In this document: piece after piece, positions 1 through 64,000 of the stretch | Layout: each line of letters opens with the position of its first letter | How positions within the stretch are numbered: the first letter of the stretch is position 1 | From: Octopus sinensis | Taxonomy: Eukaryota | Length of the DNA stretch: 64,000 nucleotides | Reading direction: 5' to 3' | Assembly (NCBI RefSeq): GCF_006345805.1 | Contig: NC_042998.1 | Coordinates: 63,736,001-63,800,000, forward strand | The notes under the pieces: model-generated | Told to the model about the DNA's origin: nothing | What the model saw: only the letters and a program-made list of their open reading frames with translations | Databases searched by the model: none | Made by a program: the position numbers and the translations under genes

Positions 1-280
1 AAGGAAGAAAGAAAAGCCGATAGGTATGAACGGTTAGGTTGAGAGGTAAAGCAGTTGTGGTACCAGTAATTGTCGGAGCCCTTGGAATAGTGAGCAACGT
101 GAGTACGTGGAACAAATAGGGGCTGCAATAAGGGTGGAGCACTTACAGAAAACAGCACTGCTTGTAACCGCTCCAATACTCCAGAAGGTGCTCGAAAATT
201 AAGAGGTGTTACCTTAGTTCACTGGTAGTGAACAGCTGACACAGTAGTACATCTCCAGCGTTAGAAGCTGAGCAAAGGCA
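1..280 (+). mobile_element. R4/Dong-clade RLE LINE, degenerate 3' end
   Basis: Translates in pieces to KADRYERL..VVPVIVGALG..LQKTALL..LQKVL (C-terminal RLE region); followed by AATAATAAT. Confidence 0.75.
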
Positions 281-291
281 ATAATAATAAT

Positions 292-1090
292 ACCCAAAGA
301 TAGTTAATAATTCCGTTGTTGACAAATACGTTACCCATCAGTGGTTAATGGCCTCTGGCTTAAAATCAGAAACAGAAGGATTTATCATTGCTGCCCAAGA
401 TCAATGCCTACCTACAAGAAACTACCAGGCAAATATATTAAAGACGGCAGCTTCTCAACATGTGCATGTCAACAACAAAATGAAACCATTGACCATATTT
501 TCTCCATGTGCAGTCATCTTTCACCTATAGGGTATTTCGACAGGCTTGATAGAGCTGCACAATATATTCACTAAGTAACTTGCAAAAACCTGGACTTGCT
601 AAATAAAAAAAAAAACTGGTGGGGGCGAACATCACCTCCAGTTCTTGAAAATGATCACATCTCACTCCCTTGGAACTTCAACGTTCAAACTGACAGAAAG
701 ATAGATGCAAATATGCCAGACATCATATTGAAAGACTTCAGACAAAAACCCTACCTCCTTATTGGCCTAGGAATGATAGCAAGAAGGGATGACTGGTATC
801 TAGCTCAGATAACAGGAAACCCCAAAATGGCAGAAATACAAAAGATAGTGCACATGGGAACTGCTCATATCCTACGTAAAATACTGTTTATGTAATCTCA
901 AATTTTAAAACAAACTCATAATTTTCTTGTTTTTCTTAAACATTCTCTAGCACAACACTATGTACAAAACAAAATATATGACACTCTAGGCATAACACCA
1001 ACATGAACTTCTAACTTGTTGTCTCTTGAGGTCTGTGGGTGAGACTTGGACCGAGCCTGTGCAAATAAAAAGTAAAAGTCAAACAGATAT
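292..1090 (+). mobile_element. R4/Dong-clade LINE, 5'-truncated and frameshifted
   Basis: WLMASGLKSETEGFIIAAQDQCLPTRNY, ETIDHIFSMC, PDIILKD, QKIVHMGTAHILRK; 3' UTR ends in (AAT)n. Confidence 0.85.
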
Positions 1091-1091
1091 T

Positions 1092-1101
1092 AATAATAAT
1101 G

Positions 1102-1152
<51 letters not shown>

Positions 1153-1228
1153 TTAATAATAATAATATAATAATAATAATAATAATAACAATAATAATAA
1201 TAATAACAATAACAATAATAATAATAAT
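1092..1228. repeat. (AAT)n microsatellite
   Basis: Direct reading. Confidence 0.95.
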
Positions 1229-1930
1229 CAAAAACCTAATGAAAAGAAATATAACTAGTAACTGCAGAATATGTGGAGATAGAGAAGAAACAATAAATTA
1301 TATTATCTCTGGCTACCCAGTCCTGGCAAAGATGAAATATATTCACAGACACGACAGAGTTGGGACCTACATACACTGGAAGCTATGCCAACATTATGGA
1401 ATAACAACAGAAAAAAGATGGTATAGGCACACACCAGACAAGCTCTCAGAAAACGAGAAAGCAACCATACTCTAGAATATGCCAATACACACAGATAGAG
1501 AAATTAAGGCCAACAGACCAGATATAGTTGTCGGAGATCATGAAGAAAAAAATGCTTTCTAATTGATGTATCAATACCGGCAGATGACAACGTGTCTCTA
1601 AAAGAAATGGAGAAACTTTCAAAATACAAAGACCTGAAAATAGAGGTAACTAGAATGTGGAATCTAAAAACAGAAACAATTCCTATCATAGTAGGAGCAT
1701 TAGGTATGATAGAGAAATATTCAGTCAAATACATAACAAAAACACCAGGACTTACAAACACATATAACACACACAAAATTGCACTATTAGGCACTGCACA
1801 CATCCTACGCAGAACACTTTCAATACAGTAACCATCAGAACATCACATCAAATCACAGCACATACCCAAGGCACACAGAGCTGCGCTCGATAGTGAAGTG
1901 AAAGCATGCTACAAAAATAAAACAACTGAA
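1229..1930 (+). mobile_element. R4/Dong-clade LINE, 5'-truncated (degenerate zinc knuckle plus RLE endonuclease)
   Basis: CRICGDREETINYIISG..HRHDRVGTYIHWKLC, RPDIVV, KYKDLKIEV..IIVGALG..ALLGTAHILRR; one stop and one frameshift. Confidence 0.88.
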
Positions 1931-1960
1931 TAATAATACTGATAATAATAATAATAATAA

Positions 1961-2048
<88 letters not shown>

Positions 2049-2071
2049 ATAATAATAATAATAACAACAAC

Positions 2072-2111
<40 letters not shown>

Positions 2112-2133
2112 TAATAATAATAATAATAATAAT
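1931..2133. repeat. (TAA)n/(TAG)n compound microsatellite
   Basis: Direct reading. Confidence 0.95.
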
Positions 2134-2677
2134 CATGCCCTGATGCAGTACCAGGCAGTGGCTCTCGTGGCTTCTGATTTTAACTGATTGGCAGTGTTAA
2201 CATGAACATATTGTGTCTTAATGGGTGTCAAATATTTTGCTCAGTACCACAGATTTGATTGTCAGTTGTTTGACTTTAACCAGCTGAGCATGTCCCTTAG
2301 TGGTTGACGGTATGTGCATCTCTGATCACGAGCAGAAGTAGAGGGGGAGCATCATAGCCATGTGTTGAGAGGGATTCTTTGGGGTTTGAATAAGTCATCT
2401 CTGGAAGCATGGGTCTTTCGTTCAACATCCTTAAGCAATCCTTATTCAGTGATCTTTAGAGCGGGATGGGTTACTCGACCAGAAGAAAACTCTAACTGGG
2501 CCCATCCTGCAAAGTTATGTGTTGTTTATTTTGATATCAGGTCACCATGTCGCGCACATATGGTTGTGATGCATGTGCCTAGTGTACTCTTATCAGAAGT
2601 GTAGTCATGTTGGGTATACTGGGCTTTGTATATTTTACCCCAATGTCACTTTTATGGTTTGCACTGTGCTCTCACTC
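2134..2677 (+). mobile_element. Non-coding insert between TAA arrays, probably the 3' UTR of another R4/Dong family
   Basis: Higher-complexity 544 bp block bounded on both sides by (AAT)n, like its Dong neighbours; no ORF homology recognised. Confidence 0.45.
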
Positions 2678-2685
2678 AATAATAA

Positions 2686-2754
<69 letters not shown>

Positions 2755-2776
2755 TAATAATAATAATAATAATACA

Positions 2777-2837
<61 letters not shown>
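2678..2837. repeat. (AAT)n microsatellite
   Basis: Direct reading. Confidence 0.95.
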
Positions 2838-4780
2838 GCTACAAAGAAGAATATTATTAGTGTTATTGCAGTAATGATTATTGTAAATAATGAGGAATTA
2901 GATGCTGATGTGAAATATGAGCTGCAAGAGAGAGAGAGAGAGGGGAGGGGGTGAAAGAGAGAAAGAGAATGAGGGAGGAGGGAGAGAAATCCATCTGCAT
3001 ATGTTAAAGAAACCTGAAGTGAAAATATTTGCTATATCGTGCGTGCATGAGAACGACTTTCCGATGGTACATTCAATTAATATATGTAGGTGAAATTCAA
3101 AACCCAAGAAAACCTGAAAACATTATGGAAATATATGTCACTGTAGCACCTGCAGAAGCAGTATTGTCATGAGGGAAATAGCTGTAGAACTTATATCTTC
3201 AACACCAATAAATAAGCTGCCATAGTAGTTAGGAATATAATAGTTATTTGCTGAAGGTAACGGCCCATTGAATTGGCACTTACATTTTATATATCGCTTT
3301 TATTTATATATGTAGAAGGTCGCAATCTTCAACATATCTGAGATGTTGAAAATGTCCTCTAAATACATGGATCTAATACTGGCAGTAACTTTATATGCGT
3401 GTATTTTTCCCTTGACATTTAAGTTATTCTCTTAACTATGAAACAGTATGGCGATAACTTCGTTTATATTTCTACAGTTTTTTCGAATAAAATCCCTGTT
3501 GGAAAGTAAAATCTTTACTCACAAAGATTTTTTTCTCTCTCTAAAATGTATATGAAAGATATTATTTGAACGTAAATAGTAATTGCGAACACGTAGATTA
3601 CCCCCAACATAAGATAACGACAAAAACATGTAAACCCAAAATCTCTTGTTGTATTGATATTCGATGCAAAACCTCTGGCTTTTCTCCAAATTACATATGA
3701 TTGAATTATGGAAATATCTGATATATGTCTGTTACATTTTAATGTATATTTAAATTAACGGTGCTAATCTACTGTGGATAGGCAGAGCACACGAATCTAA
3801 AAGGTCCTGATAAGTGGTTATTTATATTGACAGCCAAGTCAAAAACATCAATACATCTTTCCTCACCATTTTGTGTGAATACAGAGAGGAATTGATGAAC
3901 AGATTTCAAGAATAAGTAGAAAGATTTATGAAAGATAGAAATATAATGCTCCTCATTTCATAGAGTGCTCATTTATATACATACATATCATTTACACACA
4001 CACACGTACTTACACGTACATAGGTATGTGTCTCTATGTACGTATATATGTGTGTGTGAATGAATGTGTGTACATATGTATGTGTGTATATTTATGCAGG
4101 TTTAGTATTGTTCTGTTTGTTGGAACAACAAAAATGTTCTCCATCTAACAAGAGCTAATTACCATTTAATAAAAACAGGATTTATATGTGAGCTATTATA
4201 GATTTTCATAGTTTGATAGGACATTAACCGGACAAGCCTGAACAGCATGAGATGTACTATGATGCAATCGTTGAAATAAAAAAAATTAAATGTACAAATA
4301 TTATGTGTGTGAGTGTATGTGTTTGTGCGGATGAATATGCAATGAAGAGATCTGTACGATTAACTGGGTATAATTTATTTATGTAAATTGCAACACTAAT
4401 GCATATGTATATGACAGAGTTGTATAATCCTTTTGGTATGAGTAAATAAGATGTTTACCCAGTCTCTCATTGGAATATATATGCCTGTAAAAACATTTTG
4501 ATCTCTTATAATTATCGAGATTTACACACATAAACCACACACACACACACACCACACACACACACACGAGTACAGAAACAAACACGTACGCACACACACA
4601 TATCATGTAATTAAATTACATTTCATGGTCTATTACATCATTTCATTAAACCGATGTTACTACAGAATTCGAAATATACATTGATTGTGCAATTTTTCTA
4701 TGTATCCTTAAGTTATTTTGATTCAAAATAGTATCAAACATACAAAGATAATTTTGCGATAACTTTATATTTGCCTATTT

Positions 4781-5185
4781 AAGACGGTTAACTGACAGAT
4801 TCCTTACAATGACGGGTGAAAGCACCTACTAGTGTTTCATCAAACTCTTTATGTTCTCAGTTCAAATCCTGCCGATATCGGCTTTGGCTTTCATTCTTTA
4901 GAGGTCGCTAAAATAAGTACCATTTGTGTACTAGGATCGTTACAATCAAATAACCCACTACCCACAAACTTTTAGGATCTGGCACTATAATAGTAAGAAT
5001 TGTGAAAACAGTGAAAAGGCAGTACTTTGCGATATTTCCTAAAATACAAGATGTTCTAAGTTCAAATTCTGCCGGGGTCAGTTTTTTCTTTCTTCCTCCG
5101 GATGTCGGTAAGATAATCTTCCATTCAAGTACAAGAGTCGATAATGTTGACTAATCCCTTTTCTCGAATTTGATGATCTTGTAAA
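4781..5185 (+). mobile_element. Two degenerate copies of SINE family B (Nin/Deu-like domain)
   Basis: gttcaaatcctgccga..gctttcattctttagaggtcgctaaaataagtacc, with a second copy near 5050-5150; both resemble 60593-60800. Confidence 0.6.
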
Positions 5186-5204
5186 ACTATTATATCTTGC
5201 AATA

Positions 5205-5423
5205 CACGAAGGGGTGCTGAAGAAATGTACCTGGCTTTGTGCAAAAGAAAATACAGGAGGGTCAGTTAATTATGAATTTTTTAGCACAAACCTTTCTTAG
5301 ATTCATACTAATTACAGCGGTCCTTCACTTTTGTAAACCCTGTAACAGATCTCGGATGTTTCGACCTCCAGCCAGGCTTTTCGCGATACCCTTAAAACAA
5401 CAAACGTTTCAGCACCCCTCGCA
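5205..5423. mobile_element. Mariner-derived MITE
   Basis: Terminal inverted repeats cgaaggggtgctgaa (5207) and ttcagcacccctcg (5408-5421). Confidence 0.6.
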
Positions 5424-6450
5424 TTGCATGGAGTATAACAGCCGTTCTCATTTGTTTTCTTGATTTTACAATGCATTCTATATGATATTTCAGTAATAGG
5501 TTGTTTCATTAAGTTAAAACTTTATCAGTTGTCATTTAAACAGCAACTAAGACTCATGATTTATACTGATGTAATTTTACTTGCAAATCACAATAGAAAA
5601 TACCCAACGTTTTAATATCGAAATAAAATTTCAACGCTGGGCAGCAGGGAGGATAATGTGGTGAGCAACGAATTGTGTTTGATGTAATTCTTCAACAGAA
5701 TGCATTGATTTCTTTCCTCTTGAGAATATATCATCTCAATTTATATTTTAATCTCTAAGTTAATGGAAGTGGACAGTTCCTTAGTTTAATGTACAAATAA
5801 GGAAATTCTATATTCTTAGACATTGTAACATTCGCTTTAAAGATATTACGTACATGGTCGGAGATATGCGAACATGAGAAACAAGTACATTTCATTATTA
5901 CAGTTGAATTGTGACTGGTCATAAGTCTTTAAGGTATTGATTTCTTCTTATGTACAAAACCAATTTAGTGGGAACGAACAATTGCTGATTGAATCAAAAT
6001 AGGCAACGATCTGAAGTGGCTGTTGTAACCATGTATTCTGTATTATATTGAGTTGAAATCTACACGAATGATAATTGTCGAACTTCTTTCTTAATTCATA
6101 GCCATATATTTCAATAAAGAAAAAAATGTTTAATCTATTTAAATTCTATTTTACAGGAATATAGTTAGTGACTTAGTTACATACATATATCCGGAAAGCG
6201 AGCTGAGAATGTAAATAAATAAAAATTCTCATAGATCATATTTCTTCACGCCTGTCTTATATATGCCCAAAAATTAGTGGGACGAAAAACAGTAATATTC
6301 AGCAGCTAATGCTAATGCTTTGCATTCACCATGATCGTAGTAATATAGATGAACATCTAAATTTCTTAGCACAACTCACGCACATCTCACTCTGAGTGTA
6401 TGTCTGTGTGTATATGTAAATATGTGTGTGTATACATATGCAAACACATC

Positions 6451-6493
<43 letters not shown>

Positions 6494-6500
6494 TATATAT

Positions 6501-6545
<45 letters not shown>

Positions 6546-6747
6546 CTTGCTATAAAAACACACACAGATACACACACACACACACACACATATTTGTTTT
6601 GCAAGATTTTTATTTTTGATGTGAAATCGTGTGTTGAAATAAGATTAAGTTTAATGTAAAAAATAAATAACGCTGAAGCAAAGTAACGCCAAATATATAG
6701 TGCGTGTGTTTTTATTGGCTACACTGGCAAAATGACCATTCCTAAAT

Positions 6748-6798
<51 letters not shown>

Positions 6799-8088
6799 AT
6801 ATATACAAGGGTGAGTCAAAATGTAAGGCCATTTTGCTTAGGACAGTTATACTTACCTGTAGTAAGGGTTATTTCGGTAGCACAAAGTATACCATTTCTA
6901 TAAGTACAGACAATTAAGTTTGTCTGTGTAGAAATCTTTTGAGTTCTGTTAAGCATTTGTCGCTGGTATTCACATCCACAATGCTACACATATTTTCTGG
7001 CTAGACAGTATGGGACATTACGTTTTGTATGTGTTGGATTGCTTAATTTAAAGTTCAGGATTTGATGTGTGTCTGTGTGTTTGTAGTATATATCAGTAAT
7101 ATATATAGTAATATATACAGGAGAGTTAGGGACAAGGGGAGATAATTAAGTAGTGGTGATCTTGACGTGTGCGTGTGTATATGTGTAGGTGTGAAATGTT
7201 GGTCTGCAAAGTGGTCATTGCTGTGTGTGCGTGGTGAAGTGTGTTGTGTGATATGGTGGTGTAAGGTGTAGTGGTGTGTAGTCTGAGGGTGGAGGTAGAG
7301 GTTGGGTATCTGAGTAGGCGGAGGGTGGGAGTAGAGGTGGCGTATGTGGGAGTGCGTGTAAGGTATGGGGTGGGAGATGGGGGAAGGAGAGGAAAGGGGG
7401 TGAAATGTGTTGGGGTGGGATGGATTTACGAGGGATTGGTGACGATGAAGGGGAGAAGGAGAGTAGGAGTGACGAGAATAACTAGGTGTCGGAGTATATG
7501 TATATATATATATATATATATATGCATTCAGCTGATCGGTAGGGTAATGGAAGTGCAAATTAGGTGTGGTTTGAAAGAGTCTAAAGTGAGAGAGAAATGG
7601 TATAGAAAGCAAAGTGACTTACAGGAGGTGAACAATAAGAAAGCAAACAGTTATCCGATGGAGTTGGAAAGGAAAATATGGAAAAAAAAACAATTTTGAT
7701 ACAGGGCAGTGTGTGTTAAAAATGATTGATGGCAAACGTAACGCTGTTTATTGTTAGTTTATGCTTACATGCTATTCTCTGGGCTCATTCGAGCGTATAT
7801 ATTTAAAGAATGACTTCTAAAAATTTTGTTTCTGTAGGAACACGTTTGGGATGGTTAGTTTACAGACATTTCATTTTGCATATTTTGTGTTCACGTTGAA
7901 AGTTTTGTTGAAACTATTCAGTTAAACTTCTTATTTTTACAGTTAGAAGATGATATTGTTCGGCTTCCTTCATGTATATGTATGGGTATAGATGCGGCAC
8001 ATTTGAATATGAGTGACGGTAAATTAAATGTCATGTCAGTTCAACTGTACTATTTGCTTTTACATATATATATATACATACATACTAT

Positions 8089-8137
<49 letters not shown>

Positions 8138-8241
8138 CACATATGCACATACATACATACACACATACATATTTATATACATACACACATACCGACATGC
8201 ATACATACACACACACATTATATATAAATATGTATATATAT

Positions 8242-8296
<55 letters not shown>

Positions 8297-8298
<2 letters not shown>

Positions 8299-8456
8299 TG
8301 CAGGAGTGGCTGTGTGATAATAGCTTGCTAACCAACCACATGGTTCCGGTTCAGTCCCACTGCGTGGCATCTTGGGCAAGTGTCTTCTGCTATAGCCCGG
8401 GCCGACCAATGCCTTGTGAGTGGATTTGCTAGACGGAAACTGAAAGAAGCCTGTCG
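8297..8456 (+). mobile_element. SINE family A (tRNA head plus CORE-like domain), 5' half
   Basis: A/B-box-like gtggctgtgtga..ggttcagtccc, cttgggcaagtgtcttc, agacggaaactgaaagaagcc; many homologues in the window. Confidence 0.8.
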
Positions 8457-8649
8457 TATATATGTATATATATATATATGTATATATATATAAATATATA
8501 TGTATATATACAAATATTTATATATATGAATATATATATATATGAATATATATATGTATATATATTATATATATATATATATATATAATATATATATATA
8601 TATATACATATATAAATATATTACATATGCATACACACCCACACACACA

Positions 8650-8719
<70 letters not shown>

Positions 8720-8720
8720 T

Positions 8721-8860
8721 ATATATGAATTTTTTGCGTAATGAGATAATAAAATCAAAGCTGTATAGATATTAGAGCATTTCTAGATTTATATCTATAA
8801 ATGCTCTAATACCTATATAGCGTTAGATTTTTTACCTCACTACGCAAAAAATTCATATAT
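8721..8860. repeat. Imperfect ~140 bp palindrome (fold-back)
   Basis: atatatgaattttttgcgta.. is the reverse complement of ..tacgcaaaaaattcatatat; centre near 8790. Confidence 0.9.
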
Positions 8861-9009
8861 ACCCACGCTGACATAGAACGAACGTTGAACACTTTATTCG
8901 CATTATTACCGGATCTGGAACTTATCTATGGTCTGTCTATAGCACTTATTCAGCGATACCTGATACCTTTGGGTCTCAGTGACACCATTATCTCTTATAA
9001 CCTCAACTA

Positions 9010-9075
<66 letters not shown>

Positions 9076-9093
9076 ATATCAATGTAAGCACAT

Positions 9094-9258
9094 ATGAATT
9101 TTGACGATTATTTCTCTACTGTTTCTGAAGAAGAGTTTTGCTCGAAACGTTATACCACTTTTCTTCCCTTACCTGAACGTCTGCTGATATTTTACATGCA
9201 CCACGTACTCACATTGTTGTTTTTGTTCCCGTGTTTGTTCTTTGTGTTTTTTGGGGGG
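9094..9258 (+). mobile_element. Short PLE pLTR-like element in (TA)n with a minimal hammerhead-like motif
   Basis: CTGAAGA(9125)-a-gagt-ttt-gctc-GAAA-cgtta; homologous to 31400-31582. Confidence 0.55.
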
Positions 9259-9282
9259 ATATATACATACATATAGATAAAC

Positions 9283-9318
<36 letters not shown>

Positions 9319-9369
9319 CACACATATATACATATATATATACATATTATATACATATATATATATGTA

Positions 9370-9407
<38 letters not shown>

Positions 9408-9523
9408 CATATATATATATGTGTGAGTGTGTATATATATATGTTTGTATACATATGTGTATATATATGTATATACATATATATATATATGTATATATAT
9501 AATATATATATACATATATATAA

Positions 9524-9575
<52 letters not shown>

Positions 9576-9606
9576 CATATATATATATACATATATATAT
9601 ATATAA

Positions 9607-11045
9607 ACTTAGATAAACTTAGATATGTTTCGACCAAAGATTGGTCCAGGCCATGTCTAACTTAATAGCACCACCTGATAGGATTATTTGAATCCTGTTT
9701 AAGTCAAATTTTGATTATGGTCCATTCAAGTAGTGAGTTTTTGTTGGGTGAGTTGTATCCAATTATGGGTGGCTTATTTGGTATTCCTTGAAGGAATCTA
9801 TCCAGACTCCGTTTAAAGTTGATGGGATCCTTTTCCTCTTTGATATCTTTCGGGACAATGTTAAATAGAGCAGAGCCTGTTGAGGAAAAGAAATTATGTT
9901 GCAGTGTACATGTATGCTGTGATCTTGAATTGGGCAGGGGACGTATGGCCCGTGGTTCCAGTCTTGGATGAACCTTGAAGCTAATGTTCAGGTCGTTTGG
10001 GCAAAGTTGGCGGTACATTCTCCACAACGTACAAATGATGTACCGCTCACGGCGACGCTGGAGGGAGTAGAGTTTCAAGGCTTTAAGGCGATCCCAATAA
10101 TCGAGAGCAGCCACGCCTTCAATTCGTTTAGTGAGTGCCCTCTGGGGGTGATTCAATCCTCGAGATGTTTTGACTTGTATGGTGAGACCACAGTGGGCAG
10201 CAGTTTTCGAGGTGTGGACGTACAAAGGAGGCGAAAAGTGGTATGATGGCACCTTGTTCTTTGGACCGGAAAGTTCTTAAGATCCAGGAACTCATCCTAC
10301 GAGCTATATCGACCTTCTTGTTGATGTGTGCACTCCAACTGAGATCGTCATCAACAATTACACCCAGGTCTCTGATATTGTTAGAGGCTGTGAGCGGTTC
10401 CCCTGAAGGAAGAGAGTATGGCTGTTTTAGTGAGGAATTTCTTCCAAAATGCATCAGCTCAAATTTTCCCTCGTTCAGTTGCATTTTGTTTCTGTCTGCC
10501 CATTGACTCACAGCATATAGATCAGACTGGAGTTGTGTTCGGTCTGCTTCTTCATTGACGATTTGCTGGAGCTTAGTGTCATCAGCAAATATTTTCACTT
10601 TGCAGTAATGTACGACACTGGAAATGTCGTTTATGTAAATTATGAAGAGTAGCGGACCAAGAGAGTCCCCAGGGGGACACCGCTGGTGACTTTTGCTGGG
10701 CTTGAGTGGAATCCATCAACTACAACATGCTATTCGCCAGGAAATACTTAAACCAGTGTAGAAGTTTTCCACGGATTCCAGCATTTGCCAATTTTGAGAG
10801 TAGGATATTATGTTCTACCATGTCGAATGCTTTACTGGAGTCAAGATATATGACATCAGAGTTCGAATCTATTCCCAAGGCTTTGGGTACATCTTCAATG
10901 TGGTGTAAGAGCTGTGTTAGACAGTCCCTGCCACAGCGAAAGCCATGCTGATTTGCATTTAGAAGTTTGTGGGTCTTCAGGAAGTCAGCTATCCTTGATC
11001 GTAACACTCTTTCAAACAGTTTAATGATGTGGGAGGTGAGTGAGA
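9607..11045 (-). mobile_element. CR1-group LINE, RT and 3' end, frameshifted
   Basis: ISLTSHIIKLFE, NQHGFR, YLDSSKAFD, KIFADDTKL, RDLGVIVD, YSLQRRRERY; short tandem tail (ATCTAAGTTT); (TA)n on both sides. Confidence 0.92.
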
Positions 11046-11086
11046 TATATATATATTTTTATACATATATATGTACATGTATATAT

Positions 11087-11690
11087 ATAAAACAGGACAC
11101 GACTCGTCAACTAGTCCTTCATTGCGAGAGAATTAAAATAAAATTGCCTCGCATAGGGGAAAAAACAGACAAGAAAAACATGTGACAAAATCAGGACGTA
11201 AAAACGATACAAATACAAAATAAAAAGCCTTTTCATTTTGTTTTTCTCGTTTGTTTTCTTGTCTTTTGATTTCTCGTATTGTATTTTCTTTTTATTTCTC
11301 GTTTTGTATTTTCTTGTACGTGTATCTTTATCTTGTATTTTATTTTGCATTTGTATCGTTTTTACGTCCTGTTTTTGTCGCATGTTTTTCTTGTCTGTTT
11401 TTGCCCCTATGCGAGGCAATTTTATTTTAATTCTCTCGCAATGAAGGACTAGTTGACGAGTCGTGTCCTGTTTTATCCTTCGAAACACGCTTGAGTTAGC
11501 TAGAGACAGCTGATGAACTGGGGATTTTTCCTGTGTGGTTTCTCCTGTACCTTGTTTTTCTGTTGTAAAAAATAATGTTTTTCCCGTTTCCGTTTCGTCT
11601 GTTTTTTGTTGTAAAAATATGGCTTGTCCGATTTCGTTTTTCGTTGAGTTCTACGTCTAGTTGCAGTGTCCTGTACTCACGTATATATAA
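11087..11690 (+). mobile_element. PLE pLTR-like element with 5' inverted duplication
   Basis: 11087-11225 is the reverse complement of ~11338-11475; TA-rich flanks; CTGATGA and GAAAC remnants. Confidence 0.6.
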
Positions 11691-11770
11691 TTATATATGC
11701 ATGTATATATACATGTAGATGTAGGTACGTACATATATGTTTGTATGCATGCATATATTTTATTTATTAC

Positions 11771-11870
<100 letters not shown>

Positions 11871-11940
11871 TTTAATTACGATTCATTTGATTGAGGTACT
11901 GAAATTGAGGCACCTTGCCGGATCGTTATACTCCCAGCAC

Positions 11941-11975
<35 letters not shown>

Positions 11976-11978
<3 letters not shown>

Positions 11979-13285
11979 CTGGGTCTTAAAACAGCTACTA
12001 AATGGCTCAAATGCGGATGTTACATATCTCGAATTTGCAAAAGCCTTTGATAAAGTCGACCATGGTATGATCTGTCACAAACTACGTGGTCTCGGCATAG
12101 GCGGAAAACTTGGAGAGTGGCTGCACGACTTTCTAAAAGACAGAAGACAGGCAGTTGTGAGCAATGGAGCCACTTCCAAGGAAACACAAATAACAAGCGG
12201 TGTTCCACAGGGCACTGTCTTGGGGCCACTGATGTTCATAGTGGCCCTTTTAGACATGCCTTCAGTAGCTACGATGGCCACCCTTGCTAGCTATGCAGAT
12301 GACACAAAAGTCTCCCACACAATACAAAACCCTGAACATATTGCACATCTGCAACAGGAGTTGGATAAAATATACAGGTGGGCGGAGGGCAACAACATGC
12401 AGTTTAATGCAGGTAAGTTCCAGGCCCTGCGCTACCGGCACACAAAAGTAAACGACGTGCAGACTGGATACACTGGCCCAGGAAGAATTGCAATCCCTGA
12501 GTTAAAATCAGTGCGTGACCTAGGCATTGACATGTGCAATGATGCATCTTTCCAAGTGCATATTACTAATCTGGTGATAAAATGCAGACGGCTAGCTGGA
12601 TGGATTCTCCGAACTTTCAGAACAAGAGAGAAGGAGGCACTGATGGTCCTCTGGAAAACATTCGTCCTCAGCCGCTTGGACTACTGCTCCCAACTATGGT
12701 CACCACACAATATAAAACTAACAGCAGAACTCGAAGCAATTCAGAAAAGCTACACAAAGAAGATCGTCTCAATGCAAAATATCAGCTACTGGGAAAGACT
12801 GAAAGTATTAAACCTCTTCTCCCTAGAGCGAAGGCGGGAGAGATATGTGGTGATATACATCTGGAAAATCCTGGAGGGTCTTGTCCCAAACTTTGGCATT
12901 CAAATTTACCCCAACCACAGAACGGGGCGCCACTGCATGGTGCCAAAGATTCAAACATCAGCATCAAAATACAGGACCAGATACTGCAACAGCTTGGGTT
13001 TCAGAGAACCACAGCTCTTTAACATCCTCCCTAAATGCCTGAGAGACTTGCATGGTGTGGATGTGGGTTTCTTTAAAACTAAACTGTATCTCTTCTTGTC
13101 GGGAGTCCCAGATGAACATATCTTACGACAGGAGACGCAGATGCGGGCAGCAGCATCGAACTCCCTTGTTGATCAAGTGTCACGTATCAGAGGTGGATTC
13201 ACATATTAGTGTAGCTCATTCAGCGGTGGTGCCCCAGCATGGCCGCGGCCTTCGGGCTAAAACATTTTTAAGGATTTAAGGATTT
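11976..13285 (+). mobile_element. CR1-group LINE, 5'-truncated, open RT frame to the stop at 13209
   Basis: YLEFAKAFDKVDH, SGVPQGTVLGP, SYADDTK, RDLGI, FSLERRRERY; tail ggtgccccagcatggccgc..(TTTAAGGA)2. Confidence 0.95.
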
Positions 13286-14219
13286 ATATATATACACAGA
13301 AGTGCAGAAATTGTGTTAAAATTTACTACAGTTGTCTCTGTAGAATTTTATCAACAAACTAGTAATTTTGAATTTCAATTTCTGTTCTTTTTATGCCTAC
13401 GCCAAACATGGAACTAACTCTCAGTTGGATTTATGGTGTATATTGCATTTGATAAATACATACATACATACATACATACATACATACATACCTGTTGTAA
13501 ACTCCCAACACATAATAACTCATTATTGTTTCATCTCGCCGTGAGCGCAAATTAATCTTACCTAATTAGCCTTGGCGTCGTATATTTATATACGTCTTAG
13601 AGAGTAATATGTGCAAAAGCATCACGTTATATATATATTTTTCCAGTTTTCCAGTTTGTGTCTATATACGTGTCAAATATTCTCACTCATTTATATGCTA
13701 CGATACTGTTTTAACCATTCATAAAATTGAGATCGTTGTATAATACATAAACATAGACAATTATGTTTATTTACATTATTCCTCAGTTACGGCTACTCAC
13801 ATTTTAAAGAGGAGCCATTACTTGACAAGCACAGTGATGCTGATTGGATGTGGGAGCGTTCCTATCCATTTCAAGCTAAGCATTTTCTTGTAAATTGATA
13901 TTATATGCACTTACAAATCAGTACCGTAAGCTGTAAGGGTCACTTTCAATGTGAGTGTGTTAGATAGGTAGCTAGAAAACAATCGCACATCTTGTAGTCA
14001 CATGTATTCTTATTATGTTATTGGTTGTTTCAAAGCATATTCTTTGCATCGTTATTTAGATAATGATTTCCCAAATATTCAACTGTGTCAAGCATCTAGT
14101 GCAACAACTACTTACGATATTTGAGTCAATGTCTCACCTTATAACTCAGCAATGTTTTAAGTGTTTATATACTTCAAATATCTATTTATCTGCACATGTA
14201 TATGTATATACGTATATAT

Positions 14220-14279
<60 letters not shown>

Positions 14280-15535
14280 GATACACTTTAGAAATAGTGT
14301 TGCCTCCGAATCTATTACTTCGCATTAATTCAGCTTAAATTTCAGTCTCTGTGACGCTTCTGATGACTGCATTCTCACTGACCGCTGGCGGCTAGCAATT
14401 CATGTAAATTCTATTTAAAATGAATAATTTCTGAAGTTATATTGCTACCACTTTCTACTACTGTGAGAAATACCTCGTTGAGATATACTACATTATTGTT
14501 AATGATATGTCATTAATTGAGCGTTTCAAATTCTTCTGTATTTTGTTATATCGACTGTAGACTATTTTTTATATAAAAAGATATCTGTTCACATCTGAAC
14601 AGTGTTAGACTATTAGTTTTCGTTATCTACGGTCTCAGTGCTATTTTTTAACGTGTAACCTTTTATCAGTGTTCTTTCCACATGTCTAATCTTAAATGCA
14701 ATCTTAATTACATTAACCGAAAGAAACTGCATTATCATCTATATTCCTATATATTATGCAATCAAGCATACAATTCTCTTTAAATATTTGTGTAAACAAG
14801 TGATCCTTAGTTAAATTTGTATGGTAATTTCCAAAGAAGGTGAGGAATTATATTGGATGGCTTGTCCATATTTTCATCGACAGAAAACAGTTTTGGAAAA
14901 TGATGCTTAAATATAAGTACTGTTGCTGGTTTAAGGGGTTTCATTCTTCTGAGTAACCAAAACCTCTCCATAATAGTCCAAGCCCTCATAGCATTCCTAA
15001 CGCCCGGTAATGATACATTTCAATTTGTGACTCTCCTGTATGCTCACATGCACTTGGCTAAAAGGCAGGCTAAGAGCAGCTTAAGACAGAGCTGGAAAAG
15101 TATTGCAAAAATCATCACAAAATATCACGATATATATATCGTATAATACTATTTCAGTATTTCAGTAGCATAAACTGAGTTTATTACAACCCTGCATGCA
15201 TTCTACACTATCACCGAAGATATAAATAGTTCGCTGTATATCCAGGTATATGTCATTAACAAGGTAAATCGAGGCCGATAATTTATCTGGCATTCCAATG
15301 AGTTACCACTGATACGAACCAATTGCTAAATTTCTATTACCGCAACATGCATATGTGTAACTTTCTCGCAGAAAACATACACATCAGGTCACTCAAAGGT
15401 GTTTATCCGTTAGGAAGGTACAAGGGTGGCTATTATATATCGTATTGAGCAAGATGATTCATATTACTATCGTTTTCACAGTTCCGATCACATTTCCCTT
15501 TGAACACAATGTGTGTGTGTCTGTGCGTCTCCCTT

Positions 15536-15573
<38 letters not shown>

Positions 15574-16179
15574 TAAACCGGTTAGATTAGCAAGTTTCAC
15601 CCAACTTCGTAACTTTCATTTACATACAGTTCATCTTCAAAGATAATTCTGTATATGATGTAAGCTTAAACCTCTAATGTCAATGTCTGCTAATGAAGAA
15701 GAGAGGCATTAAATTATATTGCAACATCTAATGTTTTGCCGAGTTAAATATCACATCATCTAATATTTATTTTCATTTATATAACTTACATACGAGTGTA
15801 AATCAAATAAAAAAAATCAACTCAGTTAAATGATAACGAAAAACAATAAAGATATCAAATACACAAGTAATGAAAAATGTAAAATAAATACTTTTATTTC
15901 GAATACTAACAGCTTAGTAATATCAGTTCATCATGATATTAAATATCTCACGTAAAATATGAAATAAACGTATTCATTAGCGGTTTATACTAATATATCT
16001 TTTACTTAGAAGATATACAAGTATATAAATTACTTTGAAGTGAAAACAGTGCATATGACCTTTGATAGGGCTTCGGAAATTAGTATTAAAAAGGTGAAGG
16101 AGAAACGTAATGTTACATCGGAGTCTTCGCTCGAATGCTTCCAACGGAATAAACTCTGCTAAATGCATCTAGGATGACT

Positions 16180-16295
16180 AGGTTCCGGGTTCAGTCCCAC
16201 TGCGTGGTACCTTGTGCACTATAGCTTCGGGCCGACCAAAGCCTTGTGAGTGGTTTCGGTAGACGGAAACTGAAAGAAACCCCTCATATCTATCC

Positions 16296-16363
<68 letters not shown>

Positions 16364-16364
16364 G

Positions 16365-16429
<65 letters not shown>

Positions 16430-16436
16430 ATGTATA

Positions 16437-16481
<45 letters not shown>

Positions 16482-16492
16482 TATATATATAG

Positions 16493-16535
<43 letters not shown>

Positions 16536-16697
16536 TGTGTCTGTGCTGGTTCACCCAACGTCGCTTGACAACCGATGCTGGTGTGTTTACCTTCCCATAA
16601 CTTATCGTTTCGGCAAAAGGGACCGATAGAATAAGTACTAGGCTCACAGAAAATAAATCCTGGGGTCGCTTTGCTCAACTGAAACAATTAAAAGAGT
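16180..16697 (+). mobile_element. SINE family A, bipartite, with internal (ATCT)n(TA)n(TG)n
   Basis: 5' part ggttcagtcccactgcgtgg..; 3' part cgcttgacaaccgatgctggtgtgtttac..gaataagtactagg. Confidence 0.8.
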
Positions 16698-16899
16698 CTG
16701 ACAGGCGATGGAGTTAAACAAGGCGAAAGATTAAACGTAGGCAATTTGAACTCAGAACTTAACGCGTGCCATCTACACTGACATGCACTCAGTTCCACCA
16801 CTGTACCGACCTAGCTCTGATTTGAATAAATTGTAAGAAAGGATTAAATTCAAAATCGACCTCGGTGAGACTTTCCCTTGGAGGAGAGATGGATGCTAC

Positions 16900-17110
16900 T
16901 AATATTTTTGCAGAAGGCAAGCAATTTCAGGAGGGTGTGAGATAAATCGATTACATCGACCCCATTTTTCAACTGGTACTTCTTTTGCATTTTTATCTAA
17001 CCAGAGTGGATGAAAAGTAAAGACGACCTCGTCGGAATTTCATCTGAGAAGGTAAAGACGAACGAAACGCCATGAAGCATTTAGTCCGGCGTGCAAACGA
17101 CTCTGCCTCT
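16900..17110 (-). mobile_element. SINE family B
   Basis: Reverse-complement similarity to 60593-60800 (ctggtact..gatgaaaagtaaagacgacctcgtcggaattt). Confidence 0.7.
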
Positions 17111-17130
17111 TTAGAGTTGGAACTAATATT

Positions 17131-17262
17131 CTTTTCTATCTTGGCACAAGGCCCGAAATTTTTTGGGAGGCGAGTTAGTCGATTAGATCTACCCCAGTAT
17201 ACAACTGGTACTTAATTTATCGACCCCGAAAAGATGAAAGATAAAGTCGACCTGGGCGGAAA
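17131..17262 (-). mobile_element. 5'-truncated SINE family B with 18-bp TSD
   Basis: agagttggaactaatatt at 17113-17130 and 17263-17280. Confidence 0.85.
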
Positions 17263-17740
17263 AGAGTTGGAACTAATATTGCCAGGCATTCTGCCTCATG
17301 TTTAAACAATTGTATCAGATATAGTTTATCTGCTCAAATTATATCTGGTTATTTGTTGCCTTCTTCAGATGCAATATTGTGCACCATTTAAATGTTTGTG
17401 TGTATGTGTGTACGTACAAATTTTAATACCTCGTAGTATTTTTCAAATACAATACTATGATGCAATTGTGAAACATTTAATGTTTCCTTAACACAACGTT
17501 GCTAAAAGTGAATGGTAGAAAAACCAACAACGTTGACTATTTTGCAATGGAAGCTTATTTAATCCCATATGTATATTTGTCAATATTAGGGTTGACATAG
17601 TAAACATGCAATACATGTAATTCATATTTCTGGGAGTGAAAATATTTCCACATAAAGCCTCCATTGAATTTAATATAGTATTTGAAAAATGCCACCGATA
17701 TCTATAATATAGGAATTAAATGTACAATAGTACCTAAGTA

Positions 17741-18438
17741 TATAATGGTTGTATACTGTCAATCTAACAAGAACGTGGCAGTAGGGGGTACACCACCGTT
17801 ATATAGCCCTAGGAGGCATCGAACTCCTCCTGACAGCTTCGACACATTTTATCCTGTGTCCTTATATACACATACGAAGGGGAGACAAACACCCCCAACT
17901 GCCGGAACTGCATCTAGGGACACCGTGTTTCAGGATCATTGTCCTTCATCGGCCTAGAGTAGCAGACACCGGTCAGCTGGCGATGTCTGTCTCGACTTCG
18001 TATCTGTATATATCTATAGTCAGTGAAGTCTATTCACTGATTATCAAAATAAGAAATATTGAGTTTCTAAATCTCTCGTAGAGAGGTGTACGGTGGTGGA
18101 GCGATATAATGGTTGTATACTGTCAATCTAACAAGAACGTGACAGTAGGGGGTACACCACCGTTATATAGCCCTAGGAGGCATCGAACGCCTGAAACATA
18201 GTGTCCCTAGATGCAGTTCCGGCAGTTGGGGGTGTTTGTCTCCCCTTCGTATGTGTATATAAGGACACAGGATAAAATGTGTCGAAGCTGTCAGGAGGCG
18301 TTCGATGCCTCCTAGGGCTATATAACGGTGGTGTACCCCCTACTGTCACGTTCTTGTTAGATTGACAGTATACAACCATTATATCGCTCCACCACCGTAC
18401 ACCTCTCTACGAGAGATTTAGAAACTCAATATTTATAA
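17741..18438. mobile_element. Hammerhead-bearing non-coding retroelement (364 bp unit, partial tandem plus inversion, 10-bp TSD)
   Basis: Direct repeat at 17740/18104; inverted arms 18054-18192 and 18296-18434; TSD tacctaagta at 17731-17740 and 18439-18448. Confidence 0.85.
17913..17958 (-). ncRNA. Type I hammerhead ribozyme motif (U4C variant)
   Basis: Minus strand: tctagg-CCGATGA-agga-caatga-tcct-GAAA-cac-g-gtg-TC-cctaga; stems I, II and III all pair. Confidence 0.8.
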
Positions 18439-18724
18439 TACCTAAGTAATTTCATGAAAAATACTCCTCTGAGTTATACCGGCAAAGTTTATTTCAGCGT
18501 AAGATTTTGACCCGAGGCTGAAAACATATTAGCTTTTGATATTTATCATAAACTACTTGAGGTAGCTATTCCTCAATTTATTTGTATTCACATAAAATTC
18601 ATAACAAAATATATGTATTGTGTTTGGAAAGTGAATTTTATTACTTAAATACGAAGAAAATGCACACAAAGTTACAGAGTGCATAAGTACAGAATGTTCA
18701 CTGCATTTATTAGCAGCAACAATG

Positions 18725-18825
<101 letters not shown>

Positions 18826-18992
18826 GGATCTATAGATAGATATAGATATAGGTATAGTCATAGATATATATAATTATATATATCTGAATGCGTGATAGGT
18901 GAACCGCGAGATAGCGAGCGATTACTGTATATATATATATATATATTATATATATATATATATCTATCTATCTATCTATATATCTATCTATA

Positions 18993-19039
<47 letters not shown>

Positions 19040-19460
19040 AAATTTGCTATAATACGCTCGTGTCTGCTCAGTGCCGTTTTGTGGAATAAAACACCTATTG
19101 AATCTATTCCTGCAAGTGAAATGGGACACCAGTATTATACACCTACCACAAATTTCAAACCATGATCGGTAAATGTAATACCATTTGGAATATACTCATT
19201 GTGATGTATCCTCGATTTTCTATAGCAGATTTCTGACAACAATTTGTCGATTTAAAGTGACGTTAGCAATAATTGCTTGTTGCAGATTGTCTAAGATAGC
19301 TGACAATTGCATACATTCCACAGATGCATCAGAATCAGATAATACGATGAAAATCTATTCAAACCTGCACCCAGATGTATTTCCTCATTCCAGACGGAGT
19401 TTCTTTTCACATACCTCATTCTATTCTGAGAGGAAATGAGAAATAAGGTGTGTGCATATC

Positions 19461-19548
<88 letters not shown>

Positions 19549-19722
19549 ACGTGTGTGTGCACGTGTGTGTATGTGTATGTGTACATGTAATACATATCAA
19601 TATATATGTATCATTGTGATTATACGAATACATTTGGTAAATACTTTCTTATCTCTCTGTCTGTTGTTTGTCTCTCGTCTATCAACCTACCTGTCTATCT
19701 ATCTAAGTGCGTGTGTTTGTGC

Positions 19723-19756
<34 letters not shown>

Positions 19757-20002
19757 ATATATATATATACTATATATATATATATATAAAACATTATTGG
19801 TGAATTGAAGAAATGGAGCTGAACGCATTTCTTCAATTCACCAATAATGTTTTAATTTCAATTATCCGCACCAACGCACGGTTGCAACGCCAGATGGTTG
19901 TACCTCCAACCGTGCTGTTTACTGCTGTGATTTTTGCTACTAAGGTATCGGTTAAACTTTTGATTATCTACTACAAGATTATTCATCTTTCTATTTCACA
20001 TA

Positions 20003-20051
<49 letters not shown>

Positions 20052-22039
20052 TGTATGTGCGTGTGTGAGTTTGTGTGTATGTGCAAAACCATGTATGTCG
20101 TTCCTATATGTATGCAAATATATATATACATGTGTGCGTGTCTGCATGCATAGTGAGAGAGGCAGATAGTGAGATAAAGAGATATATACTTATATATAGA
20201 TGTGTATCTATGCACCTATGCGGTGTTTGTGTACGACTAGTACACTAGGCTAGTAAGCGTAGAACTACTTTGATTATCTTTCTGTGTATGTGTTTCTTAG
20301 TTTCAAAGTGTTCTTCATTTTATAGATAAGCATTCTTTAAAACTCTGTTTCGAAATAATATTTTCTATAATATTTATATTCGTCAGGTAAAAAAAAAAAT
20401 TATTGTTAGAAATTAAAAATTTAAATTACAAGCGAAATAGATATAAATATATAGCAAACACCAATCGATAGAGATATCGAAAAAAAATGCAGGATATCAA
20501 AAATAGAATAATATTCTGTTTTTTAATTTCTTTCGTTTCAGAGTAAAATACACATATATTTCGAAATCTATTCAAAATATTATTACTAGAATAAATTAAA
20601 TACAAAATCATATATATATATATAACTATTAACCATTAGTATAACAAAATTTCAAATCGTGTTTCAATCACCACACCTGTCAGTCTATAGAAAATATTTT
20701 GGAATTAATGAGCATAGAAATTAGCTCCGGGAGCTTCAAGTAACGTATGTGATTGTACTTCTTAAATAGTTGCAGCACAATAAAGTTAATATCAAAATAA
20801 AAATTAAAAAAAAACGAATAATTAAATAAAGAAAGAAAAAAATTCTAACAAAACTACTGACTCTGCTATTAAAATATCTTGACGGGACACAGCGTAATGA
20901 TGTTTGCTTCCGGGCATAAAGAGTGGCTGAGCTAATGTTGCCATGTTCAATGTAATGTTACAGAATCTGTAATGTTTTCTGTGCGTGTGTGTGTATGTAT
21001 AGTGAGCGGTTTTTACATGTTTCCTTCCAAATTATAGACACCCCATGCTGGGGCATATACATATTACATAACACATATACATCTGTTTTGTAAAATTATA
21101 TATGCAGATGCATTTTGTTTTACCTTTGTTTGGTTTAATGTTTCAACGCACATACAAATATTTCTGAACATATAATATGTATGTATGTAAATATGTATGT
21201 ACGTATGTATATGTATTATATATGTATCTATCTATCAACCTATATATATATGCGTGTGTGTGCGCATGTGCGTATGTGTGTATGTATGTGTGTATATATA
21301 CACTCACACCCACACCCACACACATATATAAACATACAGACACACATACATATATACATAATATACATAAGTATGCATGCTACTACTACTACTACTACTA
21401 CCACTACCACTGTTGCTGCTGCTGCTGCTGCTGATGATGATGATGATGTTGACGATGTTGACGATGATGTTACGACCACTAACTGTGCTTTTTGCCAACA
21501 GAGTATAATTTGAATCTTTGAATGCAATTTGACAATAATCTACTCCATCTTTATATTTACTTTTTTGCCTAAATATTATTTTTATTGCTCATCTGCATTA
21601 GCATCTCATGAACGATAAATTGCTGATCTGTTCGTTGGATTTGGTGTTTGTATCTCAAAATGTGTGTCTATGGGTGTGTTTGCTTGTGCATATGTGCTCG
21701 TGTATATGTGACTGCTTGTGTATATGTGACTGCATATGTTTAAATGTGCATGAACGTATTTCTTTGTGCGTGTGTAAAGTTGTGCTTATGCCTGTTTGGA
21801 CCAATTTCTTTCCCTCTTATCGTCTCTAAGTATGTATGTATCTAGATATGTGTGAGCAAAGTAAATTGCATGAATGCATCTTTCCGCGTACGCCAATCCA
21901 TTTGATATGCTTGGTTGGTTATACATCTGTATGTATGTCAACATGTCTAAGTGTTTTGAAAACGCGAATGCGTATTTGTGCGCATTCATACAGAGTATGC
22001 ATATGTGCACGTGTGAGTCTGTGTGTCAGACTTTTGTAA

Positions 22040-22700
22040 TAGCTTTACCAGACACTCTTGTAATAGCTCTACTGGACACTCTCATCTGATTTCCTATATA
22101 TTTCCCCAATGACCCAAGAATAGTTAGCAATAACTTCGCCTTCGTTTTCCATAGATGTACATATATTTCATACTTAAGAAGATTGTATTCATCAAGTTCT
22201 TCGACTTCTTGAATATTCGTGGGTCAAAGGGACACACAACATCAATTATAAAGCACAGGTTGTATATCTTGACCATTGCAACTGTGTCCAGCCTGTTATA
22301 CTCTACCACCTGATCTGTTTGGATTGGGAAATCCAAGAGTATTTAGCAAGTCTCTGACTCCGCCACTCTCAGTGCTTTTTGATCATACAACGTCTTGCTT
22401 CTCTGTTGCCCCAACTCTTCGCTCAACTTCCAGTGTAGTACTTTCGCTACCTCATCGTGATGCCACAGCTTGCTTATTCCAAAGGTTGACCATCTTATTC
22501 GTGACCAAAGCTTGGTCTTGCGCTTCCAATACAGTCGTTTCAGTCTCTTTTTTCAGTGTTCATTTCTTCAGCCAATCCCACCTATGTTTTCCAGCAACTC
22601 CAGTTATGTTTACATGGAACTGATTGAGAAGTCCCTTGTTGCGTAATGCTTCGTATTGTCGTTTTTGTACTTGTCTTGTTTTTCTTTTCTGTTTTCTCTG
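22040..22700 (-). mobile_element. R4/Dong LINE fragment, degenerate
   Basis: LKKETETTVLEAQDQAL, HHDEVAKVLHWKL, DFPIQTD..CFIIDVVCPFDPRI. Confidence 0.75.
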
Positions 22701-23499
22701 CTTTCGTTTGGAGGATAAAACTGATCACATTGACCCCAATGCTGAATTTGTATTTATGTTACCGTACCCGAAACGATAAATACAATCTCGATCTTGGCAG
22801 AGTGTAAACTCTGCTGAATTCTGGCGTGCTAACCATTCTGCTATCTCACTATCTCTCCACCTTCCTCGAATTCCTATTAAACACTCGAATCATGAACTAC
22901 TTCGAATGTGAAATATTCGTTTGTCCACACCAAAGCATGAAGTTTAATAGGAAAAATATTAGTTCATTTTAAGAACTAAGCAACTAAAATATATTTATCT
23001 CAATTCCATATTAAACTATAGCAATAGTGTAACGACAAATACGAAATTATATGCTGCACAATTGGGTTATATCTCACAATTTCCAATTTATTGAGTTTTA
23101 ACTATATTATTTACAACCCATCTTTTCAAGCTTAAATACTCTCAGGCAAACTATCGTTCGATGTAAAGTTTAAACGACAACTTGTGTTAAGAAGTAATGC
23201 TTGAAGTTTGGGACGAATATGATATAAAATCGAAATAACAAAATTATAAACTATTAATAAAAGAGAGATATTAAATTAGGGGAGACATTATTTCACATCG
23301 TAGAATATTTGTAGAGTTGGCGACTTGTATGTATGACATGCTAATACGTACATACATATATATATATGTGCGTGCGTGTGTGTGTACGTATCTATGTATA
23401 TATTTGTGCGTGTGTGTGGGTGTATATATATATAACCATATACGTATGTATGTATATACGAACACATACACACACACACACACGCATACACACATACAC

Positions 23500-24709
23500 A
23501 TTGGGTTGGCAACTAAGATACGTTTTTTTTTTTATATTTTGGAATTTATTGCGTTTTAAAATTTTGTAATCTATTTTTGGGGAGAATTCTATTTTTGAAT
23601 CCTTTTGGAATCCATTTTTTTGTTTAATTTTAGATCATTAAAATGGAATGTCAAGTTAAGAAAAACAAGCATTTTCGACACCTTCGTTTTGCTTTTAATC
23701 AAGGTTCTCACGCTGCAATATGTGTGCTGTACATGGAGAGGGTGCCATCGCTGAAAGAACTGCTCGTGATTGGTATGCCAAGTTCAAAAATGAAAATTTT
23801 GATCTCAAAGACGCACCTCGTTCTGGCTGTCCAGCTGAGTTCGATGCATAGCGATTAAACCAACTTCAACTTTTGCACGAAAATTCTCGTCAAACGCCAA
23901 GGGAACTGGCAGAATAAATGGAATGCTTCCACACTGCTATAGAAAAGGTCCAGAAAAATGGAGCACGGGTTCCGCATGCTTTAAGTAACAACAACAAAAG
24001 TCAACGAACCACAGTCTTCGCTGGTTTGCTTGCTCGTCACCGCTCAACTCACGGGCACAAGTAACGATTTCTTTCCCGAATAGTTACTGGCGATGAAAAA
24101 TGGTGCCTGTACATCAATATGAAGCAGCGTAAGGAATGGCTCAGCCTCGGTAAACAAGATTTTCATCCACGTAAAACGATGTTGTGCATAGGCGGGACTG
24201 GGAAGGGATTATCCATTACGAATTGCATGAACGGAACCAAATGGTCAACGCGGAACTCTAAGTTCAACAGCTGGAAGGACTCAACACGGCTATTCAAGAG
24301 AAATGACCTAATCGTCAGCATGGAGTTCTTCTGCTGCACGACAACGCTCGCCCTTATATCGCCAATATGACAAAGGAAGCCATTCAAATGCATGGCTGGG
24401 AAGTGCTGCAACACCTGCCGTACTCTCCTGATTTGGCGCCAATGGATTTCCACCTCTTTCGATCTCTTTCAAATGTTTGCGCGGTGTTTCGTTCAATACT
24501 AATGCAGAATTGAGAGTTTCCTTGGATCAATTTTCCGAGTCGAAACCGGGTGATTTCTACCATCGAGATAGAAAATCTTGTTGAACGTTAGGAAGAAGTT
24601 GATAACAACAAGGGTAAATACATTATTGATTAATTAGTTGTTATTCTTTATTATACATTTAAAAAAATGTATATTAAAAAAAGCGGCGGGAACTTAGTTG
24701 TCAACCCTA
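23500..24709 (+). mobile_element. Mariner (DD34D) DNA transposon, inactivated
   Basis: TIRs ttgggttggcaactaag and cttagttgtcaaccct; RVPHAL (WVPHEL), IVTGDEKW, LLHDNARP, PYSPDLAPMDFHLF; multiple frameshifts. Confidence 0.93.
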
Positions 24710-24721
24710 TATATATGTATG

Positions 24722-24757
<36 letters not shown>

Positions 24758-24899
24758 CGCCCAACAAGCGAGATCCAAAGATAATCTTTCAGAAGAAAAG
24801 TGTTAAAAGAATAACAAAACAAAATGCAGAAAGAAAACACTCGTAGTCTGACCTTAAAAACCTCTACTACCAATAAATGAAATTAATCAAAACACTCGT

Positions 24900-27215
24900 G
24901 TCCACAAAGATGTGAATGATGCTGGAACGTCCCTCGTCCGCTGGGGTGAGCAACGCAGTGCTTGAAGTCATCATAATTCTGCTAGAATGAAATTAATTAA
25001 GGTAGTAAACAGTGCTCTAATGGAGTGTTATTTTAGAAGCAAGCCTATAATGGAAAAATGGCGTTTCAATTAGAGTACATACTAGAGGTCAATTAGAGGA
25101 CGATACTACGAATATTGGAGTAGATAGGGTCCTTTGACTCCAGTGTACAGAGTAGTTGTAATCAGTCAAGGGCAATACACAAAAGCAGATGGCAATCTGA
25201 GATGAAGTGTGAAATGATAAAAAAAGACAAACCAGCAGAGTTTGGAGGATAAGAAGTTTATATTGTGGATAGAGATTCTGGACGATATTGGAGATTCAAA
25301 GAGAGATGAAATTGTGGGAAATGATGGCATCAAACAGAAGCCGCGGAACTGAATGCTCGAGATAATGCGGGAGGTGACTTTGGCAATCAATGAACTGAAA
25401 GATATATCGGAAAAAGACAGGTGAATGATTACCGATATACTGGAAATTTCTAAATCAGGAGGCAGTAATCCAAACAAGTTTAGAAAAGGAAACCAACGTC
25501 AGCTAGAAGTATCTAACAATGTAAACCACATCGTTAACAAGTTGCCAACTAGAAAGACCCCAGTAACCAACGATCTCATCGGCGCTCCAAGTCGTTACAT
25601 TACAAATGAAGCAGATCTAAAACAGACTACACACAAGAAGATCAAGGAATCATTGTGGAAAAGGAGAATCGAGGGGGATGTCAAAATGCGTAGAAAACAT
25701 ATTGATATTGTTGAAAGGGAAAAACTAGCTGAATTAAAAAGATAGAAAAACTGACAGGTATGTCAAATATCAGGAGAATGAAGTTTACTACTGTAAATGA
25801 AGATCTGAAACAAAGGGTACTTTCCAATGCTGCAAAGAACAAGAGGTAGGAACAACGGGTCACGAGATAGCAACAGAATGTACGTTTCCAACAAAATCAG
25901 AAGAGTTTATATCAAGAGATGAATGACATGTTTAGGAGTGATGATGCCATCCCTGAGAGAGATGGAAGTCAGAAGTTTTGGATTGATATAAAAAAAGACA
26001 TTAGGGATAGTCATTGGGAAGTATTAGAGATAACATCTGATATGATAACTATCCAGTGTAGAAACATGCCTGGATCTTCTACCGTAAGAGTTATGACACT
26101 GTGCCACATTGTTGGATAGAGGAATGTTTGGAAATGTGTGGCATTGTAACTCAGAGTTTCTGGTGAGCTGTATGGCTGTTTGGAAGACTGATCTGACATC
26201 ATATTGACTGAAACTGGGAGTTGTGAACATCAAGACAGGAATATTCTAAGGAGACAGTCTTTCACCTTTGCTGTTTTTATCGTATATGATTCCATATTTA
26301 TTAGTGTTGAGAAGGGTAACTGCTGATTACGAATAGAGAGCAGGGCACGAATTTATGATAAACCAACTATAGTTAATGTCTGACCTAAAACTCTTACGGA
26401 AGAGAAGCTATAAACAGATTCATTTCCACGTAGAGAGACTTCATACATTCAGCAAGGACACGGGAATGGAGTTTCGCATATAAATATGTGTAGGATGCTA
26501 CTACTTAAGAGAGGTATAATTGGTGATCTGTAAGGGATTATGTTACCAGACGGGCAAGTTATGAAGGAACTTGGCGACAACAGGTATAAGTACTTAGTCA
26601 TCCTGGAAACCGTCTAACTGAAAGAGAAGCACATGACTGAGCTGCTATAAAAAGAATGCAATCTGAGAGAGAAATTGGTATTAAAGACAGAATGGTAGGA
26701 GTAAGATACTCTATGTCAACACATGGGCCATTGCAGCTCTAAGTTAGAGTGTTGGTCAGATAGAGTGGAGACGTGATGAATATAGGAAGAAAAGACTAGG
26801 AAAGAGATGACGCCAAAAGGGTTCTAAACTCCAAAAGAGACGTGGACAGCTGGTATCTATCACGGCACATGAAAGTGTGTAATTGGAGCAGTATCGGGAG
26901 CTGAAGTGGGAAATTAGGAAACTATGGAGAATCAAACATGAAGAAGTGGTGCCGATTGTGGTTAACGACTGGAAGCAGTCAGTAAAAGATTGGATGCATG
27001 GGTTGAGAAGGTAGAAATTATCATCAGAACGAGGCTGTTTCAGAAAACTGCGTTGTTAGGAACATCAATGTTTCCAGAGAAGGTGTTAAGAAGATCAAAG
27101 ATATTTGGCCATTTGGACAGGGCTCGCTCTTTTGGTATACTGTCGGTATAATAACTGCCAGAGAAAAAGCGTCATTGAAAATGATAAGAGAAATAACAAC
27201 AACAATAATAATAAT
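24900..27215 (+). mobile_element. R4/Dong LINE, long and heavily decayed, with internal deletions
   Basis: [64 protein letters not shown]; ends in AAC/AAT repeats. Confidence 0.8.
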
Positions 27216-27242
27216 GTTCATATTTTATATTATCAATAATAT

Positions 27243-27310
<68 letters not shown>

Positions 27311-27396
27311 ATATATGTGTGTGTGTGTGTTCATATATATATATATATATACATATACACATGTATGCATATATACCTATATATATATATATGCGT

Positions 27397-27427
<31 letters not shown>

Positions 27428-27850
27428 CACTCACTTACACTCACACGCTCACATATGCAAAGAAGGAAAGTAGTGAGACTAACGTGGTCCAGCTAAGCAC
27501 GCTCATTTCTCAATTACTCATGACAATAGGCACGATATTCGATAACTGGTATTTCTGTCAGAAAGGCGAGGTTCGAAAATATCATTCTTAGGAAATTTAT
27601 GTTTGAATGTATATATACATGTATGTACAAACGTACACACCCGCCCACATACACACACACACACACATACACACACACACATATTAGACACATGCGGAAA
27701 TGCCTATTGATGAAAATATATAAATACAAAAATTTATCTAAAAATTTGATGCAGTGAAAATATTTAAATTCATAAACATGTGAACAGATGAAACATTTTT
27801 AAATAAGAAACTATAAATACACATACACACACACACATACATACTAACAC

Positions 27851-27895
<45 letters not shown>

Positions 27896-27928
27896 ATATA
27901 TATGCGTACACCACACACACACACATAT

Positions 27929-27959
<31 letters not shown>

Positions 27960-28001
27960 GTATGTATATATATGTGTGTGTGTGTGTTCATATATATATA
28001 T

Positions 28002-28043
<42 letters not shown>

Positions 28044-30419
28044 GTATATGTATATATATTTATACATACATCCACATGCATACATATACATATATATAAA
28101 CACATAAAATATATATATACATGTATTTATATGTATATATACCTGTGTATGTATAAGTATATGAACTGAAGCATATATAAAAATACTTACTTACACCCAT
28201 ACACTAGATATTCATCAAAATGTGTATATTCTCTTCATAAATATAAACCTGTTCATATATTTAATATTCTATTACATAAAATAAATTCCTAGAATTTACA
28301 TGCTAGTAACCGATATTGATTTCTCATGGAACCATACAATGTAGAAGCTGCTCTTGTAATAAATTCCAATCCTGAAATACATAGATATTATATTCTCCAT
28401 GTAGAAAATAATAATGATCTATAAAAACATGTTCTTATTGAATGAAATATTATTTATACTTTCAGTTAGTTGTGTTTAAATCTGATTTCAATGAATATTA
28501 ACAAGAATAATTTTTTATGCATTTGCACATACTTACAGCTACAAATATACTATATATACACATACATACATATATATATATATTTATCTATGTGCGTATG
28601 GTATGTGTGCATGTGTGTACCTTTGTATGTGTATGTGTGGTTATGTGTGTGCGAGTGCGTGTCTGTGCGTATGTCTGTGTGTTTCACTTGACGAGCTTCT
28701 TAGTCACACTGGTTAAATATGACCTCGAGAGAAAATCAGTGAAGTGGAAAACACGTACGGATTGAGTATGCTCATGTTTAGATAGTTTTGGATGTTACTG
28801 TTTATAGAGAAATAATCGCGATTTAACCGCACGCGTATCCTTTTTCTGGTGATGCTCAATGATAATTCACTCACATAATATTCCGACAAAACAATATATA
28901 TTCTGAAATTTTTGACACGAAAACCACTCAACGGTATATTAGTTCCCTCCTCGTCATATATTCTGTATCTAAAATCTTAGAATAATATGCCCTCACTTAC
29001 CACAAAATTCTGTCTCTAAAATAAAAAGCCTCCATATATTCTTCTATTGTGCGCGCTCTTCTTTTTAGATGACAACGTCTAAATGTACAAATTTAACAAC
29101 ACCTATATCGAAATCCCCGATTTAAGAAATCAAAAATCAATGACAAGTCATCATTAATCATACAAAAAGAAGTGCGTATTGAACCTGAATATCAATCATT
29201 AGGTAATCAAATCATATTTCATACAGTTAATAATTCATTGTTCTACTTTCTGAAAAAAAAAATGTACATTCGTAGCTCATCAACGTGAATACGCTATATG
29301 TTGAAAAACGTGTATGTAGTGATCTATTTACATAATACGGGTACATTTTTACACCGATAAATATTAGAAATGAATCTATGTGAGTATCTTTGTCAATTAT
29401 GATACTATCTGTGTGAAGACACTACACACATTTTGAATTTATGATATTGAATAAAACTAAAAATAAAATAATAACCTATACTTTTCATATACAAATTATT
29501 GAACGTGTATGCTTTCCTGTTGCCAATTTTAAAAAGATTGAGAAAATTAAGCAGCTTTCAGCCCGAAATTTCAAGCAGATAATGGGGGATATTAAGTGCC
29601 AAATGGAATTCATTTGTCGTGAATCTGTGGTCGTTGTATTTCCGTTTTCTATGAGTTTATTGAAAAAAATATTTTATAAGAGAAAATGTTAGAGAACAAA
29701 GTACATCGAATAAAACTGTTATCTGTTTCGGCATATATTATTTCATGAAGTTCAAAATTCTGAATAAGTTATGGCTGAAGATTACAAAATGCATTTTCTT
29801 TGAAGCATTCACTTAAAGTAGCATTCACACCCAAATATAAATATACGCAACTGCGCATAAGCATAGAGACGACATATACACATATGTAGATACCTCACTG
29901 ATGGAGCTTGAATTGCATCATCTACAAAGGTGATGACCTTTTCATAAACTATTGCATTAACACACATCATATGGATAGATCTAACAATAAACAAAAACAT
30001 ATTTAAAGAACTGAATATATGAAATTGCAATGAATACTGTCTTGATAGTAAATTTCCTGAATGTAACGATAAGCCTAAACAAATGGGAACCCCAACACTA
30101 CCGTAAAGTCAACAAAGGAAATATAGAGGGAAATAGACTCTCCGATCAGCAGTGATCATACTGTATATGCCATATTCCATAAGCAGACACATATTTATAC
30201 ATTCATCGAAGGAAAAAAAATATTTAACCTGCAACACACAACAATACAGTTGAAGCTAAAAGAGATTTTAACATTAAGTCGAAGAATGTAAAGTAATCAA
30301 CGCTAGTTAATACAAGAGTTAGACTTAGGGAAAGAATGCTGTATAACTCCCCTCATAGTTCTTATGTATGAAATAGGTTTAGTACTTTCTTATACTGATT
30401 ACTACCCGTGTAAAAGCTG

Positions 30420-30477
<58 letters not shown>

Positions 30478-30504
30478 CGTTGAATATGTTTAACCCTAGT
30501 TTGG

Positions 30505-30583
30505 ACCTTCCTGAAGAAGATCAAACATTGTGAGTTCCCCATGACTTGCTAAAAGAAGATCAGAAACCAATTTGTTCCAGGGT
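30505..30583 (+). ncRNA. Type I hammerhead motif, copy 1 (mutated)
   Basis: accttc-CTGAAGA-agatc..gatca-GAAA-ccaatttgt-TC-cagggt. Confidence 0.65.
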
Positions 30584-31013
30584 ACTAGATGGTAAATGTT
30601 TTTTATTTCCCAATTTATTCCTGTCGAATTTTATCCGTTATTTTTGTGGTTTACAGAACCTAGCTGTTCTTTCTAATGTGTTGAATTTCACGTAAAGTGG
30701 ATTCCTTATGTGAATAAATATGCACTATATCGTATGACTAATATATAATCTTCTTGACTAATTGTTTTTGCACGTTAGACCTCTGGAAATGTAAATTTTG
30801 ATTAAATATTTTAATTTTAATTAAATTCCATTTCCCTTTGATATGATTAAATATTGTAAGTTTTTGGATAATTCTCGGTTAAAGTTGGCGGTTTTTATTG
30901 TAGCCAGCGATTGGACTGCGATTGCGCAGAAAAAATTTGAAAAGTTAGTTCGTATGAACACGAGACAAGTAGCCTTGTTTGTCTCCTGTTAAATATGTTT
31001 AACCCTAGGTTGA

Positions 31014-31089
31014 ACCTTGCTGAAGATCAGACCTTGTGAGTTCCCCCTGACTTGCTAAAAGAGGATCTGAAACCAATTTGGTCCAGGGT
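31014..31089 (+). ncRNA. Type I hammerhead motif, copy 2
   Basis: accttg-CTGAAGA-tcaga..gatct-GAAA-cca-att-tgg-TC-cagggt; stems I and III intact, GUC site at 31081-31083. Confidence 0.72.
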
Positions 31090-31351
31090 ACTAGATGGTA
31101 AATGTTTTTCATTTCCAAATTTATTCCTGTCGAATTTTATCCGTTATTTTTGTGGTTTACAGAACCTAGCTGTTCTTTCTAATGTGTTGAATTTCACGTA
31201 AAGTGGATTCCTTATGTGAATAAATATGCACTATATCGTATGACTAATATATAGTCTTCTTGACTAATTTTTTTTGCACGTTAGACCACTGGAAATGTAA
31301 ATTTTGATTAAATATTTTAATTTTAATTATATGCCATTTCTCTTTGATATG

Positions 31352-31399
<48 letters not shown>

Positions 31400-31401
<2 letters not shown>

Positions 31402-31581
31402 AGATCGTTAGCCACTACACACATTTTTTCTCTCTTTGTTTTTTCTGTGTCCCTTTCAGTAGAAGAGCGTAGGCTCGAAACGTAAAAGACTTTTTCCATT
31501 CCTGAGCGTTATACTAATATATCTGTTTGTTTTGTACACCATCTGCCTTCGTCTTTTGTTTTTTTTTTCTTAAACTCTCCC

Positions 31582-31582
<1 letters not shown>
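31400..31582 (+). mobile_element. Short PLE pLTR-like element in (TA)n with a degenerate minimal hammerhead
   Basis: cttt-CAGTAGA-a-gagc-gtag-gctc-GAAA-cg-TA-aaag; related to 9094-9258 and 56803-56885. Confidence 0.55.
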
Positions 31583-31614
<32 letters not shown>

Positions 31615-32949
31615 TATATATACATATATAGCATTTATATCGAAACTCTGGTTAAGTAATTCAACTTACTAGCAAGAACGCCAAAATAAATATGCCATAT
31701 ATTGCGATGCTTCGTCGTTAGATTTCTTTCATAATTTTGACGGAAAAAATGCGGGCGAAATGGTTCCCATAAAAGTAAAATCAAAATTGGACAACTTCTT
31801 CAAAAAGGACTGCTTTATCGATGGCAGTCTCACATGGAATCGATTTTTATAATTTCTTCAAGACTTATACACGCCCTCATACCGTCGGTATCTACATATC
31901 AAATTTGAGCGCAATCGGATGGAGGATGCCTGAGATCTTAGAAGACACTCACACAGGCAGACGGAACGTATTTTACATAATAGATATCTGATTGATTTAG
32001 TGAGCGTGTTCACGTTGTACATGAGCACTTGAAAGAATGTCTGAAAGGAAAGGTATATACACTTAAAATGCATAATGTTCGTGAAACTATTTTTTCCTTC
32101 TTTACAGAATGCCCTTAATATTAGAAATATGCCCTACAATTATTTAGATGATGTTTCTGATTTCTTGGCATATACCTATTATCATTTATTTATTCGGAGT
32201 TGATATGCAGTGGAATGGATGCAGAAGATAAACTGTTGATATCTGTCGGATATTTTGAGGAAGGTTTCCGTGATATAGTGTTCTCCGATGGTAAAGCTTT
32301 TGCTCCCTGCATATTTTAACACGAGAACAATTATGATTAAGGAGAAGGATGATCAAACGTAATTCATATATGTCTGTCACAAGGATATTTTTTGTGTTTC
32401 AGAATAGATTTCTTTCTCATAGAAAGTTGTTTTAGAATTTTCGATTATTCGTAGTCAGTTTGAAAGACTATATAGATCTCCAAAATTGGCTCGTCTGAAG
32501 ATAATGTTTCCTGCGTTATGAAATGAACTCAGGACATCGTCAGCAACTTACAGTCTTTATAGTTAATATTTCTAAGATTATTTGGATATATTCGACAATC
32601 TTTCATGTGTATATTTCATTCAATGAATGCTTATATGGGCATTCGTGTTTTAAGGTTATTATCGACCGCGCAAAAACTTCAAAAGCATATCTATATTTTT
32701 TCTATTTCTATTGATATATTTCAGAAATGGTGCAGCTTCTCTCTCCGTGGAGTATCATTTCTCTGTTATTGCATTTTGCATAGAAAAGATTATTCCCTAC
32801 TGTAAATGAAGCCTACAGTATATGTTCATCCTGATGTACAGGGCAGTGTCAAACAAATGGAAAATAGCAAGGAAACATTACTGATGCGCAGCACACTTAT
32901 ACGAACACTCTGCTTTCATGTATGTGTATAAGTATGTATGTATACATAT

Positions 32950-32987
<38 letters not shown>

Positions 32988-33045
32988 CGGTGTCGGTGTC
33001 TGATTGTGTGTAGGTGTGTGTGTACATGTGCATCATGTACAAAGA

Positions 33046-33072
33046 CAGAGAGAGAGAGGGAGAGAGAGAGAA

Positions 33073-33168
<96 letters not shown>

Positions 33169-33169
33169 A

Positions 33170-33203
<34 letters not shown>

Positions 33204-33210
33204 CGAGCGA
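33046..33210. repeat. (AG)n microsatellite
   Basis: Direct reading. Confidence 0.95.
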
Positions 33211-33648
33211 GAACAAGAGAAGAGGGAAAACAGAAGGAGAAGTGAGCAAGAGCATAGAACGTTGAAAGTGAAACAATTATTTAATCGGACAAAGCATAAA
33301 TACCAATATGTTCCCTGCGCCTTATATAGTGCTAAACACTATAGCAAAATCACAAACGTTTTCATACACTATTACAAAATCACAAACGTTTTCATTCCAC
33401 ATCTATGAGCAGAGAAGGGGAACAGCAGCTTGAAATCAAGTCAAAAGTGTGAAAAAAATTCTTGCTGTTTCTTAACAGATTGCACCATTAAAAATATAAC
33501 GTCAAGAGATTATTATGTGTAGAAATTTCCATTACGAGTGGTGAGTGTTTTGAAATGAGTAAAATAACTAATTTAACATGTAATTATAGTAAGCATATGC
33601 AAAAACCTTGACATACCTCCATGCACACACACACACACACACATATAT

Positions 33649-33716
<68 letters not shown>

Positions 33717-33785
33717 TATATACTCAACACACCTGCATACATACAGATTTACATATAAATAGATATACACTCACATTATATACAT

Positions 33786-33945
33786 AGGCGTGGCTGTATG
33801 ATAAGTAGCTTGCTTACCAACCACATGATTTCGAATTCAGTCCCAGTGCGTGGCACATTGGGCAGGTGCCCTCTACTATTGCTTTGGGTCGACCAGAGAC
33901 TTGTGAGCGGATTTGGTAGACGGAAACTGAAGGAAACCTTTCGTA
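33786..33945 (+). mobile_element. SINE family A, 5' half
   Basis: aggcgtggctgtatgataagtagcttgcttaccaaccacatg..gtagacggaaactgaaggaaacc; homologous to 8297. Confidence 0.8.
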
Positions 33946-33954
33946 TATATATAT

Positions 33955-35972
33955 GTATTATGTCTGAGATGTAATGTTGGGAATCAACTTCGTTCGCTTC
34001 TCTTACGTCAATATCAGTGGGATCACTAAAGACAGAGCAGTATTGTTTCTGCAGTATTTCTGCCATTTCTTTAGCATCGTAATGGGGAATGCCGTTATCA
34101 TCGCTCAATGGCCCAATTGGTGAGACAGCGGTCCTATGCTTATTTACATAGTAATAGAACACTTTTGGGTTCTTTTTGATGTTTTTGATTACCCACTATT
34201 CCTCCGCAGCTATTCGATTTTCATGTCAGTCTGTAGATGAAGTTTTTCCAACTCAAGCCTTTTCATTGTTGTTGAATTTAGATGTTGTATGAGGGAGTAT
34301 TGTAATTGGTTGATTTTTTTTAATTGTGTCTTTTCATGCGCCTGATGAGTGTTTTTTTTTTTCTTTTTAAGGAGCCGGTTTCTGTTTGTGTTAATGGATT
34401 TCGTAGGAGCGTGTTTTGAGTATGTATAGGTGACAATGTTTTCAAAGTGCTGTCATGCGGTCTCAATGTGAATGGAAGTGAGAATGAAAAACCAGTCGAT
34501 GGAGGGCAGATCCTTTCTGACTGCTCTCCAGTCCGGTTTGTGGAAGTTTATGTTGTCAAATGAATGCCATGGAGTGGGATTGGCTGGTATGGTTTTGATA
34601 TGCCGGGAATCGAAATTGCAGAGTATTACGTCGTCGTCTGAGAGGAGAGTTTTTTCAACTGAAATACTGTGAATGGAGTGGTTGGTTAATATTAGATCCA
34701 AGATCGTTTTATTCTGTCTTGCTGATTCGAGCATTATCTGAGTCAGGAAAAATTTATCTATTAGATCAAAGAGTAATTCTGCTGCTGCTTTATCTGATGT
34801 AGAACATTTGCCTAACCTCTGAGTATTTATGGGCCAGTGTATAAGAGGGAGGTTAAAATCACCCACCATTAGTATATTTCCGAAGTTGCATTTTTGAAGG
34901 AAGGACTTGATTCTGTTGAGGCACACTTCAAAGCAATTTAGATGTGATTGGGGAGGCCTGTAAAGATCAACAATGATGATGTCTTTGGCCTTGTTGAATA
35001 TTGATATAGATTAACAATAGCCATTGGAAAATATGTCCTTGGCATCAACTGAAAAGTAGTCATAGAGAAAGATGGCTGCCCCCCCTATATTTCGGTCTGT
35101 GCGATTTGCAAGTACGATGGTGAAATCTTATATTTTCACCTCGGCACCCATATGTGTGCTGTTCAGGTGAGTTTCAGTAAGGATAAAGAAAAGGAAGCAA
35201 CTCTCTATATATGGGGTCCTCCATTTTTGGCAATAATTGATGGGTTCATGCCAGGTATATTTAATAAGAATGTCGAGGTAAGGGCAGTTTGATATTTACA
35301 TTGTTCTAAGTTATGTATTATGTTGTTCAGTGGTAGCAATGAGGGTGGTTTTTGTATGGAGCTGTATGTGTATGATTTTCTAGTTTGTGGTGGGTGTGTG
35401 TTCATTGTATTTTGCATAAAAAGGTTGCTGATAACTCGTTGGATCTCCTGGCTTAGATCGGCTTACATATTTCCTAGATAAGTTAGTAAAAAATACATCG
35501 TAAAGTATATTTGCCACTTAAATGTGGCTAACCCCTAAGGGTATATGCTACTGTAGCTTCTAGCTCTAGGAGGACACCTGGAGCTACAAGCTACAGTAGC
35601 ATCCACTCTCAGGGGTTAGCCACATTTAAGTGACAGTTATACCTTACGATGTCATGCAGCTACTGTTTATACCTCGCTCAGAGATTTATTATTGTTAGTA
35701 AAAAAGAGTTGCCTCTTTGGTTTGTCACTTGGTCAGAGGATACATAGTTCATGTTTATGTTATTTGGTGTTATGGCTTTTCCACCGTTCTGTCTTCGTTG
35801 TTTGGTTGTAGGAGGTGAAATGTGGTTGTATTTTGGTTTTGTTGTTGTAGGTCTCCTCTGTTGCTCTTTATATTTATTTTTCGATCGTTATGTGGTGGTT
35901 GCATTCTGGCTTCAAGTACATCTTTAATGACACAGATGTTTGGCACAATTTAGGATGGAAGAAGGTGCAATG
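33955..35972 (-). mobile_element. CR1-group LINE 5' portion: ORF1 Cys/His finger remnant plus APE endonuclease, degenerate
   Basis: CTFFHPKLCQTS..CNHH; ILTETHL, MVGDFNLP, ILDLILTN, AEILQKQYCSVF. Confidence 0.85.
35494..35693. mobile_element. 200 bp fold-back insertion into the CR1 element, 12-bp TSD; same family as 17741 and 62199
   Basis: Palindrome 35495-35652; TSD gttagtaaaaaa at 35482-35493 and 35694-35705. Confidence 0.85.
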
Positions 35973-36057
35973 CATATATATATACTTATATATATATACT
36001 TATATGTGTAAGTATGCACATATACGTATGTATATATTCACAGATATATCTATCTAA

Positions 36058-36129
<72 letters not shown>

Positions 36130-36213
36130 AAGGGTGAAAAGGAACACACGAGTTGATATATATGAAAATACAAGTCAAAAATAGAAAATGCTAAAATAAT
36201 TTTATAGTGAACA

Positions 36214-36257
36214 TTTCAGTACCGGTTTCGGTCATTTTGAGACCTTTTCAACTGTAA
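36214..36257 (-). ncRNA. Hammerhead motif in the inverted pLTR (U3-A8 variant)
   Basis: ttacag-TTGAAAA-ggtc-tcaaaat-gacc-GAAA-ccgg-TA-ctgaaa. Confidence 0.7.
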
Positions 36258-36300
36258 CGATTAAATAATTAAATTTAGAAAAATTAGACGAAAAGTTTTT

Positions 36301-37091
36301 TCTATAGTCTCTAACGCAAACACCAGAGACACACGACTACAAGAACTAAAAGATACCCTAATCACCAGGAACTATCCACCTTCACTTATTGACAAGTGCA
36401 TTCAACGTGCCCTTCAACTTAACATCAAGGAACTGAGACATCCCAAATCAAAGAAAAACTTACAACCAAAAGCCTTACCATACATCTCCATACACAACCC
36501 TCTCAATAACGAAGCCTTCGACACCATCCTCCACAACATACCCCTCCTAAAAAAAGACCACAGAATGAACACATCCTCCAAACACACACGATCATAAAAA
36601 GCAAAAGACAGCCTAGATCCATGAAAAGTCTCCTTACACAAGCCCGAATTCACTCCTCAACACAGAAGCCGACAGTAAAAAAATGTGGAAGACCCAATTG
36701 CGGGATATGCGACTATCTAATTGAGGGATCAGAGTTCTCCTTCAAGCAGGGACAACGGTTTACAGTGAAAAGCAACTTCACATATGCTTCGGAGAACCTA
36801 ATATACTCACTAACCTGCTCCGGGTGTCAAGAGCAGTACATAGGCCAAACAAAAAATGGTTTGCGTAAACGAATGGCCCTGCACAGATCCCAGATAAAAA
36901 TTCCCCAAAACAGAAAAATAGCTTTTAGCCAACACATAGATACTTGCGCCAACAAAAAAACACCAAACTTCAGAATTTTCCCCCTCTACCAATTTAGGGA
37001 CGATACAACCTCGAGACAACGAATAAGTAAAGAAAATCTCTTTATTACAAAATACAAGCCACTTCTAAACGGGTCTACGACAAACAATTAA
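36301..37091 (+). pseudogene. PLE RT C-terminal region plus Cys finger plus GIY-YIG endonuclease (one frameshift near 36580)
   Basis: RLQELKDTLITRNYPPSLI, KCGRPNCGIC, NLIYSLTCSGCQEQYIGQT..RMALH, KE..I..LLN. Confidence 0.92.
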
Positions 37092-37244
37092 TATACCTCA
37101 ACTTTAGAATAAAAGAAAAAAATATATATACACACAAATATTACACCCCATAGAATCCATTACTAATCAGCCCCTTCATAGCTATACTTACACCCATTCA
37201 TATTCCCCCTTCTCTGTTTTTTTCTTCTTCTTCTTCTTCCTCTT

Positions 37245-37603
37245 ATTTATTTAAATTTTAGAAGGATTTACCATTAATGCGTTAGAATGTTATTTATAAA
37301 TTTAATATTTCAAACAAGAATTTATGTCGTAGAGACTTTGCATTCAGAAGTAAATAATTATTGAATATTTCTCAGGATAGTTCTAATCAAGCAAACATAT
37401 TCACCGAAATCTCCCTTGGCCACTATGATAGTTTGACAAATTTTATCCATTTACTTCTTATAAAGGCTTCAGGAATAATTTCAGAGAAATGAATATCTAT
37501 TTCAAGCAGGTCATGCAAACTTACAAGAGCGTTCTAAAACTAGAACATTGACGTATAAATATTTGTTGATACATGCTGCAGGTATGTATATATTAATTTA
37601 TTC
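37245..37603. repeat. 359 bp inverted duplicate of 38810-39168
   Basis: Appears identical by eye to the reverse complement; sits inside the CTT/CAT tract of the PLE 3' region. Confidence 0.92.
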
Positions 37604-38170
37604 TTCATCATCATCATTATCATCATCATCGTCGTCATCATCATCACCACCATCATCACCACCATCTTCTCCTTCTCCTCCTTCTTCTTCATCATCATCA
37701 TTATCATCATCATCGTCGTCATAATCATCACCACCACCACCATCATCGTCATCTTCTCCTTCTCCTTCTTCTTCTTCTTCTTCTTCTTCTTCTACTTCTC
37801 CACCCCCTACCCCTTAACTTTGTCACTAATGTTTTTTAGTATAACACCTACGCTAATTCTATAAACCTACGCTAATTCTATAAACAAGCCTGTCAATATA
37901 AATATTCTCCTGAATTGAACTGAGACTGCCAGCCGCCACTGACCATTCAAAATACGACCATCAGGGCACTCCCAGATTCTCCCATCCCCCTTTCCCCACC
38001 AGCCTTCTTCCTCTACTACCCTTCCAAGAACTCACAACGACCTCCGACACACAAGTGCAAACAAGGGAGTCAGAGAAAGGCAGAATGCCACTTAAATCTG
38101 AACACTACTATAGAAATATTCTTTTAAAAAAACTTTTCTTCTAATTTTTCTAAATTTAATTATTTAATCG

Positions 38171-38214
38171 TTATAGTTGAAAAGGTCTCAAAATGACCGA
38201 AACCGGTACTGAAA
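38171..38214 (+). ncRNA. Hammerhead motif in the 3' pLTR (U3-A8 variant)
   Basis: ttatag-TTGAAAA-ggtc-tcaaaat-gacc-GAAA-ccgg-TA-ctgaaa; palindromic stem III. Confidence 0.7.
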
Positions 38215-39389
38215 TGTTCACTATAAAATTATTTTAGCATTTTCTATTTTTGACTTGTTTTTTCATATATATATATATATATACATACGCATATATATAT
38301 GTTTATATATATACATGTGTTTGAATATACGTATATATACATACACACACACATACACATATATATATACATATGTCGGCGTGTGTGTATGTGTGCATCT
38401 GTGCATGTATGTGTATCTTTGAAGGTAATTATAAATAAATGCATGTACCTACTTAACCATGTGGATAATTACCTTGAGGATGAGTAGTGATCCTTTATTT
38501 TTTGCCTGAAAAACTACAATTTACTCTATTGTGGGAATACCGATACTGTTTATATCGGTTCTATGGAGGCGTAATGCGGATTACACGCTAGAACACCAAA
38601 ATCAATATGCAATATATTGCAATGTTTACTGAATGAGATGAAGATGAAAATTTTATTTCTTGGGGCTGTTACTCTACCATTCACTTCCGATATCGCATTT
38701 ATTGCCAAAACGTATCCTTATACATTCTCATCTGCTGGTCTACTTTTAATTATTATATCGATATTTCATGTATAAACGTTTTGAAATAGGCTTCAACTAA
38801 TGCATCTTGGAATAAATTAATATATACATACCTGCAGCATGTATCAACAAATATTTATACGTCAATGTTCTAGTTTTAGAACGCTCTTGTAAGTTTGCAT
38901 GACCTGCTTGAAATAGATATTCATTTCTCTGAAATTATTCCTGAAGCCTTTATAAGAAGTAAATGGATAAAATTTGTCAAACTATCATAGTGGCCAAGGG
39001 AGATTTCGGTGAATATGTTTGCTTGATTAGAACTATCCTGAGAAATATTCAATAATTATTTACTTCTGAATGCAAAGTCTCTACGACATAAATTCTTGTT
39101 TGAAATATTAAATTTATAAATAACATTCTAACGCATTAATGGTAAATCCTTCTAAAATTTAAATAAATTGGATTCATCACTAAAAAATATTTCTTCCCTT
39201 CGTCTCATGAATAAATTTCTTTAGCAAAATTTTCACCGGAATCGAACAATCCAATGACGACCATACAATCCCTTCCTTTTTGTGACGTAGAAAATAGTTC
39301 TTTTTCATTTAAGGCAATATTATTTAGGTCTCTATGAGCATTATTTTGATTGCAAAATGTTTGGCCAGGATAAAAGCTGAGACCCACAT

Positions 39390-40680
39390 GCGTGTTGTGT
39401 AACCTGTATCAAGATTCCCACTGCATGGCTTAAGGATTCACGACATATGCCTTTTGCCATTCCTATGATTTGGTGAGAGTCCAAAAATCACACTTCAAGT
39501 AGCTAGTTCTGCATGACGAATATACAAGGTGTAACATCACAATCCAAGCATACTGTAAAATACCTTCATTTACAGTCTACTATAAAACCAGTACTTCACA
39601 GTCAGCACTTACCTGTGCCTGGCCCTCCAAAACAAATGACACTTAGTGACGACGAGTCAAGTGATGAAGATTTGGAGAAAGAAACATAAGACATGGACTT
39701 TGAGCCTGACCATTCTTCAAGTGAACCACATTTGTTGAGTCAGACAAATCTGAATGACCTTGTGGGAGATTTAAGATTGTCGAAAAAGCAAGCTAAACTC
39801 TTGGTTCCAGGTTAAAGGGCTGGCATCTTCTCCAGGAAAAGATCGAAGTTTTTATCGTGCTTGGCATTGTGATTTTGCAACGTTTTTCTCACTTGAGGAT
39901 GGTGCGATATTTTTTAATGATGTATATTCTGCTATGGAGAAACTTAACCACAAATAGAACACGAATGAGTGACGTTTGTTTATTGATTCATCCAAAGTAA
40001 GCGTCAAAGCAGTTTTACTCCACAACTGAAATAAGTTTTACAAGTAGCTAACATTAAGGAAGCATGAGAATATGAAGTTTCTGTTGTTAAATAACTAAGT
40101 ATGAGGAACTTAAATAGAATAATCGTGGGGACCTACAGGTTGTGGCACTTTTACTTGGAATCCAACAGGGTTGTATCAAATTTTATTGCTTTCTCTGTGA
40201 GTAGGTCAGTCGGGATAAGAACAATCATGATGTAAAGAATGTGTGACCGAAATGATCTCTGACACCTGGACAAAAGAATATCATCAATCCTCCCCTTGTT
40301 GATTTTAGGGAAATCTATCTGCCTCCTTTGCATATTGAGCTAAGGTTGATGAACAATTTCGCCAAAGGTAGCGATAGATCTGTCGAGGGATTCACGTGTT
40401 TGAAAACTAAGTTTCCAAGAGTAAGCGATGCAAAAATCAAGGAAGGCACATTTGGCCACAGATTATGGACCAGATGAGAGACTAAAAATCTGATGAAGAG
40501 CTCAATTATGCTGAAAAAGATGTTTTGGCTATCATTTAAGAAAGTTTACAGAATGATTTGGGGGAGTCACAGAGCAGAGAACATAGAAAGTTTTGGGATG
40601 CAATATAATCCCCTAATTACCTTTCTTGAAATCTCACTTCAACTTTCACCCTGCATATCTTGGGGCTGTCAGTGACGAGC
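39390..40680 (+). pseudogene. Chapaev3-like (CMC) DNA transposase relic
   Basis: IPMIW*ESKNH, LNDLVGDLRLSK, RLFIDSSKVSVKAVLLH, GDLQVVALLLGIQQG..FYCFLCE, LPPLHIEL, LGAVSDE; many stops. Confidence 0.78.
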
Positions 40681-40741
40681 AGTGCTAGAGGTTTTAATAG
40701 TATATAAAAGCTGAACTTCTTGTGAGTAGTGAGTATTAGCG

Positions 40742-40777
<36 letters not shown>

Positions 40778-41565
40778 ATATATATGTGTGTGTGGGGTGG
40801 TGTATACACATACAGGTATATTTAATATATCTATCTGTTTATCTATTTATCTGTCTGTCTCTATATATTTATTATATATATATATATATACATATATACA
40901 TGTGCGTGTGTATGTATGTATGTAACTATGTTTGAGCGCGTGAATTTGAAAATAAATCAACAGTAATATCGTTAGCAATGTAGATATATCTTTCTTTACT
41001 CGTGACTGATTTCATAAGATATTGGCTTTCGGCGGAGAAAATTCTCACCGAATATAAGAGGTTCCCCCATAAAATTTCTTTTGCCTATCTTCCTTTCATT
41101 CTTTCTGAATATGAATACATCTAGCTTCTCATTCATCTCCTATTCCTTCTGTCTCTCTGCCATCTTTTCTCTCTTCCGTTTACCAAATTCTGTATTTCTT
41201 TTGTATCATTCGATTTAGAACAGTTCTAAATTATTTTTCTAACTTTAAAAATGATCGTAATAGATTTTGGGAATGGAAAATTGAAATTTAAGCAAGCGTC
41301 ACTTTATTGCAGTTTAGGCTTCCATAAGTATCTTATCAATAGCCATTATAATTGGAAGAGAAATACGTAGCAACACACCTCAATAATGTCAGTTTTGTCA
41401 ATACTAAAACCAATCTGCTCTCAGATCAGATATTCATATCGAATTCTATATATTTGCATAACGGCAACCGGCTTCTCGAATCCAATATTTTCACTTTCCT
41501 TTCAATCATGGTAAGAAAACTTGTATATATACACAGATATACATACATTGATACATATACATAAA

Positions 41566-41638
<73 letters not shown>

Positions 41639-41761
41639 TGTAGGTTTGTGTTTGTATTTGTAAATAATGCATAATATATATGCACACACATGTACATGTA
41701 TTTATATCATATATGCATATGTGTATATGTATAAATATGCATCCATATTATATATAACAGC

Positions 41762-41792
<31 letters not shown>

Positions 41793-42682
41793 ATATTCAT
41801 ATATACAGTTGTGAGTGTATGTGTGTATACATACATGCATACATACATTTATATATATATATATATCACACATATTTGTGTTTCTCAATGTGCCTGACTG
41901 TCACTGTTAGTTTTGTATATATTTAATTCCTCGGGGCTGTTGCGAATATACAATGGCAATATGTGATATCAGAGAATCAATGCTTTTGCTTGTTTGTTGG
42001 CAAAGATTGAATATTTGATCCTTCAGAAATTGCCTTGCAGATCTGCTAATTTTACACACATAACTTAATCTCTTGACACAACACTATGGAAAACAAATGA
42101 TGCCTTATGAAAGAAATATGTACCATTGCAAGCTAATAGCTATTTTATTGAAATCATATGGTTTTTACTGCGTGATTGAAATGCGAAATTTTGTAACGTT
42201 CCGGATTTGGGTTTGAAAACAATTGGGATTGCATTCATTTTCTATGCAGATAAACGAGTGAATTATACTGTAATAGCACGGATGTTATTGACTTACATAA
42301 AGGAACAAAGGTGAGATAGGTAATCATTGAACCATGGAAATTTAACATGATTTCTTTCGAGATATATCTGATGAAAAGTAGAATTGAATGTGAGAGAGGA
42401 TGTAAAATGTGTTATTTTTTTATATTTGCGTATGTAAACATGGTTTTATATACCTACATACAAACATATATCCACACACATACACACGCATATTTTTATA
42501 TGTCAATATCAATGGATATTTGTGAATATATGTATGTTTACACTTTTTCTTTACACACACACGCGTACAGACATACATATATTGAAATATATTTATGTAT
42601 GTGTACACATATGAATGAGTATGTGTGCATGAACGTGTATATATCTATGTCTGTAAATATGGCTCTCTATACGCACACACAC

Positions 42683-42775
<93 letters not shown>

Positions 42776-43169
42776 GATATAGGAGTGTTTATGTATATGT
42801 ATAATGTATAGGATAATACATTGACAACATTCGGAGAAACAGTAAACATCCCCGTTAAATGCCTGACAGAATTTCTCTACATATCTTATTTCGCCTTCAC
42901 ATTAAATGTATTCACGAATATATATACGTATTTACGTTCATATCGATATAAGCATAAGAAAATATGCAAGATACAACATAACTATGACTAAGGATATGTC
43001 ATACTTTAATGTGCGCATGTGCGTTTTGCTAAATTTGTTTCACCATCCTCAACAAGAGATACTCTTTATAGATCTTTTGATTACAATTTCGAGTCAAACA
43101 ATTTTCTCATTCACTTCCCATAATCTCTTTTCTATATATACGTAATTTCACCGTGTGAGGCAGCAGCTG

Positions 43170-43435
43170 TATCTTTGTATCCATTTCAGTTATTAAACTG
43201 CAACCATGCTGGGTCCCTGCCATGAAGAACATTTGGTGAAAGGAATCGGACCCAGTAATTACTTGCTTAAAACCTAGTATTCATCCAGATGCTGACATGA
43301 GTTACTTCCCTCTTTTTTTAACACTTTTCTGCTTGTCACCTTGTCGAACCGCTAATTTACAGGGACGTAAATACATGAACCGGTTGAGAAGCGCTGATGA
43401 GACAGAAACACAGATACAAAGACACACGTACACAT

Positions 43436-43473
<38 letters not shown>

Positions 43474-44225
43474 GCATGCATACGTGCGCGCTCACATATA
43501 TACGACAAGCTTCTTTAAATTTCTATCTACACGTCTACTCACAAAGCTTTGGTCGGTCGGGGGTGTCACGTAGTGAGACTGAACCCAGAACCATGCAGTT
43601 GGCAAACAAGGAAGCCTCTTACCACAATGCTACATCTACGCCTATTGTTTGTGAATTTACATGAATTTAGTTAGATATTTCTTTGAATGTCAATCTTTCA
43701 AAGTCGCAGTGTTACAAGCTTATCCTTTATCTTGTAACAAATTCGAAAGTCGTAAAAGCCAAAATACGGCTAACGTCCTTAAAGTGGGGACAACGTGTAT
43801 CACCGCTGGTATGAAGTGAAAATATTTGAGGCCTTTATCTTGTTTATTCCTTGTTCACTTACTTTAGCCATTCAACTTCGACCATGCTGGAGCAGTGTTT
43901 GGGAACTTTTTTAGTTGAATGGATCGCCCCCTGTACGTATTTTTCTAAAGCTTGATCATTACTCTATTCATCACTTTTGCACAACCACTTTGTTACAGGA
44001 ACATAAACACACCAACACCGGTTGTCAAGTGATGATGGGTGACAAACACAGAAACACGCACGCACACATATACACACGCACTCACACATTTATAGGACGG
44101 GTTTATTTAGTTTTCGTCTACGCAATCCATTCAAGGGCTTTGGTTGGCCCGAGGCTATACTAGAAGACAGTTGCACAAGGTGCCACCCAATGGGCCTGAG
44201 CCTGAACCATGTCATTGGGAAGCCA
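43170..44225 (-). mobile_element. Two degenerate family A SINEs (~43170-43640 and ~43840-44225)
   Basis: gaccatgctggagca, caccggttgtcaagtgatg, ggctttggttggcccgaggctatactagaagac. Confidence 0.65.
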
Positions 44226-44636
44226 CGTGACTATAAAGCGAATATTTTACTAGTAAATGCACTTAACGAAGCATTTTAAAATCACAGACTTCAAACAATC
44301 TTTTGTGTATGTGTGTGTGTGGTATTTTTAACTCACCATTGATGCACTATTTATGTAGGCAAACAATTAAATATTAGAGGATTGCTGTTTGTAACAGAGC
44401 AGTGTGTGGGGATTGGTGTGCTGTCGTATTCTGACCTTGTTTATTAATCTTATAACAATCAGAACATGCTAAATTATGATCGAATTTTAGGAGTGGAATA
44501 TGAAAGTTTGAAAGTAGTTTCATAATAGATCCAGTAGTTTTATGATTTCAGGAGATATTTTTCTTATTAAAGATATTTTTCACCTAATAGTGCTGTGAAT
44601 GGGTTATTGAACAAATGTGCTTACCACGTAATGCTT

Positions 44637-45275
44637 TCTTCTTCTTCTTCTTCTTCTTCTTCTTCTTCTTCTTCTTCTTCTTTTTCTTCTTCTTCTTCTT
44701 CTTCTTCTTCTTTCTTCTTCTTCTTCTTTCTTCTTCTCTCCTTCTTCTTCTTCTTCTCCTTCTTTTTCTTCTTTCTTCTTCTTTTTTTTTCTTCTTCTTC
44801 TTCTTCTTTTCTTCTTTTTCTTCTTTTTCTATTCTTCCCCTCTTTTTCTTCTTTCTTTTCTTTTTCTTCTTCTTCTTTCTTTTCCTTTTCTTCTTTTTCT
44901 TCTTCTTCTTCTTCTTCTTCTCTTCTTCTTTTTCTTCTTCTTTTTTTTTTTCTTCCTCTTCTTCTTCTTCTTCTTCTCTTTCTTTCCTTCTTCTTCTTTT
45001 TCTTCCTTTCTCCTTCTTCTTCTTCTTCTTCTTCCTCTTCTCCTTTTTCTTCTAGTTCTTCATCATCACCATCATCATCTTCTTCTTCTTCTTCTTCTCC
45101 TTCTTCTTCTTCTTCTTCTTCTTTCTTCTTCTTCTTCTTTCTTCTTCTTCTTCTTTTTCTTCTAGTTCTTCATCATCCATCATCATCATCATCATCATCT
45201 TCTTCTTCTTCTTCTTCTTCTTCACCTTCTTCTTCTTCATCTTCTTCCTCTTCTTCTTCTTATCCTTCTTCTTCT
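44637..45275. repeat. ~640 bp (CTT)n-rich polypyrimidine tract with CAT inserts
   Basis: Direct reading. Confidence 0.95.
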
Positions 45276-45414
45276 ACTTCTGTGTTTCCTCGGGTGTAAG
45301 CAAGTAAGCAATAGGTGCTGCAGTTTAGAATATTTTATCCATGAAATGATTCCAAACAAAAGTTTAAATGCAATACTGGCGTACGTTGCAGAAAAGATAT
45401 TCAGCAAACAGAGG

Positions 45415-45628
45415 ATGACGGCACGGCTGTGTGGTAGGAAGTCTAAATCCCAACCGCAAGCTTTCGGGTTCAATCCCACGGCAGGGCACATTAGACAATT
45501 CTGTTCCTTCAGCTATAGCCCCGGAACAACCAATGACTTGTGAATGGAATTAGGAGACGTAAAATGAAAGAAACCCATTCTGTGTGTATATATATGTATA
45601 TACACACACATTATATATATATATATAT

Positions 45629-45664
<36 letters not shown>

Positions 45665-45915
45665 AATATATATATATATAGTATAGATAGATATATGTGT
45701 GGGGGTTGTATCTGTGGTGTGGATTTCTGTTTGTTCCCACCGCCTCTTCACAAGCGGTATTGGCTTCTTTATGTCACTCAAATGTAGCTGGTCAATAAAT
45801 TAGAGCCGATATGTTTCTTTTTACAAATAATTATGCTGAGTTGATTTCTTTCGCTAAACGCCTCAAGTTGGTACTCCACTATGGCGGCAGTACAACTACA
45901 GAAACAACTGCAGGA
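45415..45915 (+). mobile_element. Degenerate family A SINE
   Basis: cggctgtgtggtaggaag..ggttcaatcccac..ctatagccccgg..tggtactccactatggcggcag. Confidence 0.6.
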
Positions 45916-46273
45916 AAACAAATAAAAGAAAACGAAGGAAGTATGGCTGCCAATGGTGGCGTTGCAATTAAATGTGTTCCGTATGTGGAATCAGTGGCGA
46001 ACTGGATCTAAACATATCGGTTGCCAGGAGAGTAAGGTGTCCACCCTCAACTGAAAGGGTGCCCAGTCACAACTAATATACTATCATTTAATTGTTTTTT
46101 TTGTTAAAAATAATATGAGATAATGTGTATGATATAATATTATATAGTATGATATATATAAATATAAATATAATATATATATATTAATATATGTATATAT
46201 ATATATACGTATATATATATATATATATATTATATATTTAATATATTATATATATATATATATGGGGGGGGGG

Positions 46274-46392
46274 GGTTACGGCCATATTAGGTTGAAAGCA
46301 ACGGTTCTCGTCCGATCACCGAAGTTAATCAACATCGAGCCTTGTTAGTACTTAGATGGGTGACGTCTTAGGACACTTAGGTGCTGTATGCA
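46274..46392 (+). pseudogene. Full-length (119 nt) diverged 5S rRNA copy
   Basis: ttacggccata..ggttctcgtccgatcaccgaagttaa..gttagtacttagatgggtgac..ggtgctgta; solitary, with substitutions relative to the metazoan consensus. Confidence 0.9.
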
Positions 46393-47612
46393 TTAAAAAA
46401 AATTAACGGCGAGGCTCCATCATGGCCGTTATCACATGACTGAAACAAATAAAAGAATAAATATAATATATATATACATAAGCACTCATGTGTATATATA
46501 TATGATTATGCACGTATATGCGCATGTGTGAGTGTGCGTATTCGGCTCTCCGTGTATCTAAAATAGCCCGTGTATATGTATATAAATATTTGTAGAGAAG
46601 GGAACGAACTTTTGAGCAATTCACTTGCTTGTAAATGAGGTAATGTATGTAACGATTTTTAATATTTTTAATGCAACATCTTTCAATGCTTACCACCTAA
46701 TATATTTTATATAATAACCCAGCATATTCCTCAAGCAGCGTACATTAACATATATGGATACGAAAAGTATTACCTTCAAGTTCGTTCAAATTTTCGATTT
46801 CTAACACAAAAGTGGAATAGAAATAACGATTTCATATGACCTTTTGTGATTAAGAGTAGTCATGTTGTTGACGCTTAATGGATTCTATGAATGGAATGAA
46901 TATTTCGAATCCGTTGAAGTATTCAGACACGGATATCAAAAATAAAATGTATTGGCATTTCGAATTAAATTATCAAATGTTAGTTTGTTGTTGCCACAAT
47001 TCTAAAACAGGAAAATAATGAATTTAAAACCCTCCACGAATTGATTATTTCGTTAATACTAATGTTCATGCAAATCCTAACTTCCACTTGGTAAAATTCT
47101 GCCAATCATACAAATTATTGCACTGTTTAGTATTCAGGGTTTGAAGAATATATCAATGACATCAATCAGAATTAAGTATACCTTAAGAAACAAGCAGCAT
47201 ATATACCCATATTTGCAAATGCATTTTGAGAACTTTGCCGATATTTACTAAGACTGTATTACAAACCTTCTAGAACATGACATGTTTCATGTTTAGAGAT
47301 ATCTGGTTGAAATCTATATTGAAATCCTTTGTTGATAAAGCGGATTCTACCAGTTTTAAATGTGTTCATCTTTTACTACTTACAATCATTTCAAGAAATG
47401 CTAGTCTGTAGCACAGCTTTGAGGAGTTGTTGTCGAACAGACCTACTACAGTATTGTGTTTTTAAAGTCCAGTACTTATTCTGCAGACTTTTCTCAATGC
47501 ACTGTTAGGTGGAAGAGACGTAGACAAATCAACGTCGGCAGCCAAACGGTGGAGGTACGAAAAATACTTAGGTACAGTGACATACACACACATGTGCGGT
47601 GCATATATATAT

Positions 47613-47649
<37 letters not shown>

Positions 47650-48373
47650 TATACACACATACATATGCATACAAAGATATGTATGTACCTAACTACCTAC
47701 CTAACCTACCTACCTACCTCTACATCTATCTATCTATCTATCTATTTTTTGTTGTTTATGGCGAAAGAATGTATCTGGTGGACGCATCTGAAATGATTGG
47801 AGACAAACACTTTCCTCCCTGGTCAATCTCTAATCAAATTCTTCAAGTATCACTTGAAAAGGAAAGTGAGAGTAGACAGGTAAGTTTTGTCTAGCGAATG
47901 TTTAAAAAAAAAAGATGGGTGAATATAGCAAGGATCGCACGTATGAATGACGATGCCACCTTGAGCATAATCCTATGAATCCGGAAAAATTTAAAACAGA
48001 GTTACTTACTTGGAAACAAATGTGTTAACATGTGACATTACATACCGAGGTTACCGTGGTCTTTTCCGTAGGCTTTTTCTTTCCACGGATAAACCTTATC
48101 TGCTTCCCCCTTTACACTTTACATCATGACATTTCTGTGATACATGATGCCTATTGATGGTCTTTTTGTTTCCCTTTTACGATCCCTTTTGATCGAAAAC
48201 CTACCCCATTTTTTTTTCTCCCCAAAAAGAAAATCTCTACTTTATAATCTGTCCTGTATGTGTGCAGCCCTGTGTGGCTAATAAAGAAACATATCTATTT
48301 ATATCTATAAAATTATAATTTAGGGTATCTAAGAGATACCTCCACGCCGTAAAATATCAGTCAAAACTTGAAT

Positions 48374-48473
48374 NNNNNNNNNNNNNNNNNNNNNNNNNNN
48401 NNNNNNNNNNNNNNNNNNNNNNNNNNNNNNNNNNNNNNNNNNNNNNNNNNNNNNNNNNNNNNNNNNNNNNNNN
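48374..48473. other. Assembly gap (100 N)
   Basis: Direct reading. Confidence 1.
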
Positions 48474-48537
48474 TTATTATTTTTGTTGAATAAAATTTGT
48501 TGAAAAAAGCTGCAATAATTATGCACCAAACCAATAA
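48474..48537 (+). mobile_element. Mariner right-end/TIR remnant at the gap edge
   Basis: gcaataattatgcaccaaaccaata resembles a cecropia-type TIR (gcaattacttttgcaccaacctaata). Confidence 0.5.
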
Positions 48538-49179
48538 TTTTCTAATATAAGATTAATATATACAAATGCCCTAATGTATTTATCTTAAGTATATAACTAT
48601 ATTGATAAATGAATAAAAGTTATACATTATTTTAGTTTATCTTCAATAATTATAATCATTTAAATTAAATTTAATAATATACAAATAACTTTATAGTAGA
48701 CCCTATAGTAATTAAAAAACATTTCTATTGTCTTATGCATTTCTGGTTCTTCTCTTGTTTTCGAAAATATGAATGCATAAAATTATATGTATATTGATTT
48801 ACAGCAGTATATTTTCCTCTGGAAAACTAAGTAGAATTTTGTTATTTATTTATTTATTACTTTTTATGTAATTATTAGTATAAATAAGAGATTAATACGT
48901 ACATAAACAATGACTATAACATTAACGCATATTATAACAATTCTTAATCATAATTATATATGTTTAAAATACATTTTAAACATATATAATTATACGAATA
49001 TTCATCGTAGACCCTATGATACTTAGTCAATTGCTATTGTAAAATTAAATATCTCCTGTTCTTCTAGTCTTTCGAAAGTATGAATCCATAAAAAATTATA
49101 AACATACAGATACGCAGTACGTTATGTTCCGCAGAAAACTAACTGACATTTTGATCATTTATTTGTTTATTTATATTTG

Positions 49180-49753
49180 TATTTTTTAGTTTCAGCTCAG
49201 AGATGTGGCCATGCTGGGGCACCGCCGTATTGCTACACAGATATTACTGAGAGATTCTTCTAATATGTGGCATTTAGAGAATAATGGAGTTTGATGTCAC
49301 TACCCTCATTTGCACCTCTTGCCGAGAGGTAGGTTGATCTGGGACTCTCAACAGGAAGAGGTCCAATTTCGCTTTGAAAACATATACATCCACTTTGTGT
49401 AGGTCTCTCAGGCTCTTTGGGAAAACCCAGGCTGTTGCAGTAACAAGCCCTGAACCGCGATGGCATTGCTGGCATATTTGGCACTGAGCAGTGTTGACCC
49501 GTTCTGGCATTGGTGTAGCTTTCAATGCCAAAATTTGGCAGAATTTCTTCCAGGATCTTCCAGATGTATTTTTCTGCACCCCTCCCCCCTGCCTTCGCTC
49601 CAAGTAGTAGAGTCTTAGCTGTTTCAGCCTTTCCCAGTAGCCGCGCTGTTGCAATGAGACTATCATCGTGTGAGGTTCGCTGTATTGCTTCAGGGTCCGC
49701 TGTTAATTTTACACTTTTGGGTGACCATAGCTGGGAGTAGTATTCCAAACGTC
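49180..49753 (-). mobile_element. CR1-group LINE 3' fragment
   Basis: EYYSQLWSP, YWERLKQL..LERR, IWKILE..PNFGI; tail ggcggtgccccagcatggcc; possible TSD ttgtttatttat. Confidence 0.85.
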
Positions 49754-50744
49754 TTGTTTATTTATTTTATGTACAAATGACTAATCGTAATTTGTATACA
49801 ATTGTTTAATATTGGTGTATTTAGATTTTCAAAAAACTTTTTAATATTTAAATATTTCAAAGTTGCATTTTTTATTGACTTCAGTAAATTTCTATTTTAG
49901 TATAGAGATATACTTGCATAGCAAGTGACCTGATCTGAGCTAGTGTGCTGAAACAAAAACAACCGCATCGTGTAAGTTGTTTATAAGCCATTTCAAAACA
50001 CACAAGAACTGTTAGATTCACTTCAACTTTTAAATTTAATTTGCCAAAATATTTTCCTCGCTTTGAGACCGTAACCTGTTCACTCAAAGAGACGGAAATA
50101 TTTTCGCAAATTAAATTTAAATGTTGAAGTGAATCTAATGCTTTTTGTCTCTTTTTAAATGGTTTACAAACACCTTCCACGCTGCAATTGTGTTTATTAT
50201 AATATAATTATGTTATTATGATAATGTGTATTTACGGTTTTTAATTTTGAGAATGTTATTTTCTTAAATAAACGACGTAATTTTTAATTTTGATTGAATT
50301 TTAGTAATGGATGTGATTTAAAATATTATTTAGTATAGGCCAAGTGAGGATAAAGTATTTGAATAAATTTTTCTCTACTCTTTAGCCATGACAAATCGAA
50401 GGTTGTTTTTGTTTTACAGTACTAGTGAGAATAAAATTTCTTTTTAATAAATTGTCTGAATAACATGTATTTTTCCTTATAGTATGAAAGAATAAAAGGA
50501 GATATTTCCTATTTCGAAATAAATTCTTAGCATATTGTTATTATCAGATTTAAACTAATGCTCAGAAATATATTTATTCACAAAAGCACACAAACATATT
50601 TATGACTATTATTCTATTTTGTTTTTTTTTCTTTTCCCACCTTTAACCATCCAAAGCGGAGTATAGGCCACGTATGATTTAATTCCATGTCGCATAAGTT
50701 TTCGCTTCTGTATTTATACTCTGCGATGAATGTGCCCCTGTACT

Positions 50745-51250
<506 letters not shown>

Positions 51251-51254
51251 CTCT

Positions 51255-51965
51255 AGTTGCTTTTGTGTTGATCTACGCCACGAGTTCTTAGGCCTACCTT
51301 TCTTTCTATATCCATCCAGATTCCACTGTAAAGCACTTTTTGATACATCTGGTGTTTCGTTTCTAATTGAGCTACCAATCCAATTCCACTTTATCTTAAA
51401 TATTTGCTTCCTAATCGAAACTTGATATGTTCTTTGCCATTGCTCCATATTGCTTATGTGTTGAGGCCATCTAATTTTAAGCGTACTACGCAAGCATCTG
51501 TTGATGAATGATTGTATTTGCTTATTTGACTTAAATGTTGTTCGCCATATCTCAGCCCCATACAATAACATCTCTTTTATTTTAGTGTTAAAAATTCTTA
51601 TTTTGTTCTAAATTGAAATTACACTTGCACTCCATACTTTTTTTAACAGGTGAAAAGCGGTCCTTGCCTTGCATATTCTTGTATTAATGTCTTCGCCGGT
51701 ACCGCCTGAAAACGTTATCTTACTACCTAAATACGTAGACTCGGCTACATCCTCTAGTTCACCGGTTTCTAGGTTAATACGTTCACTGTTTTCTCCATTA
51801 ACGCTCATAAATTCTGATTTGTCGCGGTTGACTTTCAATCCTAGTTTGGCAGCTATTGCTTCTAATTTTGACGTTTTATTTGGCTATGTTTGTGAAAGTA
51901 GCGCTATATCATCTGCAAAGTTGAGATCTTCTAGAGCTTCTGCATCCGTCCATTCAATGCCTGTT
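51255..51965 (-). mobile_element. RTE-clade LINE fragment
   Basis: LEDLNFADDIALL, STYLGS, RICKARTAF, LLYGAEIW, WNWIG, RKKGRPKNSWRR. Confidence 0.85.
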
Positions 51966-52600
51966 TGGATTCATGATGGTCCTCTGGCGGACATTCATCC
52001 TCAGTCGCCTGGATTACTGCTCACAGCTATGGTCATCCACCAGTGTAAAATTAACAGCAGACCTTGAAGCAATCTAGAGAAGATTCACAAAGAAGATCGT
52101 CTCTTTGCAACAGCTCAGCTACTGGAAAAGGTTGAAACAGCTAAAACTCTTCTCCCTGGAGAGAAGACGGGAGAGATATGCAGTAATATATGTCTGGAAG
52201 ATCCTGGAAGGAATTGTGCCAAATTTTGGCATTGTAAGCTACACCAATGCTAGAACGGGACGACACTGCATAGTGCCAAAGATCCCAGCAATACCATCAC
52301 GCTTCAGGACCAGCTTCTGCAACAGCCTGGGTTTCAAGGGCCCACAGCTTTTTAATATTCTCCCAAAGAGTCTGAGGAACGTGCACAAAGTAGATGTAGC
52401 GGTTTTTAAATCAAGCTGGACATCTTCCTGTCAAGAGTCCCAGATGAACCTACCTCACGGCAAGAGGTGCAATGAGAGTAGCTGTATCAAACTCCATTCT
52501 CACCAAGTGCCATATATTAGACGAGGTTCGACGCAATAACAGTGTAGCACAAAACGGCGGTGCATCAGCATGGCCGCAGCTCTGAGCTGAAACTAGAAAA

Positions 52601-52605
<5 letters not shown>
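51966..52605 (+). mobile_element. CR1-group LINE 3' fragment
   Basis: LDYCSQLWS, SYWKRLKQLKLFSLERRRERY..PNFGI; same family as 11976; tail ggcggtgcatcagcatggccgc. Confidence 0.9.
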
Positions 52606-52631
<26 letters not shown>

Positions 52632-52633
52632 AA

Positions 52634-54192
52634 TATCACTTTGATCACTTTGACCGACCAGTCTGTCAGGCGTCCATTTGACACCGCTGGTAACAGCACG
52701 CTGTCCACTCCTCTCTGGATCGCGCCTTTCTCATCCACGTGATCCCCATCGTCCTCTTGAAATCATAACTCCACCGTCGTGGAGGTCTTCCGGGTGGTCT
52801 TTTCCGCTCACGCGGGTTCCACTCGACAACTGCGTGCGTCCACTGATTATCGGTGAGTCGGGCGACGTGTCCAGCCCATCTATACCTGCTGCGTGTATAC
52901 TCTGCGATGACATCTCTCACGCCGGACTTCTTTCTGATGATCTTGCTACTGATGTGCTCTCTCAACGAGATACCAAGCATTGACCTTTCCATGGCTCTTT
53001 GAGCCGTTACCAGTCTTTGCTCTTCTCTCTTTGTGGTAGCCCATGTTTCACTACCATATAACATTGCAGGCAGAACTGCCCTGTTAATGAGGCTGGCGCG
53101 GGTGGTCCTGTCCAACCTTCCCTTGAGCACATCCCTTATGCCATTGAATGCCTCCCATCCGGCCCTTACTCTCCGTGAGATCTCCTTTTTGATACCCCGG
53201 CACATATTTACTTCCTGCCCCAGGTAGACATATTATCTCACCTCCTCTATTTCATCACTGCCGATCACCATTCGACCTGTTGTTACATTGTCTGACCGCA
53301 TGAACTATATTTTCATGCGGTTCATCTTGAGACCTACTGCAGAACTTTTGATGTCGAGTTCCGTCAGCATGGTCTGAAGCTGATCCATGTTTTCAGCAAT
53401 GAGTACGATGTCGTCAGCGAAACGGAGGTGAGTGAGGAGCTCGCCATTGATGTTGACACCTTGCCATTCGATGCTTCTGATGATCTGTTCGAGACATGCA
53501 GTGAAAAGTTTTGGGGAGATTTATCTCCTTGCTTCACTCCCTTCTCGACCAGCACTCGTATGGGTGATGACAGTAGAGCTATGTCGGTGGTGTATCCGGA
53601 ATTTGCCTCGCTGAGCAGCTGCATATATTACGCTTCGATTCCTTGCCTCTGCAGCGAGTTCAGAACTGCGTTGGTTTCGACGCTATCGAAGGCCTCATTT
53701 GCTCGCTCAAGCAGTTGTGTTAGAGTAAATATATGGTCCATTGTGCTGTAGTTCTTCCGGAAGCCTGCTTGTTCCCTCGGTTGTTGTTCGTCGAGACGAC
53801 GTGACAACCTGTTCAGAATTATCTTCGTGAACAGCTTGTACACGTGAGACAGCAGGCATATGGGTCCGTAGTTCTTTAGATCTTCTCTGTCGCGCTTCTT
53901 ATACAGCAGGATGGTATTTGACTCTTTCCACTGCGAGGGAATTCTTCCCTCGTCTAGATAGTGCGTAAGTCGCTCAGCGAGGATTTTCCAGAGCTGCTCT
54001 CTGCCTGACTTTAGCACCTCCGATGTTATACCGTCTTTCCCTGGAGCCTTTCCGTTTTTCATCGAGCCGATGACTCTTTCAACCTCACTGGTAAGTATAG
54101 GTGGCACGCTTTCTTCCTGTTGGAGTGGTGGTAACGGCTGGACATTTATGGTAGACTTAAAGAGCTTGGTGTAGAAGTCTTCACAAACTTTT

Positions 54193-54197
<5 letters not shown>
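52634..54197 (-). mobile_element. RTE-clade LINE, RT domain and 3' end, frameshifted
   Basis: GKAPGKDGI, PICLLSHVYKLF, EQAGFR, GVKQGD, LRFADDIV, YGSETW, WAGHVAR, RPPGRPPRRW; tail (TCAAAGTGA)2; TA flanks. Confidence 0.93.
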
Positions 54198-54234
<37 letters not shown>

Positions 54235-54715
54235 TAATGATATTCTCTGATTTGAAGTGACAATTTTTTAAATATAAACAAATGACTGAAAGATGGCCAG
54301 CTCACCTCAATCGAACTTACAAATCGATGCTTAAATGGCCCGTTGCGAATCTGAATGGCGAAAGGCTCATCCATCAATTTCAGTTAAATTTAGTTAATAT
54401 ATACTTAAACGGTCTTACTACTACATAAATAAGATTTTTATGAACAAACCCGAAAGGCTTTGCAAGTTACACAGGGAAAGCTACTAAGGGGGATTCATAG
54501 TATAATAACTGTGTAATATATATAATAACGTTTATTCCCCGATTTGAAGCGACGATGTTTAAATATAATCATTTTGGAGAATAAATATCATTATGATATA
54601 TATTATACCGTTATTATACAGTTAATACACTATGAATTTTCCATAGTTGCTTTCTCTCCGTAACCTGCAAATCTTGCAAAGGGTCCCTTTATAAAAAATA
54701 TTAGTTATATGTATG

Positions 54716-54780
<65 letters not shown>

Positions 54781-54795
54781 ACCACACACACACAC

Positions 54796-54830
<35 letters not shown>

Positions 54831-56170
54831 TCTATATATATATATATATATGGAGGTTGTCTACTCCTTATGGCACCAGATGTGGCTTTTTAAACCAATG
54901 TTCTGCACAGACGTACACACACATTGCATATCCAATTTGGACAACCAAATAATGTAGATACATGATCCTGAATTCATAAATAACGGGAAACGAATTTTAA
55001 AAATATTATGTATTTCACTCTACAGAATCTAAAACCCTATTTTTGATTGTTTTAATCTAATTACTTTGCTGTCTTTGAAATAGCAGACCACTTGAGAAAT
55101 GCAGTCTTATGAACTTGTTACCAAGATAATTCCATTTGTAAACATCAATTCCCCAATGAAATCTGAATTTATTAAGATGTGAACTCGCAAAATTTTGTTT
55201 TTTATTCAATATGTTTTTCAGTACCGTAAACAATTTTGTGTGATATGTATACACATAGTTACATTCATACATAAAGTAAATGCTTGTATGCATATAATAC
55301 AGTGTGCCAAAGTATACTGCATCAAATATATACTAATAAATATATACAAACATAAAGACATGAACACGTATACTTTAGGAATACACATATACATATGAAT
55401 ATGTATGCATATATATATTTATGTATGTATATACATACACACGTGCATATGTATATATACATATTCCTGTATATATGAATATACGAAGATGTTTAGTACA
55501 TATTATACAGGTATTTGTATGTATTCACACATACAAGAGTTCACAGTGACACATATACATATATTACTGCCTTGTTTATAACTAAATCACTTTTCGAATC
55601 GTTTCTTACAGCTATATATAAAATTCTTCTTTAATAAAAATGATTATCGTGTTTCTGTCGCTGTGAATACATCTCATTATAATGTCAAGGTTGCATATTT
55701 ATTATTTATTCAATTATATTATTTTTCTCTAGCAATTTTATAAATGCATTCCTTGATGTATTTATGTTTGTATCCTATATTTTCCGAATCTCGAAATGAA
55801 GATTCCAAATCAAAGTAAAATATTTACAAAGTTTTAAAGCTGAATAAGATTTTTGCATTGTGTTTATCGATTCTCACATATCGTTGTGAATAACTGCCCA
55901 AAGAAAAGCAATATAATGTGTCAGAGCAAGTGCGTGTATGTGTGTGCCATGCATACATACATACGTACGTGCGTATATACATACATATTCATATATACCC
56001 ATGCTCAAGTCAAAATATATATACAGACTCAAAACTAGAGTGGTAACGGCAGAAACGGCAATTAATTTGAGTATATATGATGCATAGGTATGTATGTGCC
56101 TGTGTATGTTTGTGTGAGTCTGTGTATATATACACATACACACAAACATGCATACATACAAATCTATATA

Positions 56171-56218
<48 letters not shown>

Positions 56219-56248
56219 CGTTAAATATCTGTTGTGCAAGATTTTTTA

Positions 56249-56302
<54 letters not shown>

Positions 56303-56367
56303 CATATATATACTTGCATCCATCGATCCACACACACACACACACACACCATTATATATATATATAT

Positions 56368-56675
56368 CTTTTACTTCTTTTAGTCATTTGAAAGCGGTCT
56401 TGCTGTAGCACCACATTAGTCGAACAAATCGATCATAGGAATTATTCGAAGCCTGGTTCTTATTCTATCGGTCTCTATTGCCGAAGTAATAAGTTACGGG
56501 GAGGTAAACACATCAACATCAGTTGTCAAGCGATGGTGGGGTGACAAACACTGACACACAAATGCATAGACACAAATACATACACACAAACACGCACAAA
56601 CACACACACACACATATATATTTATATATATATACGTCGGGCTTCTTTCAGTTTCCGTCTAACAAATCCACTCAC
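56368..56675 (-). mobile_element. SINE family A, 5'-truncated
   Basis: gtcgaacaaatcgat, ctattctatcggtctc, gttgtcaagcgatggtgggg, gggcttctttcagtttccgtct. Confidence 0.78.
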
Positions 56676-56885
56676 ATCAAATATCGTAAAAATTGTTTGT
56701 AACTATTGGAACTGAATCATAGTATAAAATTAGGAAAATTTTAGTTCTTTACAAAATAGACAAATATATATATAAAATTATGTATGTACGTATATATGTA
56801 TGTATTTCTCGAGCGTTAAATTACTACACGTTTTTTTTTTGTTTACACACCCGTCTTCGTCTTTTGTTTTTGTAAATTCTCATTA

Positions 56886-56896
56886 TCTATCAATCA

Positions 56897-56987
<91 letters not shown>

Positions 56988-57025
56988 CATATATCTATCT
57001 ATCTGTCTATCTGTCTATCTATCTA

Positions 57026-57056
<31 letters not shown>
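56886..57056. repeat. (ATCT)n/(CT)n microsatellite
   Basis: Direct reading. Confidence 0.95.
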
Positions 57057-57530
57057 ATTTGGGAACCTGACAAAGTTGCTGCAGCTCGGGTGGGATTTGT
57101 TACGACGAATTCTGATAGGTTGAGGCTTTCTGCCAATTCTCGGGTTGTGCAAGGTGGGTTACTCTCAACTAATGTCTTGATTTGGTCATCATCTGTAGTG
57201 GCCTAGCATATTGAAAGAAATCTGAAGATTCAGAAAATTATATTACATATATATAAGGCGAATGAACTCTAGGTAGATTCCTGATATGCTAAAGGTACAC
57301 ACCATGTTGTCTGACCACTAAGAAAAATTGTTCTCAAGAAAATTCGGCAAACATCAGAACGTAAAGAGAGCAAGACAAATGAAAGATAGATCTTCGCCGA
57401 ATTTTCCTGAGAACATTTTTTCTTATTGGTCAGTTGGTCAGACCATATGGTGTCTACATTTAACATATTAGGAATCCACCTAGTGTTCATTCTTGTTATA
57501 TATATATATGTATGCATGCATGTATGTATG

Positions 57531-57562
<32 letters not shown>

Positions 57563-58234
57563 TATGCACACTCATACTTATATCTGCATGCAATTATGCG
57601 TATATACAATACATACGTTTCTTCTTTGCAAAGCAAATTATTTATGATATCGAAAGCTGTTATACATAAATTTCTGGGAAGATGAGATCTATATTTTTGA
57701 AAATCTTTATCTAAATTATTCACCACTCAATCCTGGAACTAATACATTAAAACAATAATCATACACAGTTGCCCTTAAGACTGTTTAAAATTGATGTATA
57801 AACTTCTCCTCCACCACCCGTTGCAATAGAACTGAATCCAGTATTTTATGGCATATAAACGTCACTATATAGAAATCTCTCTAAAAAGAAAAGAGAAACA
57901 TTTTTTTCTGGAATAAGCCATTAAATACGGTATATGCATTATATATGAAACTGTATAACATCGATGGCAGAAATAACATTCTTTTGTACGGCAGATATGT
58001 GTATCATCAAAGGCGTATATATGCTTTAGTAATAAAAATTAAAGAACATTCTGCTCAGCATGTCGTGTCACAAAGTTCACAAAACGAGGAAATATGTTAC
58101 CAATATATTACAAAATATCGTTTACATTCTTATGTTCTCTGATGTAATTAATTTAACAGAGTCAATTTGCATCGAACATATGTTTTAGTGCATGTGCGTG
58201 TGATTCACGGTTTTTACTCGTACACACAAAGAGA

Positions 58235-58556
58235 CTAAAACTAGCAGCCTGTCGTTTAAGACACCTAATGTTCCAGTTGATTTGATCAATGGAACAGCTT
58301 GCACCTGGAATTAACGAGCAAGTGGCTGTGCAATCCAGAGATATGCATAATCTAAACGTCGTTTTAAGGGAGATTCAGCGTGACACAGAATATGAGATGG
58401 CTAGTATTTAATTCCAGGTACTATTCATTTTTGCCAGCCGAATAGACTGAAGTAACGTGAAGTGAAGTGTGTTCCTCAAAGACATAAATCACCACCGAGA
58501 ATCAATCTCTCGACCTTATGATCATGAGCTTAAAATACTAACCACTAAGACACCAG
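58235..58556 (-). mobile_element. SINE family C (tRNA head plus CORE-like domain)
   Basis: Minus strand: cttagtggttag..ttgattctc..ctttgaggaacacacttcacttcac..gctggcaaaaatgaatagtacctg. Confidence 0.6.
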
Positions 58557-58604
58557 CCTTCAATATACACTCATATAAAGAGCCCAGAAACACGCACACA
58601 CATA

Positions 58605-58663
<59 letters not shown>

Positions 58664-59909
58664 GCATACACACACATACATATATGCATTATATATGGAT
58701 GTGTTTCTTTCTGTACAGGAAGAATAAAATGATTGATCTTTCTTAAGTTGTCATAAAAGAAAACAAATTTTGTTGTTGAGAACAGAAAATTGACAGTGTG
58801 TAATTTGACACTATTTTTTTATTTGTATTTCTCCTATTCTTCTAATTGCAGAGAGAAATCATAGATGGTAGATAAATGTTTGAGTGAAATGCGCATTTCC
58901 TTGCAATATTTCACCGAACTTGCCAATATTCATATAAATACGTCTTTTAAAGTGACTTATTAACATATCACATGGGAAAACATAAATTTTGCTTATTTTC
59001 TTCGCAGCTTATTGACATATTCGGAAATGTCATTTCCAGTAACTAAACAGCATCTTTTCTCTCGAATAAATATTTTCTTTTGATTGTTTCCTTTTATTAG
59101 ATGGTTCATATTTTCCATTTTTGCGAATAAGAATTCTTCTGTTTTGTCTGACATAAATTCTGCTGAGGATTGAACTTAACGGTTCTGTCTATCAAAATCT
59201 ATTGCATATATTTTTAGTAGTAAAAGAAAGTTTGATTACTGTGGTTCTAATTAAATATTTACCCGATTGAGCGCCGAGGCAGAGGGCGGAGGTGACATAG
59301 GTTTTCAGAATTGTGATAAGCTGTCAAAGCGGTGCTTAAAAAAGAAAATATTTGAATTTTTTTTTTTTTTTGGAATGGAAGAAAAGGAAACAAGTGACAT
59401 TTCAGATAAACGTTAGTTTGTGTTTGAAGATTTTGTCAAATAATGAGTTGATTTAGGGCATTTTATGATAATATTATGTATCTTGAAAAATGCATGCTGA
59501 AAATCTATGTAACAGCATGTAAAACAGTTACACCTCTCGTAGTTCGTGAGCAGTTGTTTTGAGAATATTTAGTGGTTATATACACAAAGATACTTTCGTA
59601 TTCGGTTATGAAATTAATATTAATATTATGCAACTAGGGAGTGACAAAATGTAGTAAAACTATTTGCAAGACGTTAATCTTGCAATCGAATAAAAATGCG
59701 TTCAAATATCGTTTTGAGCAGGAGTGAGACCACCAAATTGAGTCTAATAACAAAATTGAGAAGAGCTGGATATCTTTAAAGCGTGGAATTTATCTGGAGA
59801 AGGAGATATTTATCTGGAGAAGGAGATAAGAGAAAGATAATATATCCGATAAAATCCTAGAGTATTGCAAAATTTAATTCTTGAGTTTCTTAACTAATAA
59901 ATATGTTTT

Positions 59910-60150
59910 AGCAATATTTTGACTGTTATTTCTAGCAACACATGCTGGTTTGCTCGTATCTTTTAAATATTTTATATGTTCGCAAATGCTTTCATGTTTT
60001 CACTGTTTACTTTGCTGGTGTGTATTTTAATGTTTTGACAGTTATTTCTAGCATCTCTTGCTGCTATGCTCGTAGTTTTTTAATATTTAATTTCCTCGCG
60101 AATATTTTAATGTTTTCCTCTGTTTACTGTTGCTAGTTTAATGTTTTGAC
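59910..60150. repeat. Diverged ~116 bp tandem repeat (~2 copies)
   Basis: gttatttctagca at 59925 and 60041; tgttttc.ctgtttact repeated. Confidence 0.6.
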
Positions 60151-60592
60151 ATGCCGGTGCTCCCCACCTCTTTCTCGCTACTGTGACGATGATGGAAGAG
60201 GCAGCGAACGTGCTGTTCTGATTGGCTGAAAATTTTGAAAACTATCAAACGTCGAGTACGTGTAATATTTTCGCTCAATTTTTCTGGAATAAATTAATAA
60301 CAAATTCACGTTCAGCATCAAAAATTACATCTATATAATACATTACAATGTTTTTTTAAGATTTCGACATGCAGTGACGATAACCACAAACATCAATGTC
60401 TTCTATCAAATAGAGAGTTATGTATTGTCACTAATTTTTCACAACCAGGTTATTTCTGTTTGAGTAGATCCATGGTCGAATGTATTCCACCCGATAACAT
60501 CCGACCTTTTTACGTCCAAAGTTTGGTTTAAGAGGAGTACGATTCTATTTCACTGGCTAAATGCCACTTATTATGATATTGTTTAGGGTGTA

Positions 60593-60800
60593 AGGCGGTG
60601 AGCTGCCAGTCACATTAGCACACTGGACAAAATGCTTAGCGGCATATCCTTACGTTCTGAGTTCAAATTCCGCCGTGGTTGACTTTGCCTTTTATCTTTT
60701 CGGGGTCGATAAATTAAGTACCGGTTGCGTACTGGGGTTTATCTAATTGACTGGCCCTTTTCCCCAAAAATTCGTGCCTTGTGCCTAGACTAGAAAAGAG
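60593..60800 (+). mobile_element. SINE family B, full length, with TSD
   Basis: aggcggtgagctg..gagttcaaattccgcc..gactttgccttttatcttttcggggtcgataaattaagtacc; TSD tatt(g/t)tttagggtgta at 60577-60592 and 60801-60816. Confidence 0.88.
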
Positions 60801-60819
60801 TATTTTTTAGGGTGTATCC

Positions 60820-61000
60820 ATTTACTTGTTTCAGTGATTTGACTGCGGTCATGCTGGAGCTCCGCCTTTAGTTAAGCAAATCACCCCTGGGACTTATTCT
60901 GTCGGTCTCTTTCCCGAACTTCCAAATTACGGGGAAGTAAAAACACCAGCATCGGCTGTCAAGCGATGTTGTGGGGGACAAACACACATACACACACACA

Positions 61001-61037
<37 letters not shown>

Positions 61038-61082
61038 ATATATTATGTTTCAGCCCAGAGCTGCGGCCATGCTGATGCACCG

Positions 61083-61170
<88 letters not shown>

Positions 61171-61265
61171 ACGACGGGCTTCTATCAGTTTCCGTTTACC
61201 AAGGCTTAGTTCGGCCCAAGGATATAGTAGAAGACACCTGTCCACGATGCCACGGAATGGGACTC
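60820..61265 (-). mobile_element. SINE family A carrying an extra LINE-tail insert in its TA tract
   Basis: Tail at 60823-60866; insert at 61046-61087; 5' part at 61170-61265. Confidence 0.8.
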
Positions 61266-62198
61266 GCACAAAACGTAGAGGGAAGAAACAAAATGTCTAA
61301 AGCTGTACACTTTGTGAAATACAGAGTTGCATTGTTTCTGAGCAACTGAGATAACATATTGAACATAGAGACAATTGATTTCTCTCAATCCACGAACACA
61401 CACCAGAGTGGCACTGGAGTTATATGTTTAATCTTCATTTCTATAATATAATTCTTATGATTGCAAATAATAAAACCATCGTTTGTTTCAAAGTCAAACA
61501 AGGGATACACTTAACTGAATCACGGGATTTAGCTATGTCGATGGCATGTGAAACTTTCTGAAAGTACACTGATTTTGAAGCTAATGCAGTTGCATCGGTT
61601 CATGCAGTATGAATCAATATCAGTAAATTCGGCGAGCATAGCCCTACGACGTCACATAAGCTGTGAGTAATATCAAAATCTTGATCTTACCATATTCAAC
61701 AGTATTGAAAAAGGGAGCTACGGATTAAACAATGCATACATAGATAGGTTCAAGTAGACGAAGACAACGATGTGAATGCAAAAGTGTCATTAACAGTGGT
61801 ACTGTATACTCGTTCAACCTCCTCGAATAGTAGTCAAATGTTTCAAATTGTACCACACTAAAAGGTACAATCTAAAATTCAGCCCTCATTTCATTTATTG
61901 TGGAAGAAAAGATAGCTTCGTGGCATCTAGATTGCATTTTAACCTAAAACGTATTTGTTGGCTCCGGATTATAAATGAAGACACATACTCAGGGTGCTGA
62001 GAAGTGAGACTGAAATCGGAAATACACTGCTCCGAAGTGGACACTTCATAATTAGCCCGCCACCTCTCTCTCGTTACACACACACACACTCACACACCCA
62101 CACCAACACATGCACACATAAACACACACACCATCGGATGGTGACTTGCCATCATGTAGAAATATATTTACAAAAAACAAAATAATTTAAAATTTGAC

Positions 62199-62728
62199 AT
62201 ATTCAATTTCTAAATCTTTCATAGAGACTCATACAGCAGCAGCACGATAAAGTGATCGTTTGTTGCCAACTTAATGTGGGAGTCCCAGGATAAGGAAGAA
62301 TGTTACTGATATTTGGCACAAGGACACATCTTTTCCAGTTGGCTATGTGACACAAGAGTTCTGTGTCCTTATGTTTTCAAAGAGGGGAGATAAGCACATC
62401 CACCCAGCAAAACTAGTTTCAGAGTCATTGCTCTTCATCAGTCTGGAGTAGCTTGGCTTGCTAGCTGCCGATGCTTATTCACCTATGAAAGCTTATAGCA
62501 TTTCAAACGAAATAAATTCACTGATCTACAAAATTAGTAATATTGCATTTCTAAATCTCTCAGAGAGACTTATACAGTAGCAGAACGATAAAGTGACGGT
62601 TTTGTTGCCAATTTAACGTGGCAGTCCAAGGAAAGGGAAAAACACTACTGCTATTTAGCCCCAGGAAACATCGTTTCCAGGTGGCTACGTGGCACAAGCA
62701 TTCTGTGTCCTTAAGTTTTCAAACAGGA
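62199..62728 (-). mobile_element. Hammerhead-bearing partial tandem element (~341 bp period), relative of 17741
   Basis: tttctaaatct at 62207 and 62548; shared blocks ctgtgtcctta, ggggaga, gagtagc, ttcactgat. Confidence 0.8.
62412..62447 (-). ncRNA. Hammerhead motif; 3' strand of stem I missing
   Basis: Minus strand: tccaga-CTGATGA-agag-caatga-ctct-GAAA-ctagt. Confidence 0.65.
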
Positions 62729-64000
62729 TTATGACCTCATTTATATATATTTTTCCTACTTGAGAATTTTTTCACTTCCTATGTACACTTGTTTTACTCT
62801 ACGCATGCTCTACGCATGATTGATTTTGACCATCTACAACCCACTTATCAAAACCAATGCCACTGAACATATTGACTCTTTCAACATATTTGTATACAAT
62901 TTTACCTTTGGTATGTTCACCCCCCACTTCCTCCTAACGTAATCGCCCGCTGACATTCGTTGTCGCTGCATCGAGAAACCAAAGAACGAAAGAAGAAAGG
63001 AGAAAGAAGAAACACACTCAACGCCAGAGCTGAAGACACCTCCGAAAGTGGGGGGGTGCCAGGTCGAAAACGGTAGAGGGGTAGTGCCCCAAACGGGATG
63101 TGGTTCTTCCTGATGATGTCTTTAACCGCTGGATCCTATAAAGGAGCTGTTGAGGTAGCGAACCACGAAACGTGGTTGGAATTCCTACCCCATTGTTGGT
63201 ATGGTGACAGTGTCGGAAACAATGATTTGCATCTTTTTGTTCCAGTTTTTTTATGTAATGAGTTCAGTTCCTTTATGGGTCAACTTTCATCATCCTTATT
63301 TCAGCCTTGGGAAAATGTACTGAGACCGAAGTAATTGGCTGACGCCCAACATTTAATTTATATGTCTGTATCAAATTGCGTTATTCAACTCCTTTTAACA
63401 GTTTACGCACACACACATACAGACACATACACAAACGCAAACACATACACACACTCACACGTACACACATACAAGTATATGTTTGTAAGTGTACGTGTGT
63501 GTGTGCATAAACTGTTGCAGTGTGTGATTATTGCACACAAACAAAAGAATCACAAAGCGAAAATTGCAGATATAAGATTTTCTGTTTGTATATTCGTCTA
63601 GTATTACACCACTAAATACATGTACATAGTATTGAATGTCTGAATAATTCAAATATTCAAAACAAATATTTACAAACAGACGTCGGAATTGTAAATTTAA
63701 GCGAAATATATACTGTCAGGTGCATTATTACTCGTTATGTTTTTTTTCTCTCTTTGTAAAGTTTTTACGCTTGTTTAATAATATATACATATTTTTGTTT
63801 TCCTATCAGCTTTGTTATCAATATTTAATATTGCATGAAAAAAATTAAATATTTACCATGCGTCACTTTTAATCATACGTTTCATTTAAAAGTAAGTGTA
63901 ATGATTTTTTAAAATGTTTTATGCTTCATAATTCACATTTGTTTAATGAAGGCAACTTATTTAAGTTAAACTATTATGGTTTGAAAGCTGTCAATTCATA

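What the first reader, a model, noticed from the sequence alone, without database searches (positions are those of the whole stretch)
17731..18448. Non-coding hammerhead-ribozyme retroelement (retrozyme-like) with TSD, tandem unit and inversion
Seen: a 364 bp unit in ~1.2 copies, a 245 bp inverted block, a 10-bp TSD, and a fully paired type-I hammerhead fold (GUC site, 1-nt loop III, core CCGATGA). The inverted block (18190-18434) reads continuously across the unit junction, so its template was a multimer or circle. Known: PLEs and animal non-LTR retrozymes carry minimal type-I hammerheads that can cleave as dimers, and PLE inserts often have 5' inversions. Inference: a non-autonomous self-cleaving RNA replicon mobilised by a PLE RT, possibly undescribed in cephalopods.
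Basis: partly seen in the sequence, partly recalled or inferred. Interest (0 to 1): 0.85.

Follow-up and report, generated by a model that had tools for sequence, protein, structure and literature searches.

The report
Octopus retrozyme with a targeted hitchhiker
This is one copy of a 364-base non-coding jumping element that carries a hammerhead-ribozyme motif and is likely spread by a Penelope-type enzyme, and about one copy in ten elsewhere in the genome has a second, one-gene jumping element inserted at a single spot just ahead of the ribozyme, so that one genomic parasite likely lives on and travels with another.

Summary
In detail: a 364-bp unit (1.24 copies), a 245-bp inverted arm, a 10-bp TSD and a minimal type-I hammerhead motif on the minus strand. 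The family has hundreds of dispersed copies; none examined is joined to a Penelope ORF. It shows Penelope-like (PLE) hallmarks: (AT)n targets, head-to-head arms, and two fixed 3' ends 56 nt apart, one per arm in 34 of 35 classed pairs. So it is a non-LTR retrozyme, a known kind; my searches found no octopus report. Cleavage and circles are untested, and the core carries the weakening U4C change.

New here: 7 of 76 unbiased insertions hold a 1.7-kb ORF1-only element (B; two predicted RRMs plus a CCHC knuckle, dN/dS about 0.1). B sits at one site 32 nt before the ribozyme core, in arrays of 1-4. Of 28 B arrays, 25 touch that site. Diverged B relatives sit just upstream of other hammerhead families (13 of 20). 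B and host identities are uncoupled, so B inserts repeatedly, and one locus shows the composite copied PLE-style. The window copy has the empty site. Neither driving enzyme was identified.

The parts
17731..17740 (.). left target-site duplication (10 bp)
17740..18192 (-). long arm, 453 nt = 1.24 units of the 364-bp retrozyme; 3' end at the first fixed end (E1, 17740)
17914..17957 (-). minimal type-I hammerhead motif: stem I 5 bp, core CCGAUGA (U4C), stem II 4 bp with 6-nt loop, near-palindromic stem III, predicted cleavage after 17919
   Evidence: no Rfam hit
17862..18014 (-). predicted long imperfect hairpin with the ribozyme at its tip (approximate ends)
   Evidence: unit MFE -143.4, z -7.75, 0 of 100 shuffles as good; D3
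17971..17984 (-). empty target site of element B (u121-u134), 32 nt before the ribozyme core; putative transcription start (inferred)
18007..18018 (-). TATA-like stretch about 25-30 nt upstream of u121 (promoter role inferred, untested)
   Evidence: similar spacing in other B hosts
18049..18104 (-). 56-nt 'tail' between the two fixed 3' ends (E1 and E56), internal in this arm
18190..18434 (+). inverted 5'-truncated arm, 245 nt (u171 to u51), with half a ribozyme at its start and the tail (E56 class) at its end; 4 differences from the long arm
18439..18448 (.). right target-site duplication

Best explanation
The window holds one insertion of a 364-bp non-coding hammerhead-motif element (family A) that is likely copied in trans by a Penelope-like reverse transcriptase/endonuclease, and elsewhere in the genome this family carries a 1.7-kb ORF1-only element (B) at one fixed site, which B likely targets repeatedly. 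Shown from sequence: period 364, no ORF, dispersed young copies, (AT)n targets or 9-14-bp TSDs, head-to-head arms with one E1 and one E56 end, arms up to 2.5 units, B always ending at u121, B arrays, and one locus with B in both arms. Inferred for A: tandem copies are transcribed, probably from a TATA-like promoter that fires near u121; the ribozyme would cut as a dimer through its palindromic stem III and release monomers or circles; a PLE enzyme would nick both strands of AT-rich DNA and start one cDNA at each of two internal start sites, the two cDNAs joining at their 5' ends. Inferred for B: it is a half-LINE (HAL1-like) of L1/Tx1 origin. It would be transcribed from A's promoter, so its RNA begins with 7-14 nt of A; a LINE ORF2 in trans would prime it at u121; and the leader would anneal to the target to give full-length inserts and stacked arrays. 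Read-through A+B RNA is then likely copied by the PLE machinery.
For: Copy number: 122, 326 and 494 exact hits for three motifs, controls 0; 76 distinct insertions among the first 100 hits. Ends: E1 60, E56 53, B junction 5, other 15 of 133 arms; 34 of 35 head-to-head pairs with both ends classed are E1+E56 (P about 1e-9); 36 of 37 in an overlapping second set; 109 of 125 such ends run into AT repeats. PMC11167929 (passages) ties the PLE tail to two internal RT starts and AT-rich nicks; PMC8557442 (passages) describes inverted arms with a tail at one end. Related families at the homologous position keep palindromic stem III with different letters and show the U3-A8 core swap, a covariation known to be active (PMC3088659 passages). 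B: 7 of 76 insertions; 22 of 28 arrays end exactly at u121, 3 more touch the site, 2 lie elsewhere, 1 is unresolved; 13 of 20 diverged B loci are in other hammerhead units; B-vs-host identity is uncorrelated within family A (Mantel r=0.08, p=0.12, n=19; B pairs >=98% identical sit in hosts averaging 94%); the model shows two RRM-like domains (pLDDT 84; Foldseek E about 1e-4) plus a CCHC knuckle; dN/dS 0.08-0.16 in 4 of 6 pairs, 2 saturated; L140 joins a 52%-identical ORF1 to ORF2-like sequence and the same 3' end; L287 has B in both inverted arms, one truncated inside B.
Against: No autonomous PLE sharing A's ends was found in four PLE families examined or in 30 tail-motif hits, and no intact ORF1+ORF2 partner for B in 40 ORF1-relative loci. 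The U4C core is reported to lower activity considerably, and the monomer is predicted to misfold. 5' ends show no significant peak at the cleavage site. B-free arms starting at u119-124 are only 3 of 127, so u121 as a transcription start is weakly supported. Among 20 more distant ORF1 relatives only 1 ended before a hammerhead, so the targeting is limited to one lineage. Four of 20 diverged B loci target a different TATA-bearing repeat with no evident ribozyme.
Confidence: 0.75

Rival explanations
1. B joins A at the RNA level, not by insertion into DNA. The reverse transcriptase reaches the 5' end of an A transcript (u121), jumps to the 3' end of a B RNA, and jumps back to A through the shared 7-14-nt leader.
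For: B's 3' junction keeps its position across hosts whose target letters differ widely; B copies are nearly all full-length and stacked; the leader often follows the B subfamily rather than the flanking A copy (L057); template switching would also uncouple B and host identity.
Against: A resumes seamlessly upstream of B, as an insertion with a TSD predicts; in L085 the leader carries the host's own variant base; solo B copies exist outside A (L116, L121, L124, L289); few B-free arms start at u121.
Confidence: 0.2
2. A is mobilised as described, but its hammerhead is a weak or dead relic. RT templates are uncut read-through transcripts of tandem copies, with no circles.
For: U4C in nearly all family-A motifs, with canonical CUGAUGA in only 4; competing fold favoured by 5.4 kcal/mol; no 5'-end peak at the site; most arms read straight through the site.
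Against: Stems and the palindromic stem III are kept, with compensating letters, across related families; U4C viroid ribozymes remain sufficient in vivo; L014 and L250 have both arms starting at u187-188.
Confidence: 0.3
3. The unit is the pLTR of a coding PLE not yet found, and these copies are its truncated ends.
For: All insertion hallmarks are PLE-type; PLE ORFs are very abundant here (10,000-23,000 first-look candidates per query), and only four families were examined.
Against: The sequence repeats with period 364 and no ORF between units, for up to 902 nt; 30 of 30 tail-motif hits have unit sequence upstream; the only long inserts between units are B.
Confidence: 0.07

Closest known systems
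Metazoan non-LTR retrozymes (Cervera & de la Pena 2020, PMC7229834; mussel units about 350-390 bp)
   Same: type-I hammerhead in a short non-coding tandem unit, GC below 50% (45.3%), TSD longer than 4 bp, short stem III suited to dimer cleavage
   Different: mostly dispersed 1-2.5-unit inserts with inverted arms rather than long arrays; U4C core; expression and circles untested; carries a nested coding element, which I did not see in the passages read
Retrozymes as non-autonomous PLEs (Li, Clavereau & Pollet 2026, bioRxiv 10.64898/2026.07.22.740005; parts 1-2 of 5 read)
   Same: same conclusion on the mobilising machinery
   Different: their case (per the abstract) rests on co-distribution and pLTR phylogeny in 31 vertebrates, 3 insects and 1 anthozoan; here it rests on insertion anatomy (two RT starts, one per arm), and no homologous pLTR was found
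EN+ Penelope-like elements: PAc/Poseidon (PMC11167929), Naiad and Chlamys, including non-autonomous MRC1 (PMC8557442)
   Same: two RT start sites defining a tail, tail on one end, inverted 5'-truncated arm, AT/(TA)n targets
   Different: no ORF; tail 56 nt instead of 30-40; partner enzyme unidentified
HAL1 half-L1 elements (PMC5753468 passage) and target-specific Tx1-clade LINEs (PMC3747384 passage), for element B
   Same: ORF1 only, poly(A) signal at the 3' end, LINE origin, purifying selection on ORF1, fixed insertion site in a multicopy sequence
   Different: the target is a retrozyme; position is kept although target letters differ; stacked arrays; the composite is re-copied by another retroelement class. 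HAL1 is described for mammals in the passage read.

Membership tests
non-LTR retrozyme | type-I hammerhead motif in each unit | tested here: met
   motif with all three stems and core, U4C variant; found by pattern, not by Rfam
non-LTR retrozyme | short tandem unit (150-450 bp), non-coding, GC below 50% | tested here: met
   364 bp, longest stop-to-stop frames under 100 aa, GC 45.3%
non-LTR retrozyme | two consecutive units with complete ribozymes ('active' criterion of the 2026 preprint) | tested here: met
   met by L009 (two exact motifs 364 apart); not met by the window copy, which has one complete motif
non-LTR retrozyme | TSD longer than 4 bp when present | tested here: met
   10 bp in the window; 9-14 bp at other loci outside pure AT repeats, e.g. 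L022, L039, L040, L045, L058, L059, L243, L252
non-LTR retrozyme | self-cleavage | not testable with these tools
   folding energies only
non-LTR retrozyme | expressed as linear and circular RNA | tested here: inconclusive
   only contigs of runs guessed to be RNA were available
non-autonomous PLE | two RT start sites / tail on one end, inverted truncated arm | tested here: met
   34 of 35 classed pairs are E1+E56
non-autonomous PLE | AT-rich / (TA)n target | tested here: met
   109 of 125 classed ends
non-autonomous PLE | ends shared with an autonomous PLE of the same genome | tested here: inconclusive
   none in four families or 30 tail hits; many families not examined
HAL1-like ORF1-only LINE derivative (element B) | single ORF1, no ORF2 | tested here: met
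   about 450-aa ORF in 1.7 kb; no EN/RT after it in 19 of 20 loci
HAL1-like ORF1-only LINE derivative (element B) | descent from an L1/Tx1 LINE | tested here: inconclusive
   L140 links a related ORF1 to an ORF2-like remnant; the clade name is recalled, and no RT tree was built
target-specific Tx1-clade element (element B) | fixed 3' junction in a multicopy target with duplication | tested here: met
   22 of 28 arrays end at u121; 7-14-nt duplication or leader
target-specific Tx1-clade element (element B) | cognate sequence-specific endonuclease | not testable with these tools
   no intact partner found

The most novel reading that the evidence does not exclude
An ORF1-only LINE derivative has specialised on hammerhead retrozymes. 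It finds their transcription start by position rather than by sequence, borrows their promoter, and turns a 364-nt non-coding ribozyme circle into a roughly 2-kb ribozyme-flanked RNA that encodes an RNA-binding protein and is spread by Penelope RT. That would be a protein-coding circular RNA replicon assembled inside an animal genome from three retroelement classes. Loci with a ribozyme-spanning stretch of A on both sides of B exist (L104, L115, L117).
Probability: 0.22. Interest if true: 0.88.

Novelty: new variant of a known kind. Interest (0 to 1): 0.66.

Why it matters
The retrozyme alone extends a known class to octopods and supports the claim that retrozymes ride PLE enzymes with mechanism-level footprints. 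The near-strict one-end-per-arm rule makes the open question of how PLEs finish an insertion testable: one RT start per nicked strand. Element B adds a layer I did not find in print: a coding half-LINE that inserts at a fixed distance before hammerhead motifs of several families with different target letters, and that can be carried along by the PLE route. If the targeting is positional, it is a compact natural system for studying promoter-directed insertion by a non-LTR element and for seeing how non-coding ribozyme RNAs gain a gene.

Tried and rejected
Rfam scan of 16500-19500 at E<=5: 13 hits, none a hammerhead. Search for the autonomous PLE: three protein searches; ends of 60 + 14 loci from four families compared with the unit gave no convincing match. 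Two families have hammerhead-like motifs of their own (L284, L285). PLE ORF pieces near L012, L059, L081, L299, L305 and L311 are neighbours or interrupted hosts, not joined to the unit. The LINE beside L082 abuts at u156 in mid-ORF1 and is unrelated to the B site. Search for B's autonomous LINE: 40 loci, none with ORF1+EN+RT in register. A 5'-end peak at the cleavage site was not significant; the earlier count was biased by selecting on the ribozyme motif and is not used for this. The within-family correlation (r=0.25) wrongly included L125 and the truncated L112; it is replaced. RNA: no RNA holder was listed on record; contigs of four guessed-RNA runs cover the unit, and in X1 all 30 bins of the A+B stretch, but cannot show strand, ends or circles. 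Pfam finds no family in B's own ORF. Earlier scan notes: none. Literature searches that found no octopus hammerhead/retrozyme report or retrozyme-targeting element; a term search of the 2026 O. vulgaris repeat paper gave 0 hits for hammerhead, ribozyme and retrozyme. Repbase/Dfam, subscription papers (Kojima & Fujiwara 2004, Bao & Jurka 2010, Lunse 2017; recalled or seen only as references) and supplements were not seen and may already list these families.

Full report
Observation. The described anatomy is present. Repeats and mapping give a minus-strand arm at 17740-18192 (453 nt of a 364-bp period) joined 5'-to-5' to a plus-strand arm at 18190-18434, inside a 10-bp TSD. I number the unit u1-u364 along the minus strand from 18104. 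The hammerhead motif spans u148-u191, with the core at u153 and predicted cleavage after u186. Rfam does not detect it. It is a minimal form with U4C; the monomer hammerhead fold (-4.6 kcal/mol) loses to a competing fold (-10.0), whereas two stem-III strands pair at -9.9. A natural canonical-core copy misfolds the same way, so the misfold is not caused by U4C. The whole unit is far more structured than shuffles (z -7.75).

The family. G000 (2.72 Gb) has 2253 first-look candidates, 40 of them scored, many at 93-100% identity, and 122, 326 and 494 exact hits for three motifs. The first 100 of the 326 hits collapse to 76 insertions with 133 arms. 3' ends fall at two places 56 nt apart: E1 (60) and E56 (53), with 5 at element B and 15 elsewhere. 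Of 51 head-to-head pairs, 35 have both ends classed, and 34 of these pair E1 with E56 (P about 1e-9). An overlapping set of 86 loci gave 36 of 37, with 109 of 125 classed ends running into AT repeats. Outside pure AT tracts, TSDs are 9-14 bp. 43 of 133 arms exceed one unit, the longest 902 nt, so templates were multimers or circles, or the RT jumped. These are PLE hallmarks: PMC8557442 (passages) describes the inverted truncated arm and a tail at one end, and PMC11167929 (passages) shows the tail is the gap between two internal RT starts, with nicks in AT-rich DNA on both strands.

Not a pLTR stub. An ORF scan of 90 loci, 60 of them with several kb of flank, and 30 tail-motif hits found no RT/GIY-YIG ORF joined to the unit. 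Four abundant PLE families share no convincing sequence with it. The partner enzyme is therefore unidentified; many families were not examined.

Ribozyme evidence. Homologous units elsewhere keep the motif at the same position with different stem letters, perfect stem-III palindromes, and either the canonical core or the U3-A8 swap (the pattern demanded pairing, so the independent evidence is the position within related units). PMC3088659 (passages) reports U3-A8 as active, U4C as much slower in vitro yet sufficient for a viroid, and palindromic stem III as the mark of dimer cleavage. Against a strong role in copying: B-free 5' ends at u184-189 are 5 of 127 against about 2.8 expected (p=0.15), although L014 and L250 start both arms there. 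RNA data were uninformative.

Element B. Eight of 60 motif-picked loci held 1.7-kb inserts; the unbiased rate is 7 of 76. B encodes one ORF of about 450 aa and ends in AATAAA plus a few A/T letters. A search with B alone (283 candidates, 40 scored) plus one search gave 28 arrays that I examined: 22 end exactly at u121, 3 more start in or touch u121-134 (L097, L100, L111), 2 are elsewhere (L116, L289), and 1 is unresolved (L290). Upstream, A stops at u126-134, giving a 7-14-nt duplication or leader that also separates stacked B copies. Of 20 loci I picked to span 52-83% protein identity, 13 lie in hammerhead units (12 with the core 21-40 nt after AATAAA, L135 inside the ribozyme), 4 in another TATA-bearing repeat, and 3 elsewhere (part's output was cut). 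Of 20 more distant relatives only 1 ended before a hammerhead. In several hosts a TATA-like stretch lies about 25-35 nt upstream of the site; reading the site as a transcription start is inference.

B moves on its own. Within family A, B identity and host identity are uncorrelated (r=0.08, p=0.12, n=19): 13 B pairs >=98% identical sit in hosts averaging 94%, and 9 host pairs >=98% carry B averaging 90%. Across families they broadly agree, with at least one switch (L133). B also travels with A: L287 reads E1-A-B-B, junction, 5'-truncated B, A-E56, i.e. a PLE-type two-arm insertion copied from A+B RNA. The N-terminal 250 aa fold into two RRM-like domains (pLDDT 84; best Foldseek hits are tandem-RRM proteins, E about 1e-4, low TM) followed by a CCHC knuckle; I recall this as a LINE ORF1 architecture. 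dN/dS is 0.08-0.16 in four measurable pairs. L140 joins a 52%-identical ORF1 to ORF2-like sequence and a similar 3' end, supporting descent from a LINE; the L1/Tx1 label is recalled, not tree-tested. Named homologues are from Octopus species and Argonauta (8 of 10 looked up; 2 unnamed).

Mechanism. Shown: the anatomy and counts above. Inferred: transcription of tandem A from near u121; dimer cleavage and possible circles; PLE enzyme priming once at E1 and once at E56 on the two nicked strands; B transcribed from the same promoter, inserted at u121 by a LINE ORF2 in trans, with its leader annealing to the target; read-through composites re-copied by the PLE route. The main rivals are RNA-level template jumping for B (0.2), a dead ribozyme (0.3, compatible with the rest), and a hidden coding PLE (0.07).

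Known and new. Non-LTR retrozymes are published, including in a mussel (PMC7229834, passages), and a 2026 preprint argues they are non-autonomous PLEs (parts 1-2 of 5 read). HAL1 and target-specific Tx1 elements are known (passages). Searches, and a term search of PMC13282606, showed no octopus retrozyme and no element targeting retrozymes; Repbase/Dfam, closed papers and supplements were not visible. Verdict: the window feature is a new member of a known class (about 0.4 alone). The targeted, co-mobilised ORF1-only passenger makes the system a new variant (0.66).

Noticed in passing
L122, L123, L129, L131 (e.g. L129 4540-3850, minus strand): A second B host: an element of roughly 700 bp with CCAAT- and TATA-like stretches before the B site and 50-bp tandem repeats after it. 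No hammerhead seen; L122 has B on both strands, like a two-arm insertion.
   Followed up: partly
L012 947-988, L043 1002-1045, L055 2466-2509, L078 4388-4430, L094 3787-3830, L117 4601-4648, L284 2369-2410: Further hammerhead-like motifs with palindromic stem III, several with the U3-A8 core, turn up by chance in flanks, so the genome probably holds many more families.
   Followed up: no
L042 about 1481, L055, L082, L089, L329: An abundant SINE-like repeat shares the last 20-odd bases with some B subfamilies and with L140, suggesting a common LINE driver (the name 'OK SINE' is recalled, not tested).
   Followed up: no
L273, L274, L275, L282-L285: PLE copies with open frames of 766-1009 codons from at least four families; candidates for the enzyme that moves the retrozyme.
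   Followed up: partly
L321-L340; A large superfamily of B-related ORF1 sequences (13,000-16,000 first-look candidates), several in tandem with their own leaders and mostly without ORF2 in view.
   Followed up: partly
window 17113-17130 and 17263-17280: Exact 18-bp direct repeat 150 bp apart, just left of the insertion.
   Followed up: no
L014 and L250: Both arms begin at u187-188, the predicted cleavage site, as if both cDNAs ran to the end of a cut RNA.
   Followed up: partly

Follow-up and report, generated by a model that had tools for sequence, protein, structure and literature searches.

The insert at positions 30477..31355 of the window (the whole 64,000-nt stretch of DNA analysed, part of a 2.72-Gb, AT-rich and microsatellite-rich animal genome) is very probably a decayed insertion of 1.74 units of a dispersed 506-nt hammerhead repeat, likely copied into a (TA)n microsatellite by the RT/GIY-YIG protein of a Neptune-like Penelope-like element (PLE), the template having likely been a circular RNA or an uncut multimer. 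As judged by its sequence, the element is a dispersed, non-coding, hammerhead-bearing retroelement with a monomer of 506 nt between the predicted cuts.

Layout of the window copy

The two direct repeats of ~370 bp described in the earlier note, each with a hammerhead core, were recovered at 30479-30854 and 30988-31360, which share 94% identity over a 376-nt alignment at an offset of 506-509 nt. Both contain the series CTGAAGA...GAAA...UC/UUC, with CTGAAGA at 30511 and 31020 and GAAA at 30563 and 31069, and the predicted cuts, after 30577 and after 31083, are separated by the 506 nt that had been claimed. The absence of an ORF was likewise borne out, the longest stop-free stretch in the six frames being 55 codons, as was the embedding of the element in (TA)n, perfect runs of which occupy 30424-30476 and 31354-31398. 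TSDs are unreadable in these flanks. The insert is 5'-truncated at unit position ~406 and its 3' end is site A, one of two sites at which copies of the family terminate. The features of the locus are the following:

30424..30476, no strand: left (TA)n target microsatellite, 26.5 perfect AT copies
30477..31355, plus strand: whole insert, 1.74 head-to-tail passes of the 506-nt unit
30479..30849, plus strand: first pass of the repeated part (first "LTR" of the earlier note), ~10 private substitutions
30496..30588, plus strand: type I hammerhead 1, predicted cut after 30577
30578..31083, plus strand: complete monomer from cut to cut, 506 nt with 33% GC, candidate for a circular RNA
30723..30747, plus strand: internal copy of site B, the other of the family's two fixed 3' ends
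30837..30854, plus strand: internal copy of site A, continuing into the remaining unit
30850..30987, plus strand: supposed "spacer", the part of the unit occurring once
30988..31355, plus strand: second pass of the repeated part (supposed second "LTR"), ~7 private substitutions and a 3-nt deletion
31005..31094, plus strand: type I hammerhead 2, predicted cut after 31083
31229..31253, plus strand: site B, second copy
31343..31355, plus strand: copy of site A that forms the 3' end of the insert, putative start of reverse transcription
31354..31398, no strand: right (TA)n target microsatellite, 22.5 perfect TA copies

Folded as a circle, the monomer has a minimum free energy of -110.4 kcal/mol, against -93.7 +/- 5.1 kcal/mol for 40 dinucleotide shuffles (z -3.3). 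No (TA)-like run of the unit is longer than the ATATATA in site B. The longest purine run of the "spacer" measures 8 nt and lies away from repeat 2, and the spacer ends pyrimidine-rich; no tRNA was found for 30850..30987, the PBS being judged by eye.

The hammerhead motif

In hammerhead 1, helix I is formed by 30505-30510/30578-30583 together with distal CUAG/CUAG pairs. The core CUGAAGA (30511-30517) is followed by helix II (30519-30522/30558-30561), which has an unpaired A on either side and is extended by a 35-nt insert with a hairpin; GAAA occupies 30563-30566, and helix III is broken by a G>T change at 30575. Hammerhead 2 has its core at 31020-31026, GAAA at 31069-31072 and an intact helix III, the base of its helix II being disrupted by the 3-nt deletion. 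Since helix I holds the open ends and helices II and III are closed, the topology is that of a type I hammerhead.

The fold was assessed across the family. Among 37 close copies, 92% of the cells are paired in the type I fold and four pairs show a two-sided change, a value reached by 1/500 shuffles in a control that ignores relatedness. Across 78 motifs, subfamilies exchange G-C/A-U, C-G/U-A and A-U/U-A pairs in helices I and II. This covariation supports the predicted hammerhead fold. The palindrome ACCAAUUGGU forms helix III in 53 of the 78 motifs, and a palindromic helix III is suited to dimers (PMC4209133). The positions of helix II adjacent to the core are A.A in 69/78 motifs and C.A in 7/78, and A.C is present at 10.1-11.1 in 28/78. 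An extra 5' base in helix II is a known trait of PLE hammerheads (PMC4209133); of the extra A before G12, no mention was found in the consulted part of the same paper.

At least 31 of the 78 motifs pass a strict test of core and helices, a figure affected by 13 mis-registered rows and by a parse that missed repeat 2 of the window. The core change CCGAAGA occurs in 6/78 motifs, and the subgroup carrying it has spread nonetheless, so cleavage may not be needed. In all five copies tested the active fold lies 1.6-6.3 kcal/mol above the minimum-energy fold, and the folding z-scores of the hammerhead are not significant. The Rfam hammerhead models gave no match in the window at the gathering score, nor in four loci at E values up to 10.

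A dispersed family of partial tandems

The query of a genome search was the repeat in one case, the hammerhead in another and the "spacer" in a third, with the best 40 candidates scored each time. All three led to dispersed copies on many contigs, at 85-97% identity. An exact 22-nt motif of the 3' end at site A has 358 matches in the genome and an exact 19-nt motif of the hammerhead 3' half has 379, with none for either reversed control; both counts are lower bounds on arms, not copy numbers. The single-copy local duplication envisaged as a refutation in the earlier note is thereby discarded. Subfamilies are 70-90% identical to each other, with units of ~457-510 nt.

The 5' ends of 90 segments from 53 distinct loci span unit positions 2-481. 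More than one unit is present in 18 of these segments, the longest (L021) measuring 1229 nt or 2.4 units, and no longer array was found among the loci mapped. An all-versus-all comparison of flanks revealed no shared extension beyond the unit. The "spacer", in relatives, invariably lies inside the 506-nt unit. Given the scattered 5' ends and multi-unit segments of the relatives, the window copy is best described as 1.74 passes of the unit, and the supposed LTRs as the overlap of these passes. Overall, the family consists of a non-coding tandem unit of a few hundred nucleotides with a GC content below 50% (506 nt, 33% GC, up to 2.4 units). Four of the 24 sequencing runs listed, all of them contigs and three only guessed to be RNA, cover the unit in part; contigs can show neither ends nor circles, and the "back 504" joint is what the tandem would give by itself.

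The family is also separate from that near 17.7 kb, as the earlier note had proposed (best match 11 nt, E 0.28). The latter, at 17740-18434 on the minus strand, is a second, unrelated hammerhead family, with one change in the core, a short helix II and the helix III CACGGUG; its partial tandem and 98%-identical inverted arm are PLE-like.

Two fixed 3' ends and inverted arms

The 3' ends of the same segments are far from scattered. Of 90 ends, 71 fall in two windows totalling 47 of the 506 nt, 42 at site A and 29 at site B, ~100 nt apart. As the first query biased this sample of 53 loci toward A ends, a fairer sample for A was drawn, consisting of 90 loci out of the first 100 listed among the 358 A-motif matches. 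Here 75 copies terminate at A and 15 run on into the unit. The 3' flank of the A-ended copies is TA-rich in 59 cases and of another kind in 16. One arm is present in 35 of them, and the remaining 40 possess a second arm inverted head-to-head, the outer end of which is B in 28, A in one and elsewhere in 11. Two near-identical A+B two-armed inserts 2.2 kb apart (L303:4084-4438 and 6277-6633) probably reflect a local segmental duplication, so that two of the loci counted, L216 and L217, are not independent within the second-arm count of the 75 copies.

Among 30 loci anchored by the hammerhead instead, 11 had A as their main end, 9 had B and 10 fell in neither class, and no A-A or B-B pairs were seen, the automatic classing being imperfect. 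Since A and B are about equally used as main ends, a single A partner out of 29 has p ~6e-8 at 50:50. When 14-nt windows of the unit are ranked by TA/AT content, the top 15 all lie inside A or B. The two arms commonly overlap in sequence, and either may be the longer. Fold-back copying of the first cDNA was considered as a source of the inverted arms and rejected, several B arms containing sequence that is missing from the A arm (L030, L037, L054, L070).

Read against described PLE insertions, the pairing of A with B and the inverted arms are the PLE "tail" signature. The family thus combines 5'-truncated partial tandems, an inverted arm, two internal 3' ends and a microsatellite target, all of them marks of PLEs.

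The 5' ends were also compared with the predicted cut. Ten of 75 lie within 8 nt of it and 27 within 60 nt, a clustering with p 0.0025 relative to the local rate, for a window picked after the data had been seen. By eye, 3/75 lie no more than 2 nt away. As the ends scatter from -8 to +5, stalling of the RT at folded RNA fits equally well as cleavage.

Kinship within inserts and decay of the window copy

Repeats that share an insert resemble each other more than they resemble the repeats of other inserts. Mean divergence is 3.7% between tandem repeats and 4.6% between inverted arms, against between-insert medians of 7.3% and 8.5%, respectively; the within-insert value is below the between-insert median in 19/19 tandem and 27/29 inverted comparisons, several of which may come from one locus. 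In addition, 23 of the 75 arms extend more than 8 nt past the predicted cut site. Taken together, the kinship and the arms crossing the cut make it likely that the template RNA was circular or an uncut multimer.

The repeats of the window copy differ at 17 of 346 compared columns. They have in common two near-private variants, found elsewhere in 1/78 and 4/63 cases, and their remaining private changes are separate. Hence the "complementary defects" of the two hammerheads pointed out in the earlier note are decay after insertion, ~2.5% per repeat, and the window copy is a dead insertion decayed to that extent. The mutations themselves were confirmed: in repeat 1, helix I carries G>C at 30510 and helix III carries G>T at 30575, while 3 nt are missing after the core of repeat 2. 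The consensus pair given for stem II in the earlier note, agatc/gatct, does not represent the state of the family, which has an unpaired A on either side of helix II; the T of gatct is private to repeat 2 (1/68 aligned passes, with A in the other 67).

Penelope-like elements in the same genome

A genome search for GIY-YIG domains gave 149 matches among the best 150 of 5029 candidates. Of 16 GIY-YIG regions, several hold frames of 775-781 aa encoding an RT plus a GIY-YIG domain at the C-terminus, with a CxxxxCxxC linker, a linker tied to Neptune-type elements and microsatellite targeting (PMC8557442). On their domain order and linker motif, these autonomous PLEs appear to be Neptune-like. They terminate in (TA)n, one family at two 3' ends ~35 nt apart. 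In another family the hammerhead has the motif CUGAAGA, and its helix II begins with a U.U mismatch at the base.

No significant sequence common to the unit and an autonomous PLE was found in 46 GIY-YIG loci of the 5029 candidates (best E 0.014), and tblastn of two PLE proteins against the family loci returned unrelated neighbours and L281 alone. The longer copies with an RT/GIY-YIG ORF whose existence the earlier note had suggested checking were not encountered: in the loci sampled, no family arm passes into such a frame, the junction in L281 excepted. There (L281:330-1770), a family arm directly abuts a PLE endonuclease fragment that looks old, no (TA)n separating the two, with (TA)n outside both. 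The junction may be either a template switch or a nested insertion. A co-mobilised chimera finds no support in the kin of the fragment: the PLE fragment looks older (~82% identical to its kin) and the element is present in none of 14 kin loci.

Several further loci are worth recording. A young autonomous Neptune-like family comprises L123:2532-5951, L125, L134, L129 and L131, some copies of which are 97-99% identical; it has an overlapping frame upstream, tandem repeats inside its 3' UTR, two 3' ends ~35 nt apart and a hammerhead-like motif with the altered core UUGAUAA, of the U3-A8 type of PMC4209133. In the window, a two-armed insert with 146-nt inverted ends at 98% identity lies between (TA)n runs at 36131-38301; its Neptune-like PLE thumb/GIY-YIG fragment at 36283-37070 is broken and shares 60% identity with the protein of L123. 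The 359-nt inverted repeat 37245-37603 / 38810-39168, at 100% identity, is probably a very recent two-armed insertion. A full-length 5S rRNA match (74 bits) is located directly after a (TA)n run at 46274-46392 on the plus strand; it may represent a gene, a pseudogene or the head of a SINE.

Alternative explanations

PLE mobilisation might also proceed without a circle, either by uncut read-through of tandem source loci or by jumps of the RT between linear monomers, the hammerhead being weak or dispensable, and to this course a substantial, though less than even, chance has to be given. In vitro, PLE copying relied mainly on uncut RNA as template, and none of the reads stopped at the cut (PMC11167929); of nine Xenopus dimers tested, eight failed to cleave (bioRxiv 10.64898/2026.07.22.740005). 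The spread of CCGAAGA variants and an active fold other than that of minimum energy point the same way. However, the mapped loci contain no array beyond 2.4 units, so length would have to be regained somehow; moreover, the helices covary across subfamilies that are just 70-90% identical, and repeats are closer within an insert than between inserts. Template jumping, as one form of this explanation, fits the array length, the covariation and the within-insert kinship as well. An origin of the tandems by local duplication or satellite-type amplification, that is, by unequal crossover of a single inserted unit, has been proposed for retrozyme arrays (bioRxiv 10.64898/2026.07.22.740005) and would likewise make the repeats of a locus alike, yet the same within-insert kinship is seen for inverted as for tandem arms, tandem inserts use the A/B ends just as single ones do, and the 5' partial units break at unrelated places; we regard it as most improbable.

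Two further explanations invoke a different machinery. LINEs are marked by truncation and inversion at the 5' end and by short pairing with the target, and a LINE associated with (TA)n might have moved the family as a SINE-like element, the inversions arising by L1-type twin priming; the window also holds other RT-like dispersed repeats. Three related 600-nt fragments of the window (12641-13249, 49157-49754 and 51974-52624; 68-77% identity) are likely remnants of an old LINE. In the present family the two arms usually overlap and either may be longer, which L1 twin priming is not known to produce; in addition, copying appears to begin inside the RNA at two sites, and partial tandems with hammerheads are traits of PLEs (PMC8557442, PMC4209133). 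A LINE-driven origin is therefore judged quite improbable. The LTR architecture proposed in the earlier note, which would imply an LTR retrozyme or a TRIM-like element with two LTRs around a spacer, integrated by a Gypsy integrase, owes its appeal to the layout and sizes of the window copy, whose 370-nt repeats and non-coding middle resemble plant LTR retrozymes (PMC4918200). It is refuted by the scattered 5' ends and the multi-unit copies: relatives have no common 5' boundary (unit positions 2-481) and form tandems of more than a unit. They also have inverted arms and a hammerhead of type I rather than type III, and neither TG...CA-like ends, nor a purine tract before repeat 2, nor a tRNA was found. 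This architecture can practically be dismissed.

Proposed mechanism

The preferred reading, copying by a PLE enzyme into (TA)n, may be set out as a series of steps. The 506-nt unit would be transcribed and would undergo slow, dimer- or protein-assisted self-cleavage, with ligation of the monomer to a circle, for and against which the chances seem about equal. A PLE protein would then nick both strands of the (TA)n target, and on one RNA site A would be primed by one strand and site B by the other, with short pairing between these UA-rich sites and the target as an aid. Synthesis would read past the cleavage junction and stop at random, leaving one arm, two arms or a partial tandem, and it is such read-through that would create the apparent "LTRs".

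In vitro, a PLE protein nicks and extends both strands, and two internal start sites define the tail; the protein is predicted to be a dimer, and its main template is uncut RNA (PMC11167929). The start sites observed there have no homology to the target and are the same on both strands, whereas those of the present model would be target-like and strand-specific. The tail is often found on one end only of inverted pLTRs (PMC3846280, PMC8557442). A one-ended tail having already been described, the A/B asymmetry is known in kind.

A more specific version, in which a dimeric PLE protein holds one circular RNA, each nicked (TA)n strand anneals to a different one of the sites A and B and both RTs cross the ligated hammerhead junction in rolling-circle fashion, is possible but rather doubtful. 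If true, such two-site priming would account at a stroke for the tail of PLE type, for arms in head-to-head order and for partial tandems, and the hammerhead variant with its extra A before G12 would act as a slow switch.

Comparison with known systems

By sequence criteria, the family would be placed among the non-LTR retrozymes as a new family which is at the same time a non-autonomous PLE. No description of it or of its ribozyme variant was found in the literature searched; repeat libraries and supplements could list it. The consulted passages of an octopus repeat paper (PMC13282606) leave ribozymes unmentioned.

With the animal non-LTR retrozymes (PMC7229834; bioRxiv 10.64898/2026.07.22.740005) the family has in common a tandem unit that is non-coding, is low in GC and holds a single type I hammerhead, a predicted self-paired circle, the coexistence of PLEs and the lack of LTR, PBS or PPT. 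Its unit of 506 nt exceeds the 170-400 nt given in PMC7229834 and lies within the 51-972 of the bioRxiv report. However, animal non-LTR retrozymes form long arrays, whereas dispersed partial tandems of up to 2.4 units make up the sample examined here, and, unlike in those retrozymes as described in the consulted parts of both sources, no pLTR homology was found for the family. Plant LTR retrozymes likewise consist of two 300-400-nt direct repeats with a hammerhead in each and a non-coding part between, but they differ in having a type III hammerhead, a PBS, a PPT and fixed ends; a 4-bp TSD is a further trait of theirs (PMC4918200).

PLE insertions (PMC8557442, PMC3846280, PMC11167929) resemble those of the family in 5' truncation, head-to-head arms, a microsatellite target and two internal 3' ends downstream of the hammerhead. 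The family is set apart by the lack of an ORF, by an offset between the 3' ends of ~100 nt as opposed to 30-40, by putative start sites that both resemble the (TA)n target, and by the pairing of A with B, counted as 28 versus 1. Minimal PLE hammerheads (PMC4209133) are of type I too, with a palindromic helix III suited to dimers, an extra nucleotide between A9 and G10.1 and, in many copies, G10.1-C11.1; the second unpaired A, between C11.1 and G12, the structured helix II insert of 33-45 nt and the long bulged helix I distinguish the ribozyme of the family from those described in the text consulted. Chlamys MRC1 is a further non-autonomous PLE with head-to-tail copies and a microsatellite target, whose pLTR was first mistaken for an LTR (PMC8557442). 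The Chlamys elements differ in being mostly without hammerheads, in their (CA)n or (C)n targets and in 3' sequence common with an autonomous family (PMC8557442).

As the class and each structural trait have been described before, the gain is a good test case rather than a new system. That PLE proteins move animal retrozymes via circular RNA was proposed from co-occurrence and pLTR similarity (PMC7229834; bioRxiv 10.64898/2026.07.22.740005), and the mechanism of mobilisation is still open according to the latter report. In the present family, hundreds of dispersed copies themselves bear the PLE insertion signature at exact, testable positions, namely two start sites, the way these pair one to one where an insert has two arms, and copying that passes through the ribozyme. 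These insertion scars suggest that the copies were likely pasted in by a PLE enzyme, and they would make the copying route of a retrozyme testable.

Follow-up and report, generated by a model that had tools for sequence, protein, structure and literature searches.

A decayed full-length 5S rRNA copy joined to a SINE 3' tail in octopus DNA: a candidate single chimeric retrocopy

In a 64 kb stretch of octopus DNA (hereafter the window), we found a unit of 188 bases (46274-46461, + strand) composed of a full-length, decayed copy of 5S rRNA (46274-46392), a short linker (46393-46407), and the 3' tail of an abundant SINE (46408-46457). We regard it as reasonably probable that this unit is a single chimeric retrocopy, formed as the reverse transcriptase of a LINE copied first the 3' end of a SINE RNA and next a whole 5S RNA; it was likely inserted in one event and never spread. 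A template-switch chimera was among the candidates named in the preliminary description of this DNA, and it fits the full-length small RNA, the shared strand, the 5'-truncated retroposon tail, and the lack of a target duplication around the tail alone. The further suggestion made there, that the unit represents a nascent 5S-SINE, is not supported by the data presented below, as the copy is decayed and a second copy of the junction was not seen among the contigs listed.

The 5S portion matches the Rfam model RF00001 over its entire length (model positions 1-120 of 120; 74.0 bits against a gathering threshold of 38; E 8.6e-14), in agreement with the earlier reading of a full 5S copy followed by a linker and a tail. 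This is the sole Rfam match within the window, so that the copy does not belong to a 5S array within this stretch. Its state is that of a decayed copy, being non-standard at 6 of the 34 base pairs of the model. At three positions, +56, +70, and +92, the copy differs from the bulk 5S letter, which accounts for 85-100% of contig depth in each of four public runs, and the bulk letters at +70 and +92 would re-make base pairs of the copy. By the Xenopus numbering, these positions presumably fall one in each region of the Pol III promoter, i.e., box A, the intermediate element, and box C. The inspection of the Pol III boxes proposed in the preliminary description thus finds a non-bulk letter in every promoter region, suggesting that the promoter is no longer intact, and we infer a loss of function from these substitutions. 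As a Pol III template, the present-day copy is predicted to perform poorly, and the unit as a whole is old rather than young and has probably lost its activity. Free folding of the 5S copy is no better than that of shuffled sequences (z 0.47), a measure that is uninformative by itself. At the 5' junction, the last two letters of a run of 12 G (46264-46275) are +1 and +2 of the 5S copy, and the G at +2 disrupts a pair of helix I. At two other positions, 46312 (+39) and 46334 (+61), an alternative letter makes up 2-87% and 13-66% of the depth across runs, respectively, and these variable shares hint at more than one 5S type in the animal.

The tail was assigned by alignments tested against shuffled sequences. 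The segment 46401-46461 aligns without gaps to the SINE copy at 60873 (- strand), with 46 of 61 positions identical and a score of 69.5 (best of 500 shuffles, 47). It also aligns ungapped to the SINE copies at 50787 and 56409, where none of 500 shuffles reached either score. Over the 50-base tail, 38, 36, and 35 positions are identical to the three SINE copies, which themselves share 36-43 positions with one another; relative to the majority of the three, 10 of the 48 resolved positions of the tail are different. The LINE tails of the window match more loosely, two of them with gaps (44/61 and 40/55, reached by 0 of 500 shuffles each) and the third at 35/58 (1 of 500), an order of likeness that the preliminary description, in which these LINEs carry a putative CR1-group label, had recognized. 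Because the SINE match is ungapped and the LINE 3' ends are looser, two of them gapped, we consider a SINE to be the tail donor. The tail of the unit is closer to that of the SINE than to those of the LINEs, and the SINE tail is itself related to the LINE tails. Three LINE-type tails are predicted to fold as two hairpins; both hairpins are damaged in the unit tail, and neither forms in its predicted fold. Private changes of the tail create a perfect 7-bp stem in a shifted register (46404-46431), and a stem of at least 7 bp arose in 77 of 3000 runs of random substitution; the stem could reflect either fold-back correction or a distinct subfamily.

Homology to the SINE tail begins 2-9 bases from the 3' end of the 5S copy and on the same strand. 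The intervening linker consists of TT (46393-46394), A8 (46395-46402), and TTAAC (46403-46407). Its A-run aligns with an A-run in the SINE copy at 43879 (-), so that the SINE part may start directly after TT, and it also resembles the SINE sequence found upstream of tail pieces in public contigs. From these resemblances, the linker is probably A-rich sequence that belongs to the SINE itself and precedes its tail hairpin, and the A8 need not be the poly-A tail of a 5S copy. Since the linker has no run of four T, it contains no Pol III stop, and because the first such run lies at 46610, a fresh copy could have been read through the tail.

The window is animal DNA rich in repeats, and it provides both a donor and a candidate partner for such a unit. 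A near-complete copy of the donor SINE, which we take to be tRNA-derived, is present at 50748-51241 (-), and other copies are found at 60815-61264, 56353-56676, and 43860-44223 (all -). ARAGORN identified no tRNA gene in the 64 kb window, and the tRNA ancestry of the SINE therefore relies on published work on octopus SINEs. A related tail is present on three LINE fragments that are reverse transcriptase-bearing or reverse transcriptase-like, i.e., the unit shares its 3' end with a candidate partner LINE. The first is a 5'-truncated element at 11977-13290 (+) with a reverse transcriptase frame (Pfam RVT_1), a two-hairpin tail, and TA repeats on both sides; among named proteins, its reverse transcriptase is nearest to one from Argonauta hians (61% identical), which makes an octopod host likely, followed by a crab protein annotated as a jockey-type reverse transcriptase (44%). 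The second (51974-52600, +) is followed by TA repeats, and the third lies at 49157-49754 (-). In addition, a LINE tail alone, about 40 bases long with both hairpins intact, has been inserted into the TA core of a SINE copy (61045-61085, -), showing that 5' truncation can be this extreme, with TA remaining on either side. Tails are frequent in the window, numbering about 10, and AT-rich DNA is the target of some.

Several other repeats were observed in the window. Further broken remnants of reverse transcriptases are located at 52666-54383 (-) and 9704-11058 (-), with RVT_1 E values of 2e-5 and 5.7e-9, respectively. Broken frames at 36265-37091 (+) contain a cysteine cluster and a YIG-like motif and presumably represent a putative Penelope-like endonuclease, and a frame remnant with a GDEKW motif (24065-24468) is what we take to be a putative mariner-type transposase. 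Two near-perfect long inverted-repeat pairs, at 11087-11476 (139 bp at 97%) and 17740-18384 (195 bp at 98%), look like young miniature DNA transposons. A direct duplication of 376 bases (94%) is found at 30479-30854 and 30988-31360, a TTC-rich array of 645 bases at 44636-45281, and an assembly gap of 100 N at 48374-48473, 1.9 kb downstream of the unit.

In the mechanism that we propose, a LINE enzyme of the tail-sharing family would nick a TA-rich target, start reverse transcription on the SINE RNA, and copy about 60-70 bases. It would then move to the 3' end of 5S rRNA, either by a template switch or because the RNAs had already been ligated, and read the 5S rRNA to its 5' end. The TT that follows the 5S copy would be the U end of the 5S transcript, and the inserted copy would subsequently have decayed. 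The likely target site is the TA-rich tract on the 5' side (46128-46263, Tandem Repeats Finder), and AT-rich sequence lies downstream of the unit, so that its placement among TA-rich repeats in the preliminary description holds. No clean target duplication was found around the whole unit, where we saw just TA repeats and a displaced, marginally significant AT-only 20-mer. The 20-mer follows the tail (46457-46476), and its identical twin (46164-46183) sits 80 bases 5' of the unit; a match of this kind was obtained in 10-55 of 2000 shuffles and in 1 of 37 other TA arrays. It is a weak candidate, no stronger than a hint, for a displaced duplication around the whole unit.

The arrangement of the two parts argues for one insertion event rather than two. 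A history of two events, in which a 5S retropseudogene was already present when a 5'-truncated SINE inserted at its 3' end or was joined there by recombination, is consistent with the dispersed, decayed 5S copies without this tail that are present in the public runs and with the density of tails in the window, some of them targeting AT-rich DNA, and the A8 could in that case be the poly-A tail of the 5S copy. We nevertheless consider it unlikely, as the A-run aligns with SINE sequence, the two parts lie on the same strand, and the joint lies only a few bases from where the 5S copy ends. The preliminary description had envisaged a truncated SINE, marked by its own target duplication, inserted into the A-tail of a 5S pseudogene; the best duplication that we found around the tail alone is 4 bp. 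Moreover, there are no TA repeats between the 5S copy and the tail, whereas TA lies on both sides of the LINE at 11977-13290 and of the tail-only insertion (61045-61085). This argument from TA is not strict, since TA repeats follow just 4 of the 10 other tail copies viewed. Formation of the unit in a single event is thus favored by these absences, by the full-length 5S copy on the same strand with the tail starting 2-9 bases beyond it, and by the tail-only truncation known from the window, together with the contig search described below. It is weakened by the lack of a clean duplication around the whole unit, by the 7-bp stem, which could mark a distinct subfamily, and by the human 5S/L1 chimeras, which are described in the source as mostly antisense and truncated (PMC11838501).

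If the unit belonged to a mobile family, further copies of its junction would be expected elsewhere, as the preliminary description had proposed to check. We aligned contigs of four runs (X1-X4), from 12 listed public runs, at 80% likeness. Among the 32 longest contig pieces listed (16,631 further pieces lie outside the listing), 27 are 5S-like, with 15-23 differences, and some of these represent the same locus in different runs. None of the 27 passes 46394 into the tail: eight extend to the end of the 5S and continue for 77 or more letters without aligning to the tail, 14 are too short at this side to be informative, and five break off before the 5S is complete. Likewise, no 5S-to-tail joint is present among the listed contig joints of the four runs, and where loose ends precede tail pieces, those with the best support consist of SINE body rather than 5S. 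Contigs with the bulk letter at +92 (33-56 per run) include none that aligns past 46395, a reach that was inferred from a table column and fits the piece listing. These contigs make a weak family test, because the listed pieces, which are the longest of a filtered set, do not include the 5S junction of the locus itself, a gap of no evidential weight, and because repeats interrupt the contigs; copies too old for the 80% cut-off or joined through another linker could also escape. A dip in contig depth at 46386-46405 (1162, 1746, 4124, and 192) between high 5S and tail plateaus was not counted as evidence, since the summed depth of contigs does not measure copy number and an overhang of 1-5 bases beyond the 5S suffices to produce it. 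A scan of a metagenome collection, in which the presence of this animal's DNA is not established, for a motif of the 5S end plus tail returned 120 loci in 29 of 64 collection parts, which we rejected as chance matches (0 of 120 with a BLAST match to 5S; GC 43-74%).

These results bear on the possibility that the unit is an old copy of a real 5S-headed SINE (SINE3-type) family, with a 5S promoter and a tail recognized by a partner LINE, transcribed through a missing terminator. The design would be workable, as it comprises a whole internal promoter, TT alone after the 5S copy, a first four-T run only at 46610, and a tail of the stringent type; the 7-bp stem might be a family trait, and the 14 5S-like pieces among the 27 longest listed that end too early leave room for it. 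In addition, four SINE/5S families (9.83 Mb) are reported in an Octopus vulgaris annotation, with no description (PMC13282606). Against this stand the absence of any listed piece crossing the junction, the eight pieces that have room and lack the tail, and the absence of a listed 5S-to-tail joint. The published SINE/5S is also a pipeline class, of which seven recent insertions total 42,242 bp, far longer than the unit (PMC13282606). We found no description of an octopod 5S SINE in the literature, although Repbase, Dfam, subscription journals, and the Zenodo library of PMC13282606 may contain one. Overall, an old copy of such a family is quite unlikely, and equally so in its specific form, a body-less SINE3 of the octopods' own that combines a whole 5S with the tail of the dominant SINE and is mobilized by the tail-sharing LINE. 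If the family were real, 5S-headed SINEs would extend to molluscs, beyond vertebrates and insects, a swap from a tRNA to a 5S head would have been caught, and the undescribed SINE/5S class of the Octopus vulgaris annotation could be accounted for.

Parts of 46262-46640 are contained in nine of the 12 listed runs (best share 0.47), and in X1-X4 the shares seen (0.47, 0.47, 0.47, and 0.22) compare with 0.47, 0.50, 0.47, and 0.18 expected from the downstream flank alone. None of the listed runs that contain such parts is an RNA run, an absence that carries no information about expression. It is improbable that the joint reflects misassembly or a private allele at a TA/G-run site that is difficult to assemble: the joint borders the TA tract of 135 bases and the 12-G run, and the junction itself is in no listed contig piece of the four runs, but the tail end and downstream flank are matched without difference by contigs of X2 (46436-46865), X1 (46447-46865), and X3 (46448-46772), substitutions account for most of the differences between either part and its bulk version, and the junction lies outside simple repeats.

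The single chimeric retrocopy that we favor has counterparts among small-RNA chimeric retrocopies of the U6/L1 type, in which small RNAs are fused to the 3' ends of L1, Alu, or mRNA sequences and which were reportedly described by Buzdin in 2002/2003. In these chimeras, a full-length small RNA lies in sense orientation 5' of a truncated 3' end, and they are unique events without spreading (PMC11838501); small-RNA chimeras with Alu fragments, such as U6/Alu, have also been reported (PMC4494074). The octopus unit is alike in having a full-length small RNA at its 5' side, followed in the same direction by a 5'-truncated retroposon 3' end, and is likely also a single insertion that does not propagate itself. 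It differs in its likely octopod host, in a driver that would be a tail-recognizing LINE rather than L1, in a 3' part that is a SINE tail, and in the lack of a clean target duplication. Among the 253 chimeras catalogued in human, 5S/L1 chimeras make up 10.5% and are mostly antisense and truncated (PMC11838501), whereas the octopus unit is sense and full length. Compared with plain 5S rRNA retropseudogenes (PMC3531059), it is similarly a dispersed, decayed copy of a cellular RNA outside the rDNA array, but carries a SINE tail of 50-60 bases.

A further comparison is with SINE3 elements. These 5S-headed SINEs, which include zebrafish SINE3, AmnSINE1, OS-SINE1, Ped-1, HaSE3, and SINE3-1_TC (PMC7245038, PMC3747384, PMC4824008), are reported from vertebrates and some insects (PMC7245038), and those of vertebrates rely on CR1-clade LINEs (PMC7245038, PMC3747384, PMC4824008). 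SINEBase asks for a 5S head with an identity of 60% or more across 60 nt or more and for at least 100 copies that share the same modules (PMC3531059). The octopus unit has a 5S head that matches the full Rfam model at 74 bits and a LINE-related tail; at 188 bases it is shorter than 1 kb, and with one 5S match in 64 kb it is interspersed and not tandem. It lacks a central body, its promoter carries private changes at +56, +70, and +92 where a SINE3 would have an intact internal Pol III promoter, and one copy was seen. If it is a one-off, it represents a small addition to the known chimeric retrocopies. It suggests that a tail-recognizing cephalopod LINE can make sense, full-length small-RNA chimeras, as mammalian L1 does. 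5S-headed DeuSINEs are proposed to have originated through an initial switch between templates, from SINE RNA to 5S rRNA (PMC7245038, PMC3747384, PMC4824008), and chimeras such as this one are considered the starting material of 5S-headed SINEs.

What the first reader, a model, noticed from the sequence alone, without database searches (positions are those of the whole stretch)
62199..62728. Distant family member shows covarying hammerhead stems and a shared 3' terminus
Seen: this element is homologous to the 17.7 kb element, but stem II is agag/ctct instead of agga/tcct around the same caatga loop, and the core is canonical CTGATGA. All three relatives (near 18434, 35687 and 62199) end, on the hammerhead-sense strand, within ~15 nt of the same AGAGATTTA(GAAA..AATAT) motif. 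Inference: selection on RNA structure and a defined 3' priming end, which points to a real and diversified mobile RNA family.
Basis: partly seen in the sequence, partly recalled or inferred. Interest (0 to 1): 0.75.

Follow-up and report, generated by a model that had tools for sequence, protein, structure and literature searches.

The report
Retrozyme family with Penelope insertion tails
This is a decayed copy of a very abundant ~355-base hammerhead-ribozyme repeat in an animal genome, and the ends of its neighbouring copies carry the inverted arm, short 'tail' and duplicated target typical of Penelope retrotransposons, which likely reveals the enzyme that spreads these parasitic RNAs.

Summary
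62199-62727 (minus strand) is about 1.5 tandem units of a high-copy, non-coding repeat, 65% identical to the 17.7-kb element. Stem II covaries. A second covarying helix sits near the 3' end. The three long ends fall 9, 21 and 23 nt past the start of the AGAGATTTA motif.
(1) This copy's hammerhead is broken: other copies carry 14 more bases, beginning at the cleavage nucleotide. (2) The 17.7- and 35.5-kb copies are head-to-head inversions inside exact 10- and 12-bp target duplications. In both, the short arm stops 27 nt before the motif, leaving a 36-50-nt one-sided tail. That is the published signature of Penelope-like element (PLE) reverse transcription from two internal start sites.
Verdict: new member of a known kind, an animal non-LTR retrozyme, likely mobilised by a PLE. 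The retrozyme papers I read argue that link from co-occurrence and pLTR homology, not from insertion ends. Cleavage, circular RNA and the partner enzyme are untested. This scan has noted similar PLE-type ends on other DNA.

The parts
62199..62727 (-). Whole 62-kb element: about 1.5 tandem units (period 341 nt here, about 355 nt in other copies), 5'-truncated, no inverted arm, no clear TSD
   Evidence: (depth edges; joints going back 313-317 with letters between, 40 in the one such joint shown)
62530..62727 (-). First, partial unit (3' part of the repeat), 80% identical to the second
   Evidence: 169/210
62412..62447 (-). Type I hammerhead remnant: stem I 5' strand 62447-62442, core CTGATGA 62441-62435, stem II agag-caatga-ctct 62434-62421, GAAA 62420-62417, palindromic stem III ACTAGT 62417-62412
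62411..62412 (-). Site of a 14-nt loss relative to other family copies: cleavage nucleotide C17 plus the 3' strand of stem I
   Evidence: loose ends before 62412 in 28/44/54/6 contigs of the four runs; pieces with 14-16 gaps across the site
62386..62482 (-). Long rod extending stem I, with compensatory changes against the 17.7-kb element
62574..62651 (-). 3' domain: 9-bp closing helix around an inner hairpin, covarying across three lineages; candidate binding site for the reverse transcriptase (inferred)
62540..62587 (-). Internal copy of the 'tail' segment: 27 nt, a small hairpin, and the AGAGATTTAGAAA..AATAT motif
62199..62219 (-). Terminal motif copy; 3' end of the insertion, in AT-rich DNA
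17741..18192 (-). 17.7-kb relative, inverted (short-ended) arm: 1.24 units of 364 nt with a complete type I hammerhead (core CCGATGA at 17952, cut after 17919); stops 27-28 nt before the motif
18190..18438 (+). 17.7-kb relative, long arm: starts inside stem II, ends 23 nt into the motif plus 4 unmatched bases; tail 18385-18434
17731..17740 (+). 10-bp TSD, left copy (right copy 18439-18448)
   Evidence: 1 of 3000 random window pairs shares 10 or more
35494..35693 (.). 35.5-kb relative: head-to-head palindrome (arms 35495-35652) with a one-sided tail 35653-35688; no hammerhead
35482..35493 (+). 12-bp TSD, left copy (right copy 35694-35705)
   Evidence: 0 of 3000 random pairs shares 12 or more

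Best explanation
The element is a decayed insertion of a high-copy, non-coding ~355-nt repeat carrying a type I hammerhead (an animal non-LTR retrozyme), whose RNA is likely copied into the genome by the reverse transcriptase-endonuclease of a Penelope-like element starting at two fixed internal sites. Steps. SHOWN: tandem units, high copy number, a family hammerhead with paired stems I-III and a GUC site, inverted arms, TSDs, and two recurring 3' ends. INFERRED: tandem transcripts self-cleave (probably as dimers, given the short palindromic stem III) and are ligated into circles; a PLE protein binds the covarying 3' domain, nicks AT-rich DNA and primes on both strands, one primer 27 nt before the motif (short, inverted arm) and the other 9-23 nt into the motif (long arm with tail); copying runs through the ribozyme on a circular or uncut multimeric template and gives more-than-unit-length inserts. 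The 62-kb copy is old (its two units are 80% alike) and cannot form the ribozyme.
For: Tandem period conserved across lineages (341+14, 364; contig joints of 347-356 nt). Family hammerhead geometry of 6-bp stem I, 4-bp stem II and a short palindromic stem III matches the canonical metazoan type I motif described in PMC4209133. GC 40-45%, longest stop-free frame 58 and 98 aa, and the 364-nt circle folds with z=-8.0, 0 of 100 shuffles as stable. Head-to-head inversion, 10- and 12-bp TSD and a one-sided 36-50-nt tail in 2 of 2 inverted copies match the PLE structure in PMC3846280 and PMC8557442 and the two internal RT starts of PMC11167929. Joints between opposite strands occur in contigs of other copies. 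The ends lie about 180 and 230 nt downstream of the cut site in the 17.7-kb copy, so priming is internal. A GIY-YIG-encoding Penelope-type remnant lies in the same window.
Against: No autonomous element sharing this unit or tail was found: the window's PLE remnant has an unrelated pLTR and no genome was available. Only three insertions have readable ends, and the 62-kb copy has neither an inverted arm nor a significant TSD (962 of 3000 random pairs score as well). Contig loose ends did not resolve a terminus distribution. The 50-nt tail exceeds the usual 30-40. Neither window hammerhead is fully canonical: U4 is C at 17951; stem II closes with A-U, not G10.1-C11.1; Rfam finds no hammerhead in either. 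The 62-kb unit folds no better than shuffles (z=-1.7). Covariation rests on 2-5 related sequences.
Confidence: 0.75

Rival explanations
1. The units are 5'-truncated stumps of the pseudo-LTR of an autonomous Penelope-like element, not a free-living retrozyme; tandems arise from repeated insertion.
For: The inversion, tail and TSD are PLE hallmarks. The 2026 preprint finds retrozyme units homologous to pLTRs in Xenopus. The 35.5-kb copy is just such a stump.
Against: The sequence across the unit junction is conserved between lineages 65% alike, and the period is near constant, so the unit is joined to itself. No ORF lies upstream. The hammerhead is of the canonical 6/4-bp type, whereas metazoan pLTRs mostly carry minimal forms, as does the PLE at 36-38 kb here (read).
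Confidence: 0.15
2. A hammerhead-bearing SINE-like RNA mobilised by a LINE, with the inversions made by twin priming.
For: LINE reverse transcriptase fragments are common in the window (judged by eye from the translations). TSDs of 10-12 bp in AT-rich targets fit LINE integration (own knowledge).
Against: There is no poly(A) or simple-repeat tail. In twin priming (recalled) the inverted piece ends next to where the direct piece begins, at a variable place; here the inverted arm ends at the same position, 27 nt before the motif, in both copies and overlaps the direct arm almost fully.
Confidence: 0.05
3. A satellite or palindromic DNA repeat spread by DNA-level processes; the pairing reflects DNA hairpins or an ancient ribozyme that is no longer used.
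For: Neither window hammerhead is intact and canonical. No RNA product was shown. In the preprint 8 of 9 tested retrozyme dimers did not cleave.
Against: Strand-specific fixed ends with TSDs. Compensatory changes with G-U pairs in helices on one strand. An intact hammerhead reading in the majority of contigs of all four runs.
Confidence: 0.05

Closest known systems
Animal non-LTR retrozymes (Cervera & de la Pena 2020, PMC7229834; mussel repeats of 350-390 bp; axolotl 330/350 bp)
   Same: Tandem non-coding units of about 355 nt, GC below 50%, canonical type I hammerhead with weak stem III, a highly self-paired predicted circle, TSDs longer than 4 bp, PLEs in the same genome
   Different: No sequence match tested against those families. 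Stem II closes with A-U. The insertions show inverted arms, fixed paired ends and a conserved terminal motif and helix; the 2020 review PMC7761336 says metazoan retrozyme repeats show no conserved motif pointing to their helper. Circular RNA was not shown here.
Endonuclease-positive Penelope-like element insertions (PMC3846280, PMC8557442; Poseidon PAc mechanism, PMC11167929)
   Same: Head-to-head inverted arm, one-sided tail, 8-12-bp TSD, AT-rich target, start of reverse transcription internal to the RNA and away from the ribozyme cut
   Different: No ORF. The unit repeats on itself. The hammerhead is canonical rather than minimal. One tail is 50 nt.
Retrozymes as non-autonomous PLE derivatives (bioRxiv 10.64898/2026.07.22.740005)
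   Same: Same conclusion on the helper element
   Different: That work uses co-occurrence and pLTR phylogeny, mainly in vertebrates; 'tail' occurs 0 times and 'inverted' only in a reference title in its main text. Here the argument is from insertion ends, and no pLTR parent was found.

Membership tests
Animal non-LTR retrozyme | Tandem units of 150-450 bp | tested here: met
   341 and 364 nt in the window; joints of 347-356 nt in contigs
Animal non-LTR retrozyme | Canonical type I hammerhead in the unit (family level) | tested here: met
   Core and stem II in the window; cleavage triplet and stem I 3' strand read from loose ends in all four runs; complete topology at 17913-17958 apart from U4 to C. 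No Rfam hit.
Animal non-LTR retrozyme | This copy is an active retrozyme (complete ribozyme in two consecutive units, the preprint's criterion) | tested here: not met
   One hammerhead only, and it lacks 14 nt
Animal non-LTR retrozyme | Non-coding, GC below 50%, no LTR arrangement | tested here: met
   GC 0.40 and 0.45; longest stop-free frames 58 and 98 aa. PBS and PPT were not searched for.
Animal non-LTR retrozyme | High copy number, dispersed, TSD longer than 4 bp | tested here: met
   (TSD on 2 of 3 copies)
Animal non-LTR retrozyme | Highly self-paired circular monomer | tested here: inconclusive
   Met for the 17.7-kb unit (z=-8.0), not for the decayed 62-kb unit (z=-1.7)
Animal non-LTR retrozyme | Self-cleavage and circular RNA in vivo | not testable with these tools
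   Only contigs were offered
PLE-mobilised insertion | Head-to-head inverted arm with a one-sided tail of 30-40 nt | tested here: met
   2 of 3 copies; tails 36 and 50 nt; short arm ends at the same position. Absent in the 62-kb copy.
PLE-mobilised insertion | Short TSD in AT-rich target | tested here: met
   10 and 12 bp; flanks 67-83% AT against about 65% for the window
PLE-mobilised insertion | Unit or tail homologous to the pLTR of an autonomous PLE | tested here: inconclusive
   No match to the one PLE remnant in the window; genome not available
Autonomous PLE | RT plus GIY-YIG ORF | tested here: not met
   No ORF in the three copies

The most novel reading that the evidence does not exclude
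The genome records the whole retrozyme life cycle. A covarying 3' RNA domain shared by three lineages is the cis signal that a Penelope-type enzyme binds to prime twice, 27 nt before and just inside the AGAGATTTA motif. The 14-nt gap in this copy, which begins at the cleavage nucleotide with no microhomology, is the scar of an RNA that had self-cleaved, been trimmed and been rejoined (or jumped across by the RT) before it was copied. Together these would be direct genomic evidence that cleaved, circularised retrozyme RNA is the template of PLE-driven transposition.
Probability: 0.25. Interest if true: 0.68.

Novelty: new member of a known kind. Interest (0 to 1): 0.47.

Why it matters
Which enzyme moves animal retrozymes has been argued indirectly. 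Paired fixed ends, a tail, an inversion and a TSD on retrozyme copies are a mechanistic footprint of PLE reverse transcription. They also point to a specific ~110-nt structured segment that can be put into the existing in vitro PLE assay. The family is very abundant, so the test can be run on thousands of insertions once a genome is at hand. The 62-kb copy itself is an ordinary decayed repeat.

Tried and rejected
Rfam: no hammerhead at gathering threshold in the window, nor up to E=10 in 62150-63420 or 17860-18030. No genome held, so no genome-wide copy alignment, R-scape-type test or terminus plot.
13 of 122 matches pair 4/4 in stem II, but none is homologous to this family beyond the motif (one 32-nt hit on the motif itself). 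The CAAUGA loop is therefore not a family marker.
Sequencing runs: no RNA holder listed. Run X23, only guessed to be RNA, laid 228 contigs, which is no evidence of transcription.
Loose ends before 62547 in one run (16 contigs, agreement 0.58) looked like a terminus cluster, but their consensus resembles the unit's own AT-rich continuation, so I do not count them. Only 24 of 912 loose-end rows, 15 of 98 joints, 40 of 182 variant rows and 32 of 7181 pieces were shown. No listed piece confirms the 14-nt gap at this locus, so an assembly error is not excluded.
A degenerate TSD for the 62-kb copy was rejected as chance. My first estimate of a 16-nt gap removing stem III (alignment to the 17.7-kb copy) was corrected to 14 nt with stem III kept. 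The share of pairs kept was not significant in any permutation set (P=0.10-0.39). Earlier scan notes by sequence and by place: none.

Full report
Setting. The window is AT-rich (about 35% GC), dense in microsatellites, and holds LINE-like fragments, a 5S rRNA copy and a GIY-YIG fragment. It is animal DNA. It resembles octopus genomes as I recall them; I did not test this. No whole genome was held.

Observation. On the minus strand, 62727-62199 is about 1.5 copies of a unit with period 341 nt; the repeated parts are 169/210 identical. The unit aligns to the 364-nt unit of the 17.7-kb element at 219/335 positions, far above 200 shuffles. The long ends lie 23, 9 and 21 nt after the start of the motif at 18412, 35680 and 62219; three uniform ends fall that close with P=0.005. 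The 35.5-kb copy is linked by weaker homology (63-67% over about 125 nt) and holds no hammerhead.

The family is large. Contigs of four public runs were laid on 62135-62990 at 80% likeness: 1967, 1865, 2840 and 228 were laid. In the three large runs the summed depth is 1,200-670,000 in every bin from 62222 to 62743, under 5 in the first flank bin, and 0-97 from 62744 to 62917. This is not a copy number, but it shows a high-copy repeat whose edges match the finding. Joints that skip 347-356 nt, or go back 313-317 nt with letters between (40 in the one such joint shown), show head-to-tail units of about 355 nt in other copies. Joints between opposite strands show inversions in other copies (15 of 98 joints shown).

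This copy's ribozyme is broken. In all four runs, contigs break off before 62412 (28, 44, 54 and 6 contigs) and continue with bases that the window lacks; pieces crossing the site carry 14-16 gaps. Read on the sense strand, the missing 14 nt begin with the C of a GUC triplet and continue with TCTGGA, the exact partner of the TCCAGA that precedes the core. So the family hammerhead has a 6-bp stem I, a 4-bp stem II and a minimal palindromic stem III (ACTAGT). That is the canonical metazoan type I geometry, which needs a tandem partner to cleave efficiently (PMC4209133, passages). Against the 17.7-kb copy (TCTAGG/CCTAGA), stem I then shows two more compensatory pairs; I read these by eye. The 62-kb copy cannot form stem I. 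The gap starts one base from the scissile bond and has no microhomology at its edges. Trimming and rejoining of a cleaved RNA would give this, but so would a later DNA deletion at a hairpin, and one case cannot decide. No listed contig confirms the gap at this locus. The 17.7-kb hammerhead has complete topology but U4 is C, and both close stem II with A-U instead of the usual G-C; Rfam detects neither.

Covariation. With the 17.7-kb fold as reference, double changes in the 62-kb copy keep the pair in 4 of 4 cases in the best-aligned 20 pairs (P=0.011; region chosen after inspection), 6 of 6 in 29 pairs (P=0.08) and 9 of 10 in 39 pairs (P=0.05). The overall share of pairs kept is not significant. 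On five arm sequences, 87.5% of cells pair and 5 of 13 pairs change on both sides; 0 of 500 shuffles reach this, and slid controls give 21-59% paired. The structure was derived from these same related sequences, so this is support, not proof. The helix appears unprompted in free folds of 2 of 4 copies. The 364-nt unit folds as a circle with z=-8.0; the decayed 341-nt unit gives z=-1.7.

Insertion ends. The 17.7-kb element is a head-to-head inversion (17741-18192 minus, 18190-18438 plus; arms 98-99% alike) inside an exact 10-bp duplication. The 35.5-kb element has the same layout inside an exact 12-bp duplication. Only 1 and 0 of 3000 random window pairs share that much. In both, the inverted arm stops 27 nt (27-28 in the first) before AGAGATTTA, while the other arm runs into the motif, leaving one-sided tails of 50 and 36 nt. 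The same 27-nt spacer is present in the internal unit of the 62-kb copy. An adjacent inverted copy, a 30-40-nt tail on one end and an 8-10-bp TSD are described as PLE hallmarks (PMC8557442 and PMC3846280, passages). In the anole Poseidon protein the tail is the stretch between two internal RT start sites, and ribozyme cleavage is not needed in vitro (PMC11167929, parts 1-2 of 4). Here too the ends are not the ribozyme cut: in the 17.7-kb long arm the cut is after 18205 and the two end positions are 18384 and 18434. Both the 62-kb copy and the 17.7-kb inverted arm read through a hammerhead, so the template was a circle or an uncut multimer. The 62-kb copy itself has only the long end, with no inverted arm and no significant TSD.

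Mechanism. Shown: tandem non-coding units, abundance, family hammerhead pairing, inversions, TSDs, two recurring ends. Inferred from the papers cited: transcription, dimer-assisted cleavage, circularisation by a host ligase, and PLE protein binding at the 3' domain with priming on both target strands. Rivals: pLTR stumps of an autonomous PLE (0.15), a LINE-driven SINE with twin priming (0.05), DNA-level satellite spread (0.05). The window's own PLE remnant (GIY-YIG at 36510-37091) has an unrelated pLTR, so the helper is not identified.

Comparison and novelty. The family meets the sequence-level features of animal non-LTR retrozymes (PMC7229834, parts 2-4 of 6 and passages); mussel units there are 350-390 bp. 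PLEs were proposed as helpers in that paper and in PMC7761336 (passages), which notes that the repeats show no conserved motif pointing to the helper. A 2026 preprint (10.64898/2026.07.22.740005, parts 1-3 of 5 and a term search) supports the link by co-occurrence and pLTR phylogeny and does not discuss tails or inversions. My six searches listed no paper on an octopus retrozyme or on PLE tails at retrozyme ends. The library is incomplete and I read no supplements; those of the retrozyme papers may show insertion structures. This scan has noted PLE-type ends on small non-coding units in other genomes (unchecked notes seen after I had recorded the tail). Verdict: a new member of a known kind with a useful mechanistic footprint; interest 0.47.

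Noticed in passing
window 36156-38272: Penelope-type remnant: GIY-YIG fragment at 36510-37091 (Pfam PF01541, E=5.5e-5) between 146-nt inverted repeats (36156-36301, 38127-38272) that carry a minimal hammerhead-like motif with a palindromic stem III, read by eye. Unrelated in sequence to the retrozyme family.
   Followed up: partly
window 37245-37603 and 38810-39168: A perfect 359-nt inverted repeat that straddles the right-hand pLTR of the PLE remnant; could be a young insertion, a local inversion or an assembly effect.
   Followed up: no
window 8720-8861, 19787-19854, 49952-50198, 57244-57508, 11087-11476: Five more palindromic elements, several beside AT microsatellites and some with a one-sided GC-richer extension; unique within the window. 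May be stumps of other PLE or MITE families.
   Followed up: partly
window 63095-63190 and 63295-63350: A CTGATGA...CGAAAC arrangement and a second hairpin next to the finding; possible degenerate hammerhead of another element. Not found by my stem-pairing scans or by Rfam.
   Followed up: partly
window 62918-62990: Start of another repeat: contig depth rises again to hundreds or thousands.
   Followed up: no
window 35495-35652: The two arms of the 35.5-kb palindrome differ at about 10 of 76 positions although its TSD is exact; several differences match the states seen in the 62-kb versus the 17.7-kb lineage, as if the arms came from different template units.
   Followed up: no
window 16903-17261, 4846-4972, 60615-60804: A separate dispersed short repeat family with partial tandem copies (69-83% alike); resembles an octopus SINE as recalled, untested.
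   Followed up: no
window 46274-46392: Isolated 5S rRNA copy (Rfam 74 bits) directly after an AT microsatellite; probably a retroposed or SINE-associated copy.
   Followed up: no
L009, L024, L050, L076, L077 and 8 further metagenome loci: Hammerhead-like motifs with the same CAAUGA loop and fully paired stem II in metagenome contigs, unrelated to this family.
   Followed up: no
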